Shown in pieces: positions 1 to 64,000 of a stretch of DNA of 64,000 nt. How positions within the stretch are numbered: the first letter of the stretch is position 1; every line of letters starts with the position of its first letter. The stretch covers positions 96,001 through 160,000 of the forward strand of contig JBEKFP010000001.1 in NCBI GenBank assembly GCA_050013255.1. The letters are read 5' to 3'. This stretch comes from Candidatus Bathyarchaeia archaeon. Lineage in GTDB: Archaea; Thermoproteota; Bathyarchaeia; 40CM-2-53-6. A program made the translations under genes and the position numbers. The notes beneath the pieces are model-generated. The model was not told where the DNA came from, did not search any database, and saw only the letters and a list, made by a program, of their open reading frames with translations.

Positions 1-1237
1 CCTCATTTACCTCGGCTACTTTCTTCCCACATTTATCGAAGTTCACCGTGAACTCCATGAAGTGGAATGCCTCAAAACCCGGGGCTGACACCCCTCGGAT
101 TTTCCGTAACTGTTCAATTGCGTACGAGGTCCTATCCAAGATTGTCGCGCAAAGCTCCCTCAAACCCTTCGGGCCTTGAAGAGCGAGGTACATTGCGGCA
201 GCTAACGCCAAGAGAGCCTCATTTGTGCAAATGTTCGATGTGGCCTTCTCTCGACGAATGTGTTGCTCACGCGTTTGTAACGCCATGCAGTAGGCGTCCT
301 GCTTACCATCTTGTGTTGTTGTTTTTCCGATGATTCGGCCTGGCATTTGCCTGAGGAGCGGATCGCCTTTGCATGCAAAAATGCCCAGTAGGGGCCCGCC
401 ATAGTTCATATGGTTACCAAGCGGCTGCCCTTCACCAACAACTATGTCCGCGCCCACCTCTCCTGGTGCTTTCAAAACGCCTAGCGAGATAGGTTCGCAT
501 CCAACAAGAAATAGAGCCCCGCTCTTGTGGGCCAGTTGAGCTATCTCTTCGCACGACTGTTCAACGAAACCAAGAAACGACGGACATTCCAAGTAAACCC
601 CGGCGGTACGGTCGGACACCTTCCTCTTCAGATCGGTAAGGTCAACGGCCCCTGTCCGTTTATCCTGTTCAACCTCAACGATCTTGATGTCTGCAGGTTC
701 GCAAAAAGTTCTCAGAGTTGAAAGACGTTCAGGGTGAATGAAGTGTGGCACAATGAACTCGGAACGGTGAGTCACTCTCGAAGCCATCCTAGCTGCCTCT
801 CCCAGCGCAGTCGACCAATCGTACAGCGAGCTGTTGGAGTAGTCCATTGCGGTTAGCTCGCAGATCATGCTTTGATATTCGAACAAGGCTTGTAGCATTC
901 CTTGCGAGATTTCCGGTTGGTATGGCGTGTAAGAGGTTAGGAATTCGCCTCTGCTGATAATCGCGTCCACCGCGGCTGGAACATGGTGCGGCCAGATACC
1001 CCCTCCGAGAAAAGATAGCACATCACGGGTTGAGAGGTTCTTGTTCAGAAGCCCTTCGACATGACGTCTAGCCTCCATCTCCGAGAGCTTCGATGGAATC
1101 GCTAGGGAGCCCTTCGTTCGTACGGCAAGTGGGATGTCTTTGTAAAGGTCCTCAATTGTTCGAGCGCCAATCTCCTTGAGCATCTGGCGCGTAATGGATT
1201 CCTCAGCATTCGGAATGTACGGATGAGGTTTCGACAA
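1..1237 (-). CDS. gcvPA: Glycine dehydrogenase (decarboxylating) subunit 1, glycine cleavage P protein; runs off the left edge of the window
   Basis: Not in the ORF track. Manual translation of the - strand from TTG at 1237 gives (M)SKPHPYIPNAEESITRQMLKEIG... and later ALQTREQHIRREKATSNICTNEAL, the GcvPA signature. Confidence 0.93.
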   Translation of the reverse strand, partial: MSKPHPYIPNAEESITRQMLKEIGARTIEDLYKDIPLAVRTKGSLAIPSKLSEMEARRHVEGLLNKNLSTRDVLSFLGGGIWPHHVPAAVDAIISRGEFLTSYTPYQPEISQGMLQALFEYQSMICELTAMDYSNSSLYDWSTALGEAARMASRVTHRSEFIVPHFIHPERLSTLRTFCEPADIKIVEVEQDKRTGAVDLTDLKRKVSDRTAGVYLECPSFLGFVEQSCEEIAQLAHKSGALFLVGCEPISLGVLKAPGEVGADIVVGEGQPLGNHMNYGGPLLGIFACKGDPLLRQMPGRIIGKTTTQDGKQDAYCMALQTREQHIRREKATSNICTNEALLALAAAMYLALQGPKGLRELCATILDRTSYAIEQLRKIRGVSAPGFEAFHFMEFTVNFDKCGKKVAEVNE

Positions 1238-1513
1238 GTTATCGCGTCCTCGCGCCGGCCTTTACCTGTTGTACATATTATTCGGTTTTGGTCATCTGAG
1301 AGAATGGGAAATCATTCATCGTTCAGATTCATGCTAGAGGCTACCTTCAGTTCTTCCGGGATTCCTATTCTACGCTTAAACTCGTAGATTGTCTTAGTTG
1401 TGGAGATCGGCTTTGTCTGATTGAACCGTAAGTGTTTTCTTTAAACGTCGCATTAACCTCCCTCTCGCTTGCGAGCTGAGGGAAAATAGACGCAAAACTA
1501 TGGAGCCAAGACG

Positions 1514-2284
1514 TTGCATCTTCCCTGTGGTATTGACCGCACAGCTGTTGTGGAAGAGAAGCGCCTCCTTGCGCCTGAGACACATGTTGGTCCTGGTGCT
1601 CGCATAATTGGAGCTGTGAAGACCTCTAGGGGAGCATTCATCGATGCGAACGCGACGCTTTACGGCCCTCTCGCAGTAGGTAAACGCACGTATATCGGAC
1701 CGAACTGCGTCATCGGGTTCCCTGCTGCCAATGAGCTCAAAGAGTTGACGCGTTCACACCAGATCAAGCGGAAGAAAACGACCACGCTGGGCGACAACTG
1801 CACATTAAGAGCGGGCACAATTCTCTACTCAGATGTTCGAGTCGCTGACGAAGTCGCATTCGGCCACAACGTGCTCGTGAGAGAAAATGTGACGATCGGC
1901 CCCCAAACAAAAATTGGAACCAATGTTGTGATTGATGGAAGCACACGCATAGGAGCGAAGGTTTCGATACAAACTGGGGTATACATCTGCACATATTCGG
2001 TTGTCGAGGACGGAGTCTTCCTCGGCCCCTGTTGCGTCTTCACAAACGACAAATACGTCGTCCAGAAACCATTCAAACTTATCGGGCCTACCGTGAAGAA
2101 AGGCGCAAGCATTGGCGCGAACGCGCTACTGTTTCCTGGGGTGACAGTGGGAGAAGGAGCTGTTGTGGGTTCGCAGGCGATGGTGAATTCCGATGTTCCT
2201 GCCCGAACAATTTTCGTGGGCCTCCCAGCTAGGAAATTGAGGGATGTACCCGACGATTGGCGGTCGTCACTTTTGCAAAGTTGA
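1514..2284 (+). CDS. Hexapeptide-repeat (left-handed beta-helix) N-acetyltransferase, WbpD/sugar acyltransferase-like
   Basis: Repeated IGxxxx hexapeptides; FLGPCCVFTND and KKGASIGANA motifs. Confidence 0.85.
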   Translation: MHLPCGIDRTAVVEEKRLLAPETHVGPGARIIGAVKTSRGAFIDANATLYGPLAVGKRTYIGPNCVIGFPAANELKELTRSHQIKRKKTTTLGDNCTLRAGTILYSDVRVADEVAFGHNVLVRENVTIGPQTKIGTNVVIDGSTRIGAKVSIQTGVYICTYSVVEDGVFLGPCCVFTNDKYVVQKPFKLIGPTVKKGASIGANALLFPGVTVGEGAVVGSQAMVNSDVPARTIFVGLPARKLRDVPDDWRSSLLQS

Positions 2285-2382
2285 TTCAATCCGGGTCAAC
2301 AGAACGAATAAATATTGAACTTTGCATTCACGGGGCGCCATATGTATGAGCATAACCCGATGAAAGCGGAGTCAAGCTGAGG

Positions 2383-4110
2383 TTGAAGATAAAGTTCGTA
2401 CTGGTTATCACAATCTTGCTTCTCGCTCTTGCAATGGCCACACCGCTCCAATCGACGAAGGCGCAGACCAACCAGACCAATCTAACCATTCATGTCGTAA
2501 GAGTAGTGGCAGTTGGAGTCTGGGGAGTCACACATGTAACCGACTTCTTCACAATTCAGAACAACGGAACGGCGACAGCATCATCTCTTGATTTCGGGTT
2601 TTCACGCTTATACCGAAACAACGTGTACTACGCCAGTGCAAAGGATAGCCAAGGAAGAGATTTACTGCTGGACGCAGACGTAGCCCAGGGCACTGAAATC
2701 TACTGGATGCGTGCCCACTTCGCCCAGGACTTGGGTCCTAACCAAACCTACGTTTTCACAGTGCAATCCGTATTGAACGGCGTGTTAACTCAGGCCCCAG
2801 GAGGCTACCAGTACAATTTCACCGCAGCCCCCATCCTCAATCAAGACGCTAGTTACGCCAATGTGACTTTCATTGGTGCACCAGGATCCACATTCATCCT
2901 TCCCAACCCGACTCCATATCAAACGTTCACTTATCAGGGCCAACCTGCCCTCTTCAGGCACTTCAAGCCTTGGAAAGCCAACTCCCTTGATTCATTTTAC
3001 GCGCCCTACAGAACCGTAGGAGAGTACCTCGTCGACCTCTCATCCGTGGAGCGCGATATCAACGTGGGAAGCACTGGCGACCTCACTATAACGGACACCT
3101 ACAACCTTCACAACATCGGCATAGAAATTACATCATTGACGATTTCGCTTCCACAAGGCGCGTCGAACGTTATGGCCTACGATGTTGTGGGTGCAATGTG
3201 GACCAGCCCACAAAACCCAGCCGCACCATACCAAATCACAATCTCGCCAAGGTACACAGCGGGCATTGGAACCAATCAGAACTTTGCATTCACATTGACC
3301 TACAATATCCCACAGTCACAGTACCTCAAACAACTCAATTGGTGGGGAACGTACAACCTGACCATCGGCCTTCTCAACAATGCGGACGACTTCCTTTTCG
3401 ATGCAGCAACCGTTAAACTGATAACTCCAAGCGGAGTGACCGTTGCTAACGTTAAGACTCCTACTCAACCATCCCTCACAAATCCAATTCAGTACGACCC
3501 AACAGATCGAGCTTTTGCACTCCAAGGCATCACCAACCAGAACAACGTAACTGTTGGACTGATCCTGAACTATGCGCCCTTCTGGTCAGCGTATGGGGCG
3601 TTACCCTGGATCTTTGGCCTCGAACTTGCCCTCGCGGCATTTGCCCTAGCCGTCAAGGTCAGACGAGGCCCAGAGCTCGCGGTACCGGTTCCTGTTGAGA
3701 AGCTTAGAGAATTCGTCGGCCTATATGACGAAAGGCTCGCATTGTCAAGAGAACTCGTTGTAATGGAAGAAGAAGTGGCCAGAGGCGGTCTCGTGAAGCA
3801 TGAGTTTAGAAGACGAACGAAAGTGATGGAACTCAGGCTGGACGAGATTAACAAATCGCTTATGGAAGTTAAAGCTGAGCTGCGTGGCATTACCCCACGG
3901 TACGATGAGTTGATACGTAGAATCGATAGAGCCGAAGCCGAGATACACGTCTCACGAGCCAGCCTTAGCCAAGTAAGGTCCCAGTACAGATCGGGCAAAA
4001 CAACTCGTGAAACTTACGACGCCATGGTGAAGGATATCATGAAACGTATCGACCGTGCAGAAGAGACTGTAGAGACGATTCTGATCACTTTGCGAGAAGA
4101 CGCAAGGTAG
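2383..4110 (+). CDS. Ribophorin I (OST1/RPN1)-like type I membrane protein
   Basis: Signal peptide; repeated beta domain (VVRVVAVGVWGVTHVTDFFTIQNNG / VERDINVGSTGDLTITDTYNLHNIG); PRY...FTLTYNIPQSQYL resembling the RPN1 PRFP...YNLPSYEYL segment; many N-x-T sequons; one TM helix; helical cytoplasmic tail. Confidence 0.65.
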   Translation: MKIKFVLVITILLLALAMATPLQSTKAQTNQTNLTIHVVRVVAVGVWGVTHVTDFFTIQNNGTATASSLDFGFSRLYRNNVYYASAKDSQGRDLLLDADVAQGTEIYWMRAHFAQDLGPNQTYVFTVQSVLNGVLTQAPGGYQYNFTAAPILNQDASYANVTFIGAPGSTFILPNPTPYQTFTYQGQPALFRHFKPWKANSLDSFYAPYRTVGEYLVDLSSVERDINVGSTGDLTITDTYNLHNIGIEITSLTISLPQGASNVMAYDVVGAMWTSPQNPAAPYQITISPRYTAGIGTNQNFAFTLTYNIPQSQYLKQLNWWGTYNLTIGLLNNADDFLFDAATVKLITPSGVTVANVKTPTQPSLTNPIQYDPTDRAFALQGITNQNNVTVGLILNYAPFWSAYGALPWIFGLELALAAFALAVKVRRGPELAVPVPVEKLREFVGLYDERLALSRELVVMEEEVARGGLVKHEFRRRTKVMELRLDEINKSLMEVKAELRGITPRYDELIRRIDRAEAEIHVSRASLSQVRSQYRSGKTTRETYDAMVKDIMKRIDRAEETVETILITLREDAR

Positions 4111-4183
4111 ACCACGGAAGCTATTAGAATCCGCCCACAACTTCTAAGCCGCTTCAGCTTGAAGGCGAAGCCTAGTGTGATTA

Positions 4184-5434
4184 ATGGCCGATCAAATCCC
4201 AGTCTCAAAATTGCAGGAATGGCTGCGGAAATCCCTCTCATCCAGCCTCACCCAAGCAGAGCGTGAGCGCGACAAGCTGATGGGTGAGATAAAACGTGGA
4301 TTGGATTCAATTACTGAATTCTGCAGCCAATTGTCACGTAAGGCACAACAGGACATGGAATCAAAGCGGGACAATAGAGCACAGTATAGGGCGGCAAAAG
4401 CAGTGGCACGGTTGACGGCCATAATCCCGGAAATGTGCAAGCAGTTTAACGTCCCTACAGAGAACGACTCTACCAGCTTAAGAAACCTGCAACGCGAGAC
4501 CTCGAAGCTCGCATCCGAAGCGGCACGAACCAGGGAGACTTGGCTTCGCCAGATTAGGCCTTACTACATTATCGACATGATGACGCTGGGAGGCAACATT
4601 GACAAGCTACGTAGGCTGGGCGACGAGCTTCACAATTTCCTGATAGGGCACGGATCTTTACTACGATCGCTGGAGGAGTTGAACGAGAAACTTGAGTCCC
4701 TTGCAAAGTTGCAGGCCTTTAGAGATTCAGCAACTCAACAGAGACGGTCATTGGAGGAGAAACTTGGCGAAACGGAACGTGTCAACAACTCGTTGAAAAA
4801 CGAAGTTGGCGAAATTCGTCAGAACCCAAAGATCAAGAAGTACATGGAAATTAATACTGAGCTAAGAGCACTTAGAAGCGAATTGATACGAACCGGGTTC
4901 AGCAGGCTTGGTAGGCCCTTCAAGAAGCTCGTATCGATTTCAGAACGCGGGGATTACGCGCTTCCAATTGAAGTACGGGAAAGTGCGAAGGAGTACACGA
5001 AGAAGCCATTCGCCACTTTCCTCTCTGAAGAAAGCGGTTATCCTCGGCTAAAGGCAGTAATGTCTGCTCTGTCTGGTGCCGTTTCTAGCGGAAAACTGGC
5101 CCTCAAGCAACGGGAAGCTAAGAAAGTGATTGAGCGAACGGACCAGGTTGTTTCCGGTAATTCGTTGGCAAAGGTGCATGAATTGTCGAGAGATCGCAAG
5201 CGCACCTATGATGAGTTCTTGGCCGATAAGGAAACGGCTGCCCTGGTGCAACAGCTTAGGGAGCTTCGTGTGAAGGGTCGAGCAAACCGGGCTGTCCATG
5301 ATGAACTCAAAGTTGACCTACGACGTGCAATTGGGAATGAAAAGCGATTCGACGAGCAGGTTAGTTCTCTGTTAGCAGAAATCGAATCCTTCTCACGCAA
5401 ACTATCTGGCGCCGACTTGAAACTAGAACTATAG
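4184..5434 (+). CDS. Long coiled-coil hypothetical protein
   Basis: 416-aa ORF rich in E/K/R/L heptads; no recognisable catalytic motif. Confidence 0.7.
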   Translation: MADQIPVSKLQEWLRKSLSSSLTQAERERDKLMGEIKRGLDSITEFCSQLSRKAQQDMESKRDNRAQYRAAKAVARLTAIIPEMCKQFNVPTENDSTSLRNLQRETSKLASEAARTRETWLRQIRPYYIIDMMTLGGNIDKLRRLGDELHNFLIGHGSLLRSLEELNEKLESLAKLQAFRDSATQQRRSLEEKLGETERVNNSLKNEVGEIRQNPKIKKYMEINTELRALRSELIRTGFSRLGRPFKKLVSISERGDYALPIEVRESAKEYTKKPFATFLSEESGYPRLKAVMSALSGAVSSGKLALKQREAKKVIERTDQVVSGNSLAKVHELSRDRKRTYDEFLADKETAALVQQLRELRVKGRANRAVHDELKVDLRRAIGNEKRFDEQVSSLLAEIESFSRKLSGADLKLEL

Positions 5435-5447
5435 TAGAGGTTACTTA

Positions 5448-7256
5448 CTAGATGAGAACTCGAATTCTCTGTTTAGAAACTAAGGCACGTAAGAGGTTTC
5501 GGCCCAAGTCAGATTTCTTTGAGACTCTGATCTGGCCCTTCTTGCCGATGGTTGCAGAGAACAGGTATTGGTCTCCAACGTAAACGTTCGCAGCTGTGCC
5601 CGTCAGATCTTCTTCAAACACTATGTCAATTCGATTTCCTACTTCTCTAATCTCGTAGCGAACCTCTTTCCCTGAGGAGCTAGGTGCCAAAGGTTCTACG
5701 TCGATTTTGACGCCTAGTTTTTCTTCAAGTTTCGTGACTGTGACACCCTTCTTTCCTATGAGTATGGGAACAATCTCGTTGTCGACTCGAACAACGGCAC
5801 GGTTGCCAGATACCAATGTGACCTCAGCGCCGGGGTCGAATTTCCTAATTTCTTGCAGTATTCTTTCCTCAGCTAACTTTTGTGTAGCGCTGATTGCGGG
5901 TTTTGCATCGCTTACTGGAATAATCACGTTCTCCTCGCCGAAGGTGTAGATCTCGAATTGTAAGGACCCGTTCTCGAAGTCGCGCACTTCAACAACTGGC
6001 CTCGCGAGGTCGGCCTCGATCATGCCCGTCGGAACCTTAACCGTGAGGTTTAGAGTGAAGAGGCTTCGGACTTCTCCATATTGGATGAAGATTATCGTGT
6101 CTATGATATGCGGGATCATTCCCAGCTCGACGCGGCCAATGAATCGTTGTATAGCGTTGATTGCCTCACTAGCGTGCACGACGCCAATCATCCCGACTCC
6201 TGCCAAGCGCATGTCAGCGAAGATCATGAAGTCCTTGCCTCGTCTCACCTCGTCGAACACGGTATAATCCGGCCTAACTAGGAGAAGAATCTCAGCGGTT
6301 TTCTCGAAATCTCCCTCCAGGGGACCGTATTGTGTGATTTCTGGGCCAACCTGCAAGTCTCGCGGTGACTCAAGCGTCTTGACGATCTTGTTCTGCCTCC
6401 AGTAGAACTCGGCTAGGGAAGAGGCAAAGGTAGTTTTTCCTGACCCGGGAGGGCCTGCTATTAGAATCCCTTCCGCTCCCGTTGCGAGCCGTTCCATCAG
6501 CTTTGTGGAAAGGCGATAGTCTTGTAGCGTGAGGCTAACTACGGGCCGAACGATTGTAACTTCCAAGCCGTCGGATAGTGGGGGTCTGGTGATTGCAACA
6601 CGGTAGCGTCCCAATTGGATTACCATCGCTCCGGCTCTGTTTATTTCGACAAAGCCTTCCCTGCTGACCCTTGCCGCCTCGGTTATCTCTCGAATGATTT
6701 GCTCAACTTCCTGTGTTGAGCTCGGTGTTTCGGAGAGGGCGACCAGCTCAAATTTGCCGGGCTTTCCTCTCTTTGCGAGTGCCCGCGTCCCCTCTTTCAG
6801 ATGGATGCTTGACGTGTCGGGTGTGAACAACTTCTCAAAAGCAAGATCAGTGGTTCTCACTTCGCCAGGGACATGTTTCACCTGTACGCCCGACGCTTCA
6901 GCTACCAGGGCTTGCACGTAATCGGCCGTCAGCAGAGTTCCATTCTCAGACCTAGCAACATCAGTGATGAGAGCATCGAGCCTACCGCTCCTCGCCAGCA
7001 TGATATCATTGTAGCCAGGCCGCTGCCCGAGAAATGTTAGCTTGATACCTTTACTCTCACAAAAAACCCGCAGCTTCTTGATTTCCTCAAGCCCAACGAA
7101 ACCTGGCTCTCGTCCTTTCGAAGCCTGTGCCTGAAGTTCATCTAACACTGCGTATGGGATTATTATCTCAACGTCAGTTAGTCCACCCTTCTCAATTACC
7201 GACGGCACGTTGCCGTCTATGATTATCGATGTATCGGGGACGAGTTTCTGAGTCAA
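5448..7256 (-). CDS. PINA-family ATPase (PIN domain + P-loop ATPase + KH domain)
   Basis: N-terminal PIN (VPDTSIIIDG), Walker A GPPGSGKT, LESPRDLQ, DEVR, C-terminal KH (LIGKKG). Confidence 0.9.
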   Translation of the reverse strand: MTQKLVPDTSIIIDGNVPSVIEKGGLTDVEIIIPYAVLDELQAQASKGREPGFVGLEEIKKLRVFCESKGIKLTFLGQRPGYNDIMLARSGRLDALITDVARSENGTLLTADYVQALVAEASGVQVKHVPGEVRTTDLAFEKLFTPDTSSIHLKEGTRALAKRGKPGKFELVALSETPSSTQEVEQIIREITEAARVSREGFVEINRAGAMVIQLGRYRVAITRPPLSDGLEVTIVRPVVSLTLQDYRLSTKLMERLATGAEGILIAGPPGSGKTTFASSLAEFYWRQNKIVKTLESPRDLQVGPEITQYGPLEGDFEKTAEILLLVRPDYTVFDEVRRGKDFMIFADMRLAGVGMIGVVHASEAINAIQRFIGRVELGMIPHIIDTIIFIQYGEVRSLFTLNLTVKVPTGMIEADLARPVVEVRDFENGSLQFEIYTFGEENVIIPVSDAKPAISATQKLAEERILQEIRKFDPGAEVTLVSGNRAVVRVDNEIVPILIGKKGVTVTKLEEKLGVKIDVEPLAPSSSGKEVRYEIREVGNRIDIVFEEDLTGTAANVYVGDQYLFSATIGKKGQIRVSKKSDLGRNLLRALVSKQRIRVLI

Positions 7257-7389
7257 TGCCCAATCCTTGCGCTGCTACCAGTAGAGCGCTGTCAATAAAA
7301 ACAGTACCGACCAGCGAAGTCAAGTGAAAAGCCGCTCAGGCGGCAAACCTCTCATATTGGAGCTTGCAAACTAAGAGCCGAGGATAGCG

Positions 7390-7911
7390 TTGGAGCGCTG
7401 CACGTCTTCTTCGCGCGTTTACGATGGCCGAATCCTGAATTTTCGCGTTGACCAGGTGACGTTGGGGACCGGCAAGACAACGAAACGTGAAATCATTGAA
7501 CATCGCGGTGCCGCTGCAATTGTCCCGGTAACCCGAGACCGCGATGTCATTCTAGTGCGTCAATACAGGTACGCAATAACAACAAACCTACTCGAAATCC
7601 CCGCCGGAACTATGGAACCAGGAGAAACACCTGAGCAATGCGCTTCGAGAGAACTTGAAGAAGAGACGGGATACAGGTGCAAGGAGATTGAGAAGATATT
7701 GGAATTTTTCCCCGTTCCAGGTTACAGCACAGAGAAGATTCACGTTTACCTAGCTAAGGGGCTCATCGACTCGAAGATGCATACCGAAGATGACGAGAAG
7801 ATCGAACTGGAAATAATGCCCTTCCATAGAGCCTTGGAAAAAGTTCGGTCGGGAGAGATCCAGGATGCAAAATCGATCTGCGCACTTTACCGGGCCGCTG
7901 AACTGATTTAG
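7390..7911 (+). CDS. NUDIX hydrolase (ADP-ribose pyrophosphatase-like)
   Basis: Nudix box GTMEPGETPEQCASRELEEETG; LVRQYRY; IQDAKS. Confidence 0.9.
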   Translation: MERCTSSSRVYDGRILNFRVDQVTLGTGKTTKREIIEHRGAAAIVPVTRDRDVILVRQYRYAITTNLLEIPAGTMEPGETPEQCASRELEEETGYRCKEIEKILEFFPVPGYSTEKIHVYLAKGLIDSKMHTEDDEKIELEIMPFHRALEKVRSGEIQDAKSICALYRAAELI

Positions 7912-8492
7912 TGTCTTGCCTCAATTTTGAAGAAAGCAGGTTGGCCCGATGAGATCATCGCCATGACTTCCTCTTTCAGTGCGGATAAATTGATGCCGAA
8001 ATGTTCGTTGTGGTATTTTTCCAGTTTCTCATGAGCACGTTTCATAACTGAGAGCGTGATGTCTTGTTCGCTTTTTTGCAAGTGAACGAGAGCAGCGGCT
8101 AGGAGAATGATGCCCTGTAGGATCTCTTTCTCGGAACCGCTGGACCTTCTCCACGCTGCCTCTAGGGCTTCGTGGCTCTCCCAATATCTCTCCTCATTGA
8201 ACAGGGCCAGGCCTAGTTTGACAGCCTCCGAGTTTTCCATGATCGCGGTTTCCACGTCTAGTTCACGAATCGTCAACAACGAGCCAACCTTATCACCAAG
8301 AACCTGAACGGCCTTGTCTAAGTTAGCCATGGAGTCGATTAAGAGGTCGAGTTCTACAGCGGAACTGCTGATCCGGAGATTTCCTATGTCCCCGCCTAAT
8401 GATCGCACAGCTTCGTAAGCAAGCGAGGTTAAGGGGTGTCGGTCAGCTGGGACGTATTTTCGCTCATTTGAAAGTCGAACCAGGAACCTCAT
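7908..8492 (-). CDS. DUF309 domain protein with an N-terminal extra domain
   Basis: LFNEERYWESHEALEAAW and QGIILLAAALVH motifs. Confidence 0.85.
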   Translation of the reverse strand: MRFLVRLSNERKYVPADRHPLTSLAYEAVRSLGGDIGNLRISSSAVELDLLIDSMANLDKAVQVLGDKVGSLLTIRELDVETAIMENSEAVKLGLALFNEERYWESHEALEAAWRRSSGSEKEILQGIILLAAALVHLQKSEQDITLSVMKRAHEKLEKYHNEHFGINLSALKEEVMAMISSGQPAFFKIEARH

Positions 8493-8581
8493 TCGGGATT
8501 ACCACACTTTGAGCATGTCAGAAAACAGCTATAACAGTGGTTGAGTGTCAACAATTCTCCGATAAGAGTGAGGTTGCTCCC

Positions 8582-8992
8582 ATGTCTGAGTCACAAGAGT
8601 ATGTGGTGGACGGCAACGAAGTAAACAAACTACTGGAACCTTACAACCTTGAAGCATACCAACCCACCAGTGAACTCCACCACATGTTATCGGGCCAAGT
8701 CTTCGATGCGATCGAGAAGAAAGTCGTGAAAGGCTTGATGGATGAGATTGATAAGGCAAAACCTCAGACGGTCAGATTTCAGAACCTTGAAGCGCTGGCC
8801 TCAGGCCCTCACAAGGATTATCTTTACCCAATCTGTGGGGGACTCGCCGTCCTAATAGAAAATCTAGCCGCAAAGAACATACAAGTCACTGGGACAATTC
8901 AAAACCCATGGGTGCTACCTTGGCATTTGGTGGCGAAACTAGACAAGAACTTCAAAGGGATACCGGCCCCCGGCCAAACACAACCCCCGTAG
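8582..8992 (+). CDS. Hypothetical protein
   Basis: 136-aa ORF with GAGGT SD-like sequence before ATG 8582; no family recognised. Confidence 0.65.
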   Translation: MSESQEYVVDGNEVNKLLEPYNLEAYQPTSELHHMLSGQVFDAIEKKVVKGLMDEIDKAKPQTVRFQNLEALASGPHKDYLYPICGGLAVLIENLAAKNIQVTGTIQNPWVLPWHLVAKLDKNFKGIPAPGQTQPP

Positions 8993-9102
8993 AATCGACG
9001 GGATAGGTAGGTCCGGTCTTCGCAAACCCGCTGACTCAAGGCTCACAGTTGCAGGGTAACGGTTAATTCTGAGCCCACTTTCTTCGAGACAGGTAACTTC
9101 TA

Positions 9103-9564
9103 TTGTCAGTCGAGATTGGACAGAAACTTCCGGATTTCCAACTCCACGACCAGGATCGTAAGCCACGTTCTTTGAGCGACTTCCTAGGAAAGAAAACCAT
9201 TCTGGCGTTCTTCCCAGGAGCTTTCACAGGACCTTGCACGAAAGAGATGTGCACCTTCAGAGACTCATTACCATCCTTACCCGGCCAAGTTGTTGCCGTA
9301 AGCGTCAATGACCCTTTCACAAACAAAGGCTTCGCCGAAACACACAATTTGCAATTTCCCATACTCAGCGATTATTCAAGGGAGACTATCAAGAAATTCA
9401 ACATCATAATGAACGACTTCGCTGGGCTGAAAGGCTATGCAGCAGCAAAAAGGTCTGTGTTCATATTAGACGAGAAAGGCATCGTTCGCTACAGGTGGGT
9501 TTCTGAAGATCCGACGAAGGAACCAAACTACGACGAAGTCAAGAAAACGTTAGCCAGTCTCTAA
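9103..9564 (+). CDS. Peroxiredoxin (BCP/PrxQ-like)
   Basis: FFPGAFTGPCTKEMCTFRD (PxxxTxxC with resolving Cys). Confidence 0.9.
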   Translation: MSVEIGQKLPDFQLHDQDRKPRSLSDFLGKKTILAFFPGAFTGPCTKEMCTFRDSLPSLPGQVVAVSVNDPFTNKGFAETHNLQFPILSDYSRETIKKFNIIMNDFAGLKGYAAAKRSVFILDEKGIVRYRWVSEDPTKEPNYDEVKKTLASL

Positions 9565-9656
9565 ACTACGCTTCAGCCCTATCTGCGAGAGCTTCACATT
9601 CACTTCAGTTCTAAAATAGAGTAGGGGAAAAAGAGGGGCCTCGGTTCCATCACGAC

Positions 9657-10271
9657 TTAGTCGATTGTGATCTCTCTGCCCCGCGGTTTTGGCTTCACTT
9701 TTCGGAGGACGATTTCCAGAACGCCGTTGTTGTATGATGCCTTGGAAGTGTCTGGGTCAACGCTGGTTGGGAGTTCAATTTCCTTGTAGTATTTGCGTAT
9801 TTTCGCTGAATCGACACTGATCGTTAGTCTGTTTTCAGATATAGTAGTCTTGATGTCGGATTTTTCGACTCCGGGCAGTTCGGCAACTACGCGGACCTGT
9901 TCTGTTTCGTTGATTACGTCTACCAAGGGCTCGCGTGAGTCCTTTGGTTCTAGTGCTGGTTGTTCGAGGCCGAAGGCTCCAGGCTTCTTGGAAGGTTTGA
10001 CGTTTCCGAACTCTTGTATGACGGGTTTGCCGTCGGGGCCCATACTCATTGAGTAGCCGTAAACGAAGGGACCGAATTGTCGCATGGTTGAACCGTCAGG
10101 CAATTTCCTTTCGGTAATGCTGTCTTTAGGCATGCCTTTCGCCATGTCTTGGAACATGCGTTCGAACATTTGGTCGATATCGCTGAACCACCTGTCCATC
10201 CAACCGAAGGGTGATGCGCGTCCTCGACGTGACCTAAACCAATCGGGGAAGGATTCGTCGTCAGATGACAT
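9657..10271 (-). CDS. hsp20: Archaeal small heat-shock protein Hsp20
   Basis: GPFVYGYSMSMGPDGKPVIQEFGNV; REPLVDV; AELPGVEK; ASYNNGVLEI. Confidence 0.93.
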   Translation of the reverse strand: MSSDDESFPDWFRSRRGRASPFGWMDRWFSDIDQMFERMFQDMAKGMPKDSITERKLPDGSTMRQFGPFVYGYSMSMGPDGKPVIQEFGNVKPSKKPGAFGLEQPALEPKDSREPLVDVINETEQVRVVAELPGVEKSDIKTTISENRLTISVDSAKIRKYYKEIELPTSVDPDTSKASYNNGVLEIVLRKVKPKPRGREITID

Positions 10272-10301
10272 TCTCAAAGTTCACCTCGCATTTGCTTAAT
10301 T

Positions 10302-10349
10302 TGTTACCTTCAGTAACACTTTTATATAAATATTGTTACGTAAGGTAAC
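10302..10349 (-). promoter_or_regulatory. hsp20 promoter: TATA box flanked by two GTTAC-N5-GTAAC palindromes (putative heat-shock repressor operators)
   Basis: TGTTAC-CTTCA-GTAACA at 10302-10318; TTTATATAAA at 10321-10330; GTTAC-GTAAG-GTAAC at 10335-10349. Confidence 0.7.
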
Positions 10350-10412
10350 GCGTCGTTGTCGTTTGGTATGAGAAGGCGCGGCAAACCGTTAGGTGTCTCT
10401 ATCGTGTTGCTT

Positions 10413-10688
10413 TTATGGGGTCGTGAAATAATATTCCGAGCCAGTAGATGTCTCTCGCTTTTTGCCCACAACCGCCTTTCTTTGTAGCAATTTCTCTAAT
10501 GCTACATTTACTCGCTCTGCAGTAGGGTCATTTATTGGTTCAACGACGGCCGTCTGAATAAGTTTTTGAACAATCTCAATAGAAGTGTAGGCCGATTGGC
10601 GATTCTTGCTGAGGAAGTCGAGGACTTCTTCTTCTAAAGTTGGGCCAATTGCTTTTAGTTTCTCAAATTCGTTCCTAGAGATCGGCAA
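10413..10688 (-). CDS. Small winged-helix-like hypothetical protein
   Basis: EVLDFLSKNRQSAYTSIEI...VNVALEKLLQRKAV...EYYF pattern typical of a wHTH. Confidence 0.6.
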   Translation of the reverse strand: MPISRNEFEKLKAIGPTLEEEVLDFLSKNRQSAYTSIEIVQKLIQTAVVEPINDPTAERVNVALEKLLQRKAVVGKKRETSTGSEYYFTTP

Positions 10689-10719
10689 CTTAAGTCTGGA
10701 TTTAGGTGAGCGTTGTAGC

Positions 10720-11031
10720 TTAAGAATCCTTCCGATTGGCGTTTTGGACTATCGTAAGCCACTTGTTTTTGCCCGTAATTTGGATTCCCGCTAGTTCCGC
10801 TGGAGTCTTGCCTTTCAGTGCCTCGTGTGGCCTAACGTAATTGTGGTAGATTTGCATTCCAGTTAGAATTGGTGTATCTGGTTTCTCAAGTGTTCGCATA
10901 ACGCCTTCTCTGTCCCGTAGTTCTCCGTTCATGCGCTCCATCTTATTGTTGTAAACTTTTCCAGACATGCGGATTTCTTGGATGTGCTCGGTTCTTGTTT
11001 CAAGGCGCTTCGTGTAGAACTCTTTCAGGTA
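10720..11031 (-). mobile_element. Truncated DDE transposase/integrase C-terminal remnant (archaeal IS6-like)
   Basis: YLKEFYTKRLETRTEHIQEIRMSGKVYNNKMERMNGELRDRE...QIYHNYVRPHEALKGKTPAELAGI; the N-terminal catalytic part is absent. Confidence 0.8.
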
Positions 11032-11182
11032 TCTGAGCCGACAGTGCTGGAATTTACCCGTCTATCGCTATCGAGGTTCACCTAGTAGATCATTAGCCGG
11101 TTGCTCATGATCCCCTCCCCTTTTTCTAAAGGTTAAGGCATGAAAAACCTCGACCGTCTTTATCTGCACTTTCCACCGCTCC

Positions 11183-11479
11183 TGTGGAAGCGGGTGGATC
11201 GGTATTGGGGACATTAATTATCTAGTGTGTTTGCCTCCGAGTAACATTGGTTCCCCACAACATTACACCACCCACCACCCCCCCACGGGGGGTCCACCCA
11301 TTGAGGGGTGGTGCCAAACGGTGCCAAAAGTCCCAGTTGAACAACCTAAAATCCACTTCGAAAGGCGGACAAGGCTTGAATCGAAACCGGCTCCTAAACC
11401 AATTACCCGATTAACCCGCGTCACTTCTTGTCTAGCATATGTTATACACTGGTTGACTATGCGAACCAGTGTAATTGGT
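11183..11479. repeat. Dispersed modular intergenic repeat, long copy
   Basis: 11183-11200 = 36343-36360 (18/18); 11295-11327 = 36361-36393 (33/33); 11449-11472 vs 36450-36473 (23/24); 11252-11276 vs 39288-39312 (23/25). Confidence 0.85.
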
Positions 11480-11485
11480 AACGGA

Positions 11486-11932
11486 TCATCGTCGTCTAAT
11501 TTTACTCAGGAGAACGTAGAGTCCTGATGCGATTAGTATGGCGACGACGGCGTATACGATGTATTTCTCGAGTACGCCGATGCTCACGCCGAGTGCTGTT
11601 ATGTAGCATGGTTCGCCTGGATCGCATGAGCCGTAGACTGCGTAATTGTAGAAGGAATATGCTGTAATGAATAGTGATACGAAGAAGGAGGCGGTAAATG
11701 CCCACGCGAAGATTCTAAAGTTCTGGTAGAAACCTCTCGCCAAGGTCGGGGATATATTGAGCAATTTTGCGGTGACTTTGGCCTTAACCTTCTGCTCAAA
11801 AGCCATGTCGCAGGGACTCAACATCAGGGTTTTCGTAACGCACTTGAACGCTTCCTTTGCGAGCCTGCGATATTTCGCTGACCATATGCTCATCACTGAG
11901 AAGACTACGAGAGCAACCAAACATAGAGGCAT
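11486..11932 (-). CDS. Hypothetical membrane protein with several cysteines
   Basis: 148 aa, about 3 hydrophobic segments; AKEAFKCV..SPCD and GSCDPGEPC. Confidence 0.75.
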   Translation of the reverse strand: MPLCLVALVVFSVMSIWSAKYRRLAKEAFKCVTKTLMLSPCDMAFEQKVKAKVTAKLLNISPTLARGFYQNFRIFAWAFTASFFVSLFITAYSFYNYAVYGSCDPGEPCYITALGVSIGVLEKYIVYAVVAILIASGLYVLLSKIRRR

Positions 11933-12194
11933 TCACAGGCCAGCACCATAACCCCGGAGTCCTAATCCCAAATAATGTTCTTCAATAGAGAACATATACC
12001 ATTCTGGTGTTGAGGCACAGTCTCCACTCCTTCGCCACGGCTAAACCCGCTCTCCTAGCGCGATTCCCTGGACAGGCCATCAGTGTTTTCATAATCATTA
12101 AAGCCGGCGAAGTTATGCTCCCAAAATACCGCACGACTACCCTAGAGGAATTGACACAATTCAAAGTTTTCAGGCAAATGGAAAGGAATGGAAA

Positions 12195-12857
12195 ATGCTC
12201 CAAACGCCATGGGTCAAGCGTGGTCTTCTCAGAATCCTGCTCGGCCTGTTTCTTGTGCTTGCGATGCTAACTTCTTTCGGGCATTACCTGGACACATCTC
12301 TAACTTTGCACATGATTGTTCAACACGCCTTCTACCTTATCGGTGGTTTCTTGATCACGGCAGGCGCGGATATGTTAGTCCTAGCCTGGTCGGGGGTTTC
12401 AAGTACAGCGTCTAGGGCATATTCGGCTTTGTTGCGCATTAATGCCACGTATAACAAGAGAGGTTTAGTGACGTTCTTCATCGCGGGCCTTCTTGTTTGG
12501 TATTGGCATTTGCCAGTAAACTTCGACGCTGCTGTATTGGACGAGAGCATTCACATTCTGATGCATACGACGTTCATGGTAGTTGGAAGTTTGATTTTTG
12601 CTGGCTCGAAGCTCCTAACCTGGCGCGTTCGCACCTTTTTGTTGCTCATACCGAGCAAAGCGATGGGTATCTTCGGAGCGTTCCTAATGTTTACCTCCGG
12701 CTACATTTATTCCGTATACCCAGAGTGGCAACAAACGCAATGCGGCCTTGCTATGGTGGTTATGATGCTGGGGATGGATCTGACCCTCGTCCCGTTTTGG
12801 CTGTACAAATATTTCCAGGCACCCACGGCACCACCCTCTCAGGCGATGGGTCGCTAA
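12195..12857 (+). CDS. DUF1404 / CtaG-like membrane protein (cytochrome c oxidase assembly factor-like)
   Basis: HMIVQH, WYWHLPVNFDAAV, HILMH and YSVYP..QQ motifs; multiple TM helices. Confidence 0.8.
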   Translation: MLQTPWVKRGLLRILLGLFLVLAMLTSFGHYLDTSLTLHMIVQHAFYLIGGFLITAGADMLVLAWSGVSSTASRAYSALLRINATYNKRGLVTFFIAGLLVWYWHLPVNFDAAVLDESIHILMHTTFMVVGSLIFAGSKLLTWRVRTFLLLIPSKAMGIFGAFLMFTSGYIYSVYPEWQQTQCGLAMVVMMLGMDLTLVPFWLYKYFQAPTAPPSQAMGR

Positions 12858-12910
12858 TCCCAAAAAACCTGAAATATGAAGCATGAAAAAGACGATTTGG
12901 TTGGCTTCAC

Positions 12911-13666
12911 ATGGTAGAGTGCGACCGCTGCCATAGGAAATTCGTAACATATGCGGCGCTAAAACAGCATTACGGCGACCAACACTCGAATGCAAAATGG
13001 CCGGACGCGCTCGAGAGCAGGCTAGTTGACGAGAAAAGCCTTCAAACCCATATGGCCAGCTCGACCCCAACTCGAGGCTCGCATACGAAACTGATCCTCG
13101 CGCTAATTCTAATCCTAGTCGTTGTTGGTGGGGGCATGATTTACCTGCCAAGCCTATTCCAAACGAGCACGAACCCTGCTTGCGCAAACTTTCCTTTCCC
13201 TTCAACCGCCAACCAAGACCTGGCTGAACACTACCATGCGCTGCTCTTGATCTACATCAATGGACAGCAACTCCAGTTACCGCCCAACATTGGCGAGGGA
13301 GACTCGGGGCCATGCATTCAACCCCTGCACGTGCACGCGAGCTCACCCGATACAGGGGTAATTCACATCGAAACGCCTCAAGAAAGAACCTACACAATCG
13401 GAGATTTCTTCAGAGTCTGGGCAGCAACCCCCGGCATTGGCGGCCCCACTCCTGCCGTATTCAACCAGAACCAACTCTTCAACTACACCGTCGGTAATGG
13501 CTACGAATTACGGATGTACGTCAACGGCGAACAATCAACGGTTTACGATTCATTGGTTCTTCAAGGCCACATGGTTATTGTAATCGTTTACGGAGCATCT
13601 TCCACTACTAACTGGACCCAATACCAAGGCACCTCAGCTGAAGCGTGGCCATACTCAGGCTACTGA
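12911..13666 (+). CDS. Membrane-anchored protein with a cytoplasmic C2H2 zinc finger and a His-rich extracellular domain
   Basis: CDRC..F...ALKQHYGDQH; one TM helix; HYH...LHVH...GVIHIE. Confidence 0.75.
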   Translation: MVECDRCHRKFVTYAALKQHYGDQHSNAKWPDALESRLVDEKSLQTHMASSTPTRGSHTKLILALILILVVVGGGMIYLPSLFQTSTNPACANFPFPSTANQDLAEHYHALLLIYINGQQLQLPPNIGEGDSGPCIQPLHVHASSPDTGVIHIETPQERTYTIGDFFRVWAATPGIGGPTPAVFNQNQLFNYTVGNGYELRMYVNGEQSTVYDSLVLQGHMVIVIVYGASSTTNWTQYQGTSAEAWPYSGY

Positions 13667-13710
13667 AACTAGAAGGAAATCATCCGCCAAGAACAATACC
13701 GGTATCCAGC

Positions 13711-14223
13711 ATGAGCTCCTCTGACCTTCGTGAAAGAATATTCAACTTAATCTACTCGAAGAACAAAACCGAAGAAGCAATTCTACACTTGAACGCCATT
13801 ATCAAAACCTCGCCTGAAAACAGCCTAGCAATAGCCCTGAAAGCTTACGCCCTAAACAAACTGGCAAACATCCACCGTGAATGGAAGTATTCGCAGCAGG
13901 CGTTAGAATATGCAGATCGCGCCCTGGCTTTGAACCCAAACGATGACCTTGCCCTGACAAGTAAGGGTTGGGCTCTAATCGACCTAGGTAGAGCGAATGA
14001 AGCGCTTCCTTTCTTACAGGAAGCTGTTCGAGCTAACCCGAACAGTGAATATTCTTGGTACAATCTTGCTTGGGCTCAGTATTTGACGGGAGATGCGGTT
14101 GCATCAACAGAATCAATAGCAAGGGCTCTGCGGATTAGTCCGGGCAACCCCATCATTAAACGAGGTAAAGAAATGATGGAGAAGGGCGAAGTGCCCAAGC
14201 ATCTGAAAGCTCAGAAATCCTGA
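13711..14223 (+). CDS. Tetratricopeptide-repeat protein
   Basis: TPR units (ADRALALNPND; EAVRANPNSEYSWYNLAW; ARALRISPGN). Confidence 0.85.
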   Translation: MSSSDLRERIFNLIYSKNKTEEAILHLNAIIKTSPENSLAIALKAYALNKLANIHREWKYSQQALEYADRALALNPNDDLALTSKGWALIDLGRANEALPFLQEAVRANPNSEYSWYNLAWAQYLTGDAVASTESIARALRISPGNPIIKRGKEMMEKGEVPKHLKAQKS

Positions 14224-14240
14224 ACGAGAAACACTTTCTG

Positions 14241-14921
14241 CTAGTCCGCAGGCTGACGCTCGACAAAGTCAGCTAGTTGACTGAGGTTTTCGAATTCATG
14301 GTCAGCTCGTTCAGTTGGCGGAGCCGGTTCAGATTTTCGGTTGACCCAGGCTGTTTTGAATCCCAGCCGACGAGCTGGAGGAATATCATACCTGAACCCC
14401 GACGACACATGCAGAATGCTAGTCGGTTTGGTGCCCAGCTTCTTGAGAGCAAGCTGGAATGGCGTTAATGCGGGCTTGTAGGAACCCGCTGCCTCGGCGG
14501 TTACGGTAATGGCGAACTGAACGCCAAGGTTAGTTTTCGTTTTCTCGATTATGTCGTTATCAATGTTTGAGATTATGCCCAACCTGTGTTTTCTCGCGAG
14601 CCTCTCAAGCGCCATGCTGGTCTCCTTGAATATTGGCCAGGTGGGGACTGATTGTACTAGCCTATCACCATCTTGATCTTTGTAGGCGACTTGGAACCTG
14701 TGGAAAGTTTCCTTCAGACTCAAGCGAAGGATTTCTTTGTAGGGCTTGTAAGGGCCCTGAACCATTTCGAAATCAATGTCCTCACGAACCCTAACTACTT
14801 CAGGTATGTTTGCTGTGGCTCCTTTCTCTCGCAGTATTTCATTGAGGAAGCCTGTGATTCCCGTCTCCCAATCCACTAACGTCCCATAACAGTCGAATGT
14901 TATGGCTGAGAGCATCCACAA
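14241..14921 (-). CDS. HAD-superfamily hydrolase (haloacid dehalogenase type II-like)
   Basis: FDCYGTLVDW; ISNID; YKP. Confidence 0.88.
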   Translation of the reverse strand: MWMLSAITFDCYGTLVDWETGITGFLNEILREKGATANIPEVVRVREDIDFEMVQGPYKPYKEILRLSLKETFHRFQVAYKDQDGDRLVQSVPTWPIFKETSMALERLARKHRLGIISNIDNDIIEKTKTNLGVQFAITVTAEAAGSYKPALTPFQLALKKLGTKPTSILHVSSGFRYDIPPARRLGFKTAWVNRKSEPAPPTERADHEFENLSQLADFVERQPAD

Positions 14922-14964
14922 TCCTCCACGCGAGTGCGCTGAGGTGGGCTTCGTCTTGGCTAGT

Positions 14965-17949
14965 TTAACCTTTGGTTACTCCGATCGGGACGAGTCTGGC
15001 CACTTTGGTTGCTATGCCTAGTTGGTGGCTTACTTCTGCGACGCTGTCAACGTTCTTGTAGGCTTCTGGAGCTTCTTCGCTTACCGTCCCCATGTTCTCC
15101 GCTCGAATCATGATCCCCTTCTTTGAGAGAAGGTCTTCGACCGTCCGTGCTGGGTTCCGCCTCCTTGCAGCTGCTCGGCTCATGAACCGGCCAGCTCCGT
15201 GCGCCGTTGTTCCGAAGCTGAGTTCCATGGATTTGGGTGCCCCGATGAGAACCCAAGACGCTGTGCCCATACTCCCAGGGATCAGGACTGGTTGGCCAAT
15301 CTCCCTGTATTTAGCTGGGACGGCTGAATGACCGGGCGGAAAGGCTCGGGTTGCTCCCTTTCGGTGAACATAGACCTTCTTGGTCCCCCCATCGATTACA
15401 TGCTCCTCAATCTTCGCAATATTGTGGCAGACATCGTAGATCAAACCCATATCCAACTGGTCAGCCGACTTCCCAAAGGTCTTCTCGAAAGACTCTCGCG
15501 TCCAATGGGTTATCATCTGCCTATTCGACCATGCGAAGTTGGCCGCACATGACATGGCGCCGATGTAATCTTCAACCTCGTTACTCTTTGCGGGGGCGCA
15601 GGCCAATTGCCGGTCCGGTAACTTGATTCCATATTTCTGCACGGCACGTTCCATTACTCGCAGGTAGTCGCTGCACACTTGGTAGCCGAACCCCCTGCTC
15701 CCGGTATGGACTAAGACGAGGACTTGGCCTTCCTTCCGGATACCTAATTTATCGGCAACGGGAGCGTCGAAGATCTTATCCACTTTCTCAATCTCGAGGA
15801 AATGATTGCCGCTACCTAGGCTGCCAAGTTGCGGTGCACCGCGTTGCTTAGCAACCCCGGATACCTTGTCTGGGTTAGCGGTCTGCATGCACCCATTTTC
15901 TTCGCAATGTTTCTGGTCCTCAGCCCAACCATACCCATGGTCAACAGCCCACTCAACGCCCTCACCAGTTACCTTCTCCAAATCCCCCTGCGAAAGCCGC
16001 CCAACCTTCCCCCGACTCCCAAGCCCTGAGGGAATATTCACAAACAACGTATCCAGCAACTTCCCAAGAACCGGCCGAACATCAGCCTCAGTCAGATTTG
16101 TGCGAATCAACCGCACTCCACAGTTCGAAACAACCAATCCGTTGGCGATGAAATTGTGACTCCGATCGGCTACTGTGAAGTCGAACACTGATTCATTGAG
16201 TTCCATGGGCTCGATGGTCGCTATTACATCCCAAACGCTTCCGGACTTGCCAAGGCCCACCGTGGCTGCCTGAACATACGCCGCGAACGATGGAAAATCT
16301 TCTGGAATTCGCGGCGCACCTGCTCGTGGTGAATATATTGAACGCTCAATGAAACGTTCATTGACACCCGAACCACCAAGGTGATCGTAGATTGCTTTCG
16401 GTGCAGCTCCGAGGTTCCGCATCGCCACTGCGGAAACAGCAACTCGCATCCTGGCTAGCAGGGCCATTCGCTTGGTCTTGATGTAGTTTACAGCTAATGC
16501 TGCGAGGTAGCTCTTTCTACGATTGTACTCGAAGCCCACGGTTCCCCAGAACCTGATTAAGTTCTCAGGTAACTCTGAGACCTGGAGGCGGACACGCGTC
16601 GAAACAACTCCTGTGCGTGTCCGATTTGTGTCAAAGTCCACCGTGATTGGGTTGCACTTCACTCCCAGCTGATCAAGTAGTTTCTTGATTTGGCGCATCA
16701 TTATCATCCCACCAGAAAGGGCGCGCATATGCTTGCTTTGAGTCAACAACGGGGCCGCCAAAGTCTTTGAATGGCCCGCTACTGTTGCGGGTGTTGACAT
16801 TTCAGCACCGAAGAATGCTCCTAAGAACAGGCGCTTAATCCACAATGGGCACCTGAATAACCAAGTTGGCAGAGCGTAACCCTGTGTAGCCTTTGCGCCT
16901 CTCGGAACACCCATGGCAAACAATAGTGCAGCTAAGCTTCGTGAATGGACGTAGAATCCATGCTCAACACTCGCGAACCGCTTCGTCCCGTACCTTGAGG
17001 TGATCTTGGCCATTCTTTTTCTCGTGTAGACCTTCGTGGGTGAATAACCAAGTTCACGAACATCGCGGCGAATATCCTCCAGATCCTCGCGCTTCCCCCA
17101 GAACCATATGAAAGCACTCACGGGCGTGAAAATAAGCGACCCATCTCCAATTACGTAGCCGAAGATTTTCATTAGGTAAGGCAATTTCGGCGACATGGAT
17201 CGTAGCGGCAAGAGCCCTCTGGCTCGAAGCTCATTTGCGACCGCCGTATTGTTTGCTGGAATCTTTAGGCTCCTGATTTTCCGTTCGCTGACTATTGCAA
17301 AGTCTTCCGGCTCTTCGTAAGGTACGCCCTCGAAGCCGTAAACAGCGACTTTCTCCTCCGTGCGCAGCCGAGATACTTCGCGCATTCCGCTCGGAGTTAG
17401 GATTGGGTGGTCCCCGGTCGCAAGTATCGCGTAGCCGAGTTTCGTTCGAATTCGAAAGGCAACTTTGTTGTTAGGTTGCTTGAGGAACGCAATGATCTTT
17501 GCCTTCTCAAGCCCACTCTGCTTAGATGTTCGGACAGCCACACGTGACCAAGACGACTCAAGTTCGCGAATCGGCACCCGGTATCCAAGTTCGGTTAAAA
17601 CAAGAGCATCGCCGGTCAGGCAGTTTATATCATATCCTATACCGCCGGGGCTTACGACGCCTTCGTCGTAGTCGCTTGCTGCGACTCCGCCTATTGGGAA
17701 GCCGTATCCTTCGTGGCCGTCGGGCATGGTTATTGACCAGTTGTAGAGGCCGGGTAGGGTGGCGACGTTTGCGCATTGCTGCAGGGTAGCGTCGGTCCGC
17801 ATTTTTTCGATTAGCGCATCGTCAGCGTAGATTCTGCCTGGGACGCGCATTCCGGGTTGTGCGTCTTTTGGAATCTCCCAGACGTATTTGTCAATGCGTT
17901 TTATCGGGATTTGCTGGGAGGTGTGGCCGTATGCTGAACCTTGGGACAT
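14965..17949 (-). CDS. rtcB: tRNA-splicing ligase RtcB, intein-containing precursor
   Basis: MPDGHEGYGFPIGGV; GYDIN/C; GSLGSGNHFLE; HTGSRG; HRKGATR; PGSMG; HGAGR; EEAPEAYK. Confidence 0.95.
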   Translation of the reverse strand: MSQGSAYGHTSQQIPIKRIDKYVWEIPKDAQPGMRVPGRIYADDALIEKMRTDATLQQCANVATLPGLYNWSITMPDGHEGYGFPIGGVAASDYDEGVVSPGGIGYDINCLTGDALVLTELGYRVPIRELESSWSRVAVRTSKQSGLEKAKIIAFLKQPNNKVAFRIRTKLGYAILATGDHPILTPSGMREVSRLRTEEKVAVYGFEGVPYEEPEDFAIVSERKIRSLKIPANNTAVANELRARGLLPLRSMSPKLPYLMKIFGYVIGDGSLIFTPVSAFIWFWGKREDLEDIRRDVRELGYSPTKVYTRKRMAKITSRYGTKRFASVEHGFYVHSRSLAALLFAMGVPRGAKATQGYALPTWLFRCPLWIKRLFLGAFFGAEMSTPATVAGHSKTLAAPLLTQSKHMRALSGGMIMMRQIKKLLDQLGVKCNPITVDFDTNRTRTGVVSTRVRLQVSELPENLIRFWGTVGFEYNRRKSYLAALAVNYIKTKRMALLARMRVAVSAVAMRNLGAAPKAIYDHLGGSGVNERFIERSIYSPRAGAPRIPEDFPSFAAYVQAATVGLGKSGSVWDVIATIEPMELNESVFDFTVADRSHNFIANGLVVSNCGVRLIRTNLTEADVRPVLGKLLDTLFVNIPSGLGSRGKVGRLSQGDLEKVTGEGVEWAVDHGYGWAEDQKHCEENGCMQTANPDKVSGVAKQRGAPQLGSLGSGNHFLEIEKVDKIFDAPVADKLGIRKEGQVLVLVHTGSRGFGYQVCSDYLRVMERAVQKYGIKLPDRQLACAPAKSNEVEDYIGAMSCAANFAWSNRQMITHWTRESFEKTFGKSADQLDMGLIYDVCHNIAKIEEHVIDGGTKKVYVHRKGATRAFPPGHSAVPAKYREIGQPVLIPGSMGTASWVLIGAPKSMELSFGTTAHGAGRFMSRAAARRRNPARTVEDLLSKKGIMIRAENMGTVSEEAPEAYKNVDSVAEVSHQLGIATKVARLVPIGVTKG
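16123..17622 (-). mobile_element. Intein (500 aa) with LAGLIDADG homing endonuclease, inserted just before the RtcB active-site Cys
   Basis: Begins CLTGDALV; block B ATGDHPILT; LAGLIDADG-like IFGYVIGDGS and FLGAFFGAEMS; ends VFDFTVADRSHNFIANGLVVSN followed by +1 Cys (CGVRL). Confidence 0.93.
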
Positions 17950-18118
17950 GAGGATCACTCTTAGAATGTGGGGAAAACACGTCCGCGTTCTATTTAAGCT
18001 TCGACAAGTGCGTCCGAAAGATTTGAGAAGCTTGGGTTCATTTATGTTGACGAACTCTCTCACACTTTCACCTCTCTCATCGAGCTAAATCACTACGTGC
18101 GCTAGCTTTCGTTGTGAT

Positions 18119-18490
18119 GTGATAATGGGACGCACGATTCCTTCCTACCGGATGGCGATTGACATGGAGATTGCGAAATGGAAGCCTTTCAGGGATGCGT
18201 TGCGGAAACCTGAGAAAGACATTTGCGAGAACATGCTCTTGCGTTCGAAACTCTACGCTTCAGCAGGCGGCATGGCTGTACGACCAGTCGTACTCGAAGC
18301 CATGTTCATGTCTATCCTCCTAGACCACCACATTCGCCTATTGGAACTAGTCACGGAAATTGAAAAAATCAAGCGTCCCGAGGGAGCGAAAGAACCTAAA
18401 GGAATTGAAAAGTTTCTCCAAGCACCTACATCGGATATTGAAGCATGTCAAACAACCATCGAAACTACGCCGTCGCCCGACAACAACTAA
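18119..18490 (+). CDS. Conserved archaeal small helical protein (MGRTxPxxR family)
   Basis: MGRTIPSYR...WKPFRDALRK...EAMFMSILL. Confidence 0.7.
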   Translation: MIMGRTIPSYRMAIDMEIAKWKPFRDALRKPEKDICENMLLRSKLYASAGGMAVRPVVLEAMFMSILLDHHIRLLELVTEIEKIKRPEGAKEPKGIEKFLQAPTSDIEACQTTIETTPSPDNN

Positions 18491-19017
18491 TCTCATTCTT
18501 GCAAAGCCAGGGATTCAAGCCGCACCCGAACGAGGTATTCTGCCCCGCCGAGCATTGTTGGGTAGACGTAGCGGCTCTGAAAGGCCAAGATTACTGGGCT
18601 TTCGAATACAAATCACGAAATGATTCCATAAAACGAGGGCTAGAGCAATGTTGCTCCTACGCAAAAGCATTCAACTATGTTGTGCTGGTTGCTGATCGGC
18701 ATCGAGCAACTTCAAGCCCATACTTCGGACAGTTCAAGCGCAATGGATTCGGCGTCTGGTCTCATACAATGAAGGGCTTCTATCCGTTACTTAACCCGAA
18801 GAGGCAAGGGGTTCTCAGAAAAGCCGCGGTTGTGGTGGAGCGACAGTTCAGGTGGGCGTTACCCAATATGAAAACAATCCCAGACTCACGCATAACAGAT
18901 TGGCTCGTCCGTCAACCACCCTTGCGGCCGGCAAGTTGTGAACTCAGGGAGGTCCATGTCTTGGAAGAGTTGGGGGCTGCTCGAGGGATCCGTTCTTCCA
19001 CGCGGTTATCTGGCTAG
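18445..19017 (+). CDS. PD-(D/E)XK-fold nuclease-like protein
   Basis: E...WVDVAA..YWAFEYKS..GLEQC..YAKAFNYVVLV. Confidence 0.7.
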   Translation: MSNNHRNYAVARQQLISFLQSQGFKPHPNEVFCPAEHCWVDVAALKGQDYWAFEYKSRNDSIKRGLEQCCSYAKAFNYVVLVADRHRATSSPYFGQFKRNGFGVWSHTMKGFYPLLNPKRQGVLRKAAVVVERQFRWALPNMKTIPDSRITDWLVRQPPLRPASCELREVHVLEELGAARGIRSSTRLSG

Positions 19018-19756
19018 CTGCTTCGGTGAGGCTACCTACCGTCGCCTCCGGCTCAGCCTGGTGTGCAGCTTCTACCGGTTTCCGGAGCACATGAATCGAA
19101 CGCATTCCAACCCTCCTTGCCCCGCATATGTCCGCCTCCAGCGAATCTCCAACAAAGACAGTGTCCGAAGATTTGACCGCCAACTCGCTAAGTGTGCGTG
19201 TGAAGATTTCTGGCCTGGGTTTTCTAATTCGCAATGAGGCCGAGGTGACGACGCTGCCGAAATATTCCGTGATATCATTTTTCTCTAGAATTGCGCGAAC
19301 TGCCCAATCGCTCTTCGCGTTTGAGACTAGCCCCATCTTGAACCCTTCATCTCTGAGGGTCGTTAATGTCTCAAGGGTGTCTGGGTACAGTTGCCAAGCT
19401 TCAACCTCGGGCGCAAAGAATTCAATTTCCGCGTTTCGAATCAAATCAACGCCTAGAACTTCTAACCTAGATTTTCGAAGTGTTTTTGCGATTATGTCCG
19501 CCATCGGGATTTCTACCTTGTAGAGGTCGGCTCTGGACGCGGCGTCCTCGAAAATGCGGATGAATGTCCCAGCGAACTGTTGATAGTCTAGCCGAAACCC
19601 TAATTTCTTGAGATAATCGTGGAGTGATTCTATGTTGTCGTTGAATACGTCGTCCCAAGGCCTGCTCATATGGACAAGTGTATCCCCTAGGTCGAGCAAC
19701 ACAGCGTTGAGCAATGAAATCACGTATTCGCGTTCCTGGAGCTTGGAGAAGCACAT
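18944..19756 (-). CDS. HAD-family hydrolase
   Basis: DLGDTL; VSNA; RKPRPEIF; VGDSLEADI. Confidence 0.88.
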   Translation of the reverse strand: MCFSKLQEREYVISLLNAVLLDLGDTLVHMSRPWDDVFNDNIESLHDYLKKLGFRLDYQQFAGTFIRIFEDAASRADLYKVEIPMADIIAKTLRKSRLEVLGVDLIRNAEIEFFAPEVEAWQLYPDTLETLTTLRDEGFKMGLVSNAKSDWAVRAILEKNDITEYFGSVVTSASLRIRKPRPEIFTRTLSELAVKSSDTVFVGDSLEADICGARRVGMRSIHVLRKPVEAAHQAEPEATVGSLTEAASQITAWKNGSLEQPPTLPRHGPP

Positions 19757-19841
19757 AACTCTTTGTTAGCCGCGCTGAGAGTGGCGCGTCTATCCACGTG
19801 TTATAAAAGAGCGTACCGATGATTGAATCATCGTGTGCGAC

Positions 19842-21182
19842 ATGCCTTCCGATTCGACTGGTATCGTCTTCCATGGTGGCGTGGGTGAAATCGGAGGGAA
19901 CAAGATTCTCATTGAAGACAAAGGGACGCGGGTGGTACTTGACTTTGGTATGAGTTACTCTGACCGGCGTAAGTTCTTCTTTGACCCGATGCTTTCACCG
20001 GGCGACGAGCGAGACCTCCTTGAATTTGGAATTCTTCCGAACATCAAAGGCATTTACGAATTTGAGGACTCGAAGCCGTCTATCGACGCAGTTTTCCTCT
20101 CACACGCCCATGGAGACCACTGGGGCTACATCTCATTCCTGAAAAGAGAGATACCACTCCACTGCGGCGATACTTGCGCCCGAATTCTTGAAGCAATATC
20201 AGCCACAAAGGTGAGGCATTTCGAATCAGATATTCGAGGGCTTCAGTTTCAAACCTTCAGAACCGGGAATACGATCAAAGTGGGAAACATAGAGGTAACG
20301 CCGTGCCACGTCGACCATTCCATCCCAGGTGCCTACGGTTTCATCATAAGGACGTCGCAAGGTTCCATAGCTTACACGGCTGACTTTCGAGTCCACGGAA
20401 CCAAACCACAGTTAACAGACGATTTCGTCGAACTCGCTGCCAAATCTAGTCCGGAGGTGCTGCTGGCTGAGGGAACAAACATTCTTGGCGGACATGTCAC
20501 GAGTGAACCCGAAGTTAAGTCTAAAGTCAACCAACTAATCTCGACGACAAAAAACCTCGTCCTAGCCAACTTCTCCAATGTGGACATTGACCGGATACGG
20601 ACCTTTTATGAGGTCGCCAAGGAGAACGACAGAATGCTTGCGATCTCTCTGAAACAGGCGTATCTCCTCAACCAACTGTCATCGGACCCAAAGCTAGGAC
20701 TTCCTAAGGTTCTCGACGCTAGCGAGAATATAGCGGTATTCAGACGGTCCAAGAAACGGTACTACGATTGGGAAGAGGCCGTGATGGACAAGGCAAAAAT
20801 AATTGCCAGCGAGGAACTGAGAGAACAGCAGGACAAGTTCGTAGTAGCCTTCTCAATGCCAGACTTCAAAGAACTCGTCGATATAAGGCCGAAGGCCGGG
20901 AGTGTGTTCGTACTCTCAACATCAGAACCATTCAATGAGGAACAGGAATTCGAGTTCGAAAGGTTACAGAATTGGCTAGACCATTTCGGCCTACCAATGT
21001 ACCACATACATTGCTCGGGGCACATAATGCCCAGCGAACTCAAAGCAAACATTCAACGAATCAAACCACGAAAACTGTTCCCTATTCACACAGATCATCC
21101 TGGTCTTTACGCTAAATACGTCGCCGACTTAGCGAAAATAGAGTGCCCTTTGAGGGGCCGGAGGTACGAAGTCGGCGCTTGA
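19842..21182 (+). CDS. Metallo-beta-lactamase / beta-CASP ribonuclease J-like
   Basis: GGVGEIGGNK; SHAHGDH; VDHSIPGA; HCSGH; PIHTDH. Confidence 0.85.
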   Translation: MPSDSTGIVFHGGVGEIGGNKILIEDKGTRVVLDFGMSYSDRRKFFFDPMLSPGDERDLLEFGILPNIKGIYEFEDSKPSIDAVFLSHAHGDHWGYISFLKREIPLHCGDTCARILEAISATKVRHFESDIRGLQFQTFRTGNTIKVGNIEVTPCHVDHSIPGAYGFIIRTSQGSIAYTADFRVHGTKPQLTDDFVELAAKSSPEVLLAEGTNILGGHVTSEPEVKSKVNQLISTTKNLVLANFSNVDIDRIRTFYEVAKENDRMLAISLKQAYLLNQLSSDPKLGLPKVLDASENIAVFRRSKKRYYDWEEAVMDKAKIIASEELREQQDKFVVAFSMPDFKELVDIRPKAGSVFVLSTSEPFNEEQEFEFERLQNWLDHFGLPMYHIHCSGHIMPSELKANIQRIKPRKLFPIHTDHPGLYAKYVADLAKIECPLRGRRYEVGA

Positions 21183-21185
21183 GGG

Positions 21186-21701
21186 TTAGAAGCGCTCGAA
21201 CTCAACCCTTAGCGTCATGCCCTTTAGTTCTTGGGCGATCTTGCGGACTTTTTCCAAGTCGACGGGCATTCGCCGCGGCTCTCTCCCGGTTAGTATGACT
21301 TTGGTTTCTTGGGTTCCATCTGGAATCCAAACCGTGTTTATGGTAAGAATTGAGAGTGGGCTGAAGAGGTCCTCCAGGAAGTCTCGGTCGTCCCCGCCGT
21401 AGCTGATGAGTTTTACTCGTTTGCCAAAGGTCTCTCCAAGATCCTTAACGATTTTCGCTCCGCCGCCGAGTAGCTTGGGCATGTCCTTCTTGTCCACAAG
21501 TACGGCCATGACGCCGTCAGCTTCAACAGACCTATGATAAGTAACGTCTTGGAGAACTGGATTATCCTTTTCGAGTTCAACTATCCGCTGGATTACCTTA
21601 AGGTCTAACTCGGTGACCAGCCCCTTCTCAACCTTCTCTTCACAACGCCGACATAGAATGCCGGACTTCACGCAAAATGCGTCCAGAATTGTCTTTACCA
21701 T
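21186..21701 (-). CDS. Archaeal NusA-like KH-domain protein with an N-terminal Cys cluster
   Basis: FCVKSGILCRRCEEKV; LLGGGAKIVKDL KH-like segment; INTVWIPDG. Confidence 0.8.
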   Translation of the reverse strand: MVKTILDAFCVKSGILCRRCEEKVEKGLVTELDLKVIQRIVELEKDNPVLQDVTYHRSVEADGVMAVLVDKKDMPKLLGGGAKIVKDLGETFGKRVKLISYGGDDRDFLEDLFSPLSILTINTVWIPDGTQETKVILTGREPRRMPVDLEKVRKIAQELKGMTLRVEFERF

Positions 21702-21868
21702 TCACTTTCAACTATATCTTGGTCCCAACGATCGTCGGCTGGCTGCGCGTTTGCGCTTCCAGCGTCATCGCAGTGCACGAGGTCGAGCAAACTATTTGAA
21801 GATATTGTCTTTTCAACAAGTTCGAAGTTGAAAACTGAGAATTATTCTTAAGATCTGAAGTGGTTACT

Positions 21869-22756
21869 CTATACCTGCCCGAGTCCAGTGAGTTCACGGC
21901 TGACCTCCCAGAGATGTTTTGCAACTTCCAAATCATAGGATTCCTTCGAAGACTTCATTTCGGATTGCTTTGCGAAGTATTTACCAGTAGAGTGCTCAAC
22001 TTCAGGAGATGATGCCAACCATACTACTGTCTTTGCGCCTTGCTCCGGGCTTAGCATCAATGGGGCGAAAACTCTCACAATTAAACCCATGAAACCCCCG
22101 TTGTTTCGGCCAAAGTTCGTCCTCACAGATCCTGGGTGAACGCAATTGACCGTAACTCCAGTTCCCTCCAATCGCCTAGCTAATTCGTAAGTGAAGAGGA
22201 CGTTTGCAAGCTTCGATTGGGGATATGATTTCCACCCACTATACTTTCGCTCGCCCTGAAGATCATCGAAGTTGATATGTCCCCTACTCTGCGCTTCAGA
22301 GCTGACGTTCACGATTCTTGACGGTGCGCTCGCCTTCATCAAATCTAACAGCAGATAAGTAAGAAGGAAGTGAGCCAGGTGATTGATGGCGAATGTTGCT
22401 TCGAAACCATCGGCCGTGACAACACGCTTACTCACGTAGATGCCCGCATTGTTAACGAGAACGTCGAGGCGGGAGAACTTCTGTCGGAAGTCATCCGCAA
22501 AGGAGCGGACAGAGTCGAGGCGAGCAAGATCAACCAAACCTACGCTCAAATCTTGATTATTGGATTCTCTGATGATCTCCTGTCTAGCCGCTTCTCCTCG
22601 CCCAGAGTCTCGGCACGCAAGCACGACAGTAGCTCCAAGTGCAGCAAGTCCGCTCGCAGTTGCCTTTCCAATACCAGAGCTTGACCCCGTTACCAAGCAA
22701 ACCTTTCCATGCAACAGACCGGTTTTCTTATCGGTTTCCAATTTACTGGAACTCAT
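21869..22756 (-). CDS. Short-chain dehydrogenase/reductase (retinol dehydrogenase-like)
   Basis: TGSSSGIG; NNAG; YPQSK; HPG. Confidence 0.9.
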   Translation of the reverse strand: MSSSKLETDKKTGLLHGKVCLVTGSSSGIGKATASGLAALGATVVLACRDSGRGEAARQEIIRESNNQDLSVGLVDLARLDSVRSFADDFRQKFSRLDVLVNNAGIYVSKRVVTADGFEATFAINHLAHFLLTYLLLDLMKASAPSRIVNVSSEAQSRGHINFDDLQGERKYSGWKSYPQSKLANVLFTYELARRLEGTGVTVNCVHPGSVRTNFGRNNGGFMGLIVRVFAPLMLSPEQGAKTVVWLASSPEVEHSTGKYFAKQSEMKSSKESYDLEVAKHLWEVSRELTGLGQV

Positions 22757-22916
22757 TGTAGTTTACCCAACTATTGACAACTGGGGCATCTATATGTTGT
22801 CGGGTCTAACCATAATCCAATATGCTCCACAGGGATTGATAGTTCAAGCGTTGTTTTATTACGGAATCCAAGCAGTCTAGGGCACACGTTTACAGGATTC
22901 ACGGACGAGGATCGAT

Positions 22917-24062
22917 TTGAAGCTCTTCGAATATGAAGCGAAGGAAATCGCGCAACAGTACGGCGTTCCTGTTCCAAAAGGGTTAGTCGCGTCAACCCCC
23001 CAAGAAGCGAAGGATGCTTACTTGAAGCTCGGCCAGCCTTCGATGGTTAAGGCTCAGGTTCTGGTTGCGGGTCGGGGCAAGGCGGGAGGAATCAAACCAG
23101 CCTCAAGCCCTGAGGAGGCAGAGGAGGTTGCAAGGCTAATCCTTTCGATGTCAGTCAAGGGTGAGAAAGTTGCTAAGGTTCTTGTTGAACAGAAACTAGC
23201 CAGCAAACATGAGCGGTACGTCAGCATCGTTGTCGACCGAGCGTCGCGTTGCTACACAATTCTGTGCTCGACGGACGGTGGCGTAGACATTGAACAGGTC
23301 GCTAACGAGCACCCTGAAAGAATCATCCGGCATAAGCTTGAACCACTAATTGGGCTGCAGGATTTTGAGAGCAGAGCCGTCGCGAAGGGGATAGGGTATT
23401 CTGGTAAGCAGATGAACCAGGTAGCCTCCATCATCAACAAGCTCTTCAAAATCATGCTCGACTACGACGCTGAACTAATCGAATCTAATCCGCTAATTGA
23501 AACAGAGGCCGGAGAGCTAATTGCCGCTGACCTAAGGATCCTCTTAGATGATAACGCGCTCTTCAGGCACCAGAAATTCCTCGAACGCATGAAAACGCTT
23601 GAACCTGATATGACACAACTTGAGATTAAGGCACGGGAGAAAGGTTTGGCCTATGTTGAGCTCGATGGCGAGGTTGGAATTATCGGAAACGGCGCAGGCC
23701 TGGTCATGGCTACATTGGATATGATACTGGATTACAAGGGTAAGCCTGCGAACTTCTGCGACGTGGGCGGTGGTGCCAGCGAAGAAAGAATTGCCGCTGC
23801 CCTTGAGATCGTGCTTGCCAACCCGAAAGTGAAGGTGCTTCTGATCAACATTATGGGTGGAATTACACGGTGCGATGACGTTGCGAGAGCAATTCTTGAT
23901 ATTCAGAAGAAAATGGGCATCACCAAACCTATGGTCATCCGATTAGTAGGAACCAATGAGAAAGAGGGACAGAAGATTCTCGCCGAGGCTAACATACCCT
24001 CACTGAACAGCATGGAAGAATCTGCGGCAAAAGCTGTGGAGTTAATTCCGAAGGCGAAGTAG
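22917..24062 (+). CDS. sucC: Succinate--CoA ligase (ADP-forming) beta subunit
   Basis: MKLFEYEAK; [15 protein letters not shown]; GNGAGL; [10 protein letters not shown]; GGITRCD. Confidence 0.92.
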
Positions 24063-24063
24063 A

Positions 24064-24930
24064 ATGCCAATCCTAGTGGGAAGGAAAACCAAGGCGATCG
24101 TCCAAGGCATTACTGGTTCACAAGGAGACTTTCACACAAAGCTGATGCTTGAATATGGAAGCAAAATAGTTGCAGGAACCACACCCGGTAAAGGCGGAAC
24201 CGTGGTGCATGGGGTCCCGGTTTTCGACTCGGTCCAGGAAGCTGTTGAGAAGTTCAAAGCCACCGCGTCTATCATCTTCGTTCCAGCCCCAGGCGCCAAG
24301 GACGCCGCTCTCGAAGCCATCGCCGCCGGCCTCAACCCGGTCATAGTCATTACAGAAGGAATTCCTGTCAAGGATGAGATCCAGATGATGGAAGTCGCCA
24401 AGCTGAAGGGAGCCACCATCATCGGACCAAATACGCCTGGTATCATAACGCCGGGGCAATGCAAGCTGGGCATAATGCCTGGGCACATCTTCAAACCCGG
24501 CAAGGTAGGGTTAGTTTCTAGGAGTGGAACGTTGACATACGAAATCGCTGCCAGCCTCACCAACGCCGGCCTTGGACAATCCACCTGCCTCGGAGTTGGG
24601 GGTGACCCAGTTGTAGGTTTGAGCTTCGTAGACGTCCTTGAAATGTTCAGGAAAGACACTGCAACAAGGGCTATTGCGATGATCGGCGAAATTGGAGGTA
24701 ACGCCGAAGAAATGGCTGCTGAATACGTAAGGAAGACCAAATACCCGAAGCCAATCGCCGCTTATGTTGCTGGACGTGCCGCCCCCCCAGGAAAACGCAT
24801 GGGACACGCGGGTGCAATCATCACCGGGAAGGCTGGAACAGCCGAAACGAAAATCGAAGCCCTCAAACACGCAGGAGTGAAGATTGCTCTCAAACCTGGC
24901 GAGATTGCGAAACTCCTCAAACGACGTTAA
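24064..24930 (+). CDS. sucD: Succinate--CoA ligase alpha subunit
   Basis: QGITGSQG; GPNTPG; SRSGTLTYE; KRMGHAGA phospho-His motif. Confidence 0.93.
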
Positions 24931-25016
24931 ACAACCCCATCTGTCAACCTAACGTTTTCTTGAACATCGAATTAATAGCGCTGCAACTGAAACAAAGCTG
25001 GGAATGGTAGTTTCCG

Positions 25017-26333
25017 TTGTTGAGACGAACACATTACACGGACGAAATAGAAAACGCGAAAGGCCAATCAGTCGTCTTAGCTGGGTGGGTCCACGACATT
25101 AAGGATCTCGCTCGGGCGAGATTCATTTGGCTAAGGGATCGGCAAGGTATAGCGCAGGTCACGATAATCAAAGCAAACGCCACGCCTGAGATACTGAAGC
25201 TATCAGGAAGCCTGGGTAAGGAAGATGTCATCACGGTTGAAGGTACTCCCGTCAAAGAAAGGATCGCTAAAGTCGGAGCCGAGATTACACCAACCAGGAT
25301 TGAAATCGTCGTCAAAGCAGAGGCAGCCCCCCCACTTGACATTTCCGGAAAGATTGAGTCTAACTTGGACGCGCGCCTTGATTGGCGTGTGATCGACTTA
25401 CGGAGGCGGGAAAACCTCGCAATCTTCCAGATCCAATCAAAACTCGTTGAGGGAATGGTAGAATACCTCCAACAGAGAGGCTACCTGCAAGTCTTCACAC
25501 CCTGCCTGCTTGGTGGAACATCCGAAGGCGGCGCGGAAGTTTTCAAACTAGATTACTTCGGCAAAGAAGCCTTTCTGCGACAGGACCCACAACTCCACAG
25601 GCAGTTGTGCATAGCAGCGGGGTTCGACAAAATCTACGACCTGGGACCAAATTGGCGGGCTGAACTCTCCCACACCCCTCGCCATCTTTGCGAGCATAGA
25701 GGGATGGCGGTTGAATTTGGTTTCATGAACGACGAGGCCGACATGATGAGAGTTGAAGAAGAAATGGTTGTAGCCGCAATGAAGAAGGTTAGAGAGAACT
25801 GCACGAAACAACTTGAACTCCTGCAAATTCAAGTGGAGATTCCGAAGACGCCACTTCCTGTAATGAGATTTCCCGAAGTCTACGAAATACTTGGCGAGTA
25901 TGGCAAGAAGTTACCGCACGGAAGCGACCTGGACAAAGAAAGCGAAACCTTGCTGAGCAATCACGTTCAGGAGAAACATAAGTCCGACATGTTTTTCATT
26001 GATAGGTACCCGTTCAAAGTCAAACCCTTCTACGTTATGCGCGTCGACGAGGAACCTGAATGGTCCCGAGGCGTCGACCTCGTGTACAGGGACACCGAGC
26101 AATCGTCGGGTGGCCAGCGGGAACACCGACACGAGAAGATCATGGCCCAGTTGCGGGAGAAGAATGTTAACCCTGAAGCAATGAAATGGTTCACCGAACC
26201 CTTCAAGTTCGGCGTCCCACCCCACGGCGGCTTCTGCCTGGGCATTGAGAGGTTCACGATGGCCTTACTCAAGAAGGAAAACGTGAAAGAAACGACCCTC
26301 TTCCCCCGCACACCCGAACGCCTCTTGCCGTAG
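25017..26333 (+). CDS. aspS: Aspartate--tRNA ligase (archaeal type)
   Basis: RTHY...AGWVH OB fold; EGGAEVF; SGGQREHR; GVPPHGGFCLGIER; FPRTPERLLP. Confidence 0.93.
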   Translation: MLRRTHYTDEIENAKGQSVVLAGWVHDIKDLARARFIWLRDRQGIAQVTIIKANATPEILKLSGSLGKEDVITVEGTPVKERIAKVGAEITPTRIEIVVKAEAAPPLDISGKIESNLDARLDWRVIDLRRRENLAIFQIQSKLVEGMVEYLQQRGYLQVFTPCLLGGTSEGGAEVFKLDYFGKEAFLRQDPQLHRQLCIAAGFDKIYDLGPNWRAELSHTPRHLCEHRGMAVEFGFMNDEADMMRVEEEMVVAAMKKVRENCTKQLELLQIQVEIPKTPLPVMRFPEVYEILGEYGKKLPHGSDLDKESETLLSNHVQEKHKSDMFFIDRYPFKVKPFYVMRVDEEPEWSRGVDLVYRDTEQSSGGQREHRHEKIMAQLREKNVNPEAMKWFTEPFKFGVPPHGGFCLGIERFTMALLKKENVKETTLFPRTPERLLP

Positions 26334-26342
26334 CTTAGAAAA

Positions 26343-26373
26343 GTGGTGGGTTCCAATCCGACCGGCCCCACCA
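26343..26373 (+). repeat. tRNA 3'-end fragment 1 (T-arm + acceptor 3' strand + CCA), att-like scar
   Basis: GTGGTGGGTTCCAATCCGACCGGCCCCACCA; 26349-26373 matches 28705-28729 at 23/25; no 5' tRNA half upstream (aspS stop is at 26333). Confidence 0.8.
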
Positions 26374-26375
26374 CG

Positions 26376-26487
26376 TCATGGGATTAATAGCCAGTTTCTT
26401 ACCCTGTTCCACTCAGCTGTCATCCAAGCGAGACTGACATACTCGATCGTCAGTCCACGACGTAGAAGCCTTAACTGCTGTTCACTT
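26376..26487 (-). pseudogene. N-terminal fragment of a cation-diffusion-facilitator-like transporter
   Basis: SEQQLRLLRRGLTIEYVSLAWMTAE resembles the CDF start 'RRGLxLEYxxxxW..xE'; the frame ends at the tRNA fragment. Confidence 0.5.
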
Positions 26488-26955
26488 ACTGCGCTTAGGC
26501 CTGGAATTGTACTCTTTCCTGGTTGGAAGTTCATCTTGTTGAAGCCAAGACGGGTGCTGCTCGGCGTAGTCAACAAAGCGTTCCATACGCTTTACAGTAT
26601 CCTTGTGGACGTGATGCTCGATACCTTCCGCGTCAGATTTGGCGATTTTCTCTTCGACGCCGAGAATTCTAAGGAATTTGAGGATCGTACGATGTCTCTG
26701 CTGCACAGATTTCGCTAACTGTTCTCCACTGCTTGTCAGAGTGAGGCCTCGGTAACGCACATAGACGATGAATCCCTTTGCATGTAATCTCTGAAGCATG
26801 ACTGTAACGCTAGATGGTTTGACAGCAAGAAGTTCTGCAATGTCTGCTGATCTAGCGTAGCCCTTCTTCTGTATGAGTTCGTAGACGACTTCAAGGTAAT
26901 CTTCAACTCGTGTGAGGTCGAAAGCAGGGTTCAGTCGCGAGCCTTGAGTCATCAC
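26482..26955 (-). CDS. mntR: DtxR/MntR-family metal-dependent transcriptional regulator
   Basis: EDYLEVVYEL; ARSADIAELL; SVTVMLQRL; DAEGIEHH. Confidence 0.92.
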   Translation of the reverse strand: MMTQGSRLNPAFDLTRVEDYLEVVYELIQKKGYARSADIAELLAVKPSSVTVMLQRLHAKGFIVYVRYRGLTLTSSGEQLAKSVQQRHRTILKFLRILGVEEKIAKSDAEGIEHHVHKDTVKRMERFVDYAEQHPSWLQQDELPTRKEYNSRPKRSK

Positions 26956-27146
26956 ATTGGCACTTCCCGTACTGATGAGAAAAACAGGTAGGCATTAGGC
27001 TGAATGATTCTGTCGGCTGAGATCAAAGCTGGGACTAGCGCGATTCTTCTGTTGAACTCTTTCATCATTTTCTGCTCCCTTATGTCTCAACAGCCTTCTT
27101 CTTTCACCATCATTGTCACTTGTCAGTTTGTTCTTAGTAAGCCAGT

Positions 27147-28478
27147 TTATCGCAGCGTAGCGTAAACAAGATACAGATGATAGGCGCCGTAAGCCCCTAG
27201 AATCATAGCCTGCAGATAGACGCTGAATGGAGCCATAATATAGTATATCAGGTACGTGTTTAGCGCCACAATTACCGTCCCAGTTAACACACCGAGGAAT
27301 GTGGTTAAGCGTTTGTTGACAAGCTGCCCCATGAGGTCTTTCTTGGCGGTGTATACTAGCAGAGGTATCATGGGTAACGCGATCATCAGGCTCAGGAGTA
27401 CTTGGCTGTAGACCAACAGGGACAGCGGGTCTAGACCTAGAAGCACCGCTACCGTCGTTGGAAAAACGTTGAAACCTCTCGTGATAACCCTTCTGACCGT
27501 TTTGTTCACCTTTGTCCCCAGCAAGCCGTCCATGACCGCTTGACCAGCTAACGTTCCGGTCGTCGAGGAGGCAAGGCCGGAGCATAGCAGCGTCACAGCG
27601 AACATAATGGCGGCGACCGGTCCGTAGATTGGTATCATTATGCGGTACGCTTGGTCCACTGCTGACACGTTGGTGAACTTCGGGTAGAAGACCTGCGCGC
27701 TCACGATCAGGATCGCAGCATTGACCATCCCGGCGATCGTGAAAGCAAAGATGCTTTCGCTGGTATGGAGCTTCAACAATCGTTTCCTTTCCTCACCGGT
27801 GTGCTCCATCACTTTGTCCCTGGTCAGCGTGGAATGTACGTACAAAGCGTGTGGCATCACGGTCGCGCCGATGATGCCAACTATCAAGACTATGTTGTCG
27901 GGGTTAAGCGCGGGGGAGACAAAGGATTGAGCAAGCTGAGTTATGTTCAGGCCCGTCACGAAGACTTCGTAGAGGAAACCGAAACCGATGATCGATATGA
28001 ACACCATAAAGAAGTATTCGAGCGACCTGAAACTTCGCGATGTTAGAGCTAGCAGGATTAGGATATCAGCGGCGCCGAATATCGACGCGTAAAGGAGGGG
28101 TACGTTGAATAGTATGTTCAGGGCGAGAACAGTGCCTAGGTATTCGGCAAGGTCGGTGGCCGCGATTGCTGCTTCGGCCCCAATCCAGTTCAGAAAAATG
28201 TCAAACCTTCTTCTGCTCGACTTGTTAAGAGACTCTCTGACGAGTCCCGCTAAATCTTTGCCCGTTGCTATTCCTAGTTTTCCGGAGAGATACTGGAGGA
28301 GCATCGCCATGAAATTCGCCATCCAGACAACCCAGAGCAAACCGTAGTTGAATGCGGCCCCCGCCTGTATGTCTGTGCCGTAGTTCCCCGGGTCCATGTA
28401 TGCCATGCTGGTGATTAATGCGGGACCCGCGAAGATGAAAAGTGCACGATACTTGCTAACGAATCGCCGCATCTGCAA
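27147..28478 (-). CDS. mntH: Nramp-family divalent metal (Mn2+) transporter
   Basis: AYMDPGN; GATVMPHALYVHS; GTLAGQ; SQVLLS. Confidence 0.95.
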   Translation of the reverse strand: MQMRRFVSKYRALFIFAGPALITSMAYMDPGNYGTDIQAGAAFNYGLLWVVWMANFMAMLLQYLSGKLGIATGKDLAGLVRESLNKSSRRRFDIFLNWIGAEAAIAATDLAEYLGTVLALNILFNVPLLYASIFGAADILILLALTSRSFRSLEYFFMVFISIIGFGFLYEVFVTGLNITQLAQSFVSPALNPDNIVLIVGIIGATVMPHALYVHSTLTRDKVMEHTGEERKRLLKLHTSESIFAFTIAGMVNAAILIVSAQVFYPKFTNVSAVDQAYRIMIPIYGPVAAIMFAVTLLCSGLASSTTGTLAGQAVMDGLLGTKVNKTVRRVITRGFNVFPTTVAVLLGLDPLSLLVYSQVLLSLMIALPMIPLLVYTAKKDLMGQLVNKRLTTFLGVLTGTVIVALNTYLIYYIMAPFSVYLQAMILGAYGAYHLYLVYATLR

Positions 28479-28480
28479 AT

Positions 28481-28494
28481 TTAGATGAACCTAA
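28481..28494 (-). promoter_or_regulatory. Putative DtxR/MntR operator TTAG-N6-CTAA immediately upstream of mntH
   Basis: TTAGATGAACCTAA palindrome resembling the DtxR/SirR-family TTAGGTTAACCTAA core; abuts the mntH start. Confidence 0.65.
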
Positions 28495-28684
28495 CTAGTA
28501 TAGAAGCTACTATTTTTGATAGGCAAGCCAAGCCTTAAGTCTTTAGTTCTTTGCTTTGCCATTCAGCAAGATCGGCAAAGCAGTATTCGACCTGCCCGTA
28601 ATGCGCTGTCCTCGGGTATCAGGCCGTATTTTCTGAGCGGCCCACATCCCCGAATGGGAAGCCTGAACAGGCCTATTGGCTCTA

Positions 28685-28729
28685 TTGAACCCACGATATT
28701 GATAGGTTCAAATCCCACCGGCCCCACCA
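28685..28729 (+). repeat. tRNA 3'-end fragment 2 with an upstream 7-bp inverted repeat, att-like scar
   Basis: TTGAACC-CACGATATTGATA-GGTTCAAATCCCACCGGCCCCACCA. Confidence 0.8.
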
Positions 28730-28857
28730 TGCTCCCAACCATCTTAGAGCAATATGCTTGCGTTTGGCGCGCAATGGGTTTGTTTTCGGGTTGTTTTGGT
28801 TCTGCGTGGGTGGGGGTTTCTTCCTTTGGTTTAAACTCTCAAGTTGCTCGACGCTCT

Positions 28858-28962
28858 TATGTCGCGGGTTACGAGCTAGACGTTACTCTCATCCTGCTAT
28901 CACTTGTGCTCGCTCTACTTGGCAGTGGTGCGCTATCAATCGACCACCTACTCGGAATCTGA
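28858..28962 (+). pseudogene. DoxX-family C-terminal remnant
   Basis: GYELDVTLILLSLVLALLGSGALSIDHLLGI matches the DoxX C-terminal GYE...G.G..S.D pattern; the upstream frame is not DoxX-like. Confidence 0.65.
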
Positions 28963-29199
28963 ACATGAGATACAGTGTCGATCGTGGTCGACCCCACGTA
29001 CTAGCCCCTGAATCGCTCCTTTCCTTTTCTCTCTTTTCTCCGTGAACGCACCTGACACGAGAGACCAGTCTAGATACGAAGAGTCGCGTCCCATCCTCAC
29101 GCGAGAAAACGGAGTACCTAGCGTTCGAGAATGCCTAAGGCGAAACCGGTTTGTCTTTGTTCATGGCGTAAGTTTGCTCTGCCTTTTGGGTTCCCGAAG

Positions 29200-29820
29200 T
29201 TAGGAGCGTAAGGTTCTCGCTATGATTCTTCTTGTCTTGTAGAAAACATATAGTGCGTCAGCAACTTGAACAGGTGATGCGCTAGTGATTCTTCCAAGTC
29301 TTCTGATGAGGTCTTCATATTGCAGAGCCTCAGCTACGGTAAAACCTCCTCCACTGTATGGCTTGGGGGGCAGACCAAATCCGAGAAGTTCTAGAGCATG
29401 CCATGAAGGGTTGCCTAGGATTCCGTAAGTTTCGGGCCAGGTCAACGTTAACACTGCACACGCAAGAACAGGTCCAAATCCCGGTATTCTACACAATGCG
29501 CTGACGCGATCTTCATCATCACGTTGCATCAGCGCGACGCCTAGTTGCTTCTCTAGTTCAATTGAACCCTGCTGAATCCTTCTTCGCAGCGGTTGAAGTT
29601 TCTTCCATTGTATGATGGCATTCACATCAGTTTTGGTCCAGAACCTATTGCCTCCTTTTACTTGAGTTCCAACCTTGAAGAGATGTTCACTCATTGAAGT
29701 TCGTTCAACTGCTTCAAGCTCTTTATGATAGCAAAGTAATGCATCGAAGTCTCGAACAAAATCAACGAAAATTGGACTATAACTTTCTGGACCAATTCCA
29801 GTTATGTGCGGCGTTTCCAC
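29200..29820 (-). CDS. Hypothetical protein with a helix-hairpin-helix motif
   Basis: IIQWK...LCRIPGFGPVLACAVLTLTWPETYGI. Confidence 0.6.
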   Translation of the reverse strand: METPHITGIGPESYSPIFVDFVRDFDALLCYHKELEAVERTSMSEHLFKVGTQVKGGNRFWTKTDVNAIIQWKKLQPLRRRIQQGSIELEKQLGVALMQRDDEDRVSALCRIPGFGPVLACAVLTLTWPETYGILGNPSWHALELLGFGLPPKPYSGGGFTVAEALQYEDLIRRLGRITSASPVQVADALYVFYKTRRIIARTLRS

Positions 29821-29837
29821 GCTCTGTCACTCCTAGC

Positions 29838-31046
29838 TCAACGTCTCATAGCCTTGTCAAACAACGGTATGGCAACAGTCATGGTTAGGAACGTGTAGAC
29901 TATGAGTATGAGCACGTCGGGCATGATGGCGGCTAGGCTGGCGTTGAGAATTATCACTTTGCGCAGTGCATCTGCTGCATAGTAGAGCGGCAAAGCTTTT
30001 CCAATGTACTGCAACCATCCTGGTAATTGGTCGATTGGGAATAAGATGCCGCTGATGAACATCATTGGGAATTGTAGCAGCATAGTCATCATTTGAGCGG
30101 TTTCTTGGTCGGGAGCGACAGCCGTCATTATTATGCCGACGCCGACAAAGCTTGCTGTTCCGAGCACCATGACGATGAACATGATGATTGGGCTGCCGTA
30201 GATTTGGACGCCGAAAAGCAGCATTGATAATCCGAGGATGAGGAAGCCTTGAATTAGTCCGCGTACGGTTTGCGCCGCCACCTTGCCAAGTATGATTGAC
30301 ACGTGCGGAATTGGGGAAGCTAGGAGACCGTCCATAGTGCCCTGCTCCCTTTCACGTGATATAGCGGACGCGACTCCTTGGAGAGATCCGGTGATTACGG
30401 TCAATGCCATGAAGCCTGGTGCAAGGAATTGGAACGAGGAGGAAACTCCGGTGATGAGGGGGATCTTGGTGATGGAGATGGGTTGTATGATGAAGGCGGG
30501 GTTGACTTTGCCGCCGCTTATGTTATTGATGCTTTGAGTTGACATGTCTGAACCGATTATTCCGAACACGGCGGATATCTCGGACTGGACGACGGACGCG
30601 ATTGTCGGATTTGTCTCGTCAACGGTGACTTGGATTGTGGCGGGCTGGCCGGCGGCGATGGCGTCGCTGAAGCTCTGCGGTATGATTATGATGCCTTTGA
30701 TGTTTCCTTCCACGATCTGGTCGCGTGCTGCGGGGTAGCTTGCGATTTCAGATATCTTGAACAGGCCCTGCTGTGCTGAGATTTGGATAAATTGGGCTGC
30801 AACCGAGTTTGCCGTTTGGCCGTCATCCATCTGCACCAGCGCTACAGGAAGGTTTGAAAAGGCGGTGCCTATGTTGCCCGTGCTGGGGTTGGACTTCGGC
30901 ACTGGTGGATAAATAAATCCGAACATAGTCATTAACAGGAGGGGCATCAGGATGAAGAAGAACAGGAGCATTTTGGCTCGCCAGAGGTCTAGGAGGTCGC
31001 GTCGCGCTATGCCGACCGCCACTGCCCATGCGCTTGCTTTCGCCAT
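29838..31046 (-). CDS. ABC-2 type exporter permease (DrrB/YhhJ-like)
   Basis: REREQGTMDGLLASP; SGILFPIDQLPGWLQ; PLYYAADALR. Confidence 0.9.
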   Translation of the reverse strand: MAKASAWAVAVGIARRDLLDLWRAKMLLFFFILMPLLLMTMFGFIYPPVPKSNPSTGNIGTAFSNLPVALVQMDDGQTANSVAAQFIQISAQQGLFKISEIASYPAARDQIVEGNIKGIIIIPQSFSDAIAAGQPATIQVTVDETNPTIASVVQSEISAVFGIIGSDMSTQSINNISGGKVNPAFIIQPISITKIPLITGVSSSFQFLAPGFMALTVITGSLQGVASAISREREQGTMDGLLASPIPHVSIILGKVAAQTVRGLIQGFLILGLSMLLFGVQIYGSPIIMFIVMVLGTASFVGVGIIMTAVAPDQETAQMMTMLLQFPMMFISGILFPIDQLPGWLQYIGKALPLYYAADALRKVIILNASLAAIMPDVLILIVYTFLTMTVAIPLFDKAMRR

Positions 31047-31047
31047 T

Positions 31048-31863
31048 CTACGTCCGCCCCATTGGAGATCGCAAGGAGATGTGGGCATTAGCGGAATCAC
31101 GCAGCTCGCGGCCTGTGAGTTCAAGGAAGATGTCGAGCAGGCTGTTCGTTTTGTACTTGTCTTTCAGAGCTTGGGGCGTGTCAATTGTCATGACCTTGCC
31201 ATGATCGATTATGCATATTCGGTCTGAGAGTTCGTCTGCTTCTTCCATTATGTGCGTCGTGAGGACAATGGTGTGACCGCGCTGCTTCAAGTCCTTGACT
31301 AGATCCCGTACGAAGCGGGTACTCTGCGGGTCAAGGCCAGTAGTGGGTTCATCAAGGAATAGGATGTCGGGGTCGTGCAGAACTGCACGAATCACGTTTA
31401 CCCGCTGTCTCATCCCGCTGGAGAAACCCCCAACCAGTTTATCCTTGAACGGTGTTAACTTAACCATCTCCAGGAGCTCCTCGGACTTCCGCCGCAGAGC
31501 AGCCCGATCGATACCGTAAAGACTTCCGAAGAACATCAGGTTCTCCAGCGCGGTCAGCCGCGGGTACATAATCATCTTCTCGGAAACCAGCCCTATCCGC
31601 TCACGCACCTCACCTGCATGATAAACAACATCATACCCATCCACTCTGGCCGTTCCCTCCGTTGGTATCAATAGCGTGCAAAGCATCCGTATTACAGTGC
31701 TTTTGCCTGCGCCGTTCGGGCCGAGGAAGCCGTAGATTTCTCCCCTCCGCACGGCAAGGTCGACGTGGTCGACGGCTGTGAAGCTACCAAATTTCTTCGT
31801 CAGACCATGAGTCTCAATCGCGTACTCGGATAGCGGAGCCAAATCGGCTCTCTGGAGAGTCAT
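31048..31863 (-). CDS. ABC exporter ATP-binding protein (DrrA-like)
   Basis: GPNGAGKS; FSSGMRQR; LFLDEPTTGLDP; TTH. Confidence 0.93.
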   Translation of the reverse strand: MTLQRADLAPLSEYAIETHGLTKKFGSFTAVDHVDLAVRRGEIYGFLGPNGAGKSTVIRMLCTLLIPTEGTARVDGYDVVYHAGEVRERIGLVSEKMIMYPRLTALENLMFFGSLYGIDRAALRRKSEELLEMVKLTPFKDKLVGGFSSGMRQRVNVIRAVLHDPDILFLDEPTTGLDPQSTRFVRDLVKDLKQRGHTIVLTTHIMEEADELSDRICIIDHGKVMTIDTPQALKDKYKTNSLLDIFLELTGRELRDSANAHISLRSPMGRT

Positions 31864-31969
31864 TATGATGCCTCAGTCGATTCCTATCGTGTCCGATCCC
31901 TGGAGCCGTCTCAGCTTGCTCTGAGAAACAACAACTGTACCGCATTGCTGACAAGTCAACATTTCTTCA

Positions 31970-33211
31970 TCACTCGTACTTCAACGCGTCTATCACATTC
32001 ATTTTTGATGCTTTCCAAGCAGGATAAAGACCCGCCACAATAGCGATAACAATTGGGAAGAACAAGCTGAACAGAATTAGTTCTGGGCTAAAGACGGGGC
32101 TAGAAGCAAATGACGTTGAACTCGTGCCACCTCCAGCTCCGAATCCGCCTCTGCCACCGCCGAATAGGCCACCTCCTATCACGAACGATAACAGGTAACC
32201 AGCCGCCGTACCGAGTAAGCCGCCGATTAATCCGATGAGGATGTTTTCGGAAAGAAACATGGCAAGTATTTGGTTTCGTCTGAAACCTAGTGCTTTCAGG
32301 ATTCCGATTTCTTTTGTTCGCTCTATTACTGCAACGTAAGTTGTGTTAGCAACCATTATTGCCGCAACGAATAGTGAAACGGCTCCTATGCTTCCGAGAA
32401 ATATCGTTAATTGCCCGGTGATTGCTGATATGCTGCTTGCAATTGAGCCCGCACTTATTACTGAAATATCGGTGCCGTACACACCTTGAATTTCCGATTG
32501 AACGGTTGCAACGTTATCTGCTGAGTCAACGATCACGTAGATTGCGCTGAAATTTTGAATTTTCATCAATATTTGTGCGGCTTGTAGCGACACGAATATG
32601 TTGTTGTCAACATTACTGAATAGAGCGGAGCCATATGGCGAGAGGATACCTTTCACTAGGAAACTGAGGCTTGAGCTGCTTGAGCCTATTTTCATGGAAA
32701 CAACTTGATTCAACCCAACCAATCCCTGACCTGATGAGGGATAAGCGATGTTGTACCCGATTGTGGCAGAAGTAGACTCATATGAGTCTGGGAACTGCCC
32801 GTCTTCAAGCGCTAACCCTTTGAATATCAATGGGAGCGCCCTTGAATCAATTCCAATGAGTGTTCCTGAAACTGATTGACCTCCCACGCTCACGGTTGCT
32901 GGTCTACTGTAGTATGGGTAAACCTGGGTGACGTATGGAAGATTACCTAACCGTGGAATATCTTGAATGGAAAGCGCAAAAGACGAGGAACTTCCTGTAA
33001 GGAAGTTTGACCCTCCAGCACGAACTATGAGAACGTTGGCGCCAATCTTTTCCACTTGAGCGTTTATGCCAACGCTTAATCCGCTTGAACTTGCAATCAA
33101 AGCCATGATTACGGCTGAACCAATCATTATTCCAATAACGGTCATAGTGCTTCGGGCTTTTCGGTCAACTAGAGCTTTAACCGCTAATTTGAATAAATCA
33201 TTTACTCGCAT
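31970..33211 (-). CDS. MacB/FtsX-like ABC permease
   Basis: RSTMTVIGIMIG; ERTKEIGILKALG; GLYPAWKASKM..ALKYE. Confidence 0.9.
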   Translation of the reverse strand: MRVNDLFKLAVKALVDRKARSTMTVIGIMIGSAVIMALIASSSGLSVGINAQVEKIGANVLIVRAGGSNFLTGSSSSFALSIQDIPRLGNLPYVTQVYPYYSRPATVSVGGQSVSGTLIGIDSRALPLIFKGLALEDGQFPDSYESTSATIGYNIAYPSSGQGLVGLNQVVSMKIGSSSSSLSFLVKGILSPYGSALFSNVDNNIFVSLQAAQILMKIQNFSAIYVIVDSADNVATVQSEIQGVYGTDISVISAGSIASSISAITGQLTIFLGSIGAVSLFVAAIMVANTTYVAVIERTKEIGILKALGFRRNQILAMFLSENILIGLIGGLLGTAAGYLLSFVIGGGLFGGGRGGFGAGGGTSSTSFASSPVFSPELILFSLFFPIVIAIVAGLYPAWKASKMNVIDALKYE

Positions 33212-33233
33212 AGGGTTTCACATTTCATATTTT

Positions 33234-33278
33234 CTAGCGTCTCATTGCCTTGTCAAACAATGGTATGGCGACAGTCAC
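33234..33278 (-). pseudogene. 3'-terminal remnant (14 codons + stop) of a second ABC-2 permease copy
   Basis: Encodes VTVAIPLFDKAMRR*, matching the end of 29838-31046 (MTVAIPLFDKAMRR*) with synonymous substitutions. Confidence 0.8.
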
Positions 33279-33310
33279 ATCATATCATTCCTTATTCGTT
33301 CGCTTCCATA

Positions 33311-33387
33311 TATCGGTGCGATACTATCTTATCGATAGTTGGTGATGGGTAATATTAAAATACGCCGCCTGATGTATCGATGCGATA
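33311..33387. promoter_or_regulatory. Divergent promoter with three TATCG-N3-CGATA-type palindromes (putative PadR operators)
   Basis: TATCGGTGCGATA 33311-33323; TATCTTATCGATA 33325-33337; TATCGATGCGATA 33375-33387; AT-rich box at 33351-33360. Confidence 0.65.
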
Positions 33388-33390
33388 TGG

Positions 33391-33801
33391 ATGCGGGGAT
33401 GGCTCATGGCGAAGGGATTTCAGACTGGCCCGTACGAGGTAATGTTCTTTCTGGCTTTGAAGGATGGACCGGCGTATGGGTATGAGTTGGCTACGCGGTT
33501 TAGGAAGATGACTAGAGGGCACATTAAGGTCAGTTTTGGTACGATCTATCCTTTCCTTCGGCGCATGGAGCGCAGAGGAATAATCAAATCGACTCGAGAT
33601 GAGGGGTCGAGTAGAGTTTACTATGCGCTTACGCCCAAGGGTCGAACGGCTCAAACGAAGATTTTGAAACGGATCAAGGAGTCGCAGAAGGAATGGGAAG
33701 AGAAATTGCTTGGAATTCTGGCGATGCATGCAGAAGTGTTCGGACGGAGAGCGCTTCACGCCCTGTTGGAACGTGGAAAGCTCTTGGCGAAAACGTCATG
33801 A
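33391..33801 (+). CDS. PadR-family transcriptional regulator
   Basis: GPAYGYEL; GTIYPFLRRME; YYALTPKG. Confidence 0.9.
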   Translation: MRGWLMAKGFQTGPYEVMFFLALKDGPAYGYELATRFRKMTRGHIKVSFGTIYPFLRRMERRGIIKSTRDEGSSRVYYALTPKGRTAQTKILKRIKESQKEWEEKLLGILAMHAEVFGRRALHALLERGKLLAKTS

Positions 33802-33820
33802 TAGGGGGTCTGGTGAAAGC

Positions 33821-34003
33821 ATGAAACGACGAGCCTTCTCGATCGTTGGTGCAATAATCGCGCTGTTTGGTTTGGTATGGTTCCTACAGGGAGCCGGCAT
33901 GCTTCCTGGCAGTGTGATGAGTGGTTCGCAATTCTGGGAAATAGCGGGCGCACTAACTCTCATTGTAGGTATCGCAATCGTTGCTTATTGCCTGAAAGCT
34001 TGA
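33821..34003 (+). CDS. Small two-TM membrane protein
   Basis: GLVWFLQGAGMLPGSVMSGSQFW between two hydrophobic helices. Confidence 0.7.
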   Translation: MKRRAFSIVGAIIALFGLVWFLQGAGMLPGSVMSGSQFWEIAGALTLIVGIAIVAYCLKA

Positions 34004-34020
34004 GATGGATTAAGTGGGAG

Positions 34021-34434
34021 ATGAAAGAAATGCAACCTTGGGTCGAAGTCGCGAACGTCAACGAGGTCACACCGGGCAAGATGAAACACGTAGAGGTTGA
34101 GGGGGAGGAAATTATGGTCGCTAACGTTAACGGCAACTTTTATGCTGTTAGTGATCGGTGCGGGCACACTAATGCACCACTATCTATGGGTGGCTTGAGG
34201 GAAAACATTGTCACGTGCCCATTACATGGCGCCCAGTTTGACGTCACCTCTGGACGAAAGATTGCGGAACCCAAAATGGGCCCGCTACCAAATGTAGAGC
34301 AACTCCCTGAGAGCTTCCTTAAGCTTATCGAGCATTCAAGCCGAATCACGGGGAAGATCAAGACGTATGACCTCACCTCTTACGAATTGCGTGTTGACGG
34401 CGACAAAATAAAGCTCAAAGTTCCGACGCACTAA
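34021..34434 (+). CDS. Rieske [2Fe-2S] ferredoxin
   Basis: CGH...CPLHGAQFD. Confidence 0.9.
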   Translation: MKEMQPWVEVANVNEVTPGKMKHVEVEGEEIMVANVNGNFYAVSDRCGHTNAPLSMGGLRENIVTCPLHGAQFDVTSGRKIAEPKMGPLPNVEQLPESFLKLIEHSSRITGKIKTYDLTSYELRVDGDKIKLKVPTH

Positions 34435-34680
34435 TGTGATTTCAAAGACAAATCCGATCATGGATGGATATCAACCAATATTGCAGACGTCATCCTCCCA
34501 GTTTCCTCACCCAAAGTAACTACGCCCTTTTTGTCCCCACAATAATCACCCCTCCCAACCTTCCTTGGCCCGTGTGTAAGGTTTCTTACCAAACAGACAG
34601 AGTTTTGGAACCTGAAAAATTAACAACGGTTATCAGCCACTGTTCGGTGATACCGCGACAAAGCTCTGGGGAATGGAAGA

Positions 34681-35847
34681 GTGGTTTCAAAGGATCAGGT
34701 CATGGCGGCACTTAAAGACGTCATGGATCCTGAACTTCACATTTCCATAGTTAACCTACAAATGGTCAAGAAAGTTGACATTGAAGGGGACAGGGTGAAG
34801 GTTCTTGTCGCGCTTACAGTCGGCGGTTGCCCGCTGTCCAAGACAATTTCAAGCGACATTGAAAAGGCAGTAACGAAGCTGCCGGGCGTCACGGTTGTTG
34901 AAGTTGAAACAAGTGTGATGACGAAGCAAGAACTTGAAGGCGTGCGCAAGCAGATTCAGTCCCAGATGGCTGCGGCCCAAACGCAAAAGGCGGGGCCCGG
35001 AGGCATGCCCCCTGGAATTAACCGATTGGAAAGGAAAGGAATTCGAAACGTCATCGCAATAATGTCGGGCAAGGGCGGAGTCGGAAAATCGTTCGTAACA
35101 GGCTTCTTGGCTGTTCAACTAACAAGGCTGGGCTACAAGGTAGGCATACTCGACGCAGACATCACAGGCCCAAGCATAGCGAAAATGTTCGGGCTGAAAG
35201 GCCCCCTCTTCGTAACACCCGACAAACACGTCCTGCCAGCAACGTCGCATTTGGGAATCAAAGTCGTCTCGATGAATCTCATCCTCGAAGAACCACAGAT
35301 GCCTGTCATCGTACGAGGCCCAATCATCAACAGCGTGATCCGCCAAATGTTTCAGGACATCGAATGGGGAGACCTGCACTTTCTACTCGTCGACCTCCCT
35401 CCAGGGACCTCGGACGCCCCGTTGACCGTCTTCCAATCGCTCCCATTGCAGGGGGTCGTTGTGGTTACGACGCCGCAGGACCTTGCACTGATGGTCGTAG
35501 GTAAGGCGATCAATATGGCGAAGACACTCAGCGAGCAACTCGTTTCCGTGAAGATTCTCGGCCTAATCGAAAACATGAGCTACATGGTTTGCCCACACTG
35601 CGGTGAGAGGATCGAAGTCTTCGGCCGGAGCAAAGCACCGGAGGCTGCCAAGAAGGCGGGGATACCATTCCTGGGCACCGTCCCAATCGACCCTGAAATT
35701 GCCAAGTTAGCTGACGAAGGAAAAATAGAGGAATACGCCAACCCATTATTCGAAGACGTTACGAGGGCTGTGAGGCTGAACGCGAACAGGTTGCTCGAAC
35801 CGATTCCCGGCGCTATGCCAATAGCCTGGTCTGAACAGAAAGCGTAG
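34681..35847 (+). CDS. mrp: Mrp/ApbC/NBP35 Fe-S carrier ATPase with an N-terminal DUF59 domain
   Basis: DPEL...LTVGGCPL; SGKGGVGKS; DLPPGTSD; ENMS..CPHC. Confidence 0.92.
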   Translation: MVSKDQVMAALKDVMDPELHISIVNLQMVKKVDIEGDRVKVLVALTVGGCPLSKTISSDIEKAVTKLPGVTVVEVETSVMTKQELEGVRKQIQSQMAAAQTQKAGPGGMPPGINRLERKGIRNVIAIMSGKGGVGKSFVTGFLAVQLTRLGYKVGILDADITGPSIAKMFGLKGPLFVTPDKHVLPATSHLGIKVVSMNLILEEPQMPVIVRGPIINSVIRQMFQDIEWGDLHFLLVDLPPGTSDAPLTVFQSLPLQGVVVVTTPQDLALMVVGKAINMAKTLSEQLVSVKILGLIENMSYMVCPHCGERIEVFGRSKAPEAAKKAGIPFLGTVPIDPEIAKLADEGKIEEYANPLFEDVTRAVRLNANRLLEPIPGAMPIAWSEQKA

Positions 35848-35952
35848 GTTGTCTCACGGGTTTAAGGGAACAGACTAAGATTAATAGGGAAGGCAAATGC
35901 CGAGTTGTCACGGAAGACTTGCTCGCTCCCGAACGTGGAGGTGAATTGAAGA

Positions 35953-36255
35953 TTGGTTACTAAAGATGAAATCATAACCGTGCTGAAGGATTGCTACGAC
36001 CCAGAAATCCCAATCAACATCTGGGACCTAGGGTTAGTGTATGACATTAACGTTCTAGATGATGGTAACGTGGGAATCAAGATGACGCTCACCGCTCCAG
36101 GCTGCATGATGGGTGGAATGATTGCTGAGGAAGTCAAATCAAAGATCAAAGCCATGAACGGCGTCAAGGATGCGAAGGTTGATCTTGTGTGGGAACCGCC
36201 CTGGTCACCAGACAAGATGAGTGAAGAAGCAAAAGCACAGATGGGGATATCCTAA
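35953..36255 (+). CDS. SufT/DUF59 (MIP18-family) Fe-S assembly protein
   Basis: DPEIPINIWDLGLVY; MTLTAPGC; WEPPW. Confidence 0.9.
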   Translation: MVTKDEIITVLKDCYDPEIPINIWDLGLVYDINVLDDGNVGIKMTLTAPGCMMGGMIAEEVKSKIKAMNGVKDAKVDLVWEPPWSPDKMSEEAKAQMGIS

Positions 36256-36342
36256 CCGGCCTGGGCCAACCCACCTTCTACTTCTCTTTTCCCTTTTGAA
36301 ATTCAGACCGGCAGTTCTATGCAAGAATGAGCGCTGACCACG

Positions 36343-36480
36343 TGTGGAAGCGGGTGGATCCACCCATTGAGGGGTGGTGCCAAACGGTGCCAAGCGAAGG
36401 TAACGCTCGGCTCATTTTACGCCTCGATCCCCTCATACGAAGCGGTCTGCTGGTTGACTATGCGAATCAGTGTGAGTGGT
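36343..36480. repeat. Dispersed modular intergenic repeat, short copy
   Basis: Shares three blocks with 11183-11479; contains the perfect palindrome GGGTGGATCCACCC (36352-36365). Confidence 0.85.
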
Positions 36481-36481
36481 T

Positions 36482-36646
36482 CTACTTGGCGCCCAGCTCA
36501 CGTTTCTTCCAGCGCAGGTTGTGGCCGTGGCATTTCCTGCACCGATTAGACGGGCCCGGGTTGCGTGCGCCGCAGTCGCGGCATACCTTGTAGTGCAACC
36601 TTACCTTTTGCGCGAGCTGTTTCTTCACAACATCGGTGATGGGCAT
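36482..36646 (-). CDS. rpl40e: 50S ribosomal protein L40e
   Basis: Below the ORF-track cutoff; translates MPITDVVKKQLAQKVRLHYKVCRDCGARNPGPSNRCRKCHGHNLRWKKRELGAK. Confidence 0.93.
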   Translation of the reverse strand: MPITDVVKKQLAQKVRLHYKVCRDCGARNPGPSNRCRKCHGHNLRWKKRELGAK

Positions 36647-36751
36647 ATACGATTACCTTGAAGCGAATTCGCTACAAGCGAAAAGAGGCATATATACCGT
36701 GCGTTAACAAAATCCCGGAAAGCGCAATCTGACTCACCCGGAAATGCGGAT

Positions 36752-37327
36752 GTGATTTCGACGCAAGCGGAAGACTCGCTGGAGAAGATCTCAAACGAAG
36801 TGGTTTCTTGCAGGAAGTGCCGGCTTTGTGAGACGAGGAAGAAAGCAGTTCCCGGTGAGGGGTCATCAAATGCGAGGGTGATGTTTGTCGGGGAAGCCCC
36901 AGGAGAGCAAGAGGATATTCAGGGTCGTCCATTTGTTGGAGCTGCTGGTAAACTTCTCACCGAGCTCCTTGCGTCGGTAAATTTGGGGCGAGAAGAAGTT
37001 TACATCACGAATATTGCGAAGTGTAGGCCCCCGAACAACAGGCCGCCCAGAAAGGATGAAGCGGCAGCTTGCAGGCCGTACCTTGAACGGCAGATCGCCC
37101 TCATTCAACCAAGCGTAATCTGCCCGATGGGAAACTCAGCGATACATGCGCTAATCAACTCGGATGATCCCGTAACGGAAGTTCATGGTATACCCTTCGA
37201 GGTCGGTGGGAAGACATACTTTCCCATGTACCACCCAGCTGCCGCCCTCTACACCTTCAGTTTGAGGGAGGTGATGCTGGAGGATTTCAGGAAGTTGCGT
37301 GCACTTCTTGACTCTACAGTAGACTAG
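36752..37327 (+). CDS. udg: Uracil-DNA glycosylase family 4
   Basis: CRKCRL; GEAPG..ED..GRPFVG; KCRPPNNR; HPAA. Confidence 0.92.
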
Positions 37328-38301
37328 TCTTCTTCGAAGACAGGTTTGTTGCCTAGGACTTTATCGATTCGGTCCATAACCTCCGAATCTAGCTTTGAAA
37401 CTACTTCTGAGGCTTTCATGTTCTCTACGACTTGTTCCGGTCGGGTTGCGCCCGTAATTACCGTGCTCACATTCGGGTTCTTCAGGCACCATGCCAAAGC
37501 CAATTGCGCCATCGTACAACCCAGTTCAGAAGCAATGGGTTGCAACAGTTTCACTTTCCCAATGTTCTGCGGTGTGAGAATGTATTCGCGTAACCACTCG
37601 TAGCCTTGAAGCGAACCCCGAGTTCCTGCTGGGATGCCTTCGTTGTATTTGCCTGATAGTAACCCTGATGCCAACGGGCTCCAGATCGTTGTGCCCAAAC
37701 CAATTTCACGGTATAAGGGAAGGTATTCTTTCTCCACTCGGTCCCGATGCAACATATTGTATTGCGGCTGTTCCATCTGCGGCGTGTTCAGGTGCTGTTC
37801 TCTTGCAATAGCGTGGGCACGCATTATGTCAGCTGCACTCCACTCTGAGGTACCCCAGTATAGGATCAAACCCTGATGGACCAAATCGTCCATCGCCCAA
37901 ACTGTTTCCTCAATTGGAGTAGTCGGGTCGGGACGGTGGCAGAAGAATAGGTCCAGGTAATCGAGCTGAAGGCGTTTCAGGGACTTCCGGCAAGCTTCGT
38001 AGATGTGTTTGCGGGAGAGCCCCCTATCGTTAGGGCCTTCTCCACCCCAGAAGACTTTGCTGGACACAATGAAACTCTCGCGTGACCAACCCATCTTCTT
38101 GAGTACGTTTCCCATGACCTTCTCGGCGTTTCCTTTCGCATAGGCTTCAGCGTTGTCGAAGAAATTCACTCCAGCATCGTAGGCGGCAGACATGCATTTC
38201 AGCGCGGCATCTTCGCCGACTTGGCCCCCATATGTAACCCAAGCTCCCAAAGAAAGTTCGCTAACCTTCAGGCCTGCGCTACCGAGACGCCTATAGTTCA
38301 T
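37324..38301 (-). CDS. Aldo/keto reductase (Kv-beta-like)
   Basis: [19 protein letters not shown]; FFDNAEAY; YWGTSEW; WSPLASG. Confidence 0.9.
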
Positions 38302-38383
38302 AACTTGTCCACATCTCCCAGATTGAAAGGGCCATATTAAAGCGGTACCAATCTGAGCTGCCTTACAACCTTCGCAATCGACG

Positions 38384-38926
38384 TTATTTAGCCGCAGAAA
38401 TCGCCCTGAATATGTCGCCAGCTTTCGGACTAAAGTAACAATCGAACAGTAGGTTCGCGGCGGAGAGCAAGAGGAGAAAAACGCTAAACACCATCGGCAA
38501 GTCTCGAAACGAGGCAAATGCAACAAAAAATGGAAACACCATCGACGCTACAGCTCCTGAACTAAACATTGCAATACGCCCGCCACGACCGACCGATTGA
38601 AGTGACCCTCGATCGACCTTCAATGTCAAGACGGGTGACCTCGACGCGATCACGCTAAGGAATGGTATTCTGAGTCTGTAAACGGAAGACTTACCGAACG
38701 AGTAGTACCGAAACCTCACCCCAACCAACCTGCCTACAGCATAGTGTGTTAGGCTGTGTGGAAAGAAGAGTAAGCAAACCCACGCAACCAAGTATAGAAT
38801 CAGCTTCAAGGGAACGAGGGTAACCTCAGGAGCCATCACAATTAGGTACAGGGCGAAGAGAATGCCAACGATCTCAACTAGGTTACCAACCGCAATAGGA
38901 ATCCTCGATATAGTCAAAGGTGACAC
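38384..38926 (-). CDS. Membrane protein, M50/site-2-protease-like with a degenerate HxxxH motif
   Basis: TM-embedded HSLTH, later SSGAVAS and SPKAGD. Confidence 0.55.
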
Positions 38927-38948
38927 CTAACAACGTGCCAACCTTGGC

Positions 38949-39104
38949 TCACCATCTCTTGTAGTACTTGGTGCGATTCCGGCAACGCGTGCACGCTGCC
39001 TCTCGGTAAGGTTTACCCACCATCGGTTTTTTCCTTTCCCAACCCAAATCGTGTTTAGTCTCGGCCTTGCACTTTTCACAATAGAGGGTGACCCATTCCA
39101 CCAA
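38949..39104 (-). CDS. Small zinc-ribbon protein
   Basis: LYCEKCKAETKH...ACTRCRN; start codon uncertain. Confidence 0.6.
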   Translation of the reverse strand: MVEWVTLYCEKCKAETKHDLGWERKKPMVGKPYREAACTRCRNRTKYYKRW

Positions 39105-39275
39105 ATCAAGGCTTCCCCACATTGTGCCAGCTTGTTTAGTTATTTTAACTCGCGCACATGAACCCGCAGAACCCACAGCAATCCTGACTGCATCCGAACG
39201 GTCTCATTTGAGCTCTAAAAGAGTGTGAACTTTCGCGAAATGCTTGAAGCACAGCCACAATCACAAACACAGCAA

Positions 39276-39318
39276 AGTAACACGTTCTCCCCATAAAATT
39301 ACACCACCCACCCCCCCC
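39276..39318. repeat. Copy of the C-rich internal module of the dispersed repeat
   Basis: 39288-39312 matches 11252-11276 at 23/25; both are preceded by AGTAACA. Confidence 0.7.
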
Positions 39319-39350
39319 TCGCCGAACACCTGCGCCAGGCACGGTTGTGT

Positions 39351-40718
39351 TCATTCTCCAGCGACAGTCATGCTATTGACTTGCGTGGTCGGTGCGTACA
39401 CTGCTCCTGCGCTGTGAAGGTCATTTGCGCGGAGGTCCATCTTTCCTTTGAGAATATCAAAGAAGTTCGACGCAATTATCACGCCTTTGACGGCCCTCGT
39501 GAGTTCCCCGTTCTCTATTAGGAAACCACTGCTGAGCGTCGCGCTGAGTTCTCCGCTAATGGGGTTCGAGAGCCATTCTCCTATCGTTTCCACAACATAG
39601 AGGCCATTCTTAGTTTCCTTGATTAGTTCCTCGGCAGTGGCGTCTCCGGGTTCGACTACTAGGTTGTTCGGGTACGGGGTCGGAGTTTTCATGTAATTTG
39701 GTTGGGAGCCGAAGGTTCCAACGTCTCGGTGGGCATTTCCCGTGGAGAGGCGGCTCTCTTTGCTCGCTGTATAGTTATCGTATAGGAATCCCCGCAGTAT
39801 CCCCTTCTCGATAACTGGGGTGCGTGTCTGTGGGGTTCCGTCATCGTCGAACTGTCGTGTTCCGTTTCCAGCTTCCATTCTACCCTCGTCGACAATTGTG
39901 ACGCCATCGCTAGCCACATGTTGGCCAATTTTCCCAGCCCATGGCGACCTGTTCTTCTGAATAGCGTCTGCTGTGATTGTGCGGGTGAGCATAGCGTCAA
40001 TTATGCTTGAGAATGAGTCGTGTCGCCAGACAGTGTTCATTTTTCCATTCGGAATCTGAACCGCGTCCACCATTTTGACTGCCCTTTCGGCCACTGCGTG
40101 TGCGAGCTGTTTTGTTTTGAGTTCTTTCCACAGGCGTGTCACGCTGAATTCGTTGCTAACTCCCTTTTTGTCGGCTGTGCCCGCTTTTACAGCAAGTGAC
40201 AGTACGGCGAGGGTCTCCTTTCTTTCCAGTCTACATCCATGGGAGTTTGCGATAGCGTTCGACATGACGTTGGTTAGGAGGAAACCTCGCGTAATGTCCG
40301 CGGAACCTACCTCACGAACGGTATTGATTGCAAGACGCACTTCGTCAACAAGGTCCTTAGCCGTGGCATGCTCAATGTTCGTGTCTCTGATTTTCTGAAC
40401 GCTGGCTTTTCCGTATTTTCGCGGGAGCGATCTCCATGCAGGGTCCTCGGTGTTCGCTCTTGCGATCCTAAGAGATTCGTCAACCGCTGCTTCAATGTCT
40501 GAGTGTTCGAGTGAGGATATTGAGAAAAACCCTGTTCGCCGGCCAACGATGCCTCTAACGCTCAGCCCCGCAACTGTACTGCGCCTTGTCGCTTCGATAG
40601 TATTGCGGAAGATGATATCACGGCGTGTAATCTTGGTCGCGAAGGCTTCTGCTTCGTCGAACCCTTTCTTCATTGCAAGCCTTACTGCGCTCTCGGCGGC
40701 TGGTAGAATTTCTGTCAA
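39351..40718 (-). CDS. pmbA: PmbA/TldE protein
   Basis: RQFDDDGTP; STGNAHR; NPISGELS; lacks HExxH. Confidence 0.88.
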   Translation of the reverse strand: MTEILPAAESAVRLAMKKGFDEAEAFATKITRRDIIFRNTIEATRRSTVAGLSVRGIVGRRTGFFSISSLEHSDIEAAVDESLRIARANTEDPAWRSLPRKYGKASVQKIRDTNIEHATAKDLVDEVRLAINTVREVGSADITRGFLLTNVMSNAIANSHGCRLERKETLAVLSLAVKAGTADKKGVSNEFSVTRLWKELKTKQLAHAVAERAVKMVDAVQIPNGKMNTVWRHDSFSSIIDAMLTRTITADAIQKNRSPWAGKIGQHVASDGVTIVDEGRMEAGNGTRQFDDDGTPQTRTPVIEKGILRGFLYDNYTASKESRLSTGNAHRDVGTFGSQPNYMKTPTPYPNNLVVEPGDATAEELIKETKNGLYVVETIGEWLSNPISGELSATLSSGFLIENGELTRAVKGVIIASNFFDILKGKMDLRANDLHSAGAVYAPTTQVNSMTVAGE

Positions 40719-42115
40719 TCAGCCCTTCCGCCTATTGTGATCTTCCCGAGGCGTACGTGTGGGCCGCCGTCGCCGACCTTCGCCATTTGGCCGTCTTTCC
40801 CGCACCCGCCGAATACGCTGGTTGAAATGGAGAAGTCCTTTCCGACTGCATTGATGGTTTTCAGCGTTTCCAGAACTTTCCCCGCGAAGTTCACCGCTCG
40901 AACCATGTGCTTCACTTCTCCTTTCTCGATTAGATATGATGGGCCGGATCGGAATGTGAACGTCCCACCGCCGACATCAACCTGGCCGCCGAGGCTGCCT
41001 CTTCCACGAATGTAGAATCCGTGGTCAATACCTTTCACAAGTTCTTCGAAGGATAGGTCACCGGGCTCCATGTAGACGTTCGTCATGCGAACTATGGGTT
41101 TGTGCTCAAAGTTCTGTGCTCTAGCGTTTCCCGTTGGTTTAAGCCCTAATTCGGTTGCTGTGTCTCTCGATAGAAGGAAACCTTGCAGCTTACCTTTCTC
41201 CACCACAGTTGTTTTGCCCTTCGGTACTCCTTCATCATCAAATGGAACCATGTACCCGCCTGCGATTCCACCGTCATCATAAACCGTCACGGCTTCACTT
41301 GCAATTGAGGCGCCAAGCCTTCCTTCCAGGACTGACTCTTTCGTGGCGACGAGGTCTCCCTCCGACGCATGCCCCAGGGCTTCGTGGAGGAAGAGCCCTA
41401 TGAGTTCAGGGTCGAGTATCGCAGGGTAGGTTCCAGGTGGAGGCATAGGTGCCCCGACGACCTTGGCTGCAAGTTGAGAAACTTCGGCGGCGAATGTATT
41501 CCAATCCGTACTCTCAATGAATTCGTATCCGACACATTGGGACCGTTGCTCGGGTACGCGTTCCATAGAGCCGTTGGCACCGGCGACGCTAAGCTGGCTG
41601 AACCCAGATGTCGTAACATCGGTCTTTACATTTGTCCCCTCAGATGAAACGAAAACTCGGACATCGTGCAAAAATCCTAATCGCGAAGTTGAGTTCTTGA
41701 TGCCAGCTATTGTCAGTGCTGCTTTGTTTGCCTCCAAAAGGAGTTTAACTTTTGCATCAGGTGGTACGTTGTCTGGGTCACTTCTAACGGGAATCTTTAC
41801 TGTTGATTCCATGGGCTTAATTTTGGCGAGTTGTACGGGAGTGGATAACTTCCTAGTGGCTTTCGCCATCCTGACGGCTTCCGACGCCATCTGTCGCAGA
41901 TTCCCTTTCTTTAGAAGGGTTGATGATGCGAGGCCCCAGGCTCCTCCAGCGAGAACCCTGATCCCTATCCCAGTCGAACGGTCCGATTCGTAGCTTCGGA
42001 GAGAACCATTCTCCGCGATGATGAGTGTCTGCCTTAGGTCTTGGAAGCGGGCGTCGGCATATTGAGCGCCAAGGTCACGTGTTCGGTCGACTGAGTACTT
42101 CAACAAGTCATTCAT
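40715..42115 (-). CDS. tldD: TldD metalloprotease
   Basis: HEALGHASEGD; FDDEGV; TGNARA; PIVRMTN; GCGKDGQ. Confidence 0.92.
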   Translation of the reverse strand: MNDLLKYSVDRTRDLGAQYADARFQDLRQTLIIAENGSLRSYESDRSTGIGIRVLAGGAWGLASSTLLKKGNLRQMASEAVRMAKATRKLSTPVQLAKIKPMESTVKIPVRSDPDNVPPDAKVKLLLEANKAALTIAGIKNSTSRLGFLHDVRVFVSSEGTNVKTDVTTSGFSQLSVAGANGSMERVPEQRSQCVGYEFIESTDWNTFAAEVSQLAAKVVGAPMPPPGTYPAILDPELIGLFLHEALGHASEGDLVATKESVLEGRLGASIASEAVTVYDDGGIAGGYMVPFDDEGVPKGKTTVVEKGKLQGFLLSRDTATELGLKPTGNARAQNFEHKPIVRMTNVYMEPGDLSFEELVKGIDHGFYIRGRGSLGGQVDVGGGTFTFRSGPSYLIEKGEVKHMVRAVNFAGKVLETLKTINAVGKDFSISTSVFGGCGKDGQMAKVGDGGPHVRLGKITIGGRAD

Positions 42116-42191
42116 GTCGTGAGGCTTCCGGTTCGAAGCAGCTATCGCCTTTGGACGGCAATATATAGTATCGTCAAGAAAACTGGCGCGA

Positions 42192-43058
42192 TCATTTCCT
42201 TTCCCGCAGTTTCCAGATTCCGAATTCGCCGACCGTTTGAGTGGTTTCAACAGGGTTGTACCATATCTTCTTGGTACCGACGATTGAGCGCATCTTCCAA
42301 CCTGTGCTCTTGGGCTTGGTCTCTATGGCTCGCAGAAGGCGGTCTATCTTCGATGTGAGGTCCTGCTTATCCTCAACTGTGAGACTCTGAGCGTCTTCGA
42401 CGTACTGCCGCAGGCCGCTCAGGTTTGATGTTACGGTATACCAGAAACCCCAATCTGAGGCAAGTTTGGCGGCGACGAGTTTCGTGTTTATCTTATTCTT
42501 CTCCTCTTCTTGTGAAATGTCATGCGCCCGGAGAACTAAGAGTAGATCCTTGATGTCCTTCTCACCGGGGAATACGATCTGCAACTTTTCAAGTAACAAA
42601 TCAGCGGGCGTTATGGTCGGCGAATCTAGCTCCAATCGTCCCCTGAAATCCAACGGATGGTTAGCGGCAAGTAATTTGTCGTAAAAGACGTCGACGTAAA
42701 ACCAACCTTTCGGGTGGAAGTAAATTTGCCTCTGGGTAGCGGCGGTCGACATTGTTGTCGGCCTTTTCTCATAATCCATCTCTTCAAAGAATTCTCTCAT
42801 CTTACTTCTTCGGAATCTCATGTATGACATAAAGTCCAGGTCGGTATACTCCTGCTGGCCCTCTCCTAGTCGCATGAGTTTCTCAGCGAAATCTAGGAAT
42901 TCTAAACAGTGGATACGAATTGCTACGCCTCCGAGAAGTCTAATCGGTATTTCTCGTTTCGCAGCTTCGTCGACTAACCGCTTGCCTTCATCGATAAAGA
43001 CCTGGGTCGGGATAATGCCGCCCCATTCCTGTGGCATCTCGACTTTTCGCTCTTCCAA
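42192..43058 (-). CDS. Uncharacterised nucleotidyltransferase-fold protein
   Basis: RLLGGVAI...TDLDF...VDVF...LLEKLQ...EKDIKD. Confidence 0.6.
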   Translation of the reverse strand: MEERKVEMPQEWGGIIPTQVFIDEGKRLVDEAAKREIPIRLLGGVAIRIHCLEFLDFAEKLMRLGEGQQEYTDLDFMSYMRFRRSKMREFFEEMDYEKRPTTMSTAATQRQIYFHPKGWFYVDVFYDKLLAANHPLDFRGRLELDSPTITPADLLLEKLQIVFPGEKDIKDLLLVLRAHDISQEEEKNKINTKLVAAKLASDWGFWYTVTSNLSGLRQYVEDAQSLTVEDKQDLTSKIDRLLRAIETKPKSTGWKMRSIVGTKKIWYNPVETTQTVGEFGIWKLRERK

Positions 43059-43166
43059 GAAATCATTCCAGCACTGCTATCCTCGAGTTCCGTGGATTTT
43101 TCCTTTCCGTTTACGGGAAACCTCTTAACTCTATGACAATCACAACCCGTTTCGGGTGGTACGGAT

Positions 43167-44345
43167 TTGGTTCGCGACGAAGTCAAACTCAAACGTGTCT
43201 GGGAAATGATGCGCACGGAAGGCCTCGAGGCTTTAGTTTTGCGCCTACCCGAAAACGTCACGTACCTTTCGGATGCTTGGAGCGGCAGAGGCCTAACTTA
43301 CCTAGTTTTCCCGCTCGAAAGAGACCCAGTCCTAATACACCCCGCAGGAGAGACCCTGCCACCTACTTGGGTTTCGGATGTCAGGTTGTACAAGTGGGAG
43401 ACATTCGAACATCTAGGCAGCGCCCTTAACGTGGGCTCGGAACAAGTTCTCAAGGCACTATCGGACATCGGAATAAGTTCCGGCGCCATCGGAGTTGAGG
43501 AGGCCTGGGAATTCATCCTCTCGTCAACGTTAAGGTATGAACTGAACGTGATCGGCCAAAAGACGCTGACGACTCTTAGGGAGAAACTCACAAGGTATGA
43601 GTTGAAGGACGCTTCTAGGCTGCTGATTCAAGCACGCGCAATAAAGACTATGGAAGAAGTGAAAGCCCTCAAGAAGGCGAATCGAATCGCACGCATCGGA
43701 CTGGAAACATTCGAACGAAATCTGAAACCCGGCCTTTCCGAAATTGAGTTATCAACCAAGATTGAGCACGACATAGTCACGCAAGGTGTGATGGAGCACC
43801 GGGCTAATCGTGTCGTCGCGTGCGCTTTCGTAGTATCAGGGCCGTCAACCGCTGAAGCGTACAAGTACGTTGTCGGTAATACGCGGCGCAAGTTGAAGCG
43901 CGGTGACCTCGTGCTATTGGAACTTGACGTGATAGCGGACGGCTATAGTTCTGACACCACAAGAACTTTCATTGTCGGAAAACCTAACAAAGAACAGATG
44001 TCGCTTCTTGAAGCGGTTCTCGATTCGGAAAGCACCGCGATATCGTCAATAAAACCGGGGGTCAGCGCAGCGAAGATTGCACGAATATCGATAGATGTCA
44101 TACGGCGCCACGGACTTGGAGAGTATCTGGTGCATCGGCTTGGGCACGGGATTGGTGTGGGAGTTCACGAACCTATTCCTGCATTGCACGTCGAGTCAAG
44201 TGACCTCCTCAAGCCTGGCATGGTACATAGTGTTGAGCCTGGGATTTATGGCCCGAAGATTGGCGGAATCAGAATAGAGGACGACATACTAGATACGGAA
44301 AAGGGCACTGAATATCTATCGAACTTCCCTAGAATCCAAGAATAG
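43167..44345 (+). CDS. Xaa-Pro peptidase (M24 family)
   Basis: DTTRTF; HRLGHGIGVGVHE; SVEPGIY; GIRIEDD. Confidence 0.9.
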   Translation: MVRDEVKLKRVWEMMRTEGLEALVLRLPENVTYLSDAWSGRGLTYLVFPLERDPVLIHPAGETLPPTWVSDVRLYKWETFEHLGSALNVGSEQVLKALSDIGISSGAIGVEEAWEFILSSTLRYELNVIGQKTLTTLREKLTRYELKDASRLLIQARAIKTMEEVKALKKANRIARIGLETFERNLKPGLSEIELSTKIEHDIVTQGVMEHRANRVVACAFVVSGPSTAEAYKYVVGNTRRKLKRGDLVLLELDVIADGYSSDTTRTFIVGKPNKEQMSLLEAVLDSESTAISSIKPGVSAAKIARISIDVIRRHGLGEYLVHRLGHGIGVGVHEPIPALHVESSDLLKPGMVHSVEPGIYGPKIGGIRIEDDILDTEKGTEYLSNFPRIQE

Positions 44346-44391
44346 CCTACATGAATTGTGGCCTGAGAAATATTGGGCGATGGGGAACGCG

Positions 44392-45189
44392 ATGAGTGGG
44401 TTTGATAGGTTATTTCATGTTGCATTCGTTCGCCCGCCGTCAGACAGTTACATTAATTGCGTCTCCTCGAACCCAAGCAAAGGCGATATCGACGTAACGC
44501 TAGCGAGGGAACAACACCGAACGTATACCTCAATCCTGAAAGAAGCGGGCGTTGAAGTAATCGGGCTTCAGTCATTGGAAGCGTACCCAGATTCGGTTTT
44601 CATGCAAGACCCAGCTCTATTGGGTGCCTCTCGCTCCATAATAGGCCGGTTCGGAGAGGAGACTCGCAGGGGTGAGGCGAAAGTTCTCACCGACGAGCTA
44701 AGAAGTCAAAGAGCCCAAGTTGGCGTGTTGAATTTCGTGAACCCTCCCGGCACTTTGGAAGGGGGCGACGTGGTTGTTACTGACAGGGGCATCTTTGTGG
44801 GCGACTCCAAACGAACTAACGCGAGTGGCATTAAGCAGCTGAACGCTATCCTCGACAATCAGGACGTGAGGGCAGTAAGAACGGGGCTTATGCACCTCTT
44901 ATGCGGATGCTCGTACCTAAACAATGGAACGATGATAATAGCGCCTGACCTGGTTAACCCAGATTCATTCCCGCGGTTCAGGTTCATCAGAATACCTGAG
45001 CGCGAATCCTATGCTGCCGATGCATTATACATCGGGGAAGACAAGGTTCTCATACCATCCGGGTTTCCCAAAACTGTTGCCAAACTGAAGGATGTGGGTT
45101 ACCGACCGATCGAAATCGACGTCTCAGAATTTCGGAAGGGCGATGGTGGCGTAACTTGCCTCAGCTCACCAGTCTTTGAACTCTTCTAA
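44392..45189 (+). CDS. Amidinotransferase / dimethylarginine dimethylaminohydrolase family protein
   Basis: PDSVFMQD; RRGE; LEGGDV; HL; KGDGGVTCLS. Confidence 0.88.
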   Translation: MSGFDRLFHVAFVRPPSDSYINCVSSNPSKGDIDVTLAREQHRTYTSILKEAGVEVIGLQSLEAYPDSVFMQDPALLGASRSIIGRFGEETRRGEAKVLTDELRSQRAQVGVLNFVNPPGTLEGGDVVVTDRGIFVGDSKRTNASGIKQLNAILDNQDVRAVRTGLMHLLCGCSYLNNGTMIIAPDLVNPDSFPRFRFIRIPERESYAADALYIGEDKVLIPSGFPKTVAKLKDVGYRPIEIDVSEFRKGDGGVTCLSSPVFELF

Positions 45190-45207
45190 TCAGGCTGTAG
45201 GTGCGCG

Positions 45208-45801
45208 TCACCAATGTTCATAGTGAACGACCTCTTTGATGGGCCTTCGACCCCGCTTAAGGGACGGGGATTTCACATCCTTTGCGGCGTAGCCTAAGGA
45301 CAGAACCCCGACTGGGTGGAAGTGATTTGGGATCCCGAGAAGCTGTTTCATCTGGTCGACGCGAAAGACACCCGTAAATGCTGCCGCCAAACCTTTGTTG
45401 ACAGCTGCGAGGAAGATCAACATGCACACGCATCCTATGTCGAAAAACCAGTAAGGAGTTGGCCATTCAATCTCGGTTCCATCTTCATTCAGCTTGTCGG
45501 GTTCTCGGTAACGGTCGTGATAGATCTTCTCGCTGGTGCAGGCCACGACCAGCACTGGAGCCTCTGAAACGAACTTATGAAAACGACTGGAAGCGTAATA
45601 GTCAACCTCTCCCTGAAGCTCCCCAATCTTCTTCTTCAGTTCCTGTTCGGTTACTACTACAAAGGCCCAGCCTTGGCTAAAACCGGCACTTGGCGCATGA
45701 AGGGCCAACTCAAGTAGGCTGTTGATCAGACCAGCGCGGATTGGGTCAGGTCGAAAATTGCGCACCATTCTGCGTTTTCGAACTAACTTGTCAAATTCCA
45801 T
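45208..45801 (-). CDS. Nitroreductase-family protein
   Basis: RRMVRNF; APSAGFSQGWAFVVV. Confidence 0.88.
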   Translation of the reverse strand: MEFDKLVRKRRMVRNFRPDPIRAGLINSLLELALHAPSAGFSQGWAFVVVTEQELKKKIGELQGEVDYYASSRFHKFVSEAPVLVVACTSEKIYHDRYREPDKLNEDGTEIEWPTPYWFFDIGCVCMLIFLAAVNKGLAAAFTGVFRVDQMKQLLGIPNHFHPVGVLSLGYAAKDVKSPSLKRGRRPIKEVVHYEHW

Positions 45802-45904
45802 TTCGATTCGGTAACTTACTGTTCACGTTCTGATTTGAACTATTGCAAAAATGCAATGAAAATTTAGAAAGGAAAGGGGGAGACGATAACTGCAGGTTTA
45901 GAAC

Positions 45905-46048
45905 CTAGTATCGTCTGTGTTTCTGGTAGCATGCCCTACAATATACTGGTCGGCCTTGTGTTGGCTTGAACGGCACTTCAGTTTCAGCGCCGCAGTCAGA
46001 ACATGTAACTTTGAACATGCTTCGGCCGCCGTATCCTTCTTGACTCAT
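45905..46048 (-). CDS. CxxC-x17-CxxC zinc-ribbon protein
   Basis: Below the ORF-track cutoff; MSQEGYGGRSMFKVTCSDCGAETEVPFKPTQGRPVYCRACYQKHRRY. Confidence 0.88.
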   Translation of the reverse strand: MSQEGYGGRSMFKVTCSDCGAETEVPFKPTQGRPVYCRACYQKHRRY

Positions 46049-46525
46049 AATCCACTTACACCACTTTACAGGTTAGTTACGCCCAAGATAATACTCAAAA
46101 GTAGAATCCGCAGCGTACCGAACCCTAGGAAGCACCCAACCGTAATTAAAGCTATACCACAAACCCATGTTGACCGATACATGAAGATAGAAAGTAACAT
46201 AGTTTGCTCCTAAACATGCGGCACCCCCCTTGCCTCAGCGAAATCGACCTTTTCCCCCGGAAAACGACTGTTTTCTGCTGTAAGGGACCTCTAAACAGGG
46301 CAATTCCTAAGGAAAAACCGTGAAGATTACATCTCCCATCAGCCTGTATGGCGTTCAACTGAATCAGGCTCGCGGTGGTGAATATTTTGAAAAGCAGTTA
46401 CTGGTATTGGCGGCGGGAAGGCAACCCAACCAAGGAGGACCGGAAAGAACGGAAGGATTAGAGCTTAATGTTGCTAGCCCGCTTATGGCGATCTCAAGTC
46501 GTCATTACCCTGGGGGCTCGGTTAC

Positions 46526-46780
46526 GTGAGAATTGAAGACATTCGCAACGGTATGAGGAACATCCACATCGAGGGCAAGATCGTTGACATGAACCAATTT
46601 ATGCTCGTTCTTGACGACGAGTCAGGCCGCACCTTCGTCAGATACAGCTACAGAAACCTGGTAAAGCCTGTTCAGAAGGGCGATTACGTCAAGGTTGACA
46701 ATGGTCAGGCCGTTAATTACTCTGGGATCCTGCAACTTAAACTCCCGAGGAACGGTCAGATAACACCCTCTCAGGGATAA
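46526..46780 (+). CDS. Single OB-fold protein (SSB/RPA-like)
   Basis: IEDIRNGMRNIHIEGKIV...LDDESG...GDYVKVDNG...YSGILQL. Confidence 0.75.
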   Translation: MRIEDIRNGMRNIHIEGKIVDMNQFMLVLDDESGRTFVRYSYRNLVKPVQKGDYVKVDNGQAVNYSGILQLKLPRNGQITPSQG

Positions 46781-46830
46781 CTTAACTCTCGACAGCACAC
46801 TAGCTTTTTGACTTTGAACTGGGATCGATC

Positions 46831-47742
46831 GTGGCCACAGCATCAATAATACTCAGGTTAAGCCGCGCCCAATTCCTGCCGGTGATTCTCTCACCAGTTC
46901 TTGTTGGCACTGCCCTTGCATGGTGGACCGACCGCATCTTCAACCCGTACCTGTTTGGGCTAGTTGTCTTAGGAAGCATTTCGATCCATCTGGCGGCAAA
47001 CACGGTTGATGATGTTTACGATTTTGAGAGCCAAGTGGATGTTGTGTCAAACAGCATGTTTCCACCTGATTTTGGCGGGTGGAAGGTCTTGCCGCGAGGG
47101 TTGATGAGCTTCGGCCAAGCGAAGTTTACCGCCTACCTATTTTTCATTCTGACCACAATTGTAGGCCTCTATTTGACTCTCCTAACAGGTCCGCTTGTCC
47201 TATTGCTTGGTGCAATTGGTATCTTCTTTGCATACTTCCATGTCGCCCCGCCTCTTAGGCTAGGGTACCGCGGGTTAGGTTTGAGTGAACTTGGAATCCT
47301 TCTATCGTTCGGCGTCCTGCCCGTAATTGGATGCTTCTATGTGCAGGCTGGATACGTATCTCCACTGCCCGCGCTCGCAGGGTTACCGCTAGGGTGCCTG
47401 ACCACCACGGTCCTCATCAACCATGACCAAATCTTCTTCGACGCTTACAAGAAGAGCGTCAAGAAAAGTTACACGGTTACCGTGGGGCGCAAGAAGGCCG
47501 TTGTCACCGCCTTCGCGCTAACTCTAATCTCATATGCAACAGTACTAGGAGCTATTCTGTGGCGGTTCCTCCCCGCTTTTACGGGCTTGGTTCTCTTAAC
47601 CCTCCCCCTCTACTTTATTCAAATCCGATTGTACCAAACTCCCGCCAAGTCCCCTTTGCACTACGTGAAACTCACCCAGACAACCTTCGCGCTCTCGGTA
47701 GTCTTCGGCCTGCTACTCACCCTAGGCCTTCTGATCGGCTAG
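46831..47742 (+). CDS. UbiA-family prenyltransferase (MenA-like)
   Basis: HLAANTVDDVYDF; APPLRLGYRGLG; multiple TM helices. Confidence 0.82.
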   Translation: MATASIILRLSRAQFLPVILSPVLVGTALAWWTDRIFNPYLFGLVVLGSISIHLAANTVDDVYDFESQVDVVSNSMFPPDFGGWKVLPRGLMSFGQAKFTAYLFFILTTIVGLYLTLLTGPLVLLLGAIGIFFAYFHVAPPLRLGYRGLGLSELGILLSFGVLPVIGCFYVQAGYVSPLPALAGLPLGCLTTTVLINHDQIFFDAYKKSVKKSYTVTVGRKKAVVTAFALTLISYATVLGAILWRFLPAFTGLVLLTLPLYFIQIRLYQTPAKSPLHYVKLTQTTFALSVVFGLLLTLGLLIG

Positions 47743-48362
47743 GCTAATGGGGCAATCACGAAGATTAGCAAATCGAACAAGACATGTGAAACTATAACCG
47801 GAAGCAAACTTCCTGTCCTTTTGTAAATATACCCCCACACAAGGCCTCCGATAAATGCGGTCATGATCAGGGGTAAGTCCAGCGTAGGAAGATGAACCAA
47901 AGCATAAGCGCAACTTGCGGCTAAGAGTCCGGTGCTGGGTCCTAATCGCTCCGAGAATCTGCGCTGAATCAAACCCCGCCAATAGATTTCCTCACCAGGT
48001 CCGATTGGGAAGACTAAAGCTAACGCGATGAGGTAGGTTGGTACAGTTCGGAGTTCGTAGACTCGGCCCACGCCTTCACTGAAGATCGGGTTTGACTTAG
48101 TCGCTTGAAAACCAAAGTAGAACAGAAAATACAGTAGTACTCCACTTACAACGCCCAGAAGCACCAGCCTGCTGTTAATGCGAACTGACTTCTTGCGGCG
48201 ATTGATAGCGAGCGCGACAAGTAGGAGAACTATCGTAGAGAGGCTTAACATCAGCCAGAATTCGAGGGGCCGAACAATGAATACCAGAACCCACAAGCTG
48301 GCGGCTAAAGCAAGCGAGAGAACGGCCCATTCGAAGGGGGTAGCACGCAAGGCTTGGCCCAC
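47739..48362 (-). CDS. CPBP (CAAX/Abi) intramembrane metalloprotease
   Basis: EEIYWRG; YALVH; SHVLFD. Confidence 0.88.
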   Translation of the reverse strand: MGQALRATPFEWAVLSLALAASLWVLVFIVRPLEFWLMLSLSTIVLLLVALAINRRKKSVRINSRLVLLGVVSGVLLYFLFYFGFQATKSNPIFSEGVGRVYELRTVPTYLIALALVFPIGPGEEIYWRGLIQRRFSERLGPSTGLLAASCAYALVHLPTLDLPLIMTAFIGGLVWGYIYKRTGSLLPVIVSHVLFDLLIFVIAPLA

Positions 48363-48387
48363 AATTAACCAGTTGCCAAGTTCTGAC

Positions 48388-49374
48388 TTATTTTGTGGCG
48401 AATGCTCGTACCGCTGCGTTGATGTCGCCGATGGGCATTATTATTGGCAGTTCCACTCCAGCTTTCCTGTAGTCCTTCAACCGCTCAACGCAATGCTCTG
48501 CACTCCCAGCCAGCGTCAGGGCATCGACGGCAGCATCAGGCATGACCTTAGCAGCCGCTGAAAGGTCCCTCTTGCGCCAAGCCTCCTTTATGGGTTCGAG
48601 ATCCTTCTCTTTGAGCCCGTAGATTTCGAATATCTCCGGTTTGAGAACCTCTGCGACTTGGTATTGTAGAAAGTAATATGACTTCATCAGCTTGCGGGCC
48701 TGCTGAACATCACTTGAGACTGCTGATAGAATGTATGAGGCAACATCAACTCTCTTGCCTTCGCGCTCTCCCTGCCTGACAAACTTAATTTTCTCCCCAG
48801 TGACCTCGGGCGTCATCAAGGCAGGGGAGATGATTACTCCGCTGACAAACTTGGCGGCCATCTTGAGGGACAGTGGTCCAAATGCTGCGAGGTAAATTGG
48901 AAATTTTCTAGAAGGTTTTGTTTCAAGCTTGATATCTTGAACCTTGAAGAATTCCCCGTTTAGCGAGACCGTGTCGCCGTTGAGTAGTCCATTGGTTATG
49001 CTCAGAAATTCTCTGATTCTCTTCAGAGGCTGAGTTTCCTGCACGGGAAAGACGTTAACGCCAAGTTTGGGAAGCCAAGGAAATCCCCCTAGGCCAATAC
49101 CCATGATTACCCTTCCCTCAGAAATGTCGTTCAGGGACAAGAACGTAGTAGTCGCGAGTAGGGGATGACGAGTGACCACACTTACGCACCCAGAACCTAG
49201 TTTGATCCTACTCGTTGCGGGTATCGCGCTTGAGAGGAGGGAAACTGCGTCTTTTATGAAGGGATGTTCATGAACCCAAAAGGATTCGTAACCGTGCGCC
49301 TCTGCGGTTTGCGCGTACTCTGCGGCCTCTTTTCCGGAAATAGTCGGGTTGAAGCCTATGGCGATTCTGTCCAA
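48388..49374 (-). CDS. Luciferase-like (LLM) flavin/F420-dependent oxidoreductase
   Basis: AEAHGYESFWVHEH; TSRIKLG; PIYLAAFGP. Confidence 0.85.
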   Translation of the reverse strand: MDRIAIGFNPTISGKEAAEYAQTAEAHGYESFWVHEHPFIKDAVSLLSSAIPATSRIKLGSGCVSVVTRHPLLATTTFLSLNDISEGRVIMGIGLGGFPWLPKLGVNVFPVQETQPLKRIREFLSITNGLLNGDTVSLNGEFFKVQDIKLETKPSRKFPIYLAAFGPLSLKMAAKFVSGVIISPALMTPEVTGEKIKFVRQGEREGKRVDVASYILSAVSSDVQQARKLMKSYYFLQYQVAEVLKPEIFEIYGLKEKDLEPIKEAWRKRDLSAAAKVMPDAAVDALTLAGSAEHCVERLKDYRKAGVELPIIMPIGDINAAVRAFATK

Positions 49375-49520
49375 AGCGAGGTCAATGCCTCCTGACGGTC
49401 AACGAATTTATCCCTATCTGGGAACCGACGAAGGCGCTTGCTTAGTTCCATCCATTGCCGCCCACAAGAACCAGCGAATTCGCTTATCTGACCGTCATGC
49501 TTGAACAGGTCGAATGAAAA

Positions 49521-52187
49521 TTGGCGAACATTGAGAGAATGCTCAACCCGAGAGCTGTAGCTGCAATTGGTGCCTCTGACGAGGACGGGTCCGTGGGTCA
49601 GTCGTTGATGAAGAATCTCCTCCTAGGGAAGGATCGAAGAAAGATCTATCCTGTCAACAATAGACGAAGCAGCGTTATGGGCCTGAAGTGTTACGTAAGT
49701 ATTGCTGAAGTCCCAGAGCACATTGACCTAGCCATCATCGCTACACCAGCCAAGACGGTCCCCGCCTTGGTGGAAGATTGCGCCAAGGCTGGCGTTGAGG
49801 GAGTGGTGATAATCTCAGCTGGATTTCGGGAGGTTGGCCCAGAGGGAGCTAAACTAGAGGATGAGATCAAGAGCATTCAGGCAAAACATGGCATACGAGT
49901 TCTGGGACCTAACTGCGTCGGCCTCATAAGGCCGGAGGTCGGACTGAATGCGACTTTCCTAAGGGATAACCCACAGCCGGGTCAGATAGCTTTCGTTTCT
50001 CAGAGCGGCGCTCTGGGCTCCGCGATGCTCAATTGGGCCGTCAGTGCTGGAATTGGCTTTAGCATGTTCGCCTCCCTTGGTTCGACTTTGGACATCGACT
50101 ACGGAGACATGATTGACTACTTAGGTGAAGACCCCCACACCAGAAGCATAATCATCTACATGGAAGGCGTCGGAAACGCCAAGAAATTCATGAGCGCTGC
50201 TCGTGGTTTCGCCCGAACCAAACCAATTATCGTCATCAAAGCGGGAAAGCATGCAGCAGGTGCCAAAGCAGCTTCATCTCACACGGGCGCATTGGCGGGG
50301 GACTACGCCGTTTACGACGCAGCATTCAAACGAGCAGGCGTCGTGATGGTCGACGAAATAGGAGACCTCTTCGATTGTGCGACCGTCTTGGACTCCAGAT
50401 TCCTACCCCAAGGCCCTAAGCTCGCAATAGTTACGAATGCTGGTGGACCAGCAGTGCTCGCGGCAGATTCCATCATTACAAATGGGGGCGAACTGGCGCA
50501 GTTTTCGGACAGTACCATTCGCACAATGGACGCTGCCCTCCCACCATATTGGAGCCACGGAGACCCCATGGACATACTAGGGGACGCGGATATCAAGCGA
50601 TACGAGCAGGCCGTGAGAACATGCATTGCCGACCCTAACGTGGACGGCCTCCTAGTCATCTACACTCCCCAAGGAACGACGCAACCTACTCTTGTGGCAG
50701 AAGCAGTGGCAAAGATAGCCGCCGACCGTCGTAAACCAATGCTCACAGTTTGGATGGGAGAGAAGAGCGTCCTCGAAGCTAGACAGGTGTTCTACAGGAA
50801 TAACATACCAACTTACGCAACCCCAGAAGAGGCCGTCAAGAGCTACATGTACATGTATCGCTACAGACGGAACCTCGACCTTCTCTACGAGACTCCGGAG
50901 GAACTTCCAGTCGACTTTGCGCCGCCGAAGAGCCACCTGAAAGTCTTGATCCGCAAAGCCGCCAAGAATAGAACAGCGTTAACCCAGCCCGAAGTTGATA
51001 GATTCCTAGACGCCTACAATATCCCACGAGCGAAAGGATCACTAACCAAAAGCGCGGAACAGGCTGCAATGGTTGCGTCGGACATCGGCTATCCCATTGT
51101 TATGAAAATCTCGTCCGAAGATATCTTGCACAAGACAGACATCGGGGGCGTGATTACGGGCATTGACTCATCGCAAGCACTCAAGGACGCGTACAAGACG
51201 CTCTTAGAACGGGCGCGGAAAGCCAAACCCGATGCAAAGATAGACGGTGTGTACGTCCAGAAGATGATGAGTAACCTCGATTACGAATTGATACTTGGGG
51301 CAAAGAAAGACCGAGACTTCGGTTCAGTCATCTTATTCGGAATGGGAGGAATAGGCGTGGAATTACTACACGATGTTTCAATCGGCCTTCCCCCATTAAA
51401 CCAAGTCCTAGCCCGGCGAGTCCTTGAGGAAACAAAAATCTACCAGGCGCTCTCAAGAGGCCTCAGAAATAAACCGCCAATAGACCTCCGCTTGCTAGAG
51501 GAAATAATGATACGCTTCTCAAACTTAATCGTTGACTTCCCCGAAATTGGGGAAATGGACATTAACCCGCTAGTTGTCTCGGAAGGCAGGCTGTGCGTTC
51601 TAGATGCGAGGATTATACTGGATAAGAACGCCCTTGATCGTACTGAGACATATCCCCACCTCGTAATCATGCCTTACCCAACGAAGTGGGTTACGCTTTG
51701 GAGGACAAAGGACGGGACCGAGGTGACCCTTCGCCCTATTAGGCCCGAGGATGAACCCATGGAACTAGAGTTCATTCGAGGCCTGTCGTCGGAGACAAGT
51801 CGCTTCAGGTTCTTTCAAATCATCAAGGATCTCCCTCACGAGGCACTGGTACGTTTCTGCAACATCGACTACGACAGAGAGATGGCGTTCATAGCAGAGA
51901 CACGAGAGGGAGACCGCAAGGTAGAGGTCGGCGTAAGCCGCCTGATTCTTGAGCCCAACAAAAAGAAAGGGGAATTTGCCGTTGTCGTGTCGGATAAATA
52001 TCAAGCGAAGGGCCTTGGGATCAAACTAGTTGACATGCTAATTGAAGTCGCCAAAGAGAAAGGGGTGGAGAGCATCTACGGAATAATCATGGGGGAGAAC
52101 TTGAAGATGATACGCCTCTGCGAAAAACTTGGATTCACAACAAAGAGAGAACACGAAGATGTGCTCGTAGAACTCAAGCTCAGGTAA
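49521..52187 (+). CDS. Acyl-CoA synthetase (NDP-forming)-GNAT fusion (Pat/YfiQ-like protein acetyltransferase)
   Basis: GPNCVG; SQSGA; SHTGALAG; ATP-grasp HKTDIGGV; C-terminal GNAT (RPIRPED, YQAKGLG). Confidence 0.9.
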   Translation: MANIERMLNPRAVAAIGASDEDGSVGQSLMKNLLLGKDRRKIYPVNNRRSSVMGLKCYVSIAEVPEHIDLAIIATPAKTVPALVEDCAKAGVEGVVIISAGFREVGPEGAKLEDEIKSIQAKHGIRVLGPNCVGLIRPEVGLNATFLRDNPQPGQIAFVSQSGALGSAMLNWAVSAGIGFSMFASLGSTLDIDYGDMIDYLGEDPHTRSIIIYMEGVGNAKKFMSAARGFARTKPIIVIKAGKHAAGAKAASSHTGALAGDYAVYDAAFKRAGVVMVDEIGDLFDCATVLDSRFLPQGPKLAIVTNAGGPAVLAADSIITNGGELAQFSDSTIRTMDAALPPYWSHGDPMDILGDADIKRYEQAVRTCIADPNVDGLLVIYTPQGTTQPTLVAEAVAKIAADRRKPMLTVWMGEKSVLEARQVFYRNNIPTYATPEEAVKSYMYMYRYRRNLDLLYETPEELPVDFAPPKSHLKVLIRKAAKNRTALTQPEVDRFLDAYNIPRAKGSLTKSAEQAAMVASDIGYPIVMKISSEDILHKTDIGGVITGIDSSQALKDAYKTLLERARKAKPDAKIDGVYVQKMMSNLDYELILGAKKDRDFGSVILFGMGGIGVELLHDVSIGLPPLNQVLARRVLEETKIYQALSRGLRNKPPIDLRLLEEIMIRFSNLIVDFPEIGEMDINPLVVSEGRLCVLDARIILDKNALDRTETYPHLVIMPYPTKWVTLWRTKDGTEVTLRPIRPEDEPMELEFIRGLSSETSRFRFFQIIKDLPHEALVRFCNIDYDREMAFIAETREGDRKVEVGVSRLILEPNKKKGEFAVVVSDKYQAKGLGIKLVDMLIEVAKEKGVESIYGIIMGENLKMIRLCEKLGFTTKREHEDVLVELKLR

Positions 52188-52233
52188 TGAGACTTCTTTC
52201 CTATTTGAGACGGGACCATCATGACAGTTGGGG

Positions 52234-52328
52234 TGGTGGGCCCGCCCGGGTTCGAACCGGGGATCTCCGCCGTTCCCATATCATCGATAATGTGAGGGCG
52301 ACGTCTTAACCAGCTGGACTACGGGCCC
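52234..52328 (-). tRNA. tRNA-Val(CAC) with an 18-nt intron at 37/38 (52273-52290) and encoded CCA
   Basis: GGGCCCG-TA-GTCC...AGAC-G-TCGCC-CTCACA[TTATCGATGATATGGGAA]C-GGCGG-AGATC-CCCGG-TTCGAAC-CCGGG-CGGGCCC-A-CCA; bulge-helix-bulge with helix CTCA/TGGG. Confidence 0.95.
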
Positions 52329-52392
52329 AAGGGATGCTTCATCTCATCGGGTTAGCTGCCTAAATTTGTTTGCGAAGGGTACTAAATTCAAC

Positions 52393-53133
52393 CTAGCCTA
52401 TGTAACCCCTTTTGTCCCGCTCAGCGCGCTCTTTCTTTGCTCCCATTGACTTCTGGTGATCAGATTCCGCTGCCTTCAAATCAAGTTCTGTAAGGTCTAT
52501 AGGAATTCCGAGTTTTTTGCTCAACACTTGCAGGACGGCACGTGCTGCCCTAGCATCAACAATGTGTCCTGACGTTTCGCCTGAAATGAAGATGGCTTTC
52601 ATGTTGCGCAGTTTCGACAGGCCCACTAGCAACCCATTCATCCAAGTTACACTCCCCTCGTTGATCTGAGATACGCCGATTGCCTCAAGCTCTCTGAGCA
52701 ATTCCTTGTCGGTTGCGGTTCCGAACACTCTAGGTTCCCTAGAGACTTCACCTGTTATGTAGGCTCCAACTGTGAGAACAGTGTCTGCTCCAAGGTTTTG
52801 GCCTATCTCAAGAGCCTTGTCGGCTAGGGCATAGGCAGCTTCTGGATTAGAAGGTTGAGCGTCCCCCGTATAGAAAACAACCTCCTTTCCGCCTCCATCT
52901 TTCCAGAAGAACATTGAATGCTTCATGACGTCAACAGTTCCGTCTTCGCGAATTCTAACCCGCGGTGGCAACGAGTTTGAATAAATCTCCGCGAATTTCT
53001 CCGCTTTCAGCTGCTTCACCAGCTGTTCGATGACCAACTTCGCTACGTTTCCACTATCGGGAAGCCCGCAAACCATTATCGGCTTGCGAAGTTTCGGCGT
53101 GTTCTCAATGTAGACTCGGACTCTCGACGCCAA
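52393..53133 (-). CDS. PAC2-family proteasome assembly chaperone
   Basis: GLPDSGNVAKL; GDAQP; MNGLLVG; GETSG..VDARAA. Confidence 0.88.
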   Translation of the reverse strand: MASRVRVYIENTPKLRKPIMVCGLPDSGNVAKLVIEQLVKQLKAEKFAEIYSNSLPPRVRIREDGTVDVMKHSMFFWKDGGGKEVVFYTGDAQPSNPEAAYALADKALEIGQNLGADTVLTVGAYITGEVSREPRVFGTATDKELLRELEAIGVSQINEGSVTWMNGLLVGLSKLRNMKAIFISGETSGHIVDARAARAVLQVLSKKLGIPIDLTELDLKAAESDHQKSMGAKKERAERDKRGYIG

Positions 53134-53207
53134 CGACTAGGCAGCTTCCTTTTGAACGGATGGCGTTAGTTGATAAGACAGGGCTATAGGTTTTTGAACG
53201 AACAGGG

Positions 53208-54245
53208 ATGTCTGGGATGAAGGCAGCGGTAATTTCTGGCAGGGGGATCGTCGAACTCAAAGAATTACCCACACCCAAGATTGGCCCTGGCGAAGTTCTC
53301 GTTCACATGCGGGCCTGTGGCGTATGCGGAACAGACCTAGAGAAGATTCATGGTGAAAACATTACACCACCTATCCTCGGACATGAGGTAGCTGGAGAGG
53401 TTGAACAAACAGGGGAACACGTGCAGGAATTCAAGAAAGGAGACAGAGTACTAGTTCACCATCACGTGTCGTGTAGAAGTTGTTTCTACTGTAAGAATGG
53501 GCTCGAGACACTCTGCGAGGCTTACCCTAAGAGTAACCTCGACCCATGCGGTTTCGCAGATTATTTTCGCGTACCCTCAACACTAGTCGCAGGGGGCACG
53601 GTATACAGGCTGCCCGAATCGATGAGCTACGAAGAAGGTTCGCAAGTGGAACCAACCGCTTGCTGCATCAGGGCGCTAAGCAAGATGGGAGTCAAAGCCG
53701 GAAACAGCGTAGCCATTTTCGGTGTCGGTCCCGTCGGCCTAATGCATATGCAGTTAACAAAATTGTATGGGGCAGCCCCGATTATCGCAATCGATGTCCT
53801 TGAGAACCGCAGAGAGCTCGCGGCTAGGCTTGGGGCGGACAGAACGCTCAATCCCACAACTGACGATGTTCCAAAGACAGTTTCTTCGATGACTCAAAGT
53901 CTTGGTGTCGACTACGCCATCGTTGCAACTGGGAGCTTGAAGGCTACCGAACAAGCTTTCAGCTCCATTCGCAAAGGCGGAAAAGTTGTTTTATTTGGAG
54001 CCCCAGCAAAAGGTGCACAACTTTCCATGGACATCAGCCGCCTGTTTCTACATGAAATAAAAGTCGAATCAAGTTACTCAACCTCCGAGACCGAGATGAG
54101 AATGGCGATTGACTTGATCGAGAAAAAACGGATCAATCCGTCGAAACTTATCACGCATCGGTTGCCACTAGCGAAAGCATTAGAGGCTTTCAGCCTAGCT
54201 CAGAGAGGCGTGGACGTTGTCAAGGTTGTTGTCGAGAACGAGTGA
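53208..54245 (+). CDS. Zn-dependent (MDR) alcohol/polyol dehydrogenase
   Basis: CGTD; GHE; CRSCFYC..C; GVGPVG. Confidence 0.9.
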   Translation: MSGMKAAVISGRGIVELKELPTPKIGPGEVLVHMRACGVCGTDLEKIHGENITPPILGHEVAGEVEQTGEHVQEFKKGDRVLVHHHVSCRSCFYCKNGLETLCEAYPKSNLDPCGFADYFRVPSTLVAGGTVYRLPESMSYEEGSQVEPTACCIRALSKMGVKAGNSVAIFGVGPVGLMHMQLTKLYGAAPIIAIDVLENRRELAARLGADRTLNPTTDDVPKTVSSMTQSLGVDYAIVATGSLKATEQAFSSIRKGGKVVLFGAPAKGAQLSMDISRLFLHEIKVESSYSTSETEMRMAIDLIEKKRINPSKLITHRLPLAKALEAFSLAQRGVDVVKVVVENE

Positions 54246-54304
54246 GCATGTGACAAGCCGGCTTAGAAGCCAATTTAATAGCCCTACCTAAGCTCTGTTT
54301 CCTC

Positions 54305-55360
54305 ATGCCAAACTCGATGCTCGCAGTCCGCTTCTACAAACCTGGGGAATTGAAAGCAGAGCAAGTTCCCATCCCAAAAGCTGGCCTCGGGGAACTGGTT
54401 GTCAAGAGCCAAGTTGCCTTGACATGTGGAACGGACGTGAAGATGTTCAAACGCGGCCACCCGTTGGCCAAGCCACCTCAAATCATGGGGCATGAGTTCG
54501 CGGGGACCATATCGGAGGTTGGATCGGGTGTGGGGAATTTTAGGGTGGGCATGAGGGTTGTTGCGGCTAATTCTGCGCCTTGCAACAAATGTTTCTACTG
54601 CTTAATGCATCAACCGAACCTCTGTGAGCATTTGGATGAGAGCATTGTAGGATTTACTTGGCCAGGCTCGTATGCGGAATACGTTAGGATTCCCGAAAGA
54701 ATCGTGCGGCAGAATACTTTCCAAGTTCCTGATGGTGTGCCGTTGGAAAGTGTCGCAAGCTTGGAGCCGCTGGCGTGCGTCGTTCATGGTTGGGACTTGG
54801 TTGGGCAAGTCCCGGGCGGTACAGCGGTCATCATTGGCGGTGGACCCATCGGGTTACTTCATGCGCAACTCGCACGTCTTAACGGTGCGAAGCAGGTAGC
54901 AATGTGCGACGTGGTTCCGGAAAGACTACGGGAAGCCGAGAAAATCGGAGTCGACAATGCGATAAATTCTGCGAACGAGAACCTTGTTGAGCGGGTGTTG
55001 AGGCTCACGGATGGTAGGGGCGCTGATATTGTGGTTGAGGCTGTTGGGCGTGGTGAAACTTGGGAATCAACTATTGGCCTAGTCAGAAAAGGCGGAAAGA
55101 TTCTTCTTTTTGGCGGCTGCGCTTCGGGAACGATGGTCTCCTTCAACGCTGAGAAAATCCACTACGGTGAGATACATATTCAGGGAGCATTCCACCATAC
55201 GCCAGCTGCCGTCGAACGCGGCTTTCGCCTTATAGTCTCTGGGCAGGTTTCGATTGAACCGTTAATTTCTCATGAAATGCCTCTGGAGAAGGCGGAGGAG
55301 GCTTTGCGTTTGATGGGGGAGGGGAAAGCGTTGAAGGTTGCGCTTCGCCCACCTGGCTGA
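54305..55360 (+). CDS. Zn-dependent (MDR) alcohol/polyol dehydrogenase
   Basis: CGTD; GHE; CNKCFYC..C; GGGPIG. Confidence 0.9.
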   Translation: MPNSMLAVRFYKPGELKAEQVPIPKAGLGELVVKSQVALTCGTDVKMFKRGHPLAKPPQIMGHEFAGTISEVGSGVGNFRVGMRVVAANSAPCNKCFYCLMHQPNLCEHLDESIVGFTWPGSYAEYVRIPERIVRQNTFQVPDGVPLESVASLEPLACVVHGWDLVGQVPGGTAVIIGGGPIGLLHAQLARLNGAKQVAMCDVVPERLREAEKIGVDNAINSANENLVERVLRLTDGRGADIVVEAVGRGETWESTIGLVRKGGKILLFGGCASGTMVSFNAEKIHYGEIHIQGAFHHTPAAVERGFRLIVSGQVSIEPLISHEMPLEKAEEALRLMGEGKALKVALRPPG

Positions 55361-55371
55361 AAGAGCGTTTC

Positions 55372-56568
55372 TTAGAGCAGAGACTCGGGGTCTTCTAGGT
55401 TGCGTTTCAAATCCTGCAGGAATCTCGCTGCTGGCACGCCATCCACGATGCGGTGGTCGAAGACCAAGGTCAGCATGGTGGAAGGCCTTGCTGACACTCG
55501 GCCGCCCAGAGCAAATGGTTTGTAAACGATTCGCCCTAGCCCGAGAATCGCACATTGTGGTGGGTTGATGACGGGTGCGAAGGACTCAATGTCATGAGCG
55601 CCGAGATTCGTTATTGTGAAAGTCCCTCCAGTCAAGTCTTCTATTGTTAACCGTTTTTCCTTAGCCTTCTGCGATAACTCATCGATCACTAAGTTGATTT
55701 CTTTAAGGGGCTTCTCGTTCGCTTTCGAAACAATTGGAGCAACGAGCCCTTCTTCAGTGTGGATGGCAACAGCGACGTTCACTTGAGTGTAAGTTGTGAT
55801 CTCGTCTCCCTCTATCGTTGAGTTGATTGCGGTGTGTTTCTCGAGTGCTTTTGCGGCTGCTTTCACCGCGAAAGCTGTGAAGGAGATGTGGCTTTCCTTC
55901 TCCTTCATGGCGACAAGTTTTGTTGCGTCAGCCTCCATTGTAATAGTAACGGGAACGCACGTTCTTGCGCTGAAAGACAGCCTTTCAGCAACTGCTTTTC
56001 TGATTCCCTCAAGCTTCACCCTTCTCAGAACCGGCGGCTGAACCATCTTAGAGACCGCGGCCGCAACCTTTGGAGCCTGCTCGACTGCGGCGATAACATC
56101 TTCCCGTGATATGCGGCCGCCGGGCCCTGTGCCGCTCAGAGTTGCGAGGTCAACGTGATGCTCCAGTGCTAGCCTTCGGGCTGCTGGGGAAGCTACTATT
56201 CGGTAAGCAGTCGCGGGAACTTTTGCAGTGGAAGGTCCTGGGGGAACGTAGCTCTGTGGGGAAGGCATGCTACCTTGATTGGCGCCTTCCTGTCGAACCG
56301 TTCTTGATGACGCTTCTGACTGCGACGTTCCGCCGGATTCGCCGATAATCGCAACTGGTTCGGCAACCTGCACGTCGTTTCCGACCTGTGCCAGAATCTT
56401 GCTTAGCACTCCGCTATCGGGTGCTTCTATCTCGAAGGTTGTCTTCTCCCCTTCGACAACTAGTATCGCCTCGCCTTTGCGTACTTGATCGCCCTCTTTC
56501 TTCAGCCATTCAACGATTTTTCCGCTCTGCATCCCGGGATCGAGACGGGGCATCACAACATCAGTCAT
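55372..56568 (-). CDS. Dihydrolipoamide acyltransferase (E2)
   Basis: Lipoyl domain VEGEKT; ASPAARRLA..GTGPGGRI; DHRIVDG. Confidence 0.92.
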   Translation of the reverse strand: MTDVVMPRLDPGMQSGKIVEWLKKEGDQVRKGEAILVVEGEKTTFEIEAPDSGVLSKILAQVGNDVQVAEPVAIIGESGGTSQSEASSRTVRQEGANQGSMPSPQSYVPPGPSTAKVPATAYRIVASPAARRLALEHHVDLATLSGTGPGGRISREDVIAAVEQAPKVAAAVSKMVQPPVLRRVKLEGIRKAVAERLSFSARTCVPVTITMEADATKLVAMKEKESHISFTAFAVKAAAKALEKHTAINSTIEGDEITTYTQVNVAVAIHTEEGLVAPIVSKANEKPLKEINLVIDELSQKAKEKRLTIEDLTGGTFTITNLGAHDIESFAPVINPPQCAILGLGRIVYKPFALGGRVSARPSTMLTLVFDHRIVDGVPAARFLQDLKRNLEDPESLL

Positions 56569-56574
56569 GGCAGA

Positions 56575-57552
56575 TCACCGACCAAGCACCGTATCAACCG
56601 CTTTAACCACGCTTTCGGCGCTCGGCATGTACAGTTGCTCAAGTTGCCGTGAGAACGGTATGGGTGTATCTGGGCAAGCGACTCGCATTATTGGGGCATC
56701 TAGATAGTCGAAGGCGGCCTCGGTGACAGAGGCGGAGATTTCAGCACCCACGCCGCCCCTCTTGACATCGTCAGACGCGATAACAAGCCTTGAAGTTCGC
56801 TTTACCGACTCAACGATCGCATCGAGGTCGAGAGGTTGAAGCGTTCTCACGTCTATAACTTCAGCTGAGATATCTCTGTCTTGCAGTTTCCTAGCTGCGC
56901 TTAGAGATTCACCAACCATCCTTGAGACAGCAACGATCGTTATGTCATCGCCCTTCTTCTTCACGGCTGCTTTTCCGAGTGGGGTGGTGTACTCCTCTTC
57001 GGGAACTGGGCCTTTCGTCCGGTAGAGTAGCCCACCCTCCACGAAGAGGACTGGGTTGGGATCACGGATTGCTGACTTCAGAAGGCCTTTGGCATCGTTC
57101 GGGTCTGAAGGAAGAACTACTTTCAACCCTGGGACCTGCAAGAACCATGCAGGTGTAAATTGGGAGTGCTGCGAGCCATGTTGTCGCCCCAAGCTGTACT
57201 GCGTTCTCAGCACCATTGGAACGTTGAGTTGCCCTCCACTCATGAATCGCATTTTGGCTGCTTGCGTGGATAATTGATCCATGCAGATTGGAAGAAAGTC
57301 CATATACATGATTTCGGCGACCGGCTTAAGGCCCGCCAATGCAAGTCCGACTGCTGCACCAGCGATGGCTGCTTCAGAGATCGGGGTGTCTCTTACACGT
57401 TCAGGGCCAAATTCGTCAAGCAAACCGCGCGTGACCTTATAGACGCCGTTGAAAACGCCAATCTCTTCTCCCAACAGTATTACGTTCGGATCGCGTATCA
57501 TTTCTTCGCGCAATGCTTCTCGAAGAGCGTCGGCGTAGGTTAGCTCTCGCAA
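56575..57552 (-). CDS. 2-oxoacid/acetoin dehydrogenase E1 beta subunit
   Basis: DTPISEAAIAG; QHSQ; DAKGLLKSAIRDPNPV. Confidence 0.92.
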   Translation of the reverse strand: MRELTYADALREALREEMIRDPNVILLGEEIGVFNGVYKVTRGLLDEFGPERVRDTPISEAAIAGAAVGLALAGLKPVAEIMYMDFLPICMDQLSTQAAKMRFMSGGQLNVPMVLRTQYSLGRQHGSQHSQFTPAWFLQVPGLKVVLPSDPNDAKGLLKSAIRDPNPVLFVEGGLLYRTKGPVPEEEYTTPLGKAAVKKKGDDITIVAVSRMVGESLSAARKLQDRDISAEVIDVRTLQPLDLDAIVESVKRTSRLVIASDDVKRGGVGAEISASVTEAAFDYLDAPIMRVACPDTPIPFSRQLEQLYMPSAESVVKAVDTVLGR

Positions 57553-57558
57553 CTCAAA

Positions 57559-58611
57559 TCACTTCTCCGCGTATACGTATTGGTTGATTTCCTCGAACGG
57601 CAGAACGGGACTTTGGATTGCAAAGACAACGGCCTCCTCAATTTCCTGCTTCACCGCCTTCTCCATTTTCCCAATTTCATTATCCGCTACTAGGCCCTGT
57701 TGGAGCATTCGATTCTTGAATGTGAGAATTGGGTCTCGGTCTAACCATTTGGCGACTTCTTCCTTTGGGCGGTAATCGCCTTTGTCGTATACGCCGTGGC
57801 CCTTCATTTTGTAGGTGACACATTCGATGAAAGTGGGTTCAGAGAGTTTCCTCGCCCTTTCAGCAGCCTCTTTCGCGGCTACATACACTGACACCACATC
57901 GTTTCCATTTACGACCGTGGTCTCCAATCCATACGCATGGGCTCTCTCCGCTATGCTCGGGCTAGAAACCGCTTTCTCCACCGGCGTTGACATCGCGTAC
58001 TTGTTGTTCTCACAGAAGAGGAGGACCGGTAAACGCCAAAGCGCGATTAGATTTACACCTTCATGAAACGAGCCTGTGTTACAAGCGCCATCCCCGAAGA
58101 ACGTAGCTGCTATTTTCCCGCTCTTCTGCAGCTTCAGGCCGAGACCGACGCCCGCGGCTATTGGTATTCCGCTCCCGACAATCGCCGTGGCATACAAAGA
58201 ACCGGTCTTGGGGTAGATCGCTACATGCATCGAGCCCCCTAGACCTTTGCAGTTGCCTGTAGATTTTCCGAACAACTCGGCCATACAGAGCTTTGCAGGA
58301 ACATCCTTCGCGAGGGCATGTCCATGCCCACGGTACGTTGTTATCGTCAAGTCGTCTGGCTGCAGAGCCGACATGGCGCCTACCGCGATTGCTTCTTGGC
58401 CAAGATAGAGGTGTGATGGGCCGATCAAGAGGCCTTTTACCATGAAGAGTTCCTCAACTTTCTCCTCGAACTTCCTCAGTAGAAGCATCTTGCGGAGCAT
58501 CTCATGAAGCATTTCCTTCGTCAAGCCATGCTTCGAATAGTCATTCTGCGATATTTCTTTCACCTGAGTTATTGTCGCCAAGCTGCACTCAACTGCGCTT
58601 GCTATTCGCAA
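57559..58611 (-). CDS. 2-oxoacid/acetoin dehydrogenase E1 alpha subunit (ThDP-dependent)
   Basis: HLYLGQEA; YRGHGH; GGSMH; GDGA...ENN; start codon uncertain. Confidence 0.92.
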   Translation of the reverse strand: MRIASAVECSLATITQVKEISQNDYSKHGLTKEMLHEMLRKMLLLRKFEEKVEELFMVKGLLIGPSHLYLGQEAIAVGAMSALQPDDLTITTYRGHGHALAKDVPAKLCMAELFGKSTGNCKGLGGSMHVAIYPKTGSLYATAIVGSGIPIAAGVGLGLKLQKSGKIAATFFGDGACNTGSFHEGVNLIALWRLPVLLFCENNKYAMSTPVEKAVSSPSIAERAHAYGLETTVVNGNDVVSVYVAAKEAAERARKLSEPTFIECVTYKMKGHGVYDKGDYRPKEEVAKWLDRDPILTFKNRMLQQGLVADNEIGKMEKAVKQEIEEAVVFAIQSPVLPFEEINQYVYAEK

Positions 58612-58774
58612 GCCAGTTCTTTATGCCTTCTGCGTAACTCCGTCATTCGCAAGAGAACCGGACCTTTGCGAGTCTCAAACCATCTGACTTTGCATCTCCG
58701 GAAAATCAGGCTACTTAAATTGTCACCCGAATTCAGATTTTGGACAACGGGATGGGAGGGGGGATACGTAACCG

Positions 58775-59551
58775 ATGGACCCGCCAAAGGTCATTTATGC
58801 GATAGCTGAGAGTTGCCCGTTCGACGCGTTACTCATCAGAGATATGAAACGCGCCGTTAACTCCCTGATGCAACTCAACCTGAAGCGGTTCAGGGTCCCC
58901 GGGAAGTCTCTCGCTAAGTACTCGGCCTTGGATGTCATCAAGCAAGCACTGGAGCTTCTATTCGAATTTTCACCTTCCGAGAAAAATTACCGCGAAGCAA
59001 TGCGGACAATTCAAGTCTACTCAGAAGGGGATGAGGAGATGGTGCGCACAATGAGTGATAGCTTCCGTGTGATTGCGAACGCAGTGTACAACGCATATAA
59101 TGGACAGCGCCACGCAGAGTCACTCGCACCTGAGATACTCTTCCTAGAAGGCGTACCATTCGAACCAATAGAACTTCAACAATCTTTCAGGTTCGTTGGC
59201 GTTCGCCCCCCTGACATAAGCCCACCCAGCGTCAAGCGCACGGTCTTTCTGGATGAAGGCTTCGAACCCTACAAGCTGCTATTGGAAGGAAAAATACCGC
59301 GTGAAAAAGCCCAGAAAGGTAGGGAAAACCACTGGGTTAAGAACATCAAGGCCACGTTGAATGATTATGGAACCGCCCTAATTCGCGCAGGCGCCGAGCA
59401 CGTGATCCCACCGAAATCTGCAATAATGAAAATGCTTACCGAAATCCGACGGTCAGCCACTGGACGATTGCCGGAACTCCTCGAACGAGAAGGGATGACA
59501 GTCAATGTAATCTATCGGAACCTAGACGTCAATGAGGCCTATGGAAAGTAG
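58775..59551 (+). CDS. Hypothetical protein, possibly TraB/ChaN/EreA-like fold
   Basis: LFLEG...RENHW...AGAEHV. Confidence 0.5.
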   Translation: MDPPKVIYAIAESCPFDALLIRDMKRAVNSLMQLNLKRFRVPGKSLAKYSALDVIKQALELLFEFSPSEKNYREAMRTIQVYSEGDEEMVRTMSDSFRVIANAVYNAYNGQRHAESLAPEILFLEGVPFEPIELQQSFRFVGVRPPDISPPSVKRTVFLDEGFEPYKLLLEGKIPREKAQKGRENHWVKNIKATLNDYGTALIRAGAEHVIPPKSAIMKMLTEIRRSATGRLPELLEREGMTVNVIYRNLDVNEAYGK

Positions 59552-59573
59552 CCACGACGGCTCAAAGTTCGCT

Positions 59574-60281
59574 CTATCTTCGCTTCTTGGCGGTCAATAG
59601 GTATTGGTAGACGAAGCCCGCGAGTAAGGCTCCGAGAATGGGGCCAACCCAGTACACCCACAGATTCCCGAATGACCCAGACGCTATTGCGGGCCCGAGA
59701 GCTCGGGCAGGGTTCGCCGCACCACCCGTCAAAGGCCCCGCAATCAGAATGTCGGCAGTCAACGTCATGCCGATCAACAGGCCTGACGCGCCGGCAGGGA
59801 CATTATTGGTATACAATACTGCATAGACGGAGAACATTAGGAAGAAGGTGATAATCAACTCCACGACCACCGCCATAGCATCGCTTTGCCCTATGTAGGC
59901 AGAGGGGGCTGGTGAACCAAAGCCCGTTAGGGCACCATTCCCGGGTAGGATTAGCTTATGGGCTAAGCCAGCGAAAGTTGCGCCTAGAACTTGTGCCATA
60001 ATATATCCGATGCCGTCGTCAAAGTCCAATTTTCGAAGCGCGACAGCTGTAATCGTGACGGCTGGGTTAATGTGACAACCTGAGATGGAGCCGATCGCGT
60101 AGACCATCACCATTAGTATTAGGCCGTGGGCAAGGGCGATTCCTATGAACGAGGCGGCAGGCGATGCCAACCCCATGATTGGAAGGAAGATGGTTACTGA
60201 AACGGAGCCGAAGAATACCAGCGCGAATGTTCCGATGAATTCAGCTGTGTACGCTTGCCTTCCCATCTTCATCCCTAACAC
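59574..60281 (-). CDS. Aquaporin (MIP family)
   Basis: AEFIGTF; SGCHINPAVT; NPARALGP. Confidence 0.93.
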   Translation of the reverse strand: MLGMKMGRQAYTAEFIGTFALVFFGSVSVTIFLPIMGLASPAASFIGIALAHGLILMVMVYAIGSISGCHINPAVTITAVALRKLDFDDGIGYIMAQVLGATFAGLAHKLILPGNGALTGFGSPAPSAYIGQSDAMAVVVELIITFFLMFSVYAVLYTNNVPAGASGLLIGMTLTADILIAGPLTGGAANPARALGPAIASGSFGNLWVYWVGPILGALLAGFVYQYLLTAKKRR

Positions 60282-60362
60282 CAGCGGGTCTGCTTAGCCT
60301 TTCACATTCCTATAAAACACTTAAGGCGCCAATGGAATTAGCAGCGCGGCGGAGTCTCTGAG

Positions 60363-60827
60363 TTAGAGCTGCTCGCCGATTCTGTACGTGTATATCGTGT
60401 GCCCGAGCAACTCATCATAGATTCCAATAGGTTTCCAACCGGGGACTTTGAAGTCATGGGACACTACGCGCACGCCAGGCTTCAATTCCGCCTCTAACTT
60501 CGGCCGAAGACGTTCGTTCGCACTTGAAGTAAGGTACAGGGTGACCACGTTTGCATCCGATATGTTCACGTCAAAGAAGTTCCCCTGAATCACTTTCACT
60601 TTGTCTTCCAGGTTCAATCTCTTGATCTCCGTTCTGGCTCGTTCCACGAGATCTTCCCTCAACTCAATGCCAGTGGATTTCGCCCCAACATCTTTCGCAG
60701 CAAGAATGATCAGTCGACCGTCACCACAACCAAGGTCGTAAAGAACTTCGCCCGGTTTGATTTGCGACAAGTCCAACATCTTCTTCGCAACCTCGAGGGG
60801 AGTCTGAACAAAAGGTGCGATGCTCAT
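60363..60827 (-). CDS. SAM-dependent protein-lysine methyltransferase (crenarchaeal aKMT-like)
   Basis: PFVQTP; YDLGCGDGR; LRPKLEAELKPGVRVVSHDF. Confidence 0.8.
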   Translation of the reverse strand: MSIAPFVQTPLEVAKKMLDLSQIKPGEVLYDLGCGDGRLIILAAKDVGAKSTGIELREDLVERARTEIKRLNLEDKVKVIQGNFFDVNISDANVVTLYLTSSANERLRPKLEAELKPGVRVVSHDFKVPGWKPIGIYDELLGHTIYTYRIGEQL

Positions 60828-60865
60828 GAATTCAATCTTCCCGAACTTCGCCTTTACTGGGTGAT

Positions 60866-61195
60866 TTATGCGTATCGTCTCTCGCTTTCAGAACGTTCAA
60901 CCTTTGCTGTCTTGAAGGCCATTGGCATGCTCTTCTCTTTCTTCCCAGTCCACTTTACATCTTCTTCCAAAAAGCGAAGGCAAACGTCCTTGAACTGTTT
61001 GAAAATGTCTTTCAATTCCTCCTCGGTGAACGTGTCAATGAAAGATGGGTTTCTCAACCAGCTGTCCCACCCGCGAACGCTCTCAAAAAGCACTGAATTC
61101 ATCCGAATTAGACAAGCGTAGAGTCCCAACCGGTCGGCAGGGTCAAGCTTCTTAATGTCGTCGAGAGCCTTTGTTCGTTCTTCAGTCCATGACAA
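60866..61195 (-). CDS. DUF2153-family protein
   Basis: DRLGL...SVRGWDSWLRNP...FLEEDVKWT. Confidence 0.75.
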   Translation of the reverse strand: MSWTEERTKALDDIKKLDPADRLGLYACLIRMNSVLFESVRGWDSWLRNPSFIDTFTEEELKDIFKQFKDVCLRFLEEDVKWTGKKEKSMPMAFKTAKVERSESERRYA

Positions 61196-61418
61196 ACTCT
61201 TCGAGGCACCTTCTAATCCACGTCCACTCGCCCAACCGTAATTTAGCCTTATTCCCGATGTGAAATGGGCTCAGCACGAATTATCGCTCCCATGCATGAC
61301 TAATGTTCGCATTTCCCGTAGCCTGAACCGCTCGAGCGCGTCATGTTCTTGCGAAACCTAATTCAGGAGCGAAGCCATTCATCACGCCTAGAAAAGGGCT
61401 CGAAATGGTGATCTTCGT

Positions 61419-62204
61419 TTGACTCGTATTGAGCCTAAAGTCATTAAACTCGCTGAAACGCGGCTCGACCCAAAGGGTATCGAACAATTAGCGCGGCACT
61501 ACGCCGCCACGGAGTGGTTGGACAGAGCCAAGAAACTTCAACCAAACGAATCCGAGTTTCTCATTGAACTCTCGGGCCGTGTTTGCTACAAGAGTTTTGG
61601 TGTCGGTCTGAACCCTAATGTGACTAAGATTCGCGATAATCCCAAAGATTACATTGCAAACGTTTTGGAAAAGGGTGATGGAAGCATCCTCGAACATGCG
61701 ACAGTAACTTTTGCCTTTCTTAATGTGAGTAGGATTTTCACCCATGAGTTGGTTAGGCATCGCGTCGGGACAGCAATGAGTCAGGAGAGCTTGCGGTACG
61801 TGCGCCCCAAAGAAGTCAATGTCTGGGTTCCGCCGGATGTTGAACCGGTGGCTAAGAGGTTTGTCGAAACAGTTGAGGATATTCAGAAGCATTACCGCGA
61901 GTTGGAATCGGGGTTTGACTGGGACAAGATGACCTTCGAACAGAAGAAGCGAGTAACGTCGGCCCTGCGCCGTATCCTGCCAGACGGCATTGCGACCAAC
62001 ATTATTTGGACTGCGAACCATAGAACGTTAAGGTGGGTAATAGAAATGCGAACAGACCCTAGCGCTGAGGTTGAAATTCGTAAGGTTTTCGGCCAAGTAG
62101 CTGAGATTTGCATGCGGGATTACCCGCTCCTCTACTCGGACTTTTCAAAGACGAAACTTCCTGACAACAGCTTCCAGTATCTGCCGAAGTTTTCAAAGGT
62201 GTAG
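61419..62204 (+). CDS. thyX: FAD-dependent thymidylate synthase
   Basis: GRVCYKS; SILEH; HELVRHR...SQESLRY; AEVEIR. Confidence 0.92.
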   Translation: MTRIEPKVIKLAETRLDPKGIEQLARHYAATEWLDRAKKLQPNESEFLIELSGRVCYKSFGVGLNPNVTKIRDNPKDYIANVLEKGDGSILEHATVTFAFLNVSRIFTHELVRHRVGTAMSQESLRYVRPKEVNVWVPPDVEPVAKRFVETVEDIQKHYRELESGFDWDKMTFEQKKRVTSALRRILPDGIATNIIWTANHRTLRWVIEMRTDPSAEVEIRKVFGQVAEICMRDYPLLYSDFSKTKLPDNSFQYLPKFSKV

Positions 62205-62234
62205 AGACCTACACTGCCAACCAGGTCAGAAGAT

Positions 62235-63017
62235 ATGCCTGAACCCTTTTGGAAAACCTCAATATCAAGAGTGGAACCAAACAAGATTTTGGTCCGCGGC
62301 TACAACCTCATGGACCTTGTTGGAAAATACAGCTACTCTGACTTGACATATCTTCTCTGGCAAGGGGAACTTCCATCACCTAACCACTCCCGCATCATGG
62401 ACGCTTTGCTCACAGTCTGCCTCGAACATAGCCTGAACTCGCCTTCAGTCGACGCGACACGCTTCGTGGCATCATGCGGCGTCCCGTTACAATCTGCTGT
62501 ATCTGCTGGGGTCGCCGCGATTGGAGATTGGCACGGCGGCGCTATAGAGCAGGCAGCGAAAATACTCCAGGAAGGGATCGCCGACATGAAGGACACGAGG
62601 CTCTCACCGAAAGAATGCGCTGAGAAGATTCTACGAGATGTTACAAGCCGCAAAGAGCGGATTCCTGGGTTTGGGCATCCCACCCACACTAAAGACCCTA
62701 GAACCATTAGGCTTCTGGAGATTGCGAAAGAAGCTCAGCTACTTGGGTCACACGTTGAACTTGCTCAGGCCATCGAGTCGTTGACTGAGAAGTTCTTCGG
62801 CAAACGCCTCATATTGAATGTAGATGGTTGCATCGCTGCCATAATATCGGATATGGGGTTTGATTGGAGGTTGGGAAAGGCTTTCTTCATTGTAAGCCGA
62901 ACACCAGGTCTGATTGCCCACGCTTATGAGCAGATGTACAGTGAGAAACCGTACAAGTCTGCCCAATGGGATGAGATCGTATACACAGGCCCACCTGAGC
63001 GGCAACCGCCAAAATAA
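62235..63017 (+). CDS. ccl: Citryl-CoA lyase
   Basis: WKTSIS; VRGYNL; HGGAIE; IPGFGHP; LNVDG; about 260 aa, citrate-synthase-like C-terminal domain only. Confidence 0.82.
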   Translation: MPEPFWKTSISRVEPNKILVRGYNLMDLVGKYSYSDLTYLLWQGELPSPNHSRIMDALLTVCLEHSLNSPSVDATRFVASCGVPLQSAVSAGVAAIGDWHGGAIEQAAKILQEGIADMKDTRLSPKECAEKILRDVTSRKERIPGFGHPTHTKDPRTIRLLEIAKEAQLLGSHVELAQAIESLTEKFFGKRLILNVDGCIAAIISDMGFDWRLGKAFFIVSRTPGLIAHAYEQMYSEKPYKSAQWDEIVYTGPPERQPPK

Positions 63018-63173
63018 TTATTGAATCGATTCAGCTGGCGCTGCCACGGCTCTTCGCCAGACAGGCAGCAGCTAGTTCGCGCATTTCTCAACCAAGCTTC
63101 AACTTCCCTTCTTGTTCGAACTGCGTGGCGGAATCGTTGGAGAAGCCAGCGGCTTTCTTCCGGCGCGGATAGG

Positions 63174-63827
63174 TTAGCGTTCCTTTTCCAATATCTTGAC
63201 ATCACACTTAACGAGCGTTTGGAAAGTTTCAGCGTCATTTCTGCTGCCTACTATTGCGCCGTAATGCATCGGGATGACGATTTTGGGATTAAATGATGCT
63301 ACAGCTTCAGCCGCTTCTTGCGCGGTCATTACATAGGTGCCTGAGACCGGGATGAGAGCGATGTCAGCCCGTATGTTCTTCATTTCAGGGATATGATCCG
63401 TGTCGCCTGCGTGGTAAATGCGAACCCCTTTCACGGTTACGATGAACCCTAATTTTCCATCCTCCTTCGGGTGGAAGACCTTTCCTGGTTCACGGAACTT
63501 GTTCAGATTATACGCCGGGACGGCTTCAACCTCAATGTCACCGAACTTAACCTTGTCGCCCGGTTTTATGATCTTGATATCTTTCACTTTCAGCTTAGAT
63601 AATTCGTTCTTGGATTGGGCGTGCGCGACGATCGTTGTGTTGGGAGTGGTGATCTTCTTCAAGTCATCGACGCTGCAATGGTCACCATGCTCGTGGCTGA
63701 CGAGAATGAGATCCGCTTTGGGCCCGCCTTCGATCTGGTACGGGTCGATGTATAGGACTTGACCGTTCTGAATTCTGAAGCCGTCGTGTCCTAACCAGGT
63801 GAGTTTGACATTTTGGTACTCGTACAT
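63174..63827 (-). CDS. MBL-fold metal-dependent hydrolase
   Basis: WLGHDGF; SHEHGDH; YHAGDT; PMHYG. Confidence 0.88.
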   Translation of the reverse strand: MYEYQNVKLTWLGHDGFRIQNGQVLYIDPYQIEGGPKADLILVSHEHGDHCSVDDLKKITTPNTTIVAHAQSKNELSKLKVKDIKIIKPGDKVKFGDIEVEAVPAYNLNKFREPGKVFHPKEDGKLGFIVTVKGVRIYHAGDTDHIPEMKNIRADIALIPVSGTYVMTAQEAAEAVASFNPKIVIPMHYGAIVGSRNDAETFQTLVKCDVKILEKER

Positions 63828-64000
63828 CTCTGGAACCGCCAAGATAGTAGCCATTCCTTTCATTAAAAAAGGGCACAGTTCCGTGGCCGAGACGTTCCGA
63901 TCCTACTGACTCCCTTCAATGTTTTTTTGTTTCAGATTCTATGGAATAGGCCTCTGCGTGAGGGCTGGTTGGCAAGCTGACTGAACAAGTTTTTTCGAAC

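Follow-up and report, generated by a model that had tools for sequence, protein, structure and literature searches.

How does a manganese-uptake module come to lie between two pieces of a tRNA, at a locus remote from the tRNA itself? We analyzed this question for positions 26349-28729 of the window, a stretch of 64,000 nucleotides from a Candidatus Bathyarchaeia archaeon (its genome is referred to as G000; other G and L numbers denote related genomes and metagenome contigs). With a probability of roughly 65%, we interpret the unit as an integrase-less cargo cassette that was left by, and is still exchanged among, elements targeting tRNA-Pro(GGG). The features on which this interpretation is based are collected in Table 1.

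Table 1. Features of the tRNA-Pro-bracketed manganese cassette, its surroundings and the related loci on contig 3 (window positions unless a contig is given)
Feature	Position	Strand	Description
aspS (aspartyl-tRNA synthetase)	25017-26333	+	Conserved left flank; Pfam tRNA-synt_2, 1e-71
Variable island	26335-34509		8.1 kb, between aspS and an mrp/NBP35-type gene
Left core	26349-26373	+	GGTTCCAATCCGACCGGCCCCACCA; 2 mismatches to parent tRNA-Pro(GGG), 1 in T-loop and 1 in T-stem
Post-core module, partial	26374-26412	+	First 39 nt of a ~55-60-nt module (TATCATGGGWTTAAYAGCC...CTCATTTTGAGCCGTTT)
CDF-type (cation-efflux-like) 5' remnant	26412-26489	-	26 codons, VSEQQLRLLRRGLTIEYVSLAWMTAE; overlaps mntR stop, truncated at 26412
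mntR (DtxR-family Mn-dependent repressor)	26482-26955	-	Pfam PF01325 (Fe_dep_repress) and PF02742; NCBIfam NF003025 (MntR), 151 bits, cut-off 138
mntH (NRAMP-type Mn2+ uptake transporter)	27147-28478	-	Pfam Nramp, 2e-101; NCBIfam NF001923 (MntH), 442.5 bits, cut-off 430
mntH upstream region	28479-28582	-	Conserved block with half-site; 9-bp inverted repeat
Element-side arm (arm 1)	28670-28704	+	...CTATTGAACCCACGATATTGATA; decayed copy of the integrase-start arm at contig 3:131121
Right core	28705-28729	+	GGTTCAAATCCCACCGGCCCCACCA; 25/25 to the 3' end of parent tRNA-Pro(GGG)
DoxX-family 3' remnant	28816-28962	+	Last ~50 codons (...LGSGALSIDHLLGI, stop); 5' part missing at right core
Parent tRNA-Pro(GGG)	contig 3:122293-122472		180 nt, four introns; 3' 25 nt (122448-122472) equal the right core
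Tyrosine integrase	contig 3:131049-132086		PF00589; frame directly on a tRNA-Pro core

The two tRNA fragments, hereafter called cores, had been noticed in a preliminary description as same-orientation pieces of T-arm, acceptor strand and CCA with 23 of 25 identical positions, and both their positions and their strand proved exact. With up to three mismatches allowed, the window contains exactly these two core matches, and none was found in 100 dinucleotide-preserving shuffles of it. A whole-genome search with up to two mismatches returned 12 core matches, some of which are the 3' ends of other tRNAs, and the reversed control returned none. The left core is a copy of the T-loop, the 3' strand of the T-stem, the 3' strand of the acceptor stem and the CCA of tRNA-Pro(GGG). 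It lies 15 nt past the aspS stop codon without a tRNA body, and neither core of the window is part of an intact tRNA. The only tRNA in the window is located at 52234-52328, and the reported absence of an integrase and of the parent tRNA holds for the entire 64 kb. The T-arm of the core forms a 5+7+5 palindrome; the T-arm palindrome is the usual crossover site for tRNA-targeting tyrosine recombinases. Neither the T-loop (TTCCAAT vs TTCAAAT) nor the T-stem is identical between the window cores, and these mismatches should hinder present site-specific exchange between them.

A tRNA-Pro had been guessed as the parent from the acceptor strand CGGCCCC-A, and an intact tRNA-Pro(GGG) was indeed identified on contig 3. 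ARAGORN and the Rfam profile RF00005 both missed this gene because of its four introns. Enumeration of single-intron removals gave conflicting anticodons and was abandoned; the anticodon was resolved when the gene was spliced by hand with a tRNA-Pro(CGG) from a different genus as the guide, which produced a canonical 77-nt tRNA-Pro(GGG). Every tRNA gene of the genome encodes CCA. Further fragments and a linked tyrosine integrase, for which a search had been proposed, are both present just downstream of the parent tRNA: the 16 kb that follow it contain about 10 additional cores, which mark off segments of 0.1-3.2 kb. Core copies have been free to decay, and the genome contains more than 10 variants of them.

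The integrase frame is open through its core (...EPAWNPRYWWARIPPAPPFNEPTPLSEL...), and in G000 there is no in-frame start between the CCA and the conserved N-terminal helix; the G017 homologue has an in-frame GTG 8 codons past the CCA. In G016 and G017, a full-length integrase homologue adjoins the parent tRNA. Seven of the nine integrase-family loci have upstream sequence and are located at a tRNA end, and in all seven the frame exits that end. The pattern F-x-E-P-x-P right after the CCA also occurs in a 44%-identical integrase at another tRNA. The recombination site is located inside the integrase's own frame, which is the hallmark of type I ('suicidal', SSV-type) integrases. The protein contains only the PF00589 domain (E ≤0.001) and lacks PF16795 (Phage_integr_3), and its best NCBIfam match is the archaeal XerA, below cut-off. 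An integron was considered and rejected, since the integron-integrase models score far below cut-off (60 and 40 bits vs 265 and 435) and the boundaries are tRNA ends, not attC hairpins. No integrase relative was found on viral contigs. The integrase gene is carried by a different contig of a metagenome-assembled genome (MAG), for which a contamination of 8.55% is estimated. G008 has an Int(C) remnant with 78% identity to the contig-3 integrase; it is located 8.4 kb left of the cassette, in the same orientation. The genome of the window encodes an integrase of matching specificity and the unit encodes none; the cassette has att sites on both sides and no recombinase inside.

The cargo can be described as a three-gene metal module on the minus strand, comprising mntH, mntR and a cut CDF gene. 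The products of mntH and mntR both score above curated NCBIfam cut-offs. Neither the CDF nor the DoxX remnant was detected by Pfam searches up to E 10 or by six-frame family searches, and both were recovered by blastx against the genome's own paralogues. The CDF remnant matches a CDF-like ORF of G000 at 12/20 positions, in agreement with the proposal that a CDF-like gene is cut at the left fragment. At least 192 aa of this gene are kept on the metagenome contig L071 (56% identity, E 2e-72); about 50 codons are kept in G018, and in G008 and L072 the gene is cut at codon 25. The DoxX remnant that had been postulated outside the right fragment was confirmed by a match of 28816-28959 to the last 53 residues of a same-genome DoxX paralogue (36%, E 1e-6 in a small database).

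Directly upstream of mntH, a block of ~45 nt is conserved in an alignment of five relatives and contains a DtxR-box-like AACCTAA half-site, read by eye; this block is a candidate operator or promoter. A perfect 9-bp inverted repeat occupies 28552-28560 and 28574-28582, and in the 'class b' relatives homology reaches only ~28550-28582. The exact MntR operator was not located by alignment of the five relatives or by the inverted-repeat search. Judging from the protein families, mntH is presumably kept repressed by MntR, through the conserved block, at times of abundant Mn2+.

The two ends of the cassette differ in their state of preservation. The right end has the form typical of an element right end, with an integrase-N-terminal arm followed by the displaced tRNA 3' end. 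This arm is common to the contig-3 cores, and the integrase takes its start codon and opening codons from the intact version at contig 3:131121. The window copy has GATA in place of GGTG (two transitions vs the family consensus), which creates TGA and TAG and breaks the frame. The left end adjoins a second core together with 39 nt of the usual post-core module. The module is found directly 3' of tRNA-Pro cores elsewhere in the genus (G018, G004, G011 and contig 2:295575 of G000), and at the left core it is cut exactly at the cassette start. Being truncated in this way, the left junction looks like a deletion and not like a clean integrase product.

The cassette forms the left part of a variable island, which further contains the DoxX tail, an ORF of 206 aa with unknown function, ABC-2, ABC ATPase and FtsX transporter genes, PadR and a Rieske protein (Pfam assignments). 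The flanking aspS gene is syntenic in G014 (94%), G004 and G018 (83-84%). A comparison of the aspS-downstream locus for empty sites and alternative cargo, suggested in the preliminary description, revealed both. In the congener G004 the locus is empty, aspS being joined after ~160 nt to the homologue of window position 34529 onward; a possible pseudo-attachment site was recognized there by eye (GAAAGTGAGGAGT vs GAAAAGTGGTGGGT). In the closest relative, G014 (92-94% core identity), homology ends at 26369 and restarts at 34510, and the intervening 11.4 kb are unrelated DNA. The gap contains ~25 kb in G018, and other cargo was also found in a 99%-identical strain. The aspS-mrp gap is an island hot spot away from a tRNA.

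The 99%-identical strain is represented by metagenome contig L070, which is 99.1% identical to the window over 24000-28730. Past the right core, L070 carries a different cassette of 1.56 kb, which ends in another arm and core. The 99% identity of L070 and G000 breaks down 1 nt before the right core, and the 26 nt from there on contain 4 differences. The right core is the break point of a strain-level cassette swap. Presence/absence polymorphism with break points at the repeats is seen as an empty locus (G004), different content (G014) and a swapped cassette (L070). The gene just right of the core is truncated in G000 (DoxX) as well as in L070 (ABC ATPase), so illegitimate events also shape the island. 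The proposed search for circular junctions, carried out on contigs, revealed neither a circle nor an excision product, and no read of an empty site. A 26374 to 28705 joint in two runs was rejected as an excision product, because its 25-nt sides are a cross-match of the repeats.

The cassette has also spread horizontally among species. Its identity is 87.5% in G008 and 85.8% in G011, against 65-72% for the core genes of these two genomes, and 88% in G018 (core genes 82%); across species it is about 86-89% identical and located at other loci. It is absent from G014, a genome of 100% completeness. G000 and G008 have the CDF gene cut at the same point, within 3-6 nt, although neither the left nor the right flanks of the two copies are related. 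In four genomes, the cassette homology ends within ~5 nt of the core CCA. Neither a left core nor the post-core module was significant by shuffling beside the G018 and G008 copies, and a 12/17 core-like stretch beside the G008 cassette is a hint (p ~0.01). A common left boundary in G018 was rejected as a defined cassette end; it coincides with the G000 truncation point, and the G018-type copies run on into the CDF gene, of which they retain more.

The main competitor of the cassette reading is that the tRNA fragments are unrelated leftovers of old integrations or rearrangements, that the mnt genes have at no time moved together as one unit, and that the variation arose by ordinary deletion and by larger transfers through homologous recombination in flanking genes. 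The truncated module at the left junction, the truncated genes adjoining both cores, the missing integrase, the decayed right arm and the lack of a significant left core in G018 are all in line with such passive scars. However, the cassette is far more alike between species than the core genes and occupies different loci, the identity break with the 99% strain falls on the core edge, homology ends near the core CCA in four genomes, and G000 and G008 have the same CDF cut between unrelated flanks. The preliminary description had offered mobilisation of the unit in trans or serial integration scars; the common CDF truncation and the raised identity across species speak for a cassette that moves as a unit, and we consider the passive explanation unlikely, albeit worth keeping in mind.

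A second rival is an enzyme-less mini-casposon, in which a Cas1-type casposase targets tRNA-Pro 3' ends, so that the repeats are target duplications and the ends are terminal inverted repeats (TIRs). The genome encodes two Cas1 homologues, and the Family 2 casposon of A. boonei likewise targets the 3' end of tRNA-Pro (PMC5137440). When the right arm is read as its reverse complement, 12 of the first 15 nt past the left core agree with it, but this inverted similarity was reached by 200 of 2000 shuffles, and on the right side it does not lie at the terminus. The 25-nt direct repeat includes the T-loop, whereas the target duplication of the casposon has 15 bp, of which 5 bp lie in the tRNA (PMC5137440); TIRs flanked by a 14-15-bp target duplication, which characterize Family 2, are not present here. 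Moreover, the repeats at the genome's own Cas1 genes are dissimilar, having (CA)n ends with ...GCGCACCA cores, and a tyrosine integrase adjoins the same tRNA-Pro core in G016, G017 and G000. A casposon origin is therefore highly improbable.

The fragments could also be functional, as 3' halves of split tRNA genes or as tRNA-like tags at the 3' ends of transcripts; tRNA genes are heavily interrupted here (four introns in the parent) and all encode CCA, but the fragments span only the T-loop to the CCA with a broken T-stem in the left copy, decay freely, coincide with synteny break points and coexist with an intact tRNA-Pro(GGG), which leaves this idea next to no credence. An assembly or binning artefact at the repeat, conceivable in a MAG with the contamination given above and a core that is a multi-copy repeat, is equally implausible: contigs assembled from independent runs on peat and wetland samples span 26276-26914 and 28439-30264 with no difference, excluding misassembly at the repeats, and a 113.9-kb metagenome contig has aspS, both cores and the cassette at 99.1% identity.

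Under the integrase-less cassette reading, blocks would be gained, lost and replaced via recombination at the 25-nt cores. The anatomy, the parent tRNA, the integrase with its internal site, the variation at the cores and the horizontal spread are observed; the responsible enzyme and its present-day activity are inferred. Supply in trans by an integrase like that on contig 3 is plausible, at somewhat less than even odds, and short-homology recombination between cores is a less probable alternative. It can be speculated, quite tentatively, that the genus runs an integron- or tycheposon-like exchange. Self-splitting Xer-like tRNA-Pro integrases would then act in trans on a pool of enzyme-less cassettes of 1-3 kb, each with a short integrase-N-terminal arm and a tRNA core. 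Such cassettes would travel between the primary tRNA array and secondary islands located where protein genes end, aspS being an example, and would also move from one species to another.

Islands delimited by tRNA ends are of a known kind; the non-tRNA location and the strain-level swapping are new here. Tandem accretion at tRNA and tmRNA genes and integrase-less, att-flanked elements of the CIME type are well known, and Dehalococcoides reportedly carries tandem ssrA islands. As in these systems, tRNA 3'-end direct repeats delimit the cargo here and one integrase is available for many recombinase-less, strain-variable segments. The present unit differs in its location at a non-tRNA locus after aspS, on another contig than the parent tRNA, in the very short segments (0.1-3.2 kb) and in its host, a mesophilic archaeon. 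Tycheposons of Prochlorococcus combine tRNA-targeting tyrosine recombinases, partial tRNA repeats, nutrient-acquisition cargo and cargo-only units. The earlier label 'tycheposon-style' is a fair analogy of the layout and fails as a statement of membership: the domain of life is another one and the integrase is self-splitting.

The suicidal integrases of SSV, pTN3 and pT26-2 provide the closest parallel for the enzyme (PMC8371274). They too have the tRNA site inside the 5' frame of the integrase, so that after integration the C-terminal part adjoins the tRNA and the N-terminal arm with a core lies at the far end. Tandem junctions restore an intact gene, and excision then needs an intact integrase from elsewhere. 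According to a review, suicidal integrases go with the PF16795 domain, and the conclusions of that article associate them with hyperthermophilic archaea (PMC8371274). Our integrase differs in being PF00589-only and Xer-like, in its N-terminal arm of ~11 codons and in its host, a peat Bathyarchaeia.

Bathyarchaeia are abundant and uncultured, and their gene exchange is poorly known; the locus offers a compact, checkable case. Public peat metagenomes show a strain-level cassette swap, and the metal-uptake module is found in several species. In these genomes, fragments of tRNA 3' ends distant from tRNA genes mark island borders that are prone to recombination. Action of the integrase in trans would mean that self-splitting integrases extend beyond the element families and hosts of the review cited above (PMC8371274). 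Very small enzyme-less cassettes could in that case also serve as building blocks of archaeal islands, an idea already put forward for marine cyanobacteria.

The 2.46-Mb genome (three contigs) of this Bathyarchaeia MAG (G000), in which the window occupies contig 1:96001-160000, has soil and peat MAGs, titled Candidatus Bathyarchaeia or Bathyarchaeota, as its close relatives. The two tRNA 3'-end fragments that the preliminary description placed around a manganese-uptake cassette are present at exactly the positions claimed, on the plus strand, and are 23/25 identical. With up to three mismatches allowed, the window contains no other match, and 100 shuffles gave none. Each fragment, hereafter core, spans the T-loop, the 3' strands of the T-stem and acceptor stem, the discriminator A and the CCA, which is encoded in every G000 tRNA gene. 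Both gene remnants described at the cores, a cut CDF gene and a piece of DoxX, were also correctly recognized, and a Pfam search missed both. The inverted repeat upstream of mntH, part of which has been lost in G018, lies at the point where homology with relatives lacking the right core stops.

Features of the mnt unit, of other repeats in the window and of the related contig-3 sites
Feature	Position	Strand	Remarks
Left core	26349-26373	+	
CDF-type gene start	cut at 26412	-	26 codons; overlaps mntR stop
mntR	26482-26955	-	NCBIfam MntR, 151 bits (cut-off 138)
mntH	27147-28478	-	NCBIfam MntH, 442.5 bits (cut-off 430)
Perfect 9-bp inverted repeat	28552-28582		TGCTTTGCC N13 GGCAAAGCA; 75-105 nt upstream of mntH
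Right core	28705-28729	+	
DoxX 3' remnant	28816-28962		just right of right core; last ~50 residues encoded
40-nt direct repeat	29842-29881, 33238-33277		37/40 identical; CGTCTCATwGCCTTGTCAAACAAyGGTATGGCrACAGTCA
Dispersed repeat	36337-36476		~100 nt; several 91-96% identical copies in G004, G014 and G018
tRNA-Pro(GGG) gene	contig 3:122293-122472 (L009:2293-2472)		180 nt
Integrase frame	contig 3:131049-132086		

A genome search for the parent tRNA led to a tRNA-Pro(GGG) gene on contig 3, whose end is identical to the right core in 25/25 positions and which was not detected by ARAGORN or Rfam. It shares its last 42 nt with an ordinary tRNA-Pro(CGG) from another genus of the same order, and removal of four predicted introns (29, 22, 21 and 31 nt) leaves a 77-nt sequence that ARAGORN folds into a canonical tRNA-Pro(GGG). 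Intron 4 holds a 7-bp helix with a compensatory pair change (CCCTAAG/CTCAGGG in G000, CCCCAAG/CTTGGGG in the relatives G004 and G017). Many G000 tRNA genes are probably multi-intron, because RF00005 finds only 21 tRNAs in this genome. Within 16 kb downstream of the tRNA-Pro(GGG) gene, about 10 further cores bound segments of 0.1-3.2 kb, whose cargo includes a CitMHS transporter and zinc-ribbon membrane proteins, and the array contains one tyrosine integrase (PF00589, 4e-19). Matches to the core pattern, some of them 3' ends of other tRNAs, occur in 22/23 genomes of the genus, the reversed control giving none.

The contig-3 integrase carries the site in its own reading frame, which is open through the core (...VEPAWNPRYWWARIPPAPPFNEPTPLSELAAF...). 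The upstream arm, the element-side stretch left of the core, supplies an in-frame GTG, and there is no ATG, GTG or TTG from the CCA to the conserved N-terminal helix. Integrase homologues of G017 (83% identical) and G016 (73%) directly adjoin the parent tRNA-Pro, which in G000 is adjoined by a decayed integrase copy. Of the nine integrase-family loci examined (34-83% identity), seven, distributed over several tRNAs, have a frame that emerges from a tRNA 3' end; one of the others lies at a contig end without upstream sequence, and the last is the copy of G000 itself, whose frame passes through two cores and not out of an intact tRNA. A caveat is the G017 integrase, where a GTG occurs in frame eight codons past the CCA. 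The motif F-x-E-P-x-P directly after the CCA recurs in a 44%-identical integrase at another tRNA. The family (L056-L063, L066 and the contig-3 frame) is Xer-like and occurs at tRNA-Pro and at least two other tRNAs. Its layout is that of the type I ('suicidal') integrases of archaea (PMC8371274), but the PF16795 domain to which that review links them has no match in the contig-3 integrase.

The ends of the mnt unit differ in character. Left of the right core stands a copy of the arm from which the integrase takes its start (...GAACCCACGATATTGATA); the copy has decayed, with stop codons introduced by two transitions. On the right, therefore, the unit ends as such an element does. Next to the left core the window retains 39 nt (26374-26412) out of a module of 55-60 nt, which is found directly after tRNA-Pro cores in G018, G004, G011 and on G000 contig 2 (position 295575). 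The window copy ends early, exactly at the cut of the CDF remnant, and the left junction thus looks like a deletion rather than a clean recombinase product.

Comparison of the region downstream of aspS across relatives showed it to be empty in G004 and differently filled in G014. In G004 (83-84% identity) the homologue of window 34529 onward follows aspS after ~160 nt, and therefore 26335-34509 is an insertion. Homology to G014, the relative closest to G000 (92-94% across 20 kb of nearby genes), ends at 26369 and restarts at 34510; G014 has 11.4 kb of unrelated DNA between these points and a differently decayed core directly after aspS. In G018, aspS and the downstream block are ~25 kb apart. 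By these comparisons the locus is a hot spot. The 40-nt direct repeats, which enclose ABC-2 permease, ABC ATPase and FtsX permease genes in the window and have another copy at G011 contig 3:158995, could mark the borders of another type of cassette.

The mnt cassette itself is found at another locus in G018, G008 and G011, being 88%, 87.5% and 85.8% identical to that of G000 (core genes 82%, 65-70% and 66-72%, respectively), and in the JBAVCK MAG (89.5%), whose contig ends inside mntR; it is absent from G014 (100% complete; core genes 92%). Homology ends within ~5 nt of the right core's CCA in G000, G018, G008 and JBAVCK, which have four different right flanks. Ancestrally the cargo was mntH-mntR-cdf. 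The CDF gene keeps at least 192 residues in L071, a G018-type metagenome contig, and ~50 codons in G018. It is cut at codon 26 in G000 and codon 25 in G008, and therefore these two genomes share one truncated unit in unrelated surroundings. At a distance of 8.4 kb to the left of the G008 cassette, and in the same orientation, is a remnant of the C-terminal part of an integrase, Int(C), which shares 78% identity with the contig-3 integrase; this fits a larger element that ends on the right in the metal module. In G018 (contig 2:373000-381200; L024:6147-14130) the cassette is flanked by paralogous Na+/H+ exchanger genes, one on each side, and 430 nt separate its left end from an inverted tRNA-Pro-like core; the locus is a further ion-transporter island.

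A 113.9-kb metagenome contig (L070, Ga0208321_1000081) is 99.1% identical to the window over 24000-28730, a stretch that spans the cassette and its two cores. Identity falls from one base before the right core; beyond 28730 the contig has a different 1.56-kb segment ending in another arm and core, and then continues as window 31754 onward at 95%. This strain-specific cassette (reverse complement 11144-12742), its translation read by eye, encodes a putative AbrB/SpoVT-like small protein, a ~260-aa membrane protein and a small ORF. Its end consists of a core with an arm of a second type (TTAGTCCCACGATTTGTG) and is joined to a truncated ABC ATPase gene. The window stretch is present in 20 runs of peat and wetland samples, which belong to 19 studies. 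G014-type sequence after aspS is a loose end in two runs, therefore both island types coexist in these habitats.

We consider the unit, which resides in a secondary island after aspS, to be, with a probability of about 0.65, a cargo cassette that lacks an integrase, belongs to integrative elements targeting tRNA-Pro(GGG) and is exchanged at tRNA-derived cores. That the cores are purely passive scars is a serious rival, if a rather unlikely one. The T-loops of the two window cores are not identical, truncated genes adjoin cores, and no excision product or circular junction of the cassette was seen in contigs of the metagenome runs, but the cross-species identity of the cassette, the truncation common to G000 and G008 and the break points at cores weaken this reading. 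A casposon origin is very improbable: G000 has two Cas1 genes and tRNA-Pro is the target of the A. boonei casposon, but the duplication there is 15 bp and overlaps the tRNA by 5 bp (PMC5137440), whereas the repeat here is 25 nt with the T-loop, inverted similarity of the unit's ends is not above shuffles, and the casposon-type repeats of G000 look different from the cores. Split-tRNA pieces are excluded, as is misassembly at the repeats, since contigs bridge 26276-26914 and 28439-30264 without differences and L070 carries the same cores and cassette.

Structures of the same kind are known from tandem accretion, captured SSV-type elements and CIME-like derivatives. Particular to the present case are the location away from a tRNA gene, the very small size of the units, which lack enzymes, the Xer-like integrase with a self-splitting layout in a mesophile, and the direct evidence of swapping between near-identical strains.
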